27,395 bases of DNA from an uncultured Bacilli bacterium (GTDB lineage Bacteria; Bacillota_I; Bacilli_A; RF39; UBA660). The notes beneath the pieces are model-generated. The model saw nothing but the letters and a program-made list of their open reading frames with translations. It ran no database searches and was not told the origin of the DNA. Made by a program: the position numbers and the translations under genes. The DNA is taken from assembly GCA_947626095.1 (NCBI GenBank), contig CANQQV010000020.1:1-27395 (forward strand). The letters are read 5' to 3'. Shown one piece after another: positions 1 through 27,395 of the stretch (positions are counted from its first letter, which is position 1; each line of letters begins with the position of its first letter).

Positions 1-836
1 TTATCTAAAGAATTTAAATATCTTTTTCCTTTTATATCATATCTTCCTATTTTATAAAAAGCAAAAGCATTACAAAAATAATCAATATATTTTTTTATAG
101 TTTTATCAGATATATAATCCTTTTGGGAATTAAGTTTTTTAGTAATATTCAATGTTGATGTAATATTAGAAATATTATCCATTAAAAAATTTCCTAGATT
201 ATTTAATATTTTTTCATTTCTTATATTATATTTTTCCTTAATATCTCTTATAATCAAAGTATTATAGACATCTTCAATATATTTATATTTATCATTTTGC
301 TCATTATAGACATAAGAACCTGGCATTCCACCATTTATAACATATTTATCAAAAGCTATATCAATATCATCATAGTTATAATATTTCATAAATTCCTTAA
401 AGGAAAATGGATAAATATCTATAGAAAAAGTTCTGCCAGTAAAAAGTGTTGCTAAATCACTACTCAATAAAAAGGCATTTGATCCAGTGATATAAATATC
501 ATATTTTTCCTCAGCGTGTAGCCAATTTATAACATTTTCAAAATTTTTACACATTTGGACTTCATCTATTAAAACAAAGTTATGCATTTTAGGAATATAA
601 TTATCAGCAACATAATCATATAATTTTTGATCATCTTTTAAAGAAGCAAATTTTTTTAAATTATAATTTATATGAATAATATTATAGTTATTAATATTTT
701 CTTCAATGTATTGCTTAAATGATTCTAAAAGTTTTGACTTACCAGAACGTCTTATACCTGTTATAACTTTTATCTCTGGGGTTCCAATTACATTAATCAA
801 TTTATTTAAATATCCTTCTCGTTTAATTAATTTCAT
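1..836 (-). CDS. AAA+ ATP-binding protein (AAA_14/DUF4143-type), runs off the window edge
   Basis: Not in the ORF track. Manual translation from ATG 836 gives MKLIKREGYLNKLINVIGTPEIKVITGIRRSGKSKLL (Walker A GIRRSGKS), then FVLIDEVQ (Walker B) and ITGSNAFLLSSDLATLFTGR. RBS AGGTGA. Confidence 0.9.
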   Translation of the reverse strand, partial: MKLIKREGYLNKLINVIGTPEIKVITGIRRSGKSKLLESFKQYIEENINNYNIIHINYNLKKFASLKDDQKLYDYVADNYIPKMHNFVLIDEVQMCKNFENVINWLHAEEKYDIYITGSNAFLLSSDLATLFTGRTFSIDIYPFSFKEFMKYYNYDDIDIAFDKYVINGGMPGSYVYNEQNDKYKYIEDVYNTLIIRDIKEKYNIRNEKILNNLGNFLMDNISNITSTLNITKKLNSQKDYISDKTIKKYIDYFCNAFAFYKIGRYDIKGKRYLNSLD

Positions 837-855
837 AAGTAAATCACCTATAAAT

Positions 856-905
856 ATTATATAACATATTCCGAAAAAATCAATTTTTTTGTAATTTTCG
901 GAATA
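856..905 (-). promoter_or_regulatory. Putative sigma-A promoter of the ATPase, overlapped by an 11-bp inverted repeat
   Basis: TTGATT (878-883), 16-bp spacer, TATAAT (856-861). Perfect inverted repeat TATTCCGAAAA (867-877) / TTTTCGGAATA (895-905). Confidence 0.55.
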
Positions 906-1030
906 GAAATTTTTGTTAATTTCATAAATTTGCTTTTATTTTCTTTAATAAAAAAATACCAACTTATCTTAAAATTGATACTTTTTATATTCAAATCTAA
1001 ACTTTTAATGTGTTTAGATAGTTTTCTTTC

Positions 1031-1104
1031 TGGTGCCGGATGACTGAATTGAACAGTCCTCTGATCATTACCATTGATCTGTTTTACCACTAGACTAAAC
1101 CGGC
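1031..1104 (-). tRNA. tRNA-Thr(GGU), CCA encoded
   Basis: Cloverleaf GCCGGTT-TA-GTCT AGTGGTA AAAC-A-GATCA ATGGTAA TGATC-AGAG-GACTG TTCAATT CAGTC-ATCCGGC-A-CCA. Anticodon GGT, G1-C72 and C2-G71 pairs. Extended -10 TGTTATAAT just upstream. Confidence 0.92.
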
Positions 1105-1141
1105 ATTACTTAACTTATTATAACATAAAAAAGCATATTTA

Positions 1142-1801
1142 CTATTTTAAATATGCTTCTTCATAAATAATTTTTTCACAAATATTATTTTTTTCGTTTA
1201 AAGTATAACCTTCATCACATTTAATAGTAACAGGTACGGTTTTTTCTATAATACATTTTTTACCTTTTAAAGTCCCTATTTCACAGCTATATTTAACACC
1301 TTGATATGATGTTTTACGACATTCACCATCTATTTGTTTTGAGCCATCAGGACAAGCCCAATCGACAGTAAAGTCGATTTTAGTTTCTTTAAATTCAGCA
1401 CAGCTACCATCTTCAGCTTCTTTAATACATATCTTTTCATAACAACTATTGTCTCTAACCTCAGTTGTACTTAACTCATCATCTTCAGCAATGTTTTTCG
1501 AAATACAATGTTTTTCGAAAGTTTGACCATATATTTTATCACTTATACATTTTCCGTCGCCTTGATGGTAACCTTTATTACAAATAAATTTTGGTTTAGC
1601 ATCAATACTCATTGAATTAACACATATATTTTTTTCTTCATCATATTCATAACTTAATGGACAGGTATTAATTATTTCTTTAGTAGTACGAATCATACAT
1701 TGTTCACCAGCTAGTTCACCACGTTCACAAACTAAAGTCTTACTACCACAAGATGTAAGAAATAAAATAGCAATTAAAATTACTAGTCTTCTTTTCTTCA
1801 T
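1142..1801 (-). CDS. Cys-rich lipoprotein
   Basis: Basic N-terminus, hydrophobic stretch, lipobox LTS-C. 16 further Cys, mostly in CxxG-x(5-9)-C units. RBS GAGGTGA. Confidence 0.8.
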   Translation of the reverse strand: MKKRRLVILIAILFLTSCGSKTLVCERGELAGEQCMIRTTKEIINTCPLSYEYDEEKNICVNSMSIDAKPKFICNKGYHQGDGKCISDKIYGQTFEKHCISKNIAEDDELSTTEVRDNSCYEKICIKEAEDGSCAEFKETKIDFTVDWACPDGSKQIDGECRKTSYQGVKYSCEIGTLKGKKCIIEKTVPVTIKCDEGYTLNEKNNICEKIIYEEAYLK

Positions 1802-1842
1802 CTTATCACCTCTACTATAATAATTATAGCTTAAATGAGCGT

Positions 1843-1867
1843 AAAAAAAAACTACTTAAAAAGTAGT
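1843..1867 (-). terminator. Intrinsic terminator after rpmF
   Basis: ACTACTT-TTT-AAGTAGT hairpin followed by a T8 run on the minus strand. Confidence 0.7.
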
Positions 1868-1875
1868 ATTGTAAA

Positions 1876-2070
1876 CTATTCTTCAGTAGCGTCTTCTTGC
1901 ATTGCGATTACTTCTTTACCTTTATAGTAACCACATTTCATACATGCACGATGAGGTTGGATAGTTGCTCCACATTTAGGACATTTAGTTAAAGTTCCAA
2001 CTTCTTTTTTTAAGTGAGTACGACGCATTCTTTTTTTAGTTTTACTTGTTCTTCTAAAAGGAACTGCCAT
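1876..2070 (-). CDS. rpmF: 50S ribosomal protein L32
   Basis: [19 protein letters not shown]...CPKC...[13 protein letters not shown] (Zn-ribbon form). Start moved to ATG 2070 behind RBS AAGGAGTG. Confidence 0.98.
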
Positions 2071-2074
2071 GATA

Positions 2075-2554
2075 TCACTCCTTCCCTTCTTTATCAAGTA
2101 GCTCTAACAAAGGAGCTAATCTTGGATCTACCTTTTTATTTTCTTCATCTACTAGTTCCCAACCTTCACCTGACATTTGATATTTCTTATCAGGGTTAGC
2201 ACGAAAGCTAATTGGAACCTCTAGTACAATATTTTGCCATAAAATATCCATAATATCAAGTGTTTTTAGCTCATTTTTGTTGATTTCTTGAGCATTTTCG
2301 CTTAATACTTCTGATATTTCAAAACTAAATGGATACTCAACGGGTTCTAAATCCATTGCATCTAATAGGATCATCTTACCTTCAACATGACAATCAAAGA
2401 CAATTTCGTTAGTTACACTATAGTAAGCACGACCTTTAACTTTGACATTATCTAGTTTTTGGATTGATGTCTTTTTTAGATATTCATCACCAAAAGATAC
2501 GACATCATCAATAACTACACCTTTTTCATCTACTTTAGCTAAATCAATATACAT
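2075..2554 (-). CDS. yceD: YceD/DUF177 family protein (YlbN-like)
   Basis: [16 protein letters not shown] and C-terminal DPRLAPL motifs. Conserved position upstream of rpmF. Confidence 0.9.
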
Positions 2555-2644
2555 ATCTTCACCCACTAGCTAGTACATTATACCAACTTTTCTTGAATAA
2601 TACAACTTAATATAATAAAATTAGTTTATAAAGAAGGGCTTTAA

Positions 2645-3766
2645 ATGAAGGTAATTGGTGTTATTGCAGAATATAATCCATTTCATAATGGACATTTATA
2701 TCATTTAAATAAGATTAAAGAGAAATATCCTGATTCTTTAGTTATCTTAGTATTAAATGGGTATTTTACACAAAGAGGAAGTATTTCTATTCTATCTAAG
2801 GAAGATAAAGTTAAAATTGCTTTAGCTAATAATTGTGATATTGTTATTGAACTACCTTTTATTTATGGAACACAATCAGCTGATATTTTTGCATATACAA
2901 GTATTAAACTATTAAATGAATTAAAAGTGGAAAAAATTGTTTTTGGTAGTGAATCTAATAATATTGATTTACTTAATAAAGTTGTAGATATAGAACTTAA
3001 TGATCCAGAGTATGAAGAAAATGTTAAAAAGTATTTAGATGAAGGACTTAATTATCCTACAGCAATGAAGAAAGCGTTAAATATTGAAGAAGATGTTAAT
3101 AAACCAAATGATTTACTAGGTATTTCATACATTAAAGCTATTAGAAAGATTAATGCTAATATAAAAGCAGAAACGATTCAAAGGACTAGTGATTATCATG
3201 ATACTTTAGCTAATGACTTTGTAATAAGTGCTACTAATATAAGGGAAAAGTTAAGAAATGGGGAAATAATCGATAAGTATTTACCAAATGAGGTTTTACC
3301 TTATATCCATAATGTATCTAATGATAACTTATTTAATTTATTAAAGTTTAAAATATTAACTGATCAAGACTTAAGTATTTATTTAGATGTTGATGAAGGG
3401 ATTGAATATCGCTTACTTAAATATATAAATGAATCACATAGTTTTGATGAATTAATTAGTAATGTTAAAACTAAAAGATATACTTATAATAAAATTAATC
3501 GAATGCTTATACATATATTAATCGGTTTAACTAAAGAAGATAATAAGAAGACAATTTTAGATTATCTTAAAATACTAGGCTTTAATAAAAAAGGACAAGA
3601 ATATTTAAATAAAATTAAAAAAGATATTTCTTTATCTTTAACGCCTAATAAAGATTCTAATGTTTATAAATATGAATTAAAAGCTGCTTATTTATTTGAA
3701 CAAGCGACTAAACAAGATTTAAATAATTTCGATAATAAAAATATTCCAATGCAAAAGGACTCATAA
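2645..3766 (+). CDS. tmcAL: tRNA(Met) cytidine acetate ligase (HIGH nucleotidyltransferase, YlbM)
   Basis: GVIAEYNPFHNGHLYH, FTQRG, LVFGSES-like, PNDLLGISY, SATNIR and KTKRYTY motifs. Divergent from yceD-rpmF as in Bacillus. Confidence 0.93.
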   Translation: MKVIGVIAEYNPFHNGHLYHLNKIKEKYPDSLVILVLNGYFTQRGSISILSKEDKVKIALANNCDIVIELPFIYGTQSADIFAYTSIKLLNELKVEKIVFGSESNNIDLLNKVVDIELNDPEYEENVKKYLDEGLNYPTAMKKALNIEEDVNKPNDLLGISYIKAIRKINANIKAETIQRTSDYHDTLANDFVISATNIREKLRNGEIIDKYLPNEVLPYIHNVSNDNLFNLLKFKILTDQDLSIYLDVDEGIEYRLLKYINESHSFDELISNVKTKRYTYNKINRMLIHILIGLTKEDNKKTILDYLKILGFNKKGQEYLNKIKKDISLSLTPNKDSNVYKYELKAAYLFEQATKQDLNNFDNKNIPMQKDS

Positions 3767-3780
3767 GAGTCCTATTTTTT
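3752..3780. terminator. Bidirectional terminator between convergent genes
   Basis: AAAAGGACTC-ATAA-GAGTCCT-ATTTTTT. Confidence 0.7.
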
Positions 3781-4056
3781 ATAACCTTTTTTAGCTAAAA
3801 ACTTATAAAAGTTTTGATTAGATAAAGATAAGAAATATAAAGATATTCCGGTTCCAATTAAAGATGTTATAAAGATTATGGCGCCAGTATATGGGGCGAA
3901 GAAAATCAAGATAAGACCAATTAAGGAACAGATACCTAAGATAGTATATAAAATAAATAAGTGAATGGAATACTTGTATTCTTGAGAACATTTATTTTTA
4001 TATTCTCTTCTTATATCATTTTGTTTTTTACTATCTAATGCTCTAAATGATTTCAT
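3772..4056 (-). CDS. Small two-TM membrane protein, unknown function
   Basis: 94-aa ORF with two hydrophobic segments, starting 2 nt after the stop of the MIF-like gene. Confidence 0.7.
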   Translation of the reverse strand: MKSFRALDSKKQNDIRREYKNKCSQEYKYSIHLFILYTILGICSLIGLILIFFAPYTGAIIFITSLIGTGISLYFLSLSNQNFYKFLAKKGYKK

Positions 4057-4058
4057 TA

Positions 4059-4400
4059 TTAAAAATTACTCCCATTCCAACCCCAGTTAGCATATTCTTG
4101 ATAACTAACATAAATATTACTTGGACTTATTTCTAATTCAGTATTAATTAAATTAGTTATTTCACTAGTCATTTTATTATAAGCTTCTTTACTAGCATTT
4201 CCATATAAATTAACGGCTATATAAGCGATACCTTCATTGTTGTTACCTTTAAAGTATAATTGACAATTATCTTTAAATTCAACCATTAACCAACTTTCAC
4301 TTTTATTTAGAATGCTAATAGCTTCACCTAATCTTTCTTTGATTTTTAATTCTTTTTCTTTAGTAATTTCTTTATTTGTTTTAACTACGATATATGGCAT
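4059..4400 (-). CDS. MIF/phenylpyruvate tautomerase-family protein
   Basis: N-terminal (M)P catalytic Pro, 113 aa, KSESWLMV, C-terminal NWGWNGSNF signature. RBS AGGAGTG. Confidence 0.9.
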   Translation of the reverse strand: MPYIVVKTNKEITKEKELKIKERLGEAISILNKSESWLMVEFKDNCQLYFKGNNNEGIAYIAVNLYGNASKEAYNKMTSEITNLINTELEISPSNIYVSYQEYANWGWNGSNF

Positions 4401-4459
4401 TTTATCACTCCTATTATATTTATTATTTTAGCAAAAAAAAGATAGTTTTAAAACTACCT

Positions 4460-5599
4460 TTATAATTTTAATCTTTTAATCATACTAGTATCAATGTCAG
4501 CGATTCTTTCTGGACATAATTCTATTTCTAAGTTTTTTTCGCCTTCATACATATATTTTTTAGTTTCTCTAACGATATGAATCGTTCCATCAGCAATTAA
4601 TGGTTGTAACATCGTTTCATAAACATCTTTATTTTTCTTTTTATCATTTAAACGATTATAAAAACAAGTATAATCGATAACAGTTTTACTACCATTCATC
4701 GAAAGAAGATATTCAACTGTTTGATAATCAACAGCACCCCATTCTCGAGCTGATAAGCCATGTAAATAATGCATCATATATTCTTTTTCTAATTCTGTTT
4801 TAACAGCTATTAACATATATTCTAAAAATTTAGTAAGTTCGTGATAACCTTTAGCTTCTTTAATTAATTTATCATAATGAGGTGCAAAGTTAATAGCACG
4901 GTTAAAGATAATATATGGATAGATATGTCGATTAAGTAAATACCACATAGCAACCGTTCGGCTAGTTCTTCCATTTATATCAAAGTATGGATGAATATAA
5001 ACAAAGTAGAAATGCATTATTTGAGATTTAATAAAATACTCAGTTTCATTGTTAAATCTTTCACCATTATTAACATATTCAAAGAATGAATCCATAAATT
5101 TAGGAACTTCTTCAAATGGTAAACCTTCATCAATAGTATCATCTAAACGACCATTTTGTAAGATATAAACTGGAGCTTCACGATACTTTTCACCCATTCT
5201 TCTGCGATCTTCAAAGCTTAATAATTTGTCACTTAAGATTTTATAAAGTTCAGCAACTGTTTCACTGTTGATACTCTTACCTTTTAAAATATATTGGTAA
5301 CCATGGTATAAATTAATGATACGGTGTGTTAATTCACTATTAGATGTTCTTTTAGCATCTTCGATAACTTGTTCTATTGTCGCTAACGAATCATTAATAC
5401 CTTCAACATTATTATTAGCTTTTAATTCGTGATTAAACATTACTTTTCGTGAAAAGCTTCGCGTATTCATAAATTCTTGTTGTTCTAAGAATTCTTCTAG
5501 TTCTCTAACTAAACTATCTAAATATTCACGATTGTATTTAAACAATCTCCCTGAAGCTGATTTTAAAGGTAGTGTTCCTTCTTTAAGATTAAGTTGCAT
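4460..5599 (-). CDS. Fic-domain protein
   Basis: Variant Fic motif HPYFDINGRTSR and N-terminal NNNVEG resembling the (S/T)xxxE(G/N) inhibitory motif. Start moved to ATG 5599 behind AGGGGTGA. Confidence 0.9.
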   Translation of the reverse strand: MQLNLKEGTLPLKSASGRLFKYNREYLDSLVRELEEFLEQQEFMNTRSFSRKVMFNHELKANNNVEGINDSLATIEQVIEDAKRTSNSELTHRIINLYHGYQYILKGKSINSETVAELYKILSDKLLSFEDRRRMGEKYREAPVYILQNGRLDDTIDEGLPFEEVPKFMDSFFEYVNNGERFNNETEYFIKSQIMHFYFVYIHPYFDINGRTSRTVAMWYLLNRHIYPYIIFNRAINFAPHYDKLIKEAKGYHELTKFLEYMLIAVKTELEKEYMMHYLHGLSAREWGAVDYQTVEYLLSMNGSKTVIDYTCFYNRLNDKKKNKDVYETMLQPLIADGTIHIVRETKKYMYEGEKNLEIELCPERIADIDTSMIKRLKL

Positions 5600-5637
5600 A
5601 TAATTCACCCCTAATTAATAGGTCATATTATATACAT

Positions 5638-5666
5638 AAAAAAAGAAATATTCAAATATTTCTTTT
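5638..5666 (-). terminator. AT-rich terminator hairpin after the paralog pair
   Basis: AAAAGAAATATT-(2 nt)-AATATTTCTTTT followed by extra T on the minus strand. Confidence 0.55.
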
Positions 5667-5670
5667 CGAT

Positions 5671-6279
5671 TTAGATATTTCCTTCTTCTATATAATTGTC
5701 ATTTTCTTTGAGATTAGCACATTTATTAACTATACTACAACTACCAACTAATTCTTTAGCGGCGATGGAGATGTTTCTACCACGACGATTACTTTGTTCT
5801 TTTAATCTATCTTCACCTGATCTAATCATGGTAATAACTCCACCTTTTTCATAATCATAAGCGATTTTCATATATTCATCATAATCAATCAATACTACTC
5901 CAGTATTATCAACTGCATCATAATAATTAAAATAAGGGCTTAAAGTTTTGTTATAAAGCATAAACTTTGTATCTTTACTAAAATATTCATAAAAATGAGT
6001 TAAGACAATATTTAAATCAATCCAATTTTCATCAAGATAATTAGTTTTCCAATAATCACCTGATGATATAAAATCGTATATCTCATCTAAAGTATATGGC
6101 GATTCTTTTAAATCCTCTTGGTTTTGATAATTATTGTTAGAATTTGCTTTTTCATTATTAGCCAAAACATTTACAGCAATTGATGAAACAATACTGAATG
6201 ATATCCCTAATAATAAAACTATTAATAAAGAAATAACTGCTTTTTTCATCGTTAATCTACTATTTTTTAACTTGTTCAT
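5671..6279 (-). CDS. Exported/membrane-anchored hypothetical protein, paralog 3 of 3
   Basis: N-terminal hydrophobic helix. Shared motifs YTLDEIYDFISSG, HFYEYFSKDTKFM, DYDEYMKI and Cx5C. Start overlaps the upstream stop (TAATG). Confidence 0.8.
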   Translation of the reverse strand: MNKLKNSRLTMKKAVISLLIVLLLGISFSIVSSIAVNVLANNEKANSNNNYQNQEDLKESPYTLDEIYDFISSGDYWKTNYLDENWIDLNIVLTHFYEYFSKDTKFMLYNKTLSPYFNYYDAVDNTGVVLIDYDEYMKIAYDYEKGGVITMIRSGEDRLKEQSNRRGRNISIAAKELVGSCSIVNKCANLKENDNYIEEGNI

Positions 6280-6902
6280 TAAACATTTTCTTCTTTCTCA
6301 TAATCTACATTTTCTTCGGGATTAGCACACCTATTAATTTCATTACACGCTCCTAAAACATCATGGGCAGCATTATTAACTTCATGTTCTCGATACTTCG
6401 GTAAAGGATATTGTGATACTTCTGTAAGATAAATACCGGTAGCGGCATCCCCTTTACCTTTCGTAATTTTCATGTATTCATCATAATCTATCATTATGGT
6501 ATGAATATCACTAGGATCAACATTTTCATATTCACCAAAGATATATCTCATTCTTTTATCATAAATCATAAACTTTGTATCTTTAGTAAAATAGTCATAA
6601 AAATTAATTATCACGTTATTATAGTCATACCATTCACGGCAATTTTCTGTAAAATAAGAAACTTTAAAATAAGTACCTGAAGATATAAAATCATATATCT
6701 CATCTAAAGTATAAGGCGATTTTTTAAGTTCTTCTGTTTCAATTTTATTTGGTTTAAGTTCTTCTTTATCATTTTCGGCAAAAACATTTATAACTAATGA
6801 TGAACCAAGACTAATTGATATTCCTAATAATAAGACAACAAATAATGAGACAACTACTTCTTTCATCTTTAATCTACTACTCTTTATCTTTTTCTTTATC
6901 AT
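6279..6902 (-). CDS. Exported/membrane-anchored hypothetical protein, paralog 2 of 3
   Basis: Same motif set as 5671-6279 and 8065-8571. Strong RBS AGAAAGGAG. Confidence 0.8.
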   Translation of the reverse strand: MIKKKIKSSRLKMKEVVVSLFVVLLLGISISLGSSLVINVFAENDKEELKPNKIETEELKKSPYTLDEIYDFISSGTYFKVSYFTENCREWYDYNNVIINFYDYFTKDTKFMIYDKRMRYIFGEYENVDPSDIHTIMIDYDEYMKITKGKGDAATGIYLTEVSQYPLPKYREHEVNNAAHDVLGACNEINRCANPEENVDYEKEENV

Positions 6903-6924
6903 ATTCTACTCCTTTCTTAAACCA

Positions 6925-7000
6925 AATATATTATTTAATATTTAAGTTAGCAACCTAGTTTAACTAGAGTTTTAGATTAATTAAATTCCAGTTTAACTAG
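6925..7000 (-). promoter_or_regulatory. Promoter with two palindromic operator boxes
   Basis: -35 TTGCTA (6948-6953), 17 bp, -10 TATATT (6925-6930). Boxes CTAGTTTAACTAG (6955-6967) and CCAGTTTAACTAG (6988-7000). Confidence 0.7.
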
Positions 7001-7005
7001 AATAA

Positions 7006-8037
7006 TTATTTTAACAAATTATATTCGTTAAAAAAGCTTTCTATAAGTTCTTTATTATTATTACATTTACCGATTAAACAAGATACTTTTTCGTTTTGAT
7101 AAGTAAAACCTTCTACTACAACACTATGGTATTCTACTTCATAATGCAAAATATCTTTATCTATTTGATAAACAGCGTTATATTTCATTTCATTTTCTTC
7201 TAAAGTATAAGAATATATCTTGTCAACGACGTTATATGCTAAAGTTAAATTATCTTTATTCTTAACATATGTATTATTATCACTTCTTACATATCCATTA
7301 TTATTAAGTAAAGTAATTATTCTATCAGAAACCATATTAGTTTTTAGTTTATTATTATTTATATAATATAATTTGTTATTAGAACTTTTTTCTTTAACTA
7401 TTAAATTAATATTATCTATTACTTCGCCATTTTCACTATAATGTTCTATTTCTAAATATAATTTATCTAAGTTATTTAAAATATCTTTGTTAAAGTATTC
7501 TAAATTATTTAAATTTTCTTCTATTTTGATCGATTTATAATTATTCTTAGTGGCAATAATATATTTCTTACTGCCATTTAAATAATATAGTGTAACTTTA
7601 TAATCATGATCTCCTTCTATATCATTTAAACTGAAAATTAATTCATTATTATCTATCATTAAATAGCTATCATTTATTACATATTTTTTATTGTCTAAAC
7701 TTATTGTATAAAATTTAAATTTATTATAATTATTTATAAAGTATGTAAGTAAGAATGCTATTAATAAAGTTAAGATTATCATTAAAATATAAAACATTAT
7801 TTTAATTATTTTATTATAATCTTTTTGTTTTTTATCAACTATTAAATTGATTAAATCAATATCTAAGTATTTAGATATATCTTTTATATAAGTTAAGTCA
7901 GGATAGTTTTTACCTGTTTCCCAATTAGAGATAGCTTTATCAGAAACCATTAATAGTTTAGCTAGTTCTTGTTGGGTTAGTTTTTTCTTCTTACGAGCAG
8001 CAGCAATTAGTTTACCAATATCTTCTTTTTCTTTCAT
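7006..8037 (-). CDS. Membrane-anchored XRE-family HTH regulator with a large C-terminal extracytoplasmic domain
   Basis: LTQQELAKLLMVSDKAISNWETGKNYPD (HTH_3), one TM helix (IMFYILMIILTLLIAFLLTYFI), ~240-aa C-terminal domain. Confidence 0.9.
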   Translation of the reverse strand: MKEKEDIGKLIAAARKKKKLTQQELAKLLMVSDKAISNWETGKNYPDLTYIKDISKYLDIDLINLIVDKKQKDYNKIIKIMFYILMIILTLLIAFLLTYFINNYNKFKFYTISLDNKKYVINDSYLMIDNNELIFSLNDIEGDHDYKVTLYYLNGSKKYIIATKNNYKSIKIEENLNNLEYFNKDILNNLDKLYLEIEHYSENGEVIDNINLIVKEKSSNNKLYYINNNKLKTNMVSDRIITLLNNNGYVRSDNNTYVKNKDNLTLAYNVVDKIYSYTLEENEMKYNAVYQIDKDILHYEVEYHSVVVEGFTYQNEKVSCLIGKCNNNKELIESFFNEYNLLK

Positions 8038-8064
8038 CAAAACCATTCCTTCAATAATCGTTTA

Positions 8065-8571
8065 TTATATACATTTATTTATGACATCGCAACTACTCAA
8101 AACTTCTCTAGCTGCTATATCAATCATTAATCCCTTATACTCTTCGCGCTTTTTATCATTTAACCAATTTTCACCAACTTTAATATCATAATTAGCACTA
8201 CTTTTATCACTTGTAATAATCTTCATATATTCATCATAAGTAATCATAACCGTTCCAATATTTTCTAATTCTTCATCATTTTCAAATGGCTTTATTGATT
8301 TGTTATAAATCATAAACTTTGTATCTTTATTAAAGTAATCATAAAAATGGGTTAAAACATAATTAAATTCTATCCACTCTTCACTATAAGTATCATCACT
8401 TTTATAGTAAGCTCCTGTCGAAATAAGTTCATATATTTCATCTAAATTATGTGATGTTTCTTTAAGCTCTTTTTTATTGTTAGTTTTAGCTTGACTAGTA
8501 TTAAAACATAATAGAACTAAACCTAAAAGTAATACAATACTTATTGATATTATAACTATCTTTTTCTTCAT
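8065..8571 (-). CDS. Secreted hypothetical protein, paralog 1 of 3
   Basis: Signal peptide ending SQA. Motifs LDEIYELISTG, HFYDYFNKDTKFM, TYDEYMKI and CDVINKC. RBS AAGAGGTG before ATG 8571. Confidence 0.8.
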   Translation of the reverse strand: MKKKIVIISISIVLLLGLVLLCFNTSQAKTNNKKELKETSHNLDEIYELISTGAYYKSDDTYSEEWIEFNYVLTHFYDYFNKDTKFMIYNKSIKPFENDEELENIGTVMITYDEYMKIITSDKSSANYDIKVGENWLNDKKREEYKGLMIDIAAREVLSSCDVINKCI

Positions 8572-8592
8572 AATTTGCACCTCTTAAAAATT

Positions 8593-8667
8593 ACTTTAAA
8601 TTTAAAACTTAAAACGAGCAACCTATTTTAACTAGAATAAATAAAAAAAGAACTCTAGTTTGACTAG
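8593..8667 (-). promoter_or_regulatory. Promoter with two palindromic operator boxes
   Basis: -35 TTGCTC (8616-8621), 17 bp, -10 TAAAGT (8593-8598). Boxes CTATTTTAACTAG (8623-8635) and CTAGTTTGACTAG (8655-8667). Confidence 0.7.
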
Positions 8668-8672
8668 AATTC
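8643..8672 (-). terminator. Intrinsic terminator of polA-CDF-mutM
   Basis: GAATTCTAG-TCAAA-CTAGAGTTC then T7, immediately after the mutM stop. Confidence 0.75.
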
Positions 8673-9491
8673 CTATTTTTGACAATTTTCACAGTAATAA
8701 GTACTACGACCACCAACAACGATTCTTTTAATTGTAGTACCACAATTTTTACAGGTTTCCCCTTCTCTTTTATGAACCATTAAGTTTTGTTGAAAACGAC
8801 CTGTAACACCAAGTGATGAAGTATAACTGCGAATAGTTGTACCACCACATTTAATGGCTTCTTCAATTATGGCTTTAGATGAGGTAACGATTTTAGCACA
8901 TTCATCCATTGTAATATCAATACCTAATTTTTCGGGATAAATACCTGAGGCGAATAACACTTCATCAGCATAAATATTACCTAGACCAGATATAATTGTT
9001 TGATCAAGTAATAAACTTTTCATTGGTAATTTCTTTTTATGAAATTTTTCATATAAGTACTCTTTAGTTAGTTTAGGATCAATTGGTTCTATACCTTGTT
9101 TATGAACTCCCTCAACTGTTTCTAAGTTTTCTTTTAAGACTAAGTTCATACGACCAAATTTTCTTGTATCATGATATCTTAAATCAGTACCATCTTCAAA
9201 TTCAAAGATAACATGTTCATGTTTATTTATTTCTTCGTTATGGTCTTTAATAAAGTATTTTCCTTCCATACGTAAATGACTACATAAATAGTATGGACCA
9301 ATATCAAAGATTAACCATTTGCCTCTTCTTAAGATATCACTAAATTCTAAACCAATTAAATTATTTTTAAATTCGTTTAAATCAGATTCAATTATACGAT
9401 CATATAAGACATTAACGTTTTTTATTTTTTTTCTTAGAATTCTTTTTCGTAACGTTTGTCTTACTGTTTCGACTTCGGCTATTTCTGGCAT
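8673..9491 (-). CDS. mutM: Formamidopyrimidine-DNA glycosylase/AP lyase
   Basis: MPEIAEVE N-terminus, RRGKWL, HLRMEG, DTRKFG, GLGNIYADE (H2TH), C-terminal CxxC...GRSTYYCxxCQ zinc finger. Confidence 0.97.
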   Translation of the reverse strand: MPEIAEVETVRQTLRKRILRKKIKNVNVLYDRIIESDLNEFKNNLIGLEFSDILRRGKWLIFDIGPYYLCSHLRMEGKYFIKDHNEEINKHEHVIFEFEDGTDLRYHDTRKFGRMNLVLKENLETVEGVHKQGIEPIDPKLTKEYLYEKFHKKKLPMKSLLLDQTIISGLGNIYADEVLFASGIYPEKLGIDITMDECAKIVTSSKAIIEEAIKCGGTTIRSYTSSLGVTGRFQQNLMVHKREGETCKNCGTTIKRIVVGGRSTYYCENCQK

Positions 9492-10317
9492 CGGCTTTTT
9501 TACTCCTTACTTTGGCTTTTCTTATAACAGTCTTTTTAACTAAGTTAACTCTTACCATATCACTTATTTTTAGTAAGTAATCTTGAATACTTAAGACTAA
9601 GGTATTAACATCAATCATGCTAACACCTTCTTTTAAAATAATATTTAGGTGCGCATAATTAAGACCACCATAAGAATTTATTTCTAATTTTTCCACACTT
9701 TTTATTTCTTTATTTTTTTCGATTTCCGTAATATAAGTATTAAGATTTAGATTATTTTTTTCTTCAAGATATTTAAAACTATTAACAATGACTTTAATTC
9801 CTTTATAGATAACAAATAAAGAAATAATAATCATACCTAGAATATCACCATATTTGAAGATTTTTACCCATTTACTTAGTTTAGTTAAGATTAAGGCACC
9901 AAGCGTAATACCATAAGTGACAAAGTCAATAGTACTATGTACCTTACCTATTAGTAATAAACCTTCTCTTTTTTGATAACTCATATTAGTATTAAAACAT
10001 GAAGTAATATATCTAGTTATAGCAATTAAGAAAACAAATAAGATAATAAACCAACTAGTAGTTTTAATATCACTTGTTACACCATAATAGATTAAGAATA
10101 AACTTGATAAGATAATGATAATACCAATAATAGAACTAATTATACCTTTATATTTTTTATTTTCACTTTTCTTATAAAGAAATAAACTGATAAGGATAAC
10201 AGATATTTCTAATAACATGCTGGATAACATAGTTAGGGAATGACATAATATACCCCCAACTAATTTGATTAGCATTAAGATTAAATCAACAATTATTATT
10301 TTTTTAACATCTTTCAT
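9412..10317 (-). CDS. Divergent cation diffusion facilitator (FieF-like) transporter
   Basis: Six TM segments, IKLVGG in TM1, HSTID in TM5, DILGMIIISLFVIYKG in TM6, C-terminal dimerisation-type domain. Overlaps mutM by 80 nt. Confidence 0.7.
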   Translation of the reverse strand: MKDVKKIIIVDLILMLIKLVGGILCHSLTMLSSMLLEISVILISLFLYKKSENKKYKGIISSIIGIIIILSSLFLIYYGVTSDIKTTSWFIILFVFLIAITRYITSCFNTNMSYQKREGLLLIGKVHSTIDFVTYGITLGALILTKLSKWVKIFKYGDILGMIIISLFVIYKGIKVIVNSFKYLEEKNNLNLNTYITEIEKNKEIKSVEKLEINSYGGLNYAHLNIILKEGVSMIDVNTLVLSIQDYLLKISDMVRVNLVKKTVIRKAKVRSKKADARNSRSRNSKTNVTKKNSKKKNKKR

Positions 10318-10329
10318 AAATAAACTCCC

Positions 10330-12894
10330 TTACTTAGCTTCGTACCAATCAGTACCATAGTCACTACTAACTTTGAATGGTACATCTAGTTTAACACAAG
10401 TTTCCATATTTCGTTTAACTAATTCTTCTAAGACTTCTTTTTCTTCATTAACAACATCAAAGATTAGTTCATCATGAACTTGTAATAACATTTTAGATTT
10501 TAGTTTTTTATCTTGCATTTCTTTAAAGATTTTAACCATGGCTATTTTCATGATATCAGCAGATGTACCTTGGATTGGCGTATTAAGAGCAATACGTTCG
10601 CCACTTTGTCTAATCATATAATTTTTGTTATTTAGTTCATCAATAACTCTTTTACGATTAAATAAAGTTTTAACATAACCATCTTTATAAGCTTGGACAA
10701 CAATATCATCCATATATTTTTTAACCCCAGGATATAGTTCATAGTATTTATTAATAAATTCTTTAGCTTCTTTAGCACTTATTTCTAAGTTTTCGCCTAA
10801 ACCAAAGCCACTGATACCATAAACGATACCAAAGATAACGGCTTTAGCGGTTTTTCTTTGACTTTTAGTTACTTCTTCAAGTGGAATACCATACATATCA
10901 GCAGCTACTCTGGTATGAATATCTTCGTCATTAATGAAGGCTTGTTGAAGTTCTTTTGAACCACTAACGTGAGCTAATACTCTTAATTCCATTTGAGAAT
11001 AGTCAGCACTTAGGAATAAATCGTTAACTGGTAAGAAGGCTTTTCTAATTTTTCGGCCCTCTTCATCACGAGCTGGAATATTTTGTAAGTTAGGTTCAAC
11101 AGATGATAATCTACCAGTTCTAGTTAAGTTTTGTTTATAGATAGTATGAATTTTACCATCTTCTTTGATAAAGTTAGTTAAACCTTCTAAGTAGGTACTT
11201 TTTAATTTGGTTAAAGCACGATAATCTAAGATTTTTTGAATAATTGGATGGTAACTTACTAATTTATTTAAAATGCTAACATCAGTCTTATAACCACTTG
11301 GAATTTTTTTAGCAAATGGTAGTTTTAACTTTTCAAAAAGGATAACACCTAATTGTTTTGGACTACCAACATTAAAGTCTTCTCCAGCATCTTCTTTGAT
11401 TTCTTTTTCTAATTCGTTTATACGATCTTCCATCTCTTCATTCATCTTATTTAAGATGTTGGCATCGACTTTTACACCATCATATTCCATATTAGCTAAG
11501 ACTGTAATTAATGGCATTTCAATTGTTTCATATAATTCTAACATTTCTTCTTGTTTTAAAGAAGCTAAATACTCATCTTTTACATCATAGATAAAACGAG
11601 CTTTAGCAACAATATCTTTTTTATCGAAACCATTTTTTAAACTTTGAGAATAGAAAGTTATTTGAGAACCTTTACTATTCATTAAATAAGCAATATCATC
11701 TTTGGTATTTATATTAAGTAAATAAGCAGCAATCATGATATCGGAAGTAACATTAAGTTCGTAACCTTCTTTTTTTAGTAAAACAAAGTTTTTCTTTTGA
11801 TCATAAGTTGTAATTTTTTTACTGGATAAGATGTTAATAACTTCGTCTAAGATAACATTACTAATAAAATAATTGTTTTTTTGATCACAAACAGCTAAAC
11901 CAATGATATTACCATTGTGATAGTTTTCAGCATCACATTCAATGTATAAAGCAATATCATCATCTAAATCTTTTAAATCATCTTTACTAATAACATTTTT
12001 AAACTTTATTTCATTTTCGACTGGTTTAGAATCTTCAACATTCTTTTTAATTAAAGAAAAGAATTCTAAGTCTTCATAAATATTATTTAATCTGACAAAG
12101 TCTGGGCCATTATAGATTATTTCGTCTAGTTTAACATTAAGTGGAACATCACGGTAGATAGTAGCTATTTCTTTACTTATAAAGGCACTTTCTTTATCAT
12201 CTAGTAATTTTTCTTTCATCTTACCTTTTATATCGTCAATATGGTCATAAATATCTTCGATAGTATCATAGGTCTTTAATAAGTTAATAGCAGTTTTATC
12301 ACCTATACCTTTAACACCTGGTATATTATCGGATGAGTCACCAGCTAAAGCTTTGTAATCGATAATTCTAATTGGTTCAAAGCCCCAATCTTCTTTAAAA
12401 GTTTGAGGGTTATATCTAATATAGTCTTTTTGTTTTAATAATTTGACATCGACAACATTACTAATTAGTTGTAATAAGTCTTTGTCTGAAGAAATAATGG
12501 TCGCATCATATTCAGGATCTTCTTCGCACATTTTAGCAAAAGTACCAATGATATCATCGGCTTCATATGGTTCTAATTCAAAGTATGGAATACCCATAGC
12601 TTTTAGGATGTCTCTTGCAATCGGCATTTGCATTTTTAGTTCATCAGGAGTTGCTGCTCGGCCATCTTTATAAGTCTCATATTTTTGTTTACGAAAGTTT
12701 TTACCAATATCAAAAGCAACAGCAATATATTCTGGTTTTTCTTCATGAATTATTTTATTCATCATTTGGCAAAAGCCAAATAAGGCGTTAGTTGGGAAGC
12801 CTTTACTATTTTTCATAACATTACCAGTATATGCTGTAGCATAATAACTTCTAAACATTAAGTTATTACCATCGACTAAGATTACTTTCTTCAT
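10330..12894 (-). CDS. polA: DNA polymerase I
   Basis: 5'-3' exonuclease motifs (VDGN, EADD, GDSSDNIPGV) and polymerase motifs TGRLSS.EPNLQNIP, ADYSQMELR, AKAVIFGIVYG, QVHDEL. Start ATG 12894. Confidence 0.99.
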   Translation of the reverse strand: MKKVILVDGNNLMFRSYYATAYTGNVMKNSKGFPTNALFGFCQMMNKIIHEEKPEYIAVAFDIGKNFRKQKYETYKDGRAATPDELKMQMPIARDILKAMGIPYFELEPYEADDIIGTFAKMCEEDPEYDATIISSDKDLLQLISNVVDVKLLKQKDYIRYNPQTFKEDWGFEPIRIIDYKALAGDSSDNIPGVKGIGDKTAINLLKTYDTIEDIYDHIDDIKGKMKEKLLDDKESAFISKEIATIYRDVPLNVKLDEIIYNGPDFVRLNNIYEDLEFFSLIKKNVEDSKPVENEIKFKNVISKDDLKDLDDDIALYIECDAENYHNGNIIGLAVCDQKNNYFISNVILDEVINILSSKKITTYDQKKNFVLLKKEGYELNVTSDIMIAAYLLNINTKDDIAYLMNSKGSQITFYSQSLKNGFDKKDIVAKARFIYDVKDEYLASLKQEEMLELYETIEMPLITVLANMEYDGVKVDANILNKMNEEMEDRINELEKEIKEDAGEDFNVGSPKQLGVILFEKLKLPFAKKIPSGYKTDVSILNKLVSYHPIIQKILDYRALTKLKSTYLEGLTNFIKEDGKIHTIYKQNLTRTGRLSSVEPNLQNIPARDEEGRKIRKAFLPVNDLFLSADYSQMELRVLAHVSGSKELQQAFINDEDIHTRVAADMYGIPLEEVTKSQRKTAKAVIFGIVYGISGFGLGENLEISAKEAKEFINKYYELYPGVKKYMDDIVVQAYKDGYVKTLFNRKRVIDELNNKNYMIRQSGERIALNTPIQGTSADIMKIAMVKIFKEMQDKKLKSKMLLQVHDELIFDVVNEEKEVLEELVKRNMETCVKLDVPFKVSSDYGTDWYEAK

Positions 12895-12992
12895 TAATAT
12901 CACCTGTTTATTATTATACCAAAAATCTCTTATCTTTTCGTAAAATAATTGATTTTTTAATTAAAAAAACTATCTTTAAAAAAGATAATTTT

Positions 12993-13667
12993 TCATTTTT
13001 GACAATTTCTAATAAATTCTTTAAATAAATTATTATATTGAGGTAAGATTTCGGGATGAAATTGAACTCCGACAATAAAGTTATCATCACCGGTATACTC
13101 TATTCCTTCGATTAAACCATCACTTGATTTAATACTAACTTTAAACATTTTACCTACTTCAGTAATAGTATGATGGTGAACGCTATTTACTTCAATTTCT
13201 TCTTGGTTAAATATTTGATATAACTTGGAATCTTTAGCAATATAATCTTTATGGGCTAACGAAGTATTGTTATCACGTAATAGTTCAATGGGCCAATGAT
13301 CTTGGTTAGTATCAATTTTTTTAATAATGCGTTTTTCTTTATCTAAATTAACTGAATACATAGCTAAAGTTTGCATACCTAGACAAATACCTAAAATTGG
13401 TTTTTTATGTTTGACAAAGTAATCAATTACTTCAAAGTTAGTTTTAAGAACTCTATCGCCACCTGGTAAGATTAAACCATCACACATATCTAGAGACTCA
13501 GTTATTACTTTGTCATCATAGTAAGGTATTAGTAAAGGAATCGCCCCATTATCATAAATCTTTTTAATATAGTTATTTCCATAACGGTAAGTATCTTTAA
13601 AGGTATCATTTGTTAGCATATAATTACTTGTAGCTAAAATACCAATAATTGGTTTTGTCTTTTTCAT
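12993..13667 (-). CDS. Class I glutamine amidotransferase-like hydrolase (peptidase C26, PuuD-like)
   Basis: KPIIGI, DGLILPGG, nucleophile elbow GICLGMQ, VNSVHH, QFHPE (His-Glu). Confidence 0.92.
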   Translation of the reverse strand: MKKTKPIIGILATSNYMLTNDTFKDTYRYGNNYIKKIYDNGAIPLLIPYYDDKVITESLDMCDGLILPGGDRVLKTNFEVIDYFVKHKKPILGICLGMQTLAMYSVNLDKEKRIIKKIDTNQDHWPIELLRDNNTSLAHKDYIAKDSKLYQIFNQEEIEVNSVHHHTITEVGKMFKVSIKSSDGLIEGIEYTGDDNFIVGVQFHPEILPQYNNLFKEFIRNCQK

Positions 13668-13760
13668 ATTTAGCACTCCTAAATTAAGTATAGCATAAAA
13701 AAGATAGATTATTTTTTTATTATATGATATTATTTATAGTAGGAAAGAGGTTAAAAAGTA

Positions 13761-14555
13761 ATGAAAAAATTTGACGTAAAAAAATTATTAGTTTTTATTT
13801 TGATTATCGCGGTATTAGTTGTTATTGCTGTATTAGCTATTAAAACTGTTAAAAAAGACAAAGTTAAACCAGAAGAACAAAAAGCAGCTGAAGAAATAGT
13901 AACAACATACTTCCAAAATATTTCAAGAGGTTATTCAACAATATATGGTGGACTTGATGTTTTATATTCACATGATAAAGTTACTTCTGAAGATTTAAAT
14001 GAACAAGAAATTGTTTTAACTGCTACTTCTTATTTAGATGATCACGATGTTATTTATACAATTGGTGCTGAAGCAATGGAAGGTCTTGAAAAATCAAAGT
14101 TATATGGTAACTTAAATCTATATAGTATTTATAGTGGTTCTAGTGTTAGACAAACAATTAAAGATTTATTTGGCATAGAACAAATAAATGCTGTTCCTTC
14201 TTCAAGTAATTATTTATATGATATTTACTATGATAATACATATGATTGTTATTTAATTAAGAGAAATGATGCAGAAGATTTAAGAGACGATAATGCTAGT
14301 ATGGATTATTCAATTATTAGTACAGAAAGTAAAGATGGTAAACTTGAAGTTGTTGTAGCTGTTGCTTATGTATATAATGATGAAGGCAATATAACATATA
14401 TGAAAGATCCTAATGGTAAACAAGTTGTTGTTGATAAATTAGAAAAGAAAGAATTCCCTAAAGATAAGATTGATGAATTCGATAAGTATAAATTTACGTT
14501 AAAAGTAACAGAAGATAATAAATACACATTTGAAAGTATGGAAAAATTAAAATAA
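13761..14555 (+). CDS. N-terminally anchored extracytoplasmic hypothetical protein
   Basis: Single N-terminal TM helix, Tyr/Asp-rich soluble domain. RBS AGAGGT. Terminator directly after the stop. Confidence 0.75.
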   Translation: MKKFDVKKLLVFILIIAVLVVIAVLAIKTVKKDKVKPEEQKAAEEIVTTYFQNISRGYSTIYGGLDVLYSHDKVTSEDLNEQEIVLTATSYLDDHDVIYTIGAEAMEGLEKSKLYGNLNLYSIYSGSSVRQTIKDLFGIEQINAVPSSSNYLYDIYYDNTYDCYLIKRNDAEDLRDDNASMDYSIISTESKDGKLEVVVAVAYVYNDEGNITYMKDPNGKQVVVDKLEKKEFPKDKIDEFDKYKFTLKVTEDNKYTFESMEKLK

Positions 14556-14575
14556 GGCTTAGCCTTATTTTTTTT
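14549..14575. terminator. Bidirectional terminator (hypothetical gene / polC)
   Basis: AAAATAAGGC-TTA-GCCTTATTTT followed by further T. Confidence 0.8.
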
Positions 14576-14594
14576 GGCAATAAAAAAGAATCAG

Positions 14595-17500
14595 TTAAAA
14601 TAAACTTAACTGATTACTTTCAGATAGATTATCTAAACAACCTAAGGCTTTTAGTTTTTCCATAGAACTAGTATTTACTTTACCTCTATCTCTTAAATCT
14701 TCCATAGAGATAAATGGTCCCCCTTCTCTGGCTTTAACAATGGCATCTGCGACGTTATCACCAAGGCCATCTAAGGCTCTAAATGGAATTATTAAACCTT
14801 TTTCATCTTCAGTGATGACAAATTTTTTACCATCACTTTTATCAACATCGATGTTTTTAAAGTAGAAACCTCTTAAGCACATTTCTAAGCAGATACATAA
14901 TGTTTCTCTAGTATCTATTTCTTTGTTACTAGCACTATTACCTTTGGCATCAATTTCATCGATTTTATTTCTAATGGCATCAGCACCTTTAATCATTGAT
15001 TCAATATCAAATTGATCACGTCTTATAGAAAGATAAGCACAGTAATACCATAATGGATGATGAACTTTAAACCAAGCGATTCTAAAGGCCGAGGTTACGT
15101 AAGCTGTTGCATGGGCTTTAGGGAACATGTATTTAATTTTACGACATGATTCGATATACCATTCAGGTATGTTAGCTTCACGCATAGCTGCAGCATGTTC
15201 AGCCCAAGTAGTTGGATCTTTAGAAGCTTTACCTTTACGTACGAATTCCATTATTTTAAAGGCTTTAGCTGGTTTCATTCCCCATGCAATTAAGTTAACC
15301 ATAATATCGTCACGACAACCGATGACGTTTTTAAATGGAACTTCGATAATACCTTCAGCATTAGGTGTACATAAATCACGAGCGTTACCTAACCATACGT
15401 CAGTACCATGAGATAAACCAGATATTTTTATCAGTTCGGCAAATGTTGTCGGTTTAGTTTCTTCAAGCATTCCTAGTAAGAATGAAGTACCAAACTCAGG
15501 AACACCTAAGGTACCAGTTGGACAATATTTACGACCATCTTTATCAACTAAACCTCTTAATTGGTATCTGTCAACGCCAAGAATTTCAGGGCCAGTAAAG
15601 ATTTTCATTGTATCTAAGTCACCTAAATCAATTTTAGTAACATCAATACCAGATATATCTTGAAGCATTCTTAATACGGTTGGATCATCGTGACCTAGTA
15701 TATCTAGTTTTAATAGGTCGGCATCAATAGCATGGTAATCAAAGTGAGTTGTACGCCATGCACTATTTGGATCATCAGCAGGATATTGGAAAGGCGTAAA
15801 ATCCCATACATCTTTATAACCAGGAACAACAACGATACCACCTGGATGTTGGCCAGTTGTTCTTTTAACACCGGTACAACCAACACTTATACGTTCTACT
15901 TCTGGTGTTCTAACAAAGGATTTGATAATACCCTTTTTCTTTAATTCATCTTTACTAGTAATTGGCATATTATAACTATCAGCTTCTATTTTTAAAGTAT
16001 TATATAAACTTTCTTCAAAGAAACCTTGAACATAACCATAAGCTGTCTTATCAGCAACAGTGCCAATTGTTCCAGCACGATAAACGTTATCAGTACCAAA
16101 TAGAACTTTAGTATATTCATGAGCTGAGGCTTGGTTATCACCAGAGAAGTTTAAGTCGATATCTGGTACTTTATCAGCATTAAATCCTAGGAATGTAGCA
16201 AATGGCATGTCATTACCTTCATGGATCATATCAGCGCCACATTCAGGACATTTTTTAGCTGGTAAGTCAAAACCTGATGGATAATCATCAACATAAGCTT
16301 TACCATTTTCATCTTTAAATTCAGAATGACAACACTTTGGACAGTAGTAATGAGCTGGAAGCCCATTACATTCAGTAATACCCATCATACTAGCAACGAA
16401 TGAGGAACCAACTGAACCACGGGAACCAACTAAGTACCCATCATCATTTGAGTGTTTAACTAATTTTTGCGCGATTAAGTAAATAACGTCGAAACCACCA
16501 CCGATGATACCACCTAAGGAAGCTTTAGCATTTTCGGTAGCTTCTTCATCAGTTAATTCAGTTTCAGCTTCTCTTTTTAATTTATCACTCATTAATTTAA
16601 CGACCCCATCGTATCCACTCATAATAACATTATGAACTTCAGATGAGAAAATATTATCTTTTTCTTCATCACTCATCTCTGGGTGCTCTAAAGCAATCTT
16701 TTCCGTTACTAAGCCCATTATTTTATCACCATAAAATTCTTGGGCGATACGTTCTTCAATGTTTCTTGGCAATGGATCACCATACATACTATGAGCTTTT
16801 GCAAAAACCATATCACGACATGTTTCTTGAGAATGTTCAATAATTGGAGAATATGGTTTATCAGGATATACGACTACTTCAATTTCTTCTAACATATCAA
16901 TTATTTTATTAGGATTAGTAATAACAATTTCTTTAATAAGGGCAGGATCATCTAAGAAAGCAAATTCATCTAACATTTCTTTAGTAGTTCTAAAGTATTG
17001 ATTAGGTATATGACCACTTAAAGCTGTTTCAGAATCATTATAATTATATTTTAAATCGTATACTTCATCTTTTTCTTTAATAATACCAGCTACCATTAAT
17101 TTTCTTAAAGCAGCTGAAACAGCTTTTAATTTTTCTGTTTCACTATCACGACCTTTGAAGGCATCTTCTTCAGGAATATTTTTAGAAGGAGAATAGATAG
17201 CGGCAAGATTAAGAGCAGTAATAGGAATTTTATTAATTTTCTTTAAGATATAAATGTATTTTAATACTTTTTCTTCTACTGAATTTAGTTCAACGCCTTG
17301 TTCACGACATTTGGTAATCGCATTTTTTAGATTATCATCATTATTATTTCGTTTAGCACTACCAGATAAGTAACGAGCTAAAGGATGTCTTCCTTTACCA
17401 GGAACATTTTGGTTAACAATTATTTCACGATATAAACGATCTTCTTTATTAATGTTATGAACATCACCAGTAGCCACAATTAATTTACCAGCTTCTTTAG

Positions 17501-20375
17501 CACATTTAATTATTTTCTTAAGACACTTATGTAAGTGTTCCATATTGTTGATATCATGACCTCTTAGTAAGTGAGTATAATTCTCAGGTGGTTGAACTTC
17601 GATGTAATCATAGAATTGCATAGCGGCAATTAAGTCTTCTTCACTTCTTGTTTCAGCGAGATAAAATATTTCACCATTTAAGCAGGCACTACCAAGTAGT
17701 AAACCTTCCCTATTTTCTTCGATTAGTTTACGTGGTATACGGGCATTTCGTTGTAAGAAGTTAGTATTAGCATAACTAACAATTTTAAATAAGTTTTTAA
17801 GACCTACTTTATTCTTGGCTATAAAGGTAATATGTTTAATATTATCATACATATTAGCAATATGTTCAGTATAGGTTTTACCAGGAATATTTTCATACAT
17901 TTGTACCCAATCTTCATGACACCATGGGAATTTCCAACGATATTCTTTGTTACCATATTTTTCAAAAGGATAACCTAAGTTTTCATCAACTTTTTCATCT
18001 TCTTCTGGTTTAAAGACATAGTTTTTTAAGGTTGATAAATCACCTATATGTTCTAATAATTTTGGATTGTTTTTAAAAGCTATTTCTTCTAGTAAACCAA
18101 GATTATTTAAATCATTTAAAGTTTTAACTCCTTTAATTTGACTTAACATTTTATTAAAGATATAAGCAGTATTTTCGGAGTCGACATCGGCGCCATGGTG
18201 TTGACCAACATAAACAACAATGGTTAAACTCTTTTCGCCAAAGTCATCGGTATATTTTATCTCAATATCATTTTCTGCAGGATGTAATTTTATATGTGGT
18301 TCAAAGTCGACTAAGTTAACGTTGGGAGCAACTTCAACTTCGATATTTATTTCATCGGTTTTGGCAGCTTTATGTAAGGTCTCTAAGTGATAGATATTAC
18401 GATATTTTTTTACTCTTTCTTCCGTTGTAACATCGATATCATAATATTCTTGTTTTTCGATTTTTAAAATATCTTCACCATCAACTAAGATTTTGGTAAA
18501 CGAAGCACCAATTTCTGGATCAATAATTGAACCACTGATACCTGTTTCATTAACCGTTTCATCATCTTCGTCATCAGACTCACCAGTATCAATACCATAG
18601 TATTTACCTAAAGCTTTTAAACTATGTTTTTTTAAGTCACGATTAATTACTCTTGATAGCATTAAGGTATCAATGATAGGATTTTCTAACTTACCTAAAT
18701 CATATTTATAGTAAGCCATGTCAATCATGTTTTTATCGAATCTAGCATTATGAGCTACTAAAGGAAGATTACCTATCCACTCTTTAAAGCGTTTAACAAC
18801 GTTTTCTTCATTATCAGCATCTTTAACATCATCATCGGAGATATCAGTAACTCTAGTTATTTGTTCATCAATGTGGTGGCCGGGATTAATAAGTTCGTCG
18901 AAACGATCAACTACTTCACCATTATGGATTTTAACACCACCAACTTCAATTAGAGAGTCACCTAAACCAGGATTAAAGCCTGTTGTTTCTGTATCGAATA
19001 CAACATAGGTATTACCTTCAACTTTTTCATCATTAGAATTAAAGCAAACGTTTAGGTATGACTCACACATTTCAAGTTCAGTGCCATAGCCGGCTTTGAA
19101 GAATTGTAAGTTCTTCTTTTCTTCTTCAGCCTGAGCAATCATTTTTTCCATTTCGGCAATGCCCTCTTCGTTGCCACTATTTTTAATTTCTTCTAAACTA
19201 GCTTTTAGTTCATCTATTTTAGCTTGGGCTTTTTTCTTTAAACCTTTATTAAAGGATGTTACTTCGCCAAAGACATGAGGAAATGACTGACAACAATCGT
19301 GATCAGTTATTGCAATACCACGATGGCCCCATTCCATGGCTTGTTTAACAAGTTTTACTTCATCGCAAACACCATCCATTTGACTCATCATAGTATGGGC
19401 ATGTAGTTCAACACGTTTTTCCTCTTCATTATCTAAACGTTTATATGATGGAATATTTTCTAATTTTTCATAACTTCTAAAATTAAAGACTAGGTCATTA
19501 GCAAAAGTATCATATCTTACTTGGCCTTTAAAAGTCCACCAAGTTCCATCTTTTAATTCTTTGGATTTAGCTAAAAAATCTTCTTCATCTTTAGCAAAGC
19601 ATTTAGCTAAAATACTAGAGGTATTATCACTTATTTTTAAAGTAATTAAATATAAATCTCGACCATCTTTGGTTTTTAATTGGTTAAATTCTGAACCAAA
19701 GATATAAGCTTCTAAATGAACATTGTTTTCTTCTTGGTCAATACTTTCAATGGAAACAATACCTTCTCTAGAATAGTTAACTTTTTTCTTTGGCGTCCAT
19801 TTACCATTACTATAGTTACTGACTGGTTCATCATAGAAATCAATTTCAATTTTTTTATTACGATCAGCTTCAATTTCATCTTGAATCTTCTTTTCATTTT
19901 CCTTATTAATGGCAGTTGTTATTTCCATTTCATAAAAACCTAGGTCAACTAAGCCATCAACTAAACCTTTAATCTCTTTTTGCAGCATATCATATTCTTC
20001 ACTTTTACTATCAAGTTCGATAATAATAAATTCATCATCAATAGAGATATTTTTATTTTCTAAAGAGACTAAAGATGGTCTTTTACTTATTAAATCACCA
20101 AGTAAAACCTTAAAAGCTTCTAAGATATCTTCATCTTGCATATCATCATAAATAAAGTTTATATGACAAGGATTTTTACCTTTAATACCTTTTTTAGCAC
20201 ATTTAGTAAGTTCTAATGTTGCAACAGGATTAATTGGTTTATCATTTTGAATAAAGACTTCAAAAGATTCTTTCTTTTTATTTAAAATAACACGGGAAAT
20301 ATTTGCAGTAGCAAAATCATCATTGACATCTTCAAAGCCAATACTATCAAAAAATTTTTTCATTTTATCTTGCAT
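14595..20375 (-). CDS. polC: DNA polymerase III PolC-type alpha subunit, unusually long (~1926 aa)
   Basis: OB domain, PHP (RVELHAHTMMSQMDG, AITDH), exonuclease (VFDTETTG, HNARFD), GSRGSVGSS, Zn finger, KVPDIDLNFSG, LLKLDILGHDDPT, KYMFPKAHA, C-terminal NQLSLF clamp-binding motif. Start ATG 20375 behind AGGTGA. Confidence 0.99.
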   Translation of the reverse strand: MQDKMKKFFDSIGFEDVNDDFATANISRVILNKKKESFEVFIQNDKPINPVATLELTKCAKKGIKGKNPCHINFIYDDMQDEDILEAFKVLLGDLISKRPSLVSLENKNISIDDEFIIIELDSKSEEYDMLQKEIKGLVDGLVDLGFYEMEITTAINKENEKKIQDEIEADRNKKIEIDFYDEPVSNYSNGKWTPKKKVNYSREGIVSIESIDQEENNVHLEAYIFGSEFNQLKTKDGRDLYLITLKISDNTSSILAKCFAKDEEDFLAKSKELKDGTWWTFKGQVRYDTFANDLVFNFRSYEKLENIPSYKRLDNEEEKRVELHAHTMMSQMDGVCDEVKLVKQAMEWGHRGIAITDHDCCQSFPHVFGEVTSFNKGLKKKAQAKIDELKASLEEIKNSGNEEGIAEMEKMIAQAEEEKKNLQFFKAGYGTELEMCESYLNVCFNSNDEKVEGNTYVVFDTETTGFNPGLGDSLIEVGGVKIHNGEVVDRFDELINPGHHIDEQITRVTDISDDDVKDADNEENVVKRFKEWIGNLPLVAHNARFDKNMIDMAYYKYDLGKLENPIIDTLMLSRVINRDLKKHSLKALGKYYGIDTGESDDEDDETVNETGISGSIIDPEIGASFTKILVDGEDILKIEKQEYYDIDVTTEERVKKYRNIYHLETLHKAAKTDEINIEVEVAPNVNLVDFEPHIKLHPAENDIEIKYTDDFGEKSLTIVVYVGQHHGADVDSENTAYIFNKMLSQIKGVKTLNDLNNLGLLEEIAFKNNPKLLEHIGDLSTLKNYVFKPEEDEKVDENLGYPFEKYGNKEYRWKFPWCHEDWVQMYENIPGKTYTEHIANMYDNIKHITFIAKNKVGLKNLFKIVSYANTNFLQRNARIPRKLIEENREGLLLGSACLNGEIFYLAETRSEEDLIAAMQFYDYIEVQPPENYTHLLRGHDINNMEHLHKCLKKIIKCAKEAGKLIVATGDVHNINKEDRLYREIIVNQNVPGKGRHPLARYLSGSAKRNNNDDNLKNAITKCREQGVELNSVEEKVLKYIYILKKINKIPITALNLAAIYSPSKNIPEEDAFKGRDSETEKLKAVSAALRKLMVAGIIKEKDEVYDLKYNYNDSETALSGHIPNQYFRTTKEMLDEFAFLDDPALIKEIVITNPNKIIDMLEEIEVVVYPDKPYSPIIEHSQETCRDMVFAKAHSMYGDPLPRNIEERIAQEFYGDKIMGLVTEKIALEHPEMSDEEKDNIFSSEVHNVIMSGYDGVVKLMSDKLKREAETELTDEEATENAKASLGGIIGGGFDVIYLIAQKLVKHSNDDGYLVGSRGSVGSSFVASMMGITECNGLPAHYYCPKCCHSEFKDENGKAYVDDYPSGFDLPAKKCPECGADMIHEGNDMPFATFLGFNADKVPDIDLNFSGDNQASAHEYTKVLFGTDNVYRAGTIGTVADKTAYGYVQGFFEESLYNTLKIEADSYNMPITSKDELKKKGIIKSFVRTPEVERISVGCTGVKRTTGQHPGGIVVVPGYKDVWDFTPFQYPADDPNSAWRTTHFDYHAIDADLLKLDILGHDDPTVLRMLQDISGIDVTKIDLGDLDTMKIFTGPEILGVDRYQLRGLVDKDGRKYCPTGTLGVPEFGTSFLLGMLEETKPTTFAELIKISGLSHGTDVWLGNARDLCTPNAEGIIEVPFKNVIGCRDDIMVNLIAWGMKPAKAFKIMEFVRKGKASKDPTTWAEHAAAMREANIPEWYIESCRKIKYMFPKAHATAYVTSAFRIAWFKVHHPLWYYCAYLSIRRDQFDIESMIKGADAIRNKIDEIDAKGNSASNKEIDTRETLCICLEMCLRGFYFKNIDVDKSDGKKFVITEDEKGLIIPFRALDGLGDNVADAIVKAREGGPFISMEDLRDRGKVNTSSMEKLKALGCLDNLSESNQLSLF

Positions 20376-20384
20376 ATACTTCAC

Positions 20385-23285
20385 CTACAATTTTTCTATA
20401 TTACTAACAACAATTTGATATTTATCGATTCTTCTAGTTACTTGTCCACGAACACGAACTAAATCATCTTTTTTAATTAAGTTTAAGAACTTATTATTTT
20501 TAGGGAAGATGATAAAGTCAGCACTACCAGTTTCATCACTACCAAGGATAAAACCCATATCTTCCCCATTCTTGGTTTTAATTTTTTTAATACTTCCTAT
20601 TATAACAACTAAATCGACATATTTATCAAAAAATGCACGCATATCTTTAATTTTCATAATACCTTCTTGATATTTACTAGCTGGATGATTGGTAACATAA
20701 AAACCAAAGGTATTTAGTTCACTAGCCATTAATTCATTTTCACTATACTCTTCAGCAGATTCATAATTTGGTTTCATAACTAGTGATTCATCTAAATCAC
20801 TACATAAAGTTGCATAGTCTAAAGCACTATCAATACTTGCATATAAAGTATGATGATTAATATTAAAATCTCTAAATGTATCTGCATCGATTAAAGATTC
20901 AAGGGTTTTACGATTAACACTTTTACCATAAGTTCTAGCAACAAAGTTAAAGAAATCAGTAAAACGACCATTAGTTGTTCGTTCGTTAATTATTTCACTG
21001 ACAGCTGAGCCACCAACATTATGAATAGCATTTAGTGGTAATAACAAAGCATTATTTTTAATAACATAATAATCCATACTAATATTAATATTTGGTTTAA
21101 ACACTAAAACATTTTTCTTTTTAGCTTCATCTATATATTCTTTAGTTTTAATATCACTACCAATACTCATATTAAGTAAGTTAGCAATAAAGAAAACAGG
21201 ATAATTAGCTTTTAAGTAAGCCATTTGGTAACCGATTAAAGCATAAGCTACAGAGTGAGCTTTATTAAAACCATAATCAGCGAATTTAATAATTAAATCA
21301 TATATTTCATTAGCTTTTTCTTTAGAATAGCCATTACTTATAGAACGATTAACAAAGACTTCTCTTTCTTTTTCCATAACGCTATGTTTCTTTTTACTCA
21401 TAGCTCTTCTAATATTATCAGCTTCAGCAAAGGTATAATTACCCATTTTAACTAAGACTTGCATTATTTGTTCTTGATAAATCATAATTCCATAAGTTGG
21501 CGCCAAAATATCTTTTAATGAATCATCAGAATATATAATTTTTTCTTTGCCATTCCTTCTTTTGATATAACTATCAATGTTGTGCATTGGTCCAGGACGG
21601 AATAAAGCTAAGGCAGCTACGATATCATCAAAGGTCGTAGCTTTTAATTTAGTTAGAAAGTTTTTCATTCCTGAACTTTCAAATTGAAAGATACCTTCGG
21701 TATCAACCGTATTAAAGATTTTAATTGTCGCTTTATCATCTAAAGGAATTTCGGCTAGATTAATGTCTTTACCAGTTTCATTTTTAATTAATTCTAAAAC
21801 ATTTTGAATAATAGTTAAGTTTCTTAAAGCTAAGAAATCCATTTTTAATAAGCCTAAATCTTCTAAGTATTCCATAGTAACTCCCGTAAGTAAGTCACCA
21901 CCATTTAAGCAGATGGGAATAACATCATCTAAGCTAACAGAAGAAATAACAACACCGGCAGCATGTGTACTAATATGTCTTTTTAAACCTTCTAATTTAA
22001 AACTAACTTGATAAACTTTTTTAATATCGGAATTATTGTTAACAAATTCTTTAACATATTTATTATTTAAATTATCTTTTAAACTTGCTTTAGGATCTAA
22101 TAAGTTACTTAAACGATCAATTAATTTAGGTTCGACTTCTAAGCATTTACCAACATCTCTTATTACTTGACGAGAACCAAGAGTACCAAAGGTCATAATA
22201 TTAGCAACTTTATCGTGACCATAACGTTCTTTGACATAGTTAATAACTTGGTCTCTTTTTGTATATTCAAAGTCAATGTCGATATCAGGCATGGTAATAC
22301 GTTCAGGATTTAAAAATCTTTCGAATAATAAATCGTATTTTAAAGGATCAACATTAGTAATACCAATTGAATAACTAACTAAAGAGCCAGCAGCTGAACC
22401 TCTACCAGGACCAACTAAGATATTATTTTTTTTAGCAAATTTAACATAGTCATAAACAATTAAGAAGTAATCCACAAAACCCATTTTATTGATAACATTA
22501 AGTTCCATTAATAAACGATCACTATATTCTTTAGTAATATGACCATTTAATCTTTTTTCTAAGCCTTTTTTACATAAAGAACATAGATAAGCATATGAAT
22601 CTTTGATATTTAAATCATAATGAGGAATATAGTTGCCATCTTTAGGAATAACTAAGTCGATTAAGTTACTAAATTCTGCAGTTGTTTTAGCATCATCATT
22701 AGCTATTTCTTTAGCTAAATAAGCATCACTATATTTAGTTATATCTTCTTTTTCGCCAGTTTCAATTTCTCTTAAAATGCCAATATATTTAATATCTTCC
22801 CAAGCAAAAGCACAAATTTCATTTAGGTATAAAACATTATTACTTAAGATTAAAGCATTACTTTTTTCGTAGTCATTACTATAGCCAAGATATAGTTCTT
22901 TAGCTATCTTTTTTATTTCATCATATATTTCAATACTTTGATATGGAAGTACACATAAAATATCTTTGATATAACTTTTTAAGTCGATATAATTAAGGTC
23001 TCTACCCTGCACAATTGTATTTATTTTAAGTAAATTTTGATAACCAGAATAATTCTTAGCATATAAATAAACAGTATTGTTTCCTATTTTAATTATTAAA
23101 CCAATTATAGGTTTAATTTTGTTATTTAGGCATTCGTTATAAAAACACATGCTACCAAATAAGTTTTCATCAAGTAAGCCACAGGCAGGTATATTATGTT
23201 CAACTAAGTATTTAATTAAATCTGGTATTTTAATTAAACTTTTAAGTAGTGAATAATCACTTTTTATACCTAAAGGAATAAACAT
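20385..23285 (-). CDS. dnaE: DNA polymerase III alpha subunit DnaE
   Basis: GPGRGSAAGSLV, FERFLNPER, MPDIDIDF, LLKMDFLAL, IFQFES, YGFNKAH, C-terminal OB fold. PHP metal ligands degenerate. Start ATG 23285. Confidence 0.98.
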   Translation of the reverse strand: MFIPLGIKSDYSLLKSLIKIPDLIKYLVEHNIPACGLLDENLFGSMCFYNECLNNKIKPIIGLIIKIGNNTVYLYAKNYSGYQNLLKINTIVQGRDLNYIDLKSYIKDILCVLPYQSIEIYDEIKKIAKELYLGYSNDYEKSNALILSNNVLYLNEICAFAWEDIKYIGILREIETGEKEDITKYSDAYLAKEIANDDAKTTAEFSNLIDLVIPKDGNYIPHYDLNIKDSYAYLCSLCKKGLEKRLNGHITKEYSDRLLMELNVINKMGFVDYFLIVYDYVKFAKKNNILVGPGRGSAAGSLVSYSIGITNVDPLKYDLLFERFLNPERITMPDIDIDFEYTKRDQVINYVKERYGHDKVANIMTFGTLGSRQVIRDVGKCLEVEPKLIDRLSNLLDPKASLKDNLNNKYVKEFVNNNSDIKKVYQVSFKLEGLKRHISTHAAGVVISSVSLDDVIPICLNGGDLLTGVTMEYLEDLGLLKMDFLALRNLTIIQNVLELIKNETGKDINLAEIPLDDKATIKIFNTVDTEGIFQFESSGMKNFLTKLKATTFDDIVAALALFRPGPMHNIDSYIKRRNGKEKIIYSDDSLKDILAPTYGIMIYQEQIMQVLVKMGNYTFAEADNIRRAMSKKKHSVMEKEREVFVNRSISNGYSKEKANEIYDLIIKFADYGFNKAHSVAYALIGYQMAYLKANYPVFFIANLLNMSIGSDIKTKEYIDEAKKKNVLVFKPNINISMDYYVIKNNALLLPLNAIHNVGGSAVSEIINERTTNGRFTDFFNFVARTYGKSVNRKTLESLIDADTFRDFNINHHTLYASIDSALDYATLCSDLDESLVMKPNYESAEEYSENELMASELNTFGFYVTNHPASKYQEGIMKIKDMRAFFDKYVDLVVIIGSIKKIKTKNGEDMGFILGSDETGSADFIIFPKNNKFLNLIKKDDLVRVRGQVTRRIDKYQIVVSNIEKL

Positions 23286-23561
23286 AATATTACCACCCTT
23301 CATGTTAATAATTATATCAAATTAATAGGATAAATAAAACATATATTCGGATAGTTTTTAAAAATAAAAAGAAACTGTTAATAACTTGGCTTGGTTTTAT
23401 AAATTAGATGTTGTTAAATGAAGATTTTTTATATAATCTTTGATGGTGAAAATAATAATTTCGAAGAAAAAGCCAAAAGATAGTTATTTTTTTCTTTAGA
23501 TGTTTTTAGGCTTTAGGAATTAATTCCTTTATAAAAAGGAAAAATAAACGAAAAATGGCCA

Positions 23562-23587
23562 TAAAAAAAGTTCTTGTGACAAGAACT
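23562..23587 (-). terminator. Minus-strand terminator-like hairpin overlapping the -35 of the peptide promoter
   Basis: Perfect 9-bp inverted repeat AGTTCTTGT-n-ACAAGAACT (23569-23587) followed by a T run on the minus strand. Confidence 0.6.
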
Positions 23588-23602
23588 ATTCATTTTTATA
23601 AT
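23574..23602 (+). promoter_or_regulatory. Sigma-A promoter of the small-peptide mRNA
   Basis: TTGTGA (23574-23579), 17 bp, TATAAT (23597-23602). Predicted start at ~23609-23611, the first base of the long-range repeat. Confidence 0.65.
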
Positions 23603-23679
23603 AGTACATTGGATACATTTGAAATATATCAGATGTTTGCCCTTTCAATTATCAAAAGATAAAAGAAAGGGGTGATATT

Positions 23680-23757
23680 ATGACAAGAAGAGAAGCTTCT
23701 CTATATTTCATTATATTACTATTATTCTTTATAGTAATCACCTTACTATTTGGATAA
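23680..23757 (+). CDS. 25-aa hydrophobic peptide, candidate type I toxin (MTRREASLYFIILLLFFIVITLLFG)
   Basis: Below the ORF-track cutoff. Very strong RBS AGAAAGGGGTGA, single TM-length hydrophobic run, double TAA stop. Confidence 0.75.
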   Translation: MTRREASLYFIILLLFFIVITLLFG

Positions 23758-23758
23758 T

Positions 23759-23868
23759 AAAAACATCCGATCTCAACATAAGTTGATTTCAGATGACATC
23801 CAAAGGGAATACATCTGATTCGAGCAATCAAATGTATCCTTTTTATTTTATGAAGTTTCCTTCATCTA
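23759..23868 (-). ncRNA. Candidate antisense (antitoxin) sRNA, ~110 nt
   Basis: Extended -10 TGTTATAAT (23874-23882, minus strand) with no ORF downstream. Terminator hairpin CATCTGA..TCAAC-TTAT-GTTGA..TCGGATG (23764-23795) followed by TTTTT. Confidence 0.55.
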
Positions 23869-23902
23869 TAGATATTATAACATAAAATGATAATTATAAT
23901 AA

Positions 23903-25393
23903 TTATTTCTTTAGTGTTTGTTCATTAATTTTCTTTTCATAAACGTTTTTTAAGACTCTAGCTAGTTTAACTCGAGACATATCAAGATCTAAGGAATTAG
24001 CTGCAAAGAAATCACTAACTAAGTTATGGGCTTGATCTTGATCCACTGTAAGACATACACCAAAGATGGCATTATATAGTTGTAGTAGTTCATTTTGAGT
24101 ATCTAATAACTTAGAGTTAATTAGAATATTAGTAAGAGAATCCATATCAAAGGCAAAGCGATGAGGTTGTTCATAATACTCATTTTTGCGAACATTATAT
24201 AAGGCTTCTAAGAAGGAATGAACGTCAATTGGCTGATTAGCTAAATCTGCTACCTCATACATATTTTCGATAACTTCTTCCATATTTAAATTAGTTGAGG
24301 AAAAAGCCATAAATTCTTTACCAGCAAAGCGTAGCAGCCAATTAATATGATCATTTACTATCCTAGTGGCAATTTTATAATGAGGTGGATGATTATTAAG
24401 CATTTCATCTTCAAATCTCATTATTTGGTCAGTATCAAAATATTTATAGGTTATGTAAGTAAATTTATCTTTTTCATTAGGAATTAATTGATTATAAGTT
24501 TTAGCAAAATACAAATAAGAATTTAAGAAACTAAGACTATTTTCATTTCTTTTAGAATCAAAAGTTGGATCAAAAAAGTATAAACCATTAATATTGTATT
24601 TATCATCTTTTAAATAAACTAAGCTACGAGCATGAGATTCATCTGATTGATTAACATCTAAAATAAAATCAATACATTTAAAACCAAGTTGTTCTAAAAT
24701 GGTGTTAAATAATCTGACGTATCCTAAGCAAACAATCTTATCACCTAATAAGACGGAGGTTAAATCTCTTGATTCATAGTATTTTTGATTATCATCTTCC
24801 TTAACATATACTCTATCTCTAATTAAATCATAAACATGAATTAAAATTTCTAAAGGACTATAGTTATAACATTTGATTTTGGTAACTATTTCATTAACAA
24901 TAGCAATTGTTTTTTCATACTCCGTTATAGTGATTGGATGACTATTACCTTGAATCTTAATTAAAACATTATACTTTTGAAGGTCAATATTCTTTTTTAA
25001 AGCAGCTAACTGATTTAAATCGATATCTAATACATTACCGATAACTATCTTTTTATTAGCTAACTCAGGATTAGTTGCTAAATAAGTAGAAATTTCAGCA
25101 AATTCACCATATATCTCTATTGAATCAGTAAGTAAATAATCACGTAAAACAGAATTCTTACTTAAATGTTTTAATAATTTTTTATCTTCTTTATCACCTA
25201 AAATACTATATTTTATAAAATCGTTTGCACTCTTTTGAAGATTAGAAGAGTTAATAATGTTACTTAATGGTTCATTTACATCAGTATAAACGTCTAAATT
25301 ATACTCATTTTCAGAACAACCAACAGTTATTTGTAATTTATCATTTTCTTCAATTGGATTAGTTGTAAAATAAATATTAACTAAAGCCTTCAT
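23903..25393 (-). CDS. Transglutaminase-like (Cys-His-Asp) domain protein
   Basis: IVCLGYVRLF...HARSLVYL...FFDPTFD triad pattern. No signal peptide. Confidence 0.75.
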   Translation of the reverse strand: MKALVNIYFTTNPIEENDKLQITVGCSENEYNLDVYTDVNEPLSNIINSSNLQKSANDFIKYSILGDKEDKKLLKHLSKNSVLRDYLLTDSIEIYGEFAEISTYLATNPELANKKIVIGNVLDIDLNQLAALKKNIDLQKYNVLIKIQGNSHPITITEYEKTIAIVNEIVTKIKCYNYSPLEILIHVYDLIRDRVYVKEDDNQKYYESRDLTSVLLGDKIVCLGYVRLFNTILEQLGFKCIDFILDVNQSDESHARSLVYLKDDKYNINGLYFFDPTFDSKRNENSLSFLNSYLYFAKTYNQLIPNEKDKFTYITYKYFDTDQIMRFEDEMLNNHPPHYKIATRIVNDHINWLLRFAGKEFMAFSSTNLNMEEVIENMYEVADLANQPIDVHSFLEALYNVRKNEYYEQPHRFAFDMDSLTNILINSKLLDTQNELLQLYNAIFGVCLTVDQDQAHNLVSDFFAANSLDLDMSRVKLARVLKNVYEKKINEQTLKK

Positions 25394-25453
25394 ATAATAA
25401 CCCCATTTACAAGCTGGTATTTTAACATATTATAAATACTATTTCAAATTATA

Positions 25454-25487
25454 AAAACCACTTACTTTATATAAAGTTAGTGGTTTT
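25454..25487 (-). terminator. Terminator after the adhesin gene
   Basis: AAAACCACT-n-ACTTTAT/ATAAAGT-n-AGTGGTTTT inverted repeat immediately after the stop. Confidence 0.65.
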
Positions 25488-25490
25488 ATA

Positions 25491-27002
25491 TTAAATCATA
25501 GATTTTTTATTTATTTGGAAATATACTAAAGTTCCTAGTGAAATTATACCGATTATTAAACCAATTACAAATACATCTGATGTATTAGGTAATATATCAT
25601 TACGCATATTTACAAATTTGGCTACCATTTCTTTGCCTGCTTCAATTGTTCCTTTTTCATTTTCTGCATCAACATCAAATTTTTTGACACTTTCTTCAGT
25701 TATTTCATATGTTATTCCAGCAGGAAGATTAACTGCTGTTTTTGATTCATCATGTTTTAATGTAAATGTTGCAATACCATCTTTAAATGTCATTTCGCCA
25801 TATTCGCCATTAATACTTTTATCACTTAAGGTAACTGTAAAATTAAAATCAGTTTGTTTATCTTTATCTTTACCAGAAACAATCTTTCTAACTGTTAAAT
25901 CACCAGTTTTTAATTCTGGATTTTGTTCGGAATTTGTTTTAGGAGCGTTTTTGATGGTAATAACAATTTCTTTACCATTAGCATTTTCTATCGTACCAGA
26001 ATACTTATTACCTTCTTGGATTAAACCTTCAGCATTAGATGAGAATTCAGCCTTATAGTCTTCGCCATCTTCCTCGATGATTTCAACATAGATTTTGTTA
26101 TCGTCACCATAATAGTTTTCATAGCAAGCTGACCAACTATCAGAATCGTTTAACTCGATAATATTACCTTTAGTTTCTTTAGATAATGTTACTTCTTGAT
26201 ACGTATCAAAGCCACTTTTGTCTTCTTTTAGAGTTCCTGCTTTATTATTTCCTAAGATATTGACACCAACTTTTAAATGAACTTCCCAATTGTCTAAAGT
26301 ATCTGGTTCAAATTCCTTTTTGATTTTTAAAGAAGTATTGGTTCCCGTTGTGACAACAACATCACCGGATACACTTCTACTAACAATACAATTATTAGTT
26401 GAAGGATTAGTATAATCGCCTTCTGTATGAGTAATATTGATAGTTACTGGATCTGTTCCTTCACCAACTGTAATAGTATTTTGCTTACTATAATCATTAC
26501 TGTTAATAGTAACTATAAGTTTCCCATCATTATTTCTAATATATATAGATATAGGTTGAATAAAGGAAACATTTTCTGCGGATAATTGAGATTCATAGAG
26601 AAAATAATAACCTTCTGGAAGATTGTTGATATTTAAAATACCTTCGCTATTAGTATTCATCTGGGTAGCTTGTGCTTCCTTTTCAGTTATTTTACTAGAA
26701 AAAGTATAGGTTCCATTACTGCCATTAAGTAGTAGAAATTCACTTATATTGCCACTACCTTCTGGTTGCTTAGCAACTTTAAAACCGACATTAGCTAGCG
26801 GTGCTTTGTCACCTTCATCATTGTTTTGAGATTCTACTTTAAGTTGTAGATTAACACTTTCTGCTCCAGTAATTTCGATAGGATTTGTTCCTGCTGCTTT
26901 TGACCTAGTAGCGGTGGTTAAGATAATTAAGCAAGTAAGAAAAAATAAAATACCACCAATTATGATTTTACGGTTATTATATAAATATTTTTCTTCTTTC
27001 AT
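25491..27002 (-). CDS. Cell-surface pilin/adhesin-like protein (SpaA/Cna-B-type Ig folds, LPxTG-like anchor)
   Basis: Signal peptide, PLANVGFKV and NLPEGYYFLYES (E-box-like), C-terminal domain GDLTVRKIV...NLPAGITYEITEE...FVN, then LPNTS + TM + KK tail. Confidence 0.82.
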   Translation of the reverse strand: MKEEKYLYNNRKIIIGGILFFLTCLIILTTATRSKAAGTNPIEITGAESVNLQLKVESQNNDEGDKAPLANVGFKVAKQPEGSGNISEFLLLNGSNGTYTFSSKITEKEAQATQMNTNSEGILNINNLPEGYYFLYESQLSAENVSFIQPISIYIRNNDGKLIVTINSNDYSKQNTITVGEGTDPVTINITHTEGDYTNPSTNNCIVSRSVSGDVVVTTGTNTSLKIKKEFEPDTLDNWEVHLKVGVNILGNNKAGTLKEDKSGFDTYQEVTLSKETKGNIIELNDSDSWSACYENYYGDDNKIYVEIIEEDGEDYKAEFSSNAEGLIQEGNKYSGTIENANGKEIVITIKNAPKTNSEQNPELKTGDLTVRKIVSGKDKDKQTDFNFTVTLSDKSINGEYGEMTFKDGIATFTLKHDESKTAVNLPAGITYEITEESVKKFDVDAENEKGTIEAGKEMVAKFVNMRNDILPNTSDVFVIGLIIGIISLGTLVYFQINKKSMI

Positions 27003-27029
27003 AGTATACTCCTAATTCTATATATAATA

Positions 27030-27060
27030 AGTATACCCCCCCCCGCCGCACATATGTCAA
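27030..27060 (-). promoter_or_regulatory. Adhesin promoter with a poly-G(9) tract in a 19-bp spacer
   Basis: TTGACA (27055-27060), TATGTGCGGC-G9, TATACT (27030-27035). RBS AGGAG downstream. Confidence 0.8.
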
Positions 27061-27079
27061 TTAACTTACAATATAACAT

Positions 27080-27108
27080 TTGACTTTATACCAATATTAT
27101 GGTAAAGT
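27080..27108 (+). promoter_or_regulatory. rpmB promoter
   Basis: TTGACT (27080-27085), 17 bp, extended -10 TGgTAAAGT. Confidence 0.65.
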
Positions 27109-27141
27109 CTTTAATGAAATGATTTTTAAGGAGGCGTAATT

Positions 27142-27318
27142 ATGGCAAAAAAAGTTAGTACTAAGAAACCTTTAACTGGTAATAGAAGAAGCCATGCTTT
27201 AAATGCAACTAAACATGCTCAAAAACCAAACTTCCAAAAAGTAACTATTAATGGTGAAAAAGTTGTTTTAACGGCACGTGAAGCTAGAACAATGAAAAAA
27301 GAAGAAAGAAATTCATAA
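27142..27318 (+). CDS. rpmB: 50S ribosomal protein L28 (58 aa, no Cys)
   Basis: Not in the ORF track. MAKKVSTKKPLTGNRRSHALNATKHAQKPNFQKVTINGEKVVLTAREARTMKKEERNS. RBS AAGGAGG. Confidence 0.95.
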   Translation: MAKKVSTKKPLTGNRRSHALNATKHAQKPNFQKVTINGEKVVLTAREARTMKKEERNS

Positions 27319-27395
27319 GGTTCTTTGTCAAATAGTGTTGGTAAACAATAAATTTGATAAATGAATTGCTTTGTTAAGGGTGATGTAAGTCATCC

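Follow-up and report, generated by a model that had tools for sequence, protein, structure and literature searches.

A cassette of three small-protein genes and one regulator gene in an uncultured Bacilli genome probably constitutes a self-contained transmembrane one-component system, in which a membrane-anchored XRE-type regulator (REG) controls small exoproteins that in turn modulate its outer domain. The cassette was studied in a window of 27,395 nucleotides, the whole stretch of DNA that was analyzed. A first-pass annotation of this DNA had proposed the transmembrane one-component reading, and every test suggested there that could be run gave a favorable or a neutral result. From the evidence below, we infer the binding of REG to palindromic boxes, the sign of control, the membrane topology, and the contact at the outer domain.

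All four open reading frames described earlier, three paralogs and the XRE transmembrane (XRE-TM) gene, were found, and all lie on the minus strand. Paralog C ("upstream type," 8065–8571) codes for 168 residues from an ATG at 8571 and is preceded by the ribosome-binding site AAGAGGTG at 8578–8585; an additional upstream GTG, at 8580, is present in the list of open reading frames. REG (7006–8046) follows paralog C with an 18-nt gap. Its true start is likely the ATG at 8037, giving 343 residues, because its homologs have 343 residues and begin with MKEKE. Paralog B ("downstream type," 6279–6902) codes for 207 residues, has a ribosome-binding site at 6909–6918, and is 89% identical to a protein from another assembly (P0009). 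Paralog A (also "downstream type," 5671–6279) codes for 202 residues, and its start has one base in common with the stop of paralog B (TAATG). Behind paralog A, a hairpin with a T-run on the minus strand (5638–5662; RNA fold −8.5 kcal/mol, z −3.19) is likely the end of the cassette transcript; it was missed by a consensus terminator scan because it has too few G-C pairs.

The surroundings of the cassette are conserved between species in the order polA-Cation_efflux-fpg-[cassette]-Fic. The adjoining Fic gene is SoFic-like and has its own promoter-like site beyond the hairpin 3′ of paralog A; as part of the conserved backbone, it was left out of the cassette. No phage or restriction-modification genes are present at the cassette. 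Sequencing runs with matching sequence are animal-gut DNA assemblies, with no RNA run among those listed; their contigs are fragments and strain variants, and one contig of 985 nt spans the junction of paralogs A and B.

The three paralogs are 48–49% identical, with 52 invariant columns in an alignment of 212, and every motif previously listed as shared falls within these columns. A profile built from the three matches the window genes with E values of 3e-80 to 3e-109, far beyond chance. When this profile was searched against 1.84 billion proteins, as the earlier annotation had suggested, it returned a small and unannotated family that is rare (53 representatives). Against Pfam, NCBIfam, PHROGs, PADLOC, and the sequences of the PDB, the paralogs gave no match above threshold. 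The sole NCBIfam match of the small proteins scored 16 bits against a cutoff of 850, PHROGs and PADLOC gave none, and the PDB search gave 0 matches at E values up to 1. No known family was shared by more than one of the 54 small-family members, and none scored above its cutoff; the ESM Atlas gave no usable match for the small protein or for REG. The family had been described as unrecognized, and neither the sequence databases nor the fold search matched it to a characterized family or fold. Judged by sequence, the small proteins appear to form a previously undescribed family.

The predicted structure of paralog C (pLDDT 88.3) has a helix at residues 3–27 followed by a mainly helical domain, with ten helices and only two strands of four residues each. 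This model suggests an N-terminal membrane helix with an outer domain. The N-terminal helix is found in 54 of 54 aligned family members, which would be bitopic or secreted proteins of 130–210 residues. When the REG family and the small family were compared with hhalign, just the membrane helices aligned, and the small proteins are therefore not copies of the REG outer domain.

REG consists of a helix-turn-helix (HTH) domain (residues ~10–65), a membrane helix (~80–104), and an outer domain of ~240 residues (~108–346), with a C-x4-C motif near the C terminus. The HTH matches Pfam HTH_3 with an E value of 2.1e-14. In the predicted structure (pLDDT 85.2), a long continuous helix (65–106) leads into a beta-rich C-terminal region. 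The hydrophobic window, which begins at residue 77, is the single hydrophobic segment of the protein, and Lys/Arg-rich residues precede the membrane helix, which suggests an N-in topology. REG thus carries a recognized DNA-binding domain and at least one transmembrane segment in one chain, the two features by which transmembrane transcription regulators are defined (PMC10269533). Fold searches used the whole REG model, and the HTH filled the match lists; its closest structural matches are C.BclI, C.AhdI, and P22 c2, it also resembles ClgR, and the structural matches are XRE proteins. The recognition-helix motif SDKAISNWETGKN is common to both cassette REGs of the host genome, its residues are invariant in 19 REG homologs, and the remaining 16 aligned XRE-TM proteins differ at this motif. 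A complex prediction of the REG outer domain (108–346) with paralog C (28–168), run without controls, scored 0.01 and 0.00, where the mark was 0.32, and counts neither for nor against contact.

The promoters ahead of paralog C (P_C) and paralog B (P_B), both on the minus strand, are equivalent, as had been claimed. Each has two boxes 32–33 bp apart, followed by TTGCT(C/A), 17 nt, and a −10 element. The distal operator of P_C (8651–8671) reads AATTCTAG-N5-CTAGAGTT and, with 24.3 bits in a position weight matrix (PWM), is the second-best site in the genome. The same letters form the stem of a hairpin behind fpg that resembles a terminator (8648–8674), with 12 pairs and a T-run (RNA fold −13.9 kcal/mol, z −5.05). 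The proximal operator (8622–8638; ATTCTAG-N5-aTAGG, 19.9 bits) abuts the −35 element of the predicted core promoter (8593–8621), in which TTGCTC (8616–8621) is separated by a 17-nt spacer from TAAAGT (8593–8598). This core geometry recurs in 15 of 15 aligned promoters. At P_B, the distal operator (6984–7004; TATTCTAG-N5-CTgGAATT, 21.4 bits) has no T-run and forms a weak hairpin (−6.8 kcal/mol). The proximal operator (6954–6970; ACTCTAG-N5-CTAGG, 23.0 bits) again abuts the −35 element, and the predicted core promoter (6925–6953) consists of TTGCTA, a 17-nt spacer, and TATATT (9 of 12 matches). One further promoter-like site on the minus strand (8064–8092; TTGCGA-17-TATAAT, 10 of 12 matches) lies inside the 3′ end of paralog C, ahead of REG, and could provide basal REG expression. 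Its letters are identical in G010 and G005, but the site is weak, since it falls within conserved coding sequence and the promoter scan overall found no more sites than in shuffles.

The palindromes at the promoters, to which the first-pass annotation had pointed, are conserved at small-gene promoters in 7 species and at a distant metagenome locus. The proximal box ATTCTAG-N5-CTAGG is fused to the −35 hexamer ((T/G)TG) in all 14 small-gene promoters analyzed and is followed in each by a 17-nt spacer and a −10 element. About three helical turns upstream, at a spacing of 31–33 bp, lies the distal palindrome ATTCTAG-N5-CTAGAAT, for which 13 of the 14 promoters show 12 or more matches in 14 positions. 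The distal boxes ahead of C-type genes are also good terminator hairpins. Across the aligned promoters, the letters of the half-sites are conserved and the 5-nt center is variable, which fits recognition by a protein rather than a hairpin alone. In the 1.6-Mb host genome, the top five matches to the PWM, 6 of whose 28 training sites came from this genome, are the five boxes of the window and C3, and the other intergenic sites are all below 16 bits. Boxes occur only at three cassette promoters of this metagenome-assembled genome, which is 91% complete, so that further targets may be missing. Tandem box pairs elsewhere in the genome (19, compared with 6–11 in simulated genomes) look like background; only at the three cassette promoters do the pairs continue into GGTTG.

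Profile searches found the small family (18 genes) and REG (12 genes, counted as those with this outer domain that score at least 245 bits or are truncated where their contig stops) in the same 7 of 61 related genomes. The seven carriers are 7 species in one uncultured Bacilli genus. REG adjoins a small gene on the same contig in 11 of 12 cases. The start of the twelfth REG, in G009, is 71 nt away from the end of its contig, and the small gene of G009 runs up to the end of a different contig, where the flanks match. Co-occurrence with XRE-TM genes, a test proposed at the outset, is therefore complete wherever the contigs allow. A second REG-like gene of G009 (on C17, 154 bits) was assigned to another subfamily, as it has no small-family neighbor, a different recognition helix, and other exported neighbors. 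An alignment-based search for related loci returned no new ones from genome contigs and none from metagenome contigs. At the distant metagenome locus (L072), REG is 35% identical, and two small-family genes lie directly downstream. The gene orders vary (small-REG-small, small-REG, small-small-REG, and REG-small), but the pairing is constant. Where a small gene comes first, the gap to REG is 13–20 nt, or the two overlap by 4 nt. REG comes first at L057, L058, and L072. At L057 and L072, REG has a box-free promoter, and the boxes lie between REG and the small gene; at L058, the region upstream of REG is cut by the contig start. The earlier claim of autoregulation is thus plausible where REG trails the small gene, as it does in the window, but it does not hold universally.

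Within its conserved surroundings, the cassette is fast-evolving. Identity between species is 87–95% for fpg, Fic, and a 373-residue gene, 82–83% for Cation_efflux, 79–81% for REG, and 48–71% for the small genes. The dN/dS ratio is 0.05–0.15 for these four best conserved flanking genes, 0.06–0.17 for the HTH of REG, 0.21–0.29 for its outer domain, and 0.26–0.58 for the small genes; small MIF-like and 94-residue neighbors give 0.21–0.27. In G013, where the pair occupies this same locus, its identity has fallen to 40% and 32%, while fpg retains 84%. The small proteins had been called a diversifying family. Fast evolution is borne out, but positive selection is not, since dN/dS is raised yet stays below 1, and we read "diversifying" as fast-evolving.

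In the mechanism that we propose, REG would be a bitopic XRE-family regulator with a cytoplasmic HTH, a single membrane helix, and an outer domain of 240 residues. A REG dimer would bind the palindrome, with two sites per small-gene promoter about three helical turns apart. The center of the proximal site, which is fused to the −35 hexamer, lies near −43, a position from which RNA polymerase is contacted by lambda cI and by class II activators; cI activates from a site centered near −42. For this reason, REG most likely activates the small-gene promoters rather than represses them, although the preference is a modest one. Two dimer sites upstream of or overlapping the −35 element are also found for lambda cI at P_RM and for restriction-modification controller (C) proteins, but these are soluble, and their operators are closer together than those of the cassette. 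Repression by occlusion of the −35 element is a live alternative, because the core promoters look usable alone (−35 elements with 4–5 of 6 matches and a 17-nt spacer) and the XRE proteins include many repressors.

The only genomic targets of REG would be genes of the small family, with paralogs B and A as extra copies behind a second boxed promoter. Since a single transcript would cover both paralog C and REG, induction would raise REG too and create positive feedback. The small proteins would reside beside the REG outer domain on the same face of the membrane and modulate REG as co-sensor, stabilizer, or inhibitor. We think that they may do so as ToxS, TcpH, and VtrC do for their regulators. 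A pure co-sensor role together with a cassette-only regulon would leave a system without output, which suggests that the small proteins are effectors, or are effectors as well.

ToxR/ToxS, TcpP/TcpH, and VtrA/VtrC are co-component transmembrane regulators of Gammaproteobacteria (PMC9214523; PMC7265457, PMC8359183). Like the cassette, they pair a bitopic regulator, which binds DNA and has its sensor domain outside, with a small protein encoded next to it that has a membrane helix at the N terminus and a domain on the outer side. They likewise are fast-evolving cassettes of gut bacteria, with cysteines in the outer domains. The two-gene arrangement of a bitopic regulator and a partner with an N-terminal membrane helix was found for 11 of the 12 REG genes and at L072. 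In contrast to the ToxR-type systems, the DNA-binding domain of REG is XRE/HTH_3 and not an OmpR-type winged helix; in the family search, REG matched only XRE-type HTH families, and a winged helix of the OmpR/ToxR type was absent. Paralog C is predicted to be mainly helical, unlike VtrC-type partners, which are described as lipocalin-like eight-stranded barrels. The partner gene is usually upstream and present in up to three copies, the operators sit at the partner genes, and the host is a Gram-positive-type Bacilli lineage. Homology to ToxR/ToxS, TcpP/TcpH, or VtrA/VtrC was not detectable.

Within the Bacillota, REG is comparable with BcrR of Enterococcus faecalis, also a membrane-anchored XRE-type one-component regulator. 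BcrR acts as an activator, binding to inverted repeats that lie upstream of the promoter it targets, and its chain contains several membrane helices but lacks a large outer domain. In REG, by contrast, there is one hydrophobic segment, together with a C-terminal domain of 240 residues. The output of BcrR is an ABC transporter, whereas that of the REG cassette would be a small exoprotein family. BcrR is listed among transmembrane transcription regulators as a bacitracin sensor bound to the membrane, and Table 1 of that report gives "Na" for its partner protein (PMC10269533). In the literature searched, no XRE-type transmembrane regulator with a dedicated small partner was found in Bacillota.

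A rather less probable reading, which nevertheless deserves weight, is that REG alone senses an external cue and the small proteins are stand-alone surface effectors that never touch it. They could, for example, be protective, immunity-like, or binding proteins, with the adjacency reflecting a compact regulon alone. The confinement of the boxes to small-gene promoters fits this reading, as do the REG-first loci, where REG has a constitutive promoter and the small genes are boxed. So do the extra tandem copies of small genes (A and B of the window, and pairs in L059, L060, and L072), and other XRE-TM genes of the host genome that also precede exported proteins, of unrelated families. The small gene, however, mostly precedes REG and is tightly coupled to it. 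Upstream-type and downstream-type genes form separate conserved clades (paralog C groups with the upstream genes of G010 and G005 with support of 98/98), a split suggestive of different roles. At one chromosomal site, the small proteins and the outer domain of REG also diverge together, although none of these points proves contact.

We regard it as improbable that the cassette is a contact-level self-recognition circuit, in which REG directly reads a protein ligand anchored at the surface, supplied by the small paralogs of its own cell or of a neighboring one. As a part of this joint claim, and with the same small chance, receptor outer domain and ligand would co-diversify into strain-specific "types." A further part, equally doubtful, is that in one subclade the C-x4-C of REG and a C-x5-C of the small protein would form a shared metal or redox site. 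Four of five Cys-bearing REG loci have a small neighbor with a Cys pair, compared with one of the six REG genes that have no Cys pair (five with a small gene on the same contig), counts that derive from few independent lineages.

There is an equally slim chance that the small proteins, or a fragment of their variable C-terminal part, are exported self-signals read by the REG outer domain, in the manner of pherotypes. This would imply a positive-feedback circuit for strain-specific communication or kin recognition. PlcR/PapR-type circuits have an autoregulated promoter for a signal gene that adjoins the gene of the receptor-regulator, and the cassette would share this layout, with an operator-bearing promoter. 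Both partners diverge fast within a conserved neighborhood, and paralogs A and B have possible signal-peptidase sites (VLA/NN and VFA/EN) and variable tails. The conserved part, however, is a confidently folded domain of 120 residues (pLDDT 88) and no short pro-peptide. Most members show no clear A-x-A site for cleavage and resemble anchored proteins, and the C-terminal Cys motif and tail are confined to one subclade. RRNPP receptors such as PlcR are cytoplasmic, contain TPR repeats, and read re-imported short peptides, whereas REG is membrane-anchored with a beta-rich outer domain and its neighbor is a folded protein of 130–210 residues. REG itself was rejected as an RRNPP receptor, as no TPR family matched and the HTH is followed by a membrane helix and the beta-rich region.

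It is very unlikely that the association is a coincidence, in which the palindromes would serve only as intrinsic terminators or bind another factor, and REG would not regulate these genes but be, for example, a RodZ-like morphogenetic protein. A T-run is missing at the proximal boxes and, in P_B-type promoters, at the distal boxes too. The half-sites are conserved beyond pairing, and the proximal box sits at a fixed distance on the −35 element in 14 of 14 promoters. At least 17 XRE-TM proteins are encoded in the genome, and REG matches the RodZ family HTH_25 with an E value of 0.062 (13.6 bits against a cutoff of 24.6) versus 2e-14 for HTH_3, with DUF4115 not found.

Membrane-anchored transcription factors with a small partner are understood almost only from the ToxR-type systems of Gammaproteobacteria. 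The cassette would follow ToxR-type logic with components of unrelated origin, namely an XRE HTH, a helical partner family that is new, and an unassigned outer domain. Operator, promoter, regulator, and targets all lie within 3 kb, and the sites occur nowhere else in the genome, which makes the system directly testable in a heterologous host; it may find use as an orthogonal membrane sensor-promoter pair. If the self-recognition reading were true, the cassette would be a protein-ligand counterpart to peptide pherotypes, with no kinase, import, or phosphorelay. The host belongs to an uncultured small-genome gut lineage in which XRE-TM regulators have expanded to at least 17 copies, and a small protein family that had neither annotation nor a recognizable fold gains its first functional context.

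The genes of the cassette region are all encoded on the minus strand. The first in the direction of transcription is fpg (8673-9491), with Fapy_DNA_glyco, H2TH and zf-FPG domains, followed by paralog C of the small-protein family (8065-8571), the XRE-family regulator REG (7006-8046), paralog B (6279-6902) and paralog A (5671-6279), which has one base in common with the stop codon of B. A hairpin with a T-run (5638-5662) is located 3' of paralog A. The last gene, Fic (4460-5608), has its own promoter-like site and looks to be transcribed separately from the cassette; it matches the PADLOC model SoFic (E 1.1e-22) and adjoins the cassette in four species. REG likely starts at ATG 8037, because the ribosome-binding site GAAGGA touches this first ATG and homologs are 343 residues long, beginning with MKEKE. 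A promoter-like TTGCGA-17-TATAAT (8064-8092, minus strand) is situated within the last codons of paralog C, directly before REG, with identical letters in the related genomes G010 and G005. This site could provide basal REG expression independent of the boxed promoter. At the other end, a Cation_efflux gene (9412-10317, 301 residues) extends 80 nt into the start of fpg (9412-9491) through a Lys/Arg/Ser-rich C-terminal tail, as it does in G010 and G005. Elsewhere in the window, a PolC-like ORF (14595-20384, minus strand, 1929 residues) contains RNase_T exonuclease and Pol III alpha domains and a PHP domain match that is split in two. The G+C content at 15-17 kb is 0.35-0.36 compared with about 0.27, and an insertion within the PolC-like gene is possible.

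The three paralogs are 48-49% identical, and the motifs listed for them in the first-pass annotation all fall among the 52 invariant columns of a 212-column alignment. The conserved core of the family consists of KESPYTL(D/E)E(I/L)Y, HFY(D/E)YF.K.T.F and Y.(D/E)EY, preceded by an N-terminal Lys-rich stretch and then a hydrophobic helix; only one subclade has the A-A...C-x5-C motif seen at the C-terminus of the window paralogs. When 1.84 billion representative proteins were searched exhaustively with the family profile, 53 members had an E-value of 1e-3 or lower, 40 of 1e-10 or lower and 4 of 1e-30 or lower; among 5.8 billion clusters, word-based searching gave 11 matches, the query included. 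The description of the family as unrecognised held in every resource searched: Pfam gave nothing above cutoff for the window paralogs and no family common to more than one of 54 aligned members, the profile had no match to PDB sequences at E up to 1, and NCBIfam, PHROGs and PADLOC gave no usable match. The small proteins are thus a real, rare and unannotated family. A tree of 26 members separates an upstream type (window C and the upstream genes of G010 and G005; support 98/98) from a downstream type (A-like and B-like). Paralog B is 89% identical to the database protein P0009, whose 37-kb contig also carries the A-like P0004 and a REG, P0013; the A/B duplication therefore predates this strain.

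REG contains an HTH_3 domain (Pfam, E 2.1e-14). Its predicted structure (pLDDT 85.2) has four parts: the HTH (residues 1-60), a single long helix with a hydrophobic segment (65-106), an all-beta part (111-222) and an alpha/beta part ending in C-x4-C (231-343). A homolog search returned 92 proteins; roughly the first sixty align across most of REG, the others over the HTH only.

Small-family genes were searched for in 61 related genomes and in all 27 genomes of the genus. Significant genes number 18, in seven species (G000, the genome of the window, and G004, G005, G009, G010, G013 and G017); an eighth genome, from the genus set, has only a 48-residue partial match. REG with this outer domain occurs in the same seven genomes as 12 genes, eleven at 248 bits or more and one cut by a contig end, and a profile search of the ORFs at these loci places a small gene beside 11 of the 12, although the seven carriers are close kin and these counts are not independent events. 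The proposed co-occurrence of the two genes is therefore borne out. The twelfth REG (L062, C15:72-1040 of G009) starts 71 nt from its contig start, and the small gene of the same genome (L063, C3:10-582) runs into the start of another contig. The flanks of the two match the two sides of the locus on contig C3 of G000, so that they are probably one cassette split by assembly. At that C3 locus, a fourth, divergent small gene lies directly upstream of a second REG, which is 38% identical to the first (BLASTP; 37% in the MAFFT alignment). In metagenomes, the REG profile detected a single distant homolog of full length (L072, 35% identity), directly followed by two small-family genes of 127 and 144 residues (E 1e-8 and 3e-10). 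A further REG-like gene on contig C17 of G009 (154 bits) has no small-family neighbour, carries a different recognition helix and is followed by other exported proteins; it was set apart as another subfamily.

Gene order varies among the loci. It is small-REG-small at the fpg site of G000, G010 and G005, and REG-small at G013:C11, G004:C51 and L072. The order small(-small)-REG occurs after a gene for an AAA+ ATPase of the MgsA/RarA type (checked against Pfam in G000; known in G005, G009 and G017 by conserved C-terminal coding sequence) and behind a different upstream gene at G004:C28 and G013:C18.

Small-gene upstream regions were aligned on the -35 hexamer (n = 15; 14 non-redundant promoters were scored). 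The palindromes noted in the first-pass annotation are kept, as the same two-box architecture is present in 15/15. The distal element is AATTCTAG-N5-CTAGAATT, followed by about 12 variable bases, often a T-run. The proximal element, ATTCT(A/C)G-N5-CTAGG, is fused to the TTG of a TTG(C/T/A)T(A/C)-type -35, and then come a 17-nt spacer, a TAnAnT-type -10 and a ribosome-binding site about 50 nt beyond the -35. All 14 non-redundant promoters have the proximal box, and 13 match the distal palindrome at 12 or more specified positions; in the exception, G005b_s1, the inverted repeat is related but shorter. In L072 the distal palindrome is retained, and a degenerate proximal half-site stands before TTGCTT. 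Box starts are 31-33 bp apart, about three helical turns, and the centre of the proximal box, computed from the alignment, is near -43, about 8 bp before the -35 hexamer begins. The distal box before paralog C doubles as a terminator-like hairpin behind fpg (-13.9 kcal/mol, z -5.05), whereas that before paralog B forms a weak fold and lacks a T-run. It is thus the half-site sequence that is conserved, and terminator use is occasional. Upstream of REG itself, G013:C11 and L072 have good predicted promoters without boxes. In the former (L057:4700-4760, minus strand), a short AT-only unit is repeated in tandem about nine times in the leader between an extended -10 (TGtGCTATAAT) and the ribosome-binding site, possibly a length-variable tract.

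When the 1.6-Mb genome was scanned with a PWM (28 sites), the top five matches were the strongest cassette boxes (19.9-24.4 bits); the sixth cassette box scored 15.6. Other matches of at least 15 bits all lay inside ORFs, and the best other intergenic one reached 14.1 bits. A looser tandem search gave 19 pairs versus 6-11 in simulated genomes, with the GGTTG continuation only at the three cassette promoters. The sites are therefore confined to the cassettes within this 91%-complete MAG.

The candidate to bind the boxes is REG, the only DNA-binding protein found to accompany them. The recognition-helix motif SDKAISNWETGKN is common to both REGs of G000 despite an overall identity of 38%, and 16 other aligned XRE proteins with membrane helices have different residues there. 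Across 19 aligned REG homologs, D36, K37, S40, W42, E43, T44, G45, K46 and N47 are invariant. The shared recognition helix would fit the shared half-site, and cross-talk between the C20 (window) and C3 cassettes is predicted.

The neighbourhood polA, Cation_efflux, fpg, cassette, Fic and MIF-like is kept in G000, G010 and G005, and in G013 with extra genes. Comparison of G000 with G010 and G005 gave protein identities of 94-95% for fpg (dN/dS 0.06-0.07), 88-93% for Fic (0.05-0.10), 79-81% for REG (0.17-0.25; HTH 0.06-0.17, outer domain 0.21-0.29) and 48-71% for the small genes (0.26-0.58). In G013, identity to the window at this site is 84% for fpg, 40% for REG and 32% for the small gene. The suggestion of a diversifying family thus stands as to the raised ratio of the small genes relative to fpg, but none of the genes compared has a gene-wide dN/dS above 1.

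The best-supported reading of the sequence is that the cassette is a self-contained transmembrane one-component regulator. The dedicated targets of REG would be the adjoining small exoproteins, and REG itself where co-transcribed. The predicted tandem operators at about -43 and -75, with none over the -10 or the start, suggest activation by REG; repression by occlusion of the -35, with which the proximal box is fused, is a live alternative. No other output of the predicted circuit is detectable, so its function at the cell surface must lie with the small proteins. Beside this role, we favour feedback of the small proteins on the outer domain of REG, as for ToxS, TcpH and VtrC, because of the tight coupling, the conserved positional subtypes and the joint divergence. 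PMC9214523 describes the cassettes of those proteins as rapidly evolving co-component systems of enteric Gammaproteobacteria, in which a winged-helix regulator is paired with a lipocalin-like protein. The cassette would work alike, but fails the defining features of the ToxR-type superfamily. For the Gram-positive regulators BcrR, BreG, AguR, LP_2991, HcrR and MmsR, Table 1 of PMC10269533 gives no partner, and no XRE-type regulator that has its own dedicated small partner appeared in the literature searched.

The source genome is an incomplete MAG that represents an uncultured lineage of Bacilli from the animal gut, with matching DNA in rabbit-gut and other gut metagenomes. At least 17 of its proteins combine an XRE HTH with membrane helices (for example C1:72651-73769, C1:94201-95397, C22:15838-16545, C13:32216-32926 and C3:122003-122761), far above the average of about five transmembrane transcription regulators per bacterial genome given in PMC10269533. 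Several of these genes have same-strand signal-peptide or N-anchored proteins of other families next downstream. The genus may make general use of membrane XRE regulators paired with an exported neighbour.

Follow-up and report, generated by a model that had tools for sequence, protein, structure and literature searches.

The DNA between dnaE and orf496 probably holds a module that resembles type I toxin-antitoxin pairs, follows the bsrG/SR4 plan and belongs to a family not yet described. As read from its sequence, the locus is a real, conserved and unannotated sense/antisense small-ORF module, new as a family and known in its architecture. It sits in a 599-nt gap (23304-23902) of the window, the whole 27,395-nt stretch of DNA analyzed here, and its features are collected in Table 1. 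The sequence features, their conservation and the covariation of paired bases were observed directly. The preliminary description of this DNA had proposed a toxin-antitoxin system of type I or a regulated small membrane protein, and this proposal is supported by the ORF and Shine-Dalgarno (SD) sequence kept in 7/7 full-length loci, by the antisense unit kept in 10/10 copies, and by an architecture that agrees with bsrG/SR4 as set out in part of PMC3834814. The toxin-antitoxin label is a putative one, used because of the anatomy and the asymmetric pattern of loss.

The window is chromosomal and Firmicute-like (polC, dnaE, polA, fpg, sortase-type surface protein), with a GC content of ~20-36%. 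The nearest relatives of its DnaE came from uncultured Bacilli and Candidatus Coprovivens MAGs (top identity 89%), and orf496 was searched against Pfam and NCBIfam with zero match. The locus would add a type I-like module to the uncultured low-GC gut Bacilli near Candidatus Coprovivens; a narrow literature search on toxin-antitoxin systems of type I in Erysipelotrichaceae found no paper. Relatives were collected by a DnaE scan of genome contigs, which gave 80 dnaE-centered loci (dnaE +/- 10 kb each), and the total of 1.45 Mb was searched with blastn, nhmmer and a covariance model (R1).

Table 1. Coordinates of the locus and its borders in the window. Antisense features are written in the direction of the minus strand where the first number is the larger.
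Feature	Position	Strand	Remarks
dnaE	20385-23303	minus	borders the gap on one side
Palindromic hairpin	23569-23587 (within 23562-23587)		T-runs on both flanks; overlaps the -35; terminator-like on either strand
Promoter of peptide mRNA	23574-23602	plus	-35 TTGTGA 23574-23579, 17-nt spacer, -10 TATAAT 23597-23602
Predicted peptide mRNA	23611-23849	plus	~240 nt, highly structured
H1	23611-23622 with 23828-23839	plus	perfect 12-bp 5'/3' helix
H2	23628-23636 with 23811-23819	plus	second long-distance helix
Anti-SD CCCTTTC	23640-23646	plus	pairs with 23665-23671 in MFE and centroid structures
Shine-Dalgarno GAAAGGGGTGAT	23665-23676	plus	3 nt from ATG
ORF, 25 codons and stop	23680-23757	plus	MTRREASLYFIILLLFFIVITLLFG; reads as a single-pass membrane peptide
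SD-like AAAGGG in 3' UTR	23802-23807	plus	alternative partner for the anti-SD (inverted repeat I2)
Plus-strand terminator	23806-23849	plus	hairpin 23806-23839, U-run 23840-23849
Predicted antisense RNA	23754-23867	minus	~110 nt
Extended -10 promoter TGTTATAAT	23874-23882	minus	
HP1	23865-23850	minus	5' hairpin, non-complementary to the mRNA, followed by an A-rich linker
HP2	23839-23806	minus	plus-strand terminator hairpin on the opposite strand
HP3	23795-23764	minus	antisense terminator hairpin; on the mRNA, 3'-UTR stem-loop
Antisense U-run	23763-23754	minus	
orf496 (496 aa)	23903-25393	minus	other border of the gap

Peptide gene and predicted mRNA fold

The plus-strand promoter (TTGTGA-17-TATAAT), the very strong SD and the 25-codon hydrophobic ORF claimed in the preliminary description were all confirmed. 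The window has a single instance of the SD core at this spacing from an ATG (0.04 expected), and a G-rich SD was found in 7/7 full loci (window included). Sigma-70-like sites in 22800-24600 are at chance level (14 vs. 14.1 expected). In 6/7 full loci, TTGnnn-17/18-TATAAT lies 6-8 nt ahead of the first base of the 5' helix (L017 has AAGTAT), and the start of the peptide mRNA is predicted at or near G23611. With ~240 nt and a 25-aa ORF, the predicted transcript falls within the range given for type I systems in part of PMC8594479, where the mRNA is short (150-400 nt) and the protein is small (20-60 aa) and, as a rule, hydrophobic. The hairpin of the plus-strand terminator is weak (-7.0 kcal/mol); this terminator was absent from the features first listed.

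The plus RNA (23608-23852) was predicted to fold with an MFE of -76.2 kcal/mol (z = -8.7), which was equaled by 0/200 shuffles. The arms of H1 form an inverted repeat 205 nt apart, the 3' strand of H1 (23828-23839) directly precedes the U-run (23840-23849), and the 3' strands of H1 and H2 (23811-23819) are the arms of the terminator hairpin (23806-23839). The 5'-3' helices H1 and H2 and the anti-SD had been overlooked in the preliminary description. Pairing of the anti-SD with the SD-like AAAGGG was present in the 5'/3' duplex prediction and in the L002 MFE structure.

Aligned with MAFFT, the seven mRNAs matched up poorly beyond three close copies, and single folds and a matrix of cognate and non-cognate 5'/3' duplexes were used instead. 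Six of the seven mRNAs share one plan in single folds; L061 is the exception, with the 5'-3' helix as an alternative fold beside its MFE structure. Cognate 5'/3' duplexes ranged from -21.6 to -36.4 kcal/mol (z = -5.6 to -11.7, 0/200 shuffles, 7/7 loci), whereas duplexes across subtypes reached only -5.7 to -20.9 kcal/mol, which indicates that the two ends of the mRNA co-vary. The SD was predicted to be paired in all seven full loci (P(unpaired) 0.00-0.28). Cis elements that could restrain translation, namely anti-SD/SD pairing and a 5'-3' long-distance interaction, were thereby predicted in 7/7 full loci. When the antisense-covered 3' UTR was masked in silico, the P(unpaired) of the SD was still 0.00-0.34. 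As accessibility of the SD was unaltered, this gives no in-silico support for an SR4-like effect on translation, and the idea of such an effect was set aside.

Because the 3' strands of H1 and H2 are arms of a local terminator hairpin, the 5' segment of the mRNA (23611-23636) resembles antisense hairpin HP2. The covariance model R1 matched the 5' UTR of the window (23605-23681, plus strand, 24.6 bits, E = 0.11) and that of L002 (25.2 bits).

Antisense unit and covariation

A facing extended -10 promoter had been claimed on the minus strand. It is present (Table 1), and by itself it is of chance frequency in the AT-rich window, where TGNTATAAT occurs 6 times against 4.9 +/- 2.0 expected; the window alone therefore cannot establish an antisense promoter. 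Support comes from the conservation of the element across the family, since a TGn-extended -10 lies 6-8 nt before HP1 in 9/10 copies. The hairpin and T-run proposed as the minus-strand terminator were found as HP3 and its U-run. The proposed ~110-nt RNA antisense to the 3' UTR of the peptide mRNA also held up as a predicted unit, kept with compensatory changes in 10/10 copies. At the level of sequence, the unit thus has the promoter and terminator of its own and the complementarity to the mRNA (~90 nt, from the overlap) of a cis-antisense gene.

A z of -6.5 was obtained for the fold of the minus RNA (23870-23750), and three hairpins and a U-run were recovered in 10/10 copies (window included). 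MAFFT with RNAalifold left the hairpins of the ten antisense copies misaligned and hence gave a consensus of no meaning (-0.77 kcal/mol), and R1 was used instead. In the 9-copy R1 alignment, 94.5% of cells were paired, compared with 80.2% in shuffles. Both sides had changed in 21/32 pairs of this alignment, which is fitted to the model structure and so favors pairing, against 10.6 +/- 2.1 in shuffled and 1-7 in slid controls. Across the nine copies, both sides had changed in 11/12 pairs of HP3 and in 8/14 pairs of HP2. This natural variation offers a ready series of compensatory mutations for the 5'-3' helix and for the antisense hairpins.

G-U cells, which fit the minus strand only, numbered 36, against 5 A-C cells. 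HP1, which lies beyond the terminator of the mRNA, has its more stable form on the minus strand in 10/10 copies; the same holds for HP2 in 7/10 copies and for HP3 in 6/10. By the G-U and A-C cells, the position of HP1 and the stability of the hairpins, the strand of the predicted antisense unit was resolved as minus. HP1, although conserved, had been overlooked in the preliminary description.

Copies in related genomes and the peptide family

Homologous copies were sought across related MAGs, as had been suggested at the outset. Nine were found in 7/80 dnaE-centered loci (blastn, nhmmer, R1): six full copies (L002, L034, L017, L018, L035, L061) and three antisense-only copies (L003, a second site in L034, referred to as L034b, and a second site in L002, L002b). 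R1 recovered all 10 copies, the window included, and no further true copy in 1.45 Mb. The locus was absent upstream of dnaE in L001, L004 and L005, and the window holds no second copy (paralogue). Peptide-like tblastn matches in L005 and L058 were judged non-homologous. Searches of plasmids and phages by blastn and tblastn gave nothing but a 31-nt chance match to a Ligilactobacillus plasmid (E = 0.007).

The peptide half was lost in 3/9 homologous copies (L003, L034b, L002b) and the antisense half in 0/9, a one-sided loss that is expected if the peptide is harmful. In L003 the -10 of the peptide promoter, the 5' UTR, the SD and the ORF are gone, but the upstream hairpin is still there, as is the antisense unit in full; of L034b and L002b, which belong to other subtypes, only the antisense part remains. 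A matrix of mRNA/antisense duplexes resolved at least 5 pairing-specificity groups, with -150 to -172 kcal/mol for cognate pairs, compared with -29 to -62 kcal/mol between groups (orphan-versus-relative and within-group pairs excluded). The orphan antisense of L003 fits window-type mRNAs (-114 to -129 kcal/mol); for the orphan L034b, the fit is to L017-type mRNA and not to the mRNA resident in L034.

Eight of the nine homologous copies lie ~1.7 kb or less from dnaE (7 upstream, 1 downstream) and L035 is ~8.5 kb away, while the peptide mRNA runs opposite to dnaE in 9/9 (sampled: dnaE +/- 10 kb). Such linkage and constant orientation would be unlike a freely mobile toxin-antitoxin locus, as judged within dnaE +/- 10 kb only.

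Conservation of the ORF and SD in homologous loci had been named as a check on the proposal, and ORF, start and SD were kept in 7/7 full-length loci. Each ORF begins with ATG and has 25-33 codons, with an M-x-[KR]-rich N-terminus followed by ~20 hydrophobic residues (window included); the length of exactly 25 codons recurs in 3 loci and 11 library proteins. The peptide profile was compared with 1.84 billion representatives, and 12 proteins were matched at E <= 0.001. One match, to the repetitive P0001 (1374 aa, 23 stretches), is false. The other 11 have 47-83 aa, and their last 25 residues are the peptide (consensus MTKRE-x-S-x-F-IIILLLFF-IVITLLF-K). Their N-terminal parts are read as probable gene-caller extensions in which the 5' UTR and SD are translated in frame, as in the 61-aa ORF of L002 (9548-9733). 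When P0002 was used as a homology query, 5 proteins were returned, from contigs of 554-1419 nt. The peptides of type I systems are below the limits of gene callers, which leaves such systems under-annotated, and this is visible here, as the library carries the family only as 47-83-aa ORFs, apparently extended wrongly through the 5' UTR.

The peptide family had not been recognized in the preliminary description, and it stayed so: Rfam, Pfam, NCBIfam and PHROGs yielded no family match. Among models of known type I toxin families (Fst, Hok, Ibs, Ldr, TisB and others in Pfam and NCBIfam), 0/7 peptides reached any cut-off; the top score was that of HokA with the L035 peptide only (E = 0.12, 12.4 bits vs. 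a cut-off of 89). None of the 11 library relatives matched Pfam, and the ESM Atlas, queried with the 33-aa L061 peptide, gave no usable match. The peptide had also been said to lack a charged C-terminal tail. This is true of the window peptide, which ends in G, and not of the family, in which the last residue is K or R for 13/18 peptides, while 2 further peptides have K or KK just ahead of a short tail. The uncharged C-terminus is, on these sequences, a peculiarity of the window copy.

For the pairwise comparisons among the window, L002 and L034, ORF substitutions at codon positions 1/2/3 were 6/6/7, 11/7/8 and 10/1/5, and non-synonymous vs. synonymous codon changes were 8 to 6, 13 to 6 and 9 to 5. 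The lack of a third-position bias and the excess of non-synonymous changes point to weak selection on the exact peptide sequence. Identity among the same three copies was 89-92% in the 5' UTR, 82-89% in the 3' UTR and 65-79% in the ORF; dnaE of the window and of L034 are 62% identical at the nucleotide level.

Proposed mode of action, known systems and alternatives

We infer from the sequence that both strands are transcribed, that decay is the mode of control and that the peptide is toxic. The plus strand would give a ~240-nt mRNA that codes for the single-pass membrane peptide of 25 residues. The first 26 nt of this mRNA could pair with the last 30 nt ahead of the U-run, so that it is closed, and the upstream anti-SD would lock the strong SD in a helix, leaving the mRNA stable but poorly translated. 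From its own extended -10 promoter, the minus strand would give a ~110-nt RNA with a non-complementary 5' hairpin followed by two hairpins that are predicted to be fully complementary to the 3' UTR of the mRNA. Within this complementary zone would lie the terminator and the 3' strand of each closing helix. On binding, the antisense would push the 5' end of the mRNA aside and form a ~90-bp duplex. RNase III could then cut the duplex and exonucleases remove it, with the result that no peptide would be made; cleavage of complete duplexes by RNase III is stated as a rule in part of PMC6562991.

bsrG/SR4 is a toxin-antitoxin pair of type I on the Bacillus subtilis prophage SPbeta, and a sequence relation to the present locus was not found in Rfam (E <= 10), NCBIfam or Pfam. 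With Rfam 15 at gathering thresholds, the whole window gave tRNA only; at E <= 10, the region 23300-23950 gave five chance-level matches, none to an antitoxin family (BsrG/SR4 and TxpA/RatA included). The convergent 3'-overlap layout of the bsrG/SR4 kind, pointed out in the preliminary description, does match the account of Jahn & Brantl 2013 in the part that covers these RNAs (PMC3834814). There, nt 1-35 of bsrG mRNA pair with nt 232-262 and the SD lies in a 4-bp helix, while SR4 is complementary to SL3, to the 3' half of the long helix and to the terminator, its first stem-loop being non-complementary (PMC3834814). The present locus shares the long 5'-3' mRNA helix and the SD in a short helix (both predicted here), together with a convergent antisense over the 3' stem-loop, the 3' half of the helix and the terminator and a non-complementary first stem-loop (PMC3834814). 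It differs in size (mRNA ~240 nt vs. 294-296 nt for bsrG, antisense ~110 nt vs. ~180 nt for SR4, peptide 25 aa vs. 38 aa for BsrG). Further differences are that the closing helix here uses the 3' arm of the terminator hairpin as its own 3' strand and no other terminator follows, that the antisense ends at the stop codon, and that the SD is unchanged in silico when the 3' UTR is occupied.

TxpA of B. subtilis has 59 aa and its antisense RatA 222 nt. txpA/RatA is alike in its convergent 3' overlap and sequestered SD, and antisense-promoted, RNase III-dependent decay is its proposed mode in parts of PMC3834814 and PMC6562991. In the TxpA/RatA family the antisense overlaps the ORF too, unlike here (PMC8594479, in part). 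With fst/RNAII (par of pAD1) and SprA1/SprA1as, the locus shares a small hydrophobic peptide, convergent RNAs, a common terminator region and an ORF that is not overlapped by the antisense; in those systems the interaction takes place outside the overlap, whereas here the overlap itself is complementary (relevant parts of PMC8594479). The fst/RNAII interaction uses direct repeats near the 5' end, according to part of PMC3834814.

In hok/Sok and aapA1/IsoA1 the antisense acts on the 5' part of the mRNA, whereas here the 3' partner of the long-distance helix would be targeted. The likeness lies in a 5'-3' interaction and SD sequestration that hold the full-length toxin mRNA inert, as summarized in part of PMC8594479. 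The present locus also shows the structural descriptors of T1TAdb, as given in the same source; SD sequestration with 5'-3' closure is described there as a double lock typical of toxin mRNAs (PMC8594479).

All of the structural evidence fits equally well with a cis-antisense RNA that adjusts the mRNA of a small, innocuous membrane protein, with no toxin-antitoxin relationship. This explanation also gains from the linkage to dnaE in the same orientation, although DnaE is only 44-61% identical, which would suit a resident gene more than a selfish module, and from the missing basic C-terminus of the window peptide. We consider it rather unlikely, given that three of the nine copies lost the peptide half alone and none the reverse, as expected of a harmful peptide, that presence and absence vary among close relatives, and that the predicted double lock is one that toxin mRNAs typically have (PMC8594479, in part). 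An RNA-only element, in which the sense and antisense transcripts are functional (e.g., as an sRNA pair) and the short ORF stays untranslated, is improbable: it could account for UTRs that are better conserved than the ORF, for ORF changes without third-position bias and for an SD predicted to be buried in all copies, but not for the start codon, the strong and well-spaced SD and the reading frame kept in 7/7 loci, the recurring length of exactly 25 codons, the conserved MTKRE...K pattern or the rarity of the SD-plus-ATG pattern.

A MITE-like element with the 12-bp arms as terminal inverted repeats, or a leader or attenuator RNA of dnaE, is very improbable. The arms differ between subtypes yet remain complementary, with G-U pairs, which argues for selection at the RNA level and not for conserved transposase sites; the window is without a second copy; and dnaE has an extended -10 of its own (23311-23319), with a hairpin and T-run (23587-23562) intervening between it and the antisense unit, while one full copy (L034) lies downstream of dnaE. 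These points outweigh the perfect 12-bp inverted repeat, the presence and absence among relatives, and a minus RNA that is co-oriented with dnaE and upstream of it in 8/9 homologous copies. There might also be no gene pair at all, only a bidirectional terminator between convergent or tandem genes with chance promoter hexamers in AT-rich DNA, as the chance density of promoter-like sites and the hairpins with T-runs that could end the orf496 transcript would allow. However, the unit is conserved where orf496 is missing (relatives of orf496 occur only in L004, L005, L008 and L009, all without the unit), HP1 is conserved although it is part of no terminator, and its G-U pairs suit the minus strand only, the extended -10 is kept in 9/10 copies, and the ORF and SD are conserved; this explanation, already disfavored, is barely credible.

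For the type I toxin-antitoxin-like module, a speculative joint reading, which as a whole we hold to be doubtful, combines several of the above observations. The module would be old and dnaE-linked, and three RNAs would compete for one site: the 5' end of the mRNA would act as a built-in copy of HP2 of the antitoxin, both binding the terminator region of the 3' UTR, and the ratio of antisense to closed mRNA might decide between a stable silent mRNA and decay. Orphan antisense RNAs would have an immune role, with those of L003, L034b and L002b giving standing immunity to incoming toxins of the matching specificity group. The toxin-less copies provide a way to ask whether orphan antitoxins protect against related toxins.

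A LexA-type operator was considered in the palindrome that overlaps the -35 (23569-23587), and was dropped after a by-eye comparison with the consensus. The palindromic hairpin is retained in L002 and L003.

Family copies beside dnaE

The family, a type I toxin-antitoxin-like locus of a 25-aa membrane peptide mRNA and a facing antisense RNA, adjoins dnaE in the window. Eight of the nine homologous copies (six full, three antisense-only) lay within ~1.7 kb of dnaE, sampling being confined to loci spanning dnaE +/- 10 kb, and this linkage held at DnaE identities to the window of only 44-61%. All nine copies, from loci L002, L003, L017, L018, L034, L035 and L061, shared one orientation. The region upstream of dnaE was variable: relatives of the 496-aa neighbour ORF (37-39% identity) were found at the same position in L004, L005, L008 and L009, and none was found there in L002.

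The -35 of the peptide promoter was overlapped by a palindromic hairpin, which carried a terminator score on either strand. It was present in L002 and L003 and absent at the non-syntenic L034 copy. The hairpin may insulate the dnaE promoter region against minus-strand read-through.

An upstream TTG or ATG can open a longer version of the peptide ORF, in frame across the 5' UTR and SD, as in L002. In the protein library the family was present only as such extended ORFs of 47-83 aa (P0002-P0012), which look like annotation artefacts.

Coordinates of features (window numbering unless a locus is named)
Feature	Position	Strand	Remark
TGNTATAAT matches	1117-1125, 2577-2585, 12913-12921, 20599-20607, 23311-23319, 23874-23882	minus (6/6)	
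Fic/DOC-domain protein	4460-5608		
Two ORFs after Fic/DOC gene	5671-6902		no Pfam match
HTH_3 protein	7006-8046		346 aa
polC	14595-20384		1929 aa
Extended -10 TGATATAAT	23319-23311	minus	
Palindromic hairpin	23562-23587	both	perfect 8 bp, T-runs on both sides
496-aa neighbour ORF	23903-25393		no family match
SpaA/DUF7601 surface protein	25491-27002		sortase-type C-terminus; adjoins 496-aa ORF
Extended peptide ORF	L002 9548-9733		

Extended -10 matches and the dnaE start codon

The number of TGNTATAAT matches in the window (n = 6) equalled the chance count. Four of the six preceded a tRNA or a start set by the ORF finder by no more than ~15 nt, the downstream features being tRNA-Thr, a YceD-like ORF, polA and dnaE. 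Positions of this kind point to genuine promoters for most of the six and to ORF starts that were, in several cases, called too far upstream.

For dnaE, the ORF finder set the start at the ATG at 23303, just 7 nt downstream of the extended -10 TGATATAAT. The codons following this ATG form an SD-like GAAGGGTGG, which precedes a second ATG at 23285, and tblastn matches in relatives started at residue 1, 2 or 7. The true dnaE start is probably 23285.

Other genes in the window

In PolC, the PHP match covered aa 845-917 and the polymerase core began at aa 1263; nothing in Pfam matched the ~340 residues between them, even with the cut-off relaxed to E <= 1, and no intein or endonuclease domain was found. 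The region from the Fic/DOC gene to the HTH_3 gene (4460-8046) could represent a further toxin-antitoxin or defence cluster.

Follow-up and report, generated by a model that had tools for sequence, protein, structure and literature searches.

The question raised by this locus is what a pair of complementary sequences, placed ~230 bp apart around a very short open reading frame (ORF), is for. [quoted passage not shown] It is suggested here that positions 23574-23902 are, on balance, probably a type I toxin-antitoxin-like module with bsrG/SR4-like control, in which an antisense RNA would bring about a graded tightening of the ribosome site on the toxin mRNA. The anatomy, conservation, covariation and energetics of this module were computed; what we infer is that both RNAs are transcribed, that the peptide is toxic, which RNases take part and in which direction translation is affected.

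Two features by which type I systems are recognised were found in the region, namely a short ORF for a hydrophobic peptide with its own ribosome-binding site (SD) and, in silico, an antisense gene which has its own promoter and terminator and is complementary to the toxin mRNA (Table 1). The predicted toxin promoter sets the transcript start at ~23609-23611, i.e. at the first bases of the 5' arm of the end-pairing; a TTGnnn-16..18-TAnnnT promoter is found 4-9 nt upstream of this arm in 36 of 46 copies, and it is at the toxin promoter that similarity to other genomes starts. The peptide begins with MTRRE and continues with ~18 hydrophobic residues. Its ORF is intact in 41/46 copies, with the consensus MTKRE-x-S-[LQ]-F-I-I-I-L-L-L, and the column entropies by codon position (0.62/0.32/0.80) follow the pattern of a coding region. 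A C-terminal Lys or Arg is present in 38 of the 41 intact ORFs, whereas the window copy ends in Gly. At 25 aa, the ORF is shorter than gene callers record. Searches of Pfam and NCBIfam at E values up to 10 returned no family for the peptide, chance matches apart, and no match in Rfam 15 reached the gathering score, the seven matches obtained all being far below it (best E 1.9).

Table 1. Predicted features of the locus, with coordinates in the window, strand and basis of the assignment.
Feature	Coordinates	Strand	Basis or remark
Toxin-antitoxin-like module, whole region	23574-23902	both	chromosomal
Toxin mRNA promoter, TTGTGA-17 nt-TATAAT	23574-23602	+	10/12 matches
P1 5' arm GGATACATTTGA, extreme 5' end of the mRNA	23611-23622	+	fold, inverted repeat, covariation
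H5, alternative local 5' hairpin, ACATTTGA / TCAGATGT	23615-23636	+	alignment, fold modelling
P2 5' arm ATCAGATGT	23628-23636	+	covariation
SD-sequestering hairpin, anti-SD CCCTTTC (23640-46) with GAAAGGG (23665-71) of the ribosome-binding site	23640-23671	+	fold, covariation
Hydrophobic 25-aa ORF, putative type I toxin	23680-23757	+	ORF, conservation
Hmid hairpin of the mRNA 3' UTR; on the minus strand, antisense intrinsic terminator followed by TTTTTATTAT	23764-23795		fold, covariation
AAAGGG, SD-like decoy able to pair with the anti-SD (P3); also base of the terminator stem	23802-23807	+	alignment, modelling
H3, mRNA terminator hairpin GGGAATACATCTGATT / AATCAAATGTATCC with T tract	23805-23849	+	inverted repeat, alignment, local-only fold
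T tract TTTTTATTTT	23840-23849	+	sequence
Predicted antisense (antitoxin) RNA, ~110 nt	23755-23867	-	promoter/terminator prediction, fold, covariation
Antisense promoter, extended -10 TGTTATAAT (complement of 23874-82)	23874-23902	-	sequence, conservation

The complementarities described in the earlier note, together with its local hairpin at 23640-71 and T tract, were all found at the positions it gave. GGATACATTTGA (23611-22) is complementary to TCAAATGTATCC (23828-39) at 12/12 positions (P1), ATCAGATGT (23628-36) to ACATCTGAT (23811-19) (P2), and CCCTTT (23640-45) to AAAGGG (23802-07) (P3), the latter two pairings both falling within one 18-nt inverted repeat of 89% complementarity. The RNA from 23605 to 23850 folds with a minimum free energy (MFE) of -76.2 kcal/mol against -39.1 +/- 4.3 kcal/mol for 200 dinucleotide shuffles (z = -8.67), none of which folded as well (0/200), so that the fold is more than chance would provide, and the long-range helices are part of the MFE structure. 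All energetics in this work are from nearest-neighbour models at equilibrium. In the window copy, both outer helices coexist with the local SD hairpin in the MFE structure and in the ensemble. Relative to the best local-only fold, the long-range fold gains 10.2 kcal/mol of stability on average and 9.0 kcal/mol in the window copy.

Conservation of the end-pairing was assessed in a core alignment of 45 near-full-length homologues, in which the 12 pairs of P1 and the 9 pairs of P2 are formed in 98.1% and 98.0% of cells, respectively. Compensatory changes occur at two pairs of P1 (AU34/GC7/GU3 and CG36/UG6/UA2), and the innermost pair of P2 reads UA21/CG17/UG2/other5, the same column being poor in the local hairpin (AU23/other22). 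On a tree inferred after removal of the columns concerned, the Watson-Crick switches in P1/P2 require a minimum of 6, 4 and 2 changes; since the homologues are related, counts of homologues overstate independence. P1, P2 and three pairs of P3 also emerge from RNAalifold unaided. Among the 945 cells of P1 and P2, 864 are Watson-Crick, 62 are G.U and only 16 are A.C, an excess of G.U over A.C that constitutes a strand-specific signature of RNA pairing. Together, these data show that the 5'-3' pairing of the mRNA is real, conserved and covarying. The arms also have local alternatives. H5 cannot form at the same time as P1 and P2; it is an abbreviated version of the antisense RNA's central hairpin and is predicted for mRNA with a blocked 3' UTR (P 0.97) or in the most stable fold restricted to local pairs. 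The halves of H3 are the 3' arms of P2 (23811-19) and P1 (23828-39); this hairpin is paired in 89.1% of cells, carries a C.A mismatch in 28/45 sequences and is visible in the local-only fold. Hmid is paired in 96.8% of cells, with four pairs changed on both sides.

A covariance model retrieved a further 49 divergent relatives, two of which lie in the genome of the window, where BLAST matches the window copy only. In 48 of the 49 the end-pairing is rebuilt from quite different arm sequences, as judged by an unconstrained MFE structure in which 10 or more of the 30 nt at the 5' end pair with the final 60 nt; the covariation expected in the earlier note is thus seen in the close homologues and again in the re-formed helices of distant ones. 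All 21 P1/P2 pairs are changed on both sides in an alignment (A3) which is fitted to the model structure and includes five low-scoring opposite-strand rows. Over 94 units, the energy of the 5'/3' duplex is -30.5 kcal/mol for cognate and -16.0 kcal/mol for non-cognate ends; the own 3' end outperforms all ends of a different type in only 28/94, a count that reflects an ungapped identity measure which mislabels arms of the same type. Single-linkage clustering of arm types chained nearly all of them together and was too crude. The copies form tandem arrays, head to tail at a spacing of ~345-350 bp, with up to seven covariance-model matches per genome. Some have broken toxin ORFs, two loci (L054 and L058) carry deletions within the toxin part, and at seven loci (L036, L038, L062, L063, L064, L066 and L067) the antisense/3' UTR part occurs alone, with neither toxin nor 5' arm. 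The 341-bp unit had no match in plasmid or phage collections, nor its pattern in viral contigs. The element is absent from the sole genome of the same genus (G144, 89% complete), which is uninformative on insertion because its dnaE neighbourhood differs.

These data bear on two alternative explanations. According to the first, which the earlier note had itself raised, the inverted repeats form no RNA structure but mark the ends of a MITE or of some other repeat at the DNA level. Their terminal appearance and the several copies per genome in relatives would suit such an element, but the repeats begin at the predicted transcript start, finish in the terminator and enclose a conserved coding ORF with its SD, while the conserved unit extends to two promoters outside them and its copies lie head to tail. 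In addition, mismatches favour G.U over A.C (62 to 16) in a strand-specific manner, the arms differ entirely between subfamilies yet remain complementary, and no flanking target-site duplication stood out, only an AT-rich 22-nt repeat of 77% identity being seen; this explanation therefore retains next to no probability. The second explanation, a harmless small membrane protein under cis-antisense control with the RNA architecture described here and no toxin-antitoxin pair, is considered very unlikely. It draws on the putative status of the toxicity, on the missing Pfam/NCBIfam match and on the loss of the usual C-terminal basic residue in the window copy; against it stand the antisense-only remnants, the deleted or frameshifted toxin genes, the tandem amplification and the patchy distribution, which are the usual traces of toxin-antitoxin turnover, and the very tight burial of the ribosome site.

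The earlier note had also postulated an antisense RNA carrying a near-copy of the mRNA 5' arm, and a convergent RNA of this kind is strongly predicted, running from 23867 to ~23755 if its ends are taken from the promoter and terminator. Its predicted fold consists of three hairpins (z = -5.66), namely the complements of 23850-65 (5' hairpin), of H3 (central hairpin) and of Hmid (terminator hairpin), and it is conserved in 45 copies with covariation. RNAalifold did not recover the 5' hairpin from the antisense alignment because MAFFT had misaligned its two variants, and the covariation of this hairpin was judged by eye. The extended -10 motif TGnTAnnnT is present in 44/46 copies, accompanied by a TTGnnn -35 in 38/46, and the antisense terminator pattern in 41/46. 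The two RNAs have separate terminators, H3 for the mRNA and the complement of Hmid for the antisense RNA. In the window copy, the antisense -35 is degenerate (TTATTA) and lacks the TTG; taken with the C-terminal Gly in place of Lys/Arg, this indicates that the window copy may be attenuated.

The relation between end-pairing and the SD is less straightforward. The local hairpin CCCTTTC..GAAAGGG at 23640-71 is paired in 92.6% of cells, with five of seven pairs changed on both sides, and in the nascent mRNA the SD is predicted to be held in it, in agreement with the SD-blocked state proposed in the earlier note. The CCC:GGG of P3 can pair in 91.9% of cells, with almost no covariation; its GGG is also needed by the terminator stem and its CCC by the SD hairpin. 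Pairing probabilities of the SD hairpin were obtained from region-based measures, as an alignment-column version gave false zeros for shifted homologues. The proposed competition between 5'-3' pairing and SD hairpin was seen in part: the anti-SD is predicted on the 3' AAGGGA decoy in 25/45 homologues, and the RNAalifold consensus contains the decoy pairing and lacks the SD hairpin, but in the window copy this hairpin stays closed (P 0.99, with P3 at P 0.00). Opening the ribosome site takes, in the models, 11.8 kcal/mol for free full-length mRNA compared with 15.0 kcal/mol when the 3' UTR is blocked, the free form being the cheaper in 40/45 homologues, and holding the 7-nt decoy unpaired raises the cost to 16.0 kcal/mol, an increase found in 41/45. 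In these models, the 3' AAGGGA segment accounts for the difference between the free and blocked forms, so that titration of the anti-SD by the 3' arm, as formerly proposed, is partly borne out for this subfamily in the models, albeit without covariation of P3 to speak of. The effect is weaker in the divergent subfamilies, with 12.3 vs 13.7 kcal/mol (lower by >1 kcal/mol in 31/48 units and higher by >1 kcal/mol in 7/48), and the long-range pairing and the anti-SD helix have nucleotides in common in only 19/48 divergent units.

In no state is the SD itself predicted to be free: on average it is unpaired with a probability of 0.16 in the free mRNA, 0.10 with the 3' UTR blocked and 0.13 in the nascent mRNA, and the models therefore indicate at most a graded change on antisense binding, not an on/off switch. 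The claim that the antisense RNA returns the SD to the blocked state can thus be kept only insofar as the SD is predicted in the CCCTTTC hairpin when antisense is bound, at the higher of the two opening costs. A second anti-SD within the ORF, ATCACCTT, is present at 23737-44, but by eye it is not conserved (ATCAC in about a quarter of the rows, without formal count), and the alternative partner predicted for the SD is not this sequence but codons about 9-13. A strict switch, in which the end-paired mRNA is the translatable ON state, its 3' arm frees the SD of the anti-SD, and the antisense RNA turns it OFF by taking the 3' arm, is in our view unlikely. It would agree with the decoy pairing in 25/45 homologues and in the consensus, with the decoy-dependent lowering of the opening cost in 40/45, and with the effect of this kind described for bsrG/SR4 in the part of PMC3834814 that concerns it. 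However, an SD relieved of the anti-SD re-pairs with the codons just mentioned and therefore remains ~84% paired, the window copy retains its SD hairpin, P3 lacks covariation, and the divergent subfamilies, all with the end-pairing, show the effect weakly or inconsistently.

Returning to bsrG/SR4-like control, the following mechanism is proposed. The plus strand would give rise to a ~240-nt mRNA for a 25-aa membrane-type peptide and the minus strand to a convergent ~110-nt RNA with full complementarity to the mRNA 3' UTR. During transcription, the mRNA would form local hairpins (5' hairpin, anti-SD:SD, start-codon hairpin, Hmid and terminator); after release, the 5' and terminator hairpins would swap strands into the more stable P1/P2, leaving both mRNA ends paired. 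This end closure would most likely have two functions, firstly to keep the toxin mRNA compact, nuclease-protected and poorly translated, and secondly to make the mRNA 5' arm and the antisense RNA competitors for one 3' UTR sequence. Antisense binding to the 3' UTR would make the duplex an RNase III substrate; it would also expel the 5' arm, which would fold on itself but leave ~four bases single-stranded at the 5' end, where 5'-end-dependent decay could attack; and it would leave the anti-SD without its alternative partner, so that the ribosome site would be held tighter, by ~3-5 kcal/mol in the window's subfamily according to the models and in a graded manner.

It does not seem likely that the end-pairing only shields both ends from RNases, with no role in translation and with the antisense RNA acting by duplex cleavage alone. 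Such a role in stability would account for an end-pairing that spans the subfamilies (48/49 and 45/45) while overlapping the anti-SD in just 19/48, and for a first transcribed base that is paired; genes for RNase III and for two RNase J paralogues are present in the own genome, a precedent exists in the upstream helix at the 5' end of Enterococcus faecalis par RNA I as described in PMC7472228, and txpA/RatA and bsrE/SR5 work through degradation alone according to the portion of PMC6562991 dealing with them. In the window's subfamily, however, the long-range helix extends at its inner end as far as the anti-SD, and the conserved AAGGGA decoy cuts the modelled opening cost by ~4 kcal/mol. A bolder extension of the bsrG/SR4-like model, possible but doubtful, is that the mRNA 5' end is a built-in copy of the antitoxin's central hairpin which vies with the antitoxin itself for the terminator region. 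On this view the module would act as an RNA device with three successive states (two local hairpins, end-paired form, antisense duplex); the terminator hairpin would serve in turn as terminator, clamp partner and antitoxin target, and the arms would have diversified into mutually orthogonal 'barcodes', three of them in the own genome. If so, several modules could coexist in one small genome without cross-talk.

The family appears to be previously undescribed, and its RNA control is of a known kind. No type I system appears to have been described before in this Bacilli order; the full-text literature searched held nothing specific on such a system, and the supplementary candidate lists of Fozo et al. 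2010 and the T1TAdb tables, which lay outside the search, may bear on this point. With this analysis, the uncultured, small-genome gut Bacilli of this order gain a type I toxin-antitoxin-like family that is clearly delimited, supported by structure and divided into several subfamilies. It also provides a natural series of mRNAs in which one architecture (pairing of the 5' end with the terminator, an anti-SD hairpin and a 3'-overlapping antisense) is built from different arms, useful for testing how end-pairing, termination and antisense control are coupled and how general the bsrG/SR4 mechanism is. The covariance model can be used for annotating these unannotated genes of 25-32 aa in gut metagenome bins.

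The precedents named in the earlier note were hok/Sok of plasmid R1 and aapA/IsoA of Helicobacter pylori, which, as far as described in PMC6733600, share with the present module a 5'-3' long-distance interaction in the toxin mRNA, co-transcriptional SD-sequestering local hairpins that precede the long-range fold, and several anti-SD sequences. Their polarity is the wrong one, however: there, it is the long-range fold that masks the SD, and the mRNA becomes translatable through 3' processing (PMC6733600, same part), whereas here it is a local anti-SD that hides the SD, and loss of the 3' arm is predicted to tighten the lock; furthermore, their antisense RNAs pair with the 5' region or the ORF in the T1TAdb entries concerned, and the one predicted here with the 3' UTR. 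That the end-paired mRNA is nevertheless an inert, stable store, which has to be processed at its 3' (or 5') end before it can be translated, and perhaps before the antisense can bind, is distinctly unlikely. The end-paired fold is the predicted ground state by ~10 kcal/mol, both ends are buried, the ribosome site takes ~12 kcal/mol to open, and the logic is established for hok and aapA in what PMC6733600 reports of them. Against this, removing or blocking the 3' arm makes the predicted SD lock tighter, not looser; the antisense lies on the 3' UTR and not, as T1TAdb records for hok and aapA in the entries concerned, on a 5' region exposed by processing; and, as the 3' arm is the terminator itself, trimming it would also delete the antisense target.

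Among Firmicute type I systems, par (Fst/RNA II) of E. faecalis pAD1 resembles the module in its convergent transcription, in the SD hidden by a 5' stem-loop and in an intramolecular helix which ties up the very 5' end and makes the toxin mRNA more stable, as described in the relevant part of PMC7472228. In the same account, par RNAs make contact via direct repeats (DRa/DRb) near the 5' end and a shared bidirectional terminator, whereas the antisense here has its own terminator and overlaps the 3' UTR only; the peptide had no family match to Fst, and the repeat listing of the locus contained no DRa/DRb-type direct repeats. The B. subtilis systems txpA/RatA, bsrE/SR5 and yonT/SR6 have a 3'-overlapping antisense with ~100-140 nt of complementarity and RNase III-dependent decay, as here proposed, but no conformational change at the SD was seen for RatA and SR5 according to the pages of PMC6562991 that treat them, and the toxins of all three are longer and unrelated.

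By analogy, the closest experimentally studied precedent is bsrG/SR4 of Bacillus subtilis, not hok or aapA. The genes are convergent in both cases and SR4, like the antisense predicted here, is complementary to the 3' part of the toxin mRNA (PMC3834814, PMC6562991, in part); nt 1-35 of bsrG mRNA pair with nt 232-262, so that the 5' end and a 3' segment form a long closing helix, and once SR4 binds, the 5' end is released and the helix sequestering the SD grows from 4 to 8 bp (PMC3834814), to which the models offer an uneven counterpart here, more marked in the window's subfamily than in divergent units. The RNA duplex is, in addition, an RNase substrate in bsrG/SR4 according to the same two papers, and is proposed to be one here. 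The two systems differ in that the present peptide, without Pfam/NCBIfam match, is unrelated to that of bsrG as far as those families show, the antisense measures ~110 nt instead of 183 nt, and the host belongs to an uncultured, small-genome lineage of gut Bacilli. They differ, too, in the 5' arm, which here folds into a hairpin copying the central hairpin of the antisense RNA, and in the 3' strand of the closing helix, which is here the terminator hairpin itself, so that termination and end-pairing are mutually exclusive, whereas the bsrG terminator SL4 lies outside helix P1 in the structure as far as described.

The end-to-end complementarities that the earlier note had read from the sequence are all present, P1 pairing at 12/12 positions and P2 at 9/9, together with the shorter P3, the local hairpin that sets the anti-SD CCCTTTC against the ribosome site, the supposed second anti-SD and the T tract. 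Folding of the RNA from 23605 to 23850 gave a minimum free energy (MFE) of -76.2 kcal/mol against -39.1 ± 4.3 kcal/mol for 200 dinucleotide shuffles, none of which was as good (z = -8.67), and this fold of the window copy holds P1, P2 and the local SD hairpin together, with P3 absent. The first 26 nt of the mRNA can fold as a 5' hairpin (H5) and the halves of the terminator stem (H3) serve as 3' arms for P2 and P1, so that H5 and H3 are the alternatives to the end-pairing, or clamp, formed by P1 and P2. Upstream, overlapping the -35 of the toxin promoter, lies a hairpin of 8 perfect base pairs, flanked on both sides by T runs, that resembles a bidirectional terminator; acting on the minus strand, it would halt both the antisense RNA and read-through from the 496-aa gene ahead of the dnaE promoter region, and many homologues keep an AAGAAC..AAATGTTTG spacer at its position.

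Features of the module and its immediate surroundings, in window positions
Feature	Position	Strand	Remark
Hairpin resembling a bidirectional terminator	23569-23587		
Toxin promoter, sigma-70-type	23574-23602	+	motif TTGTGA / 17 nt / TATAAT; predicted transcript start at first bases of 5' arm
P1	23611-22 with 23828-39		
H5, local hairpin	23615-36	+	
P2	23628-36 with 23811-19		
P3	23640-45 with 23802-07		CCCTTT with AAAGGG
SD hairpin	23640-71		
ORF, 25 aa	23680-23757	+	short charged N-terminus, then ~18 hydrophobic residues; SD upstream
Supposed second anti-SD	23737-44		ATCACCTT
Hmid hairpin	23764-95		mRNA 3' UTR
H3 terminator hairpin with T tract	23805-40		mRNA 3' UTR
H3 loop	23820-23827		
T tract	23840-49		
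Antisense 5' hairpin	23850-23865	-	beyond mRNA 3' end
Antisense extended -10	complement of 23874-82	-	TGTTATAAT
ORF, 496 aa	23903-25393	-	stop codon adjoins antisense promoter

The long-range 5'-3' pairing is real. Across a MAFFT alignment of 45 sequences (A1), 98.1% of P1 cells and 98.0% of P2 cells are paired, compared with 33-42% in slid controls, and RNAalifold recovered P1, P2, three P3 pairs and Hmid with no structure imposed. Columns 9/272 hold AU in 34 sequences, GC in 7 and GU in 3, columns 8/273 hold CG in 36, UG in 6 and UA in 2, and columns 29/249, in P2, hold UA in 21, CG in 17, UG in 2 and other combinations in 5; column 29 pairs poorly with its H5 partner (AU 23, other 22) and thus tracks P2, not H5. 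With the arm columns left out of a quick ML tree, the Watson-Crick switches require at least 6, 4 and 2 changes on it. The strongest evidence comes from the relatives found by a covariance model: in their unconstrained MFE folds, 48/49 divergent units pair 10 or more of their first 30 nt to the last 60 nt, and 43/49 pair 15 or more. In the alignment that includes these relatives (A3), every one of the 12 P1 and 9 P2 pairs shows both-side changes, in 511 cells compared with 130 ± 11 in shuffles, a count from an alignment fitted to the model, hence leaning to its structure, and including 5 low-scoring opposite-strand rows. An alignment-free comparison of 94 units gave a mean duplex energy of -30.5 kcal/mol for the 5' 30 nt with their own 3' region and -16.0 kcal/mol with that of different-arm units.

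Inverted repeats of this kind might also be those of a MITE, a reading that the data do not support. The 945 P1 and P2 cells comprise 864 Watson-Crick, 62 G.U, 16 A.C and 3 other combinations; that G.U outnumbers A.C is strand-specific and speaks for pairing of the plus-strand RNA, against a DNA-level repeat. In addition, the unit codes for a peptide and carries promoters, its arms differ from subfamily to subfamily, and its copies stand in tandem, often head to tail at a spacing of ~345-350 bp.

The earlier note had this pairing compete with the SD hairpin; the competition is partly supported, by a lower modelled cost of opening the ribosome site in the free mRNA, but the SD hairpin of the window copy is predicted to persist in the full-length RNA (P 0.99) and the SD is mostly paired throughout. 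End-pairing gives a fold that exceeds the best local-only one in stability by a mean of 10.2 kcal/mol (9.0 in the window copy), so the local hairpins needed for termination should give way to it. The mean cost of opening the start-codon region from -15 to +5 is 11.8 kcal/mol in the free mRNA versus 15.0 with the 3' UTR held unavailable, the free cost being lower by more than 1 kcal/mol in 40/45 homologues (window copy, 13.5 versus 18.1); with just the 7-nt AAGGGA segment kept unpaired it rises in 41/45, to 16.0 kcal/mol. For the full-length RNA, the predicted partner of the anti-SD CCC is the 3' GGG in 25/45 homologues and the SD in 14/45. The second anti-SD, ATCACCTT, is not a predicted SD partner; an SD released by the anti-SD is instead predicted to pair with a G.U-rich stretch at codons ~9-13, so that its mean unpaired probability is 0.16 in the free state, 0.10 in the blocked state and 0.13 in the nascent state. 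Pairing of P3 is possible in 91.9% of cells but hardly covaries, its bases being constrained also by the terminator and the SD hairpin. Among divergent subfamilies, the opening cost is 12.3 free versus 13.7 blocked, lower by more than 1 in 31/48 and higher by more than 1 in 7/48, and the long-range and anti-SD helices have nucleotides in common in 19/48. End-pairing is thus the universal feature, and its reach into the anti-SD a subfamily trait of graded effect in these models; a clamp acting as a strict on/off switch is also possible.

The predicted antisense RNA on the minus strand comprises, in order after its extended -10, a small 5' hairpin, the complements of H3 and Hmid, and T5, giving ~110 nt with three hairpins (fold z = -5.66). 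Its complementarity to the mRNA 3' UTR gives it a copy of the 5' arm of the mRNA, and the near-copy claimed earlier is thus borne out by the sequence for this predicted RNA. By pattern count, the extended -10 occurs in 44/46 copies, with a TTG -35 in 38/46, and the terminator pattern in 41/46. The stem of the antisense 5' hairpin shows, by eye, compensatory variants (CAAG/CTTG, GAAG/CTTC, GAGA/TCTC) around a conserved GGAAA loop, which in most homologues is complementary to a UUUCC preceding the anti-SD; the window copy has UUUG there. The H3 loop (A1 columns 259-264) is the most variable segment of the 3' UTR, often with 1-3 base differences among tandem or co-resident copies (e.g. L012a/b, L014a/b, L046a/b/c), a pattern that would fit loop-loop recognition by which each antisense RNA stays specific for its own mRNA.

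The side of the putative toxin is conserved as well, with the promoter pattern in 36/46 near-full-length copies and an intact ORF in 41/46 (consensus MTKRE-x-S-[LQ]-F-I-I-I-L-L-L; column entropy at codon positions 1/2/3, 0.62/0.32/0.80). The peptide ends in Lys or Arg in 38/41 intact ORFs, and in Gly in the window copy. A 59-aa frame on the minus strand is not conserved, 59 or more codons without a stop occurring in 16/45, and Rfam, Pfam and NCBIfam searches matched no family to the element. The ORF is broken in 5 copies, deletions within the toxin part occur in L054 and L058, and seven loci (L036, L038, L062, L063, L064, L066 and L067) hold the antisense/3' UTR part alone, without 5' arm or toxin. 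These seven, in which at most the final codons of the toxin ORF remain, look like orphan antitoxin genes left by toxin loss. In toxin-antitoxin modules, loss of the toxin with retention of the antitoxin, tandem amplification and patchy distribution are typical, and the decay products, tandem copies and distribution seen here appear to match this behaviour. The window copy itself has an antisense promoter without the TTG -35 (23897-23902) and a stronger SD hairpin than usual (GGGG, 7 bp); attenuation or tighter self-locking of this copy is possible, and its antisense transcript could come from read-through of the upstream 496-aa gene. The product of that gene has a weak transglutaminase-core match below the cut-off (E 0.1).

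A BLAST-type search (E ≤ 1e-8) found the unit in 72/299 further genomes from its family, a sample in which the family makes up nearly the whole order, and in 47/128 genera when the window's own genome is counted, versus 0/349 genomes from 29 other families of the class. The covariance model, built from the alignment, matched 30/80 other genera of the family (E ≤ 1e-4; up to 7 matches per genome) and 0/93 genomes from 23 other families. Plasmid, phage and viral-contig collections gave no match to the element. An exact-pattern scan of species-representative genomes returned at least 120 stretches; the matches listed are mostly bins titled uncultured Bacilli, with isolate names pointing to rabbit, sheep, goat, mouse, chicken and human gut material. 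A few of those listed are titled Muribaculaceae, Tenericutes or Erysipelotrichaceae, probably through differences in labelling or binning and not through real spread; the contamination rating of the window's own genome is 7.9%. Homology extends from the predicted transcript start to ~20-60 nt beyond the terminator, reaching the antisense promoter. The same genome holds two further modules, on contig 1 (83228-83454; L205:129-355) and contig 3 (22754-23007; L206:125-378), both missed by BLAST and found by the covariance model, with the same layout, different peptides (30 and 25 aa, respectively) and different self-complementary end arms; the contig-1 module shares its antisense promoter and 5' hairpin with the main family.

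Anatomy, conservation, covariation and relative energies were established by computation, and from them a course of events may be proposed. The nascent mRNA would be untranslatable through the anti-SD hairpin and a hairpin over the start codon; the terminator would then fold and release the mRNA, and H5 and H3 would swap strands to give P1 and P2. The closed mRNA, with both ends paired, would be long-lived and poorly translated; a clamp serving as a hok-like storage form is possible, as is one with a purely stability role, and the upstream helix of par RNA I of E. faecalis (PMC7472228) is a precedent for end protection. Returning to the proposed course, the antisense RNA would form with the mRNA 3' UTR a duplex that is a substrate for RNase III and would expel the 5' arm, leaving H5 with ~4 free 5' bases; by taking away the SD-like decoy (the AAAGGG of P3) it would favour the anti-SD:SD helix. 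Genes for RNase III and two RNase J paralogues are present in the genome.

Literature searches for an earlier description of the module returned nothing specific, earlier candidate lists in supplementary tables lying outside their scope. The hok and aapA mRNAs, previously offered as precedents, are unfitting in polarity, since according to PMC6733600 and PMC8594479 their SD is hidden by the long-range fold, translation is activated by 3' processing and the antisense RNA binds the 5' part. The closer precedent is instead bsrG/SR4 of B. subtilis, for which the logic proposed here is shown experimentally in PMC3834814: in bsrG mRNA, nt 1-35 form a helix with nt 232-262; SR4 is the complement of the 3' part, and when it binds, nt 1-33 turn single-stranded and the SD helix lengthens from 4 to 8 bp. 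Compared with bsrG/SR4, the terminator hairpin itself serves here as the 3' strand of the clamp, the 5' arm repeats in short form the central hairpin of the antitoxin, and an SD-like decoy lies at the inner end of the clamp. The terminator stem carries a C.A mismatch (28/45) where the antisense hairpin has a U.G pair, the arms differ among co-resident modules, and the peptides belong to no assigned family.
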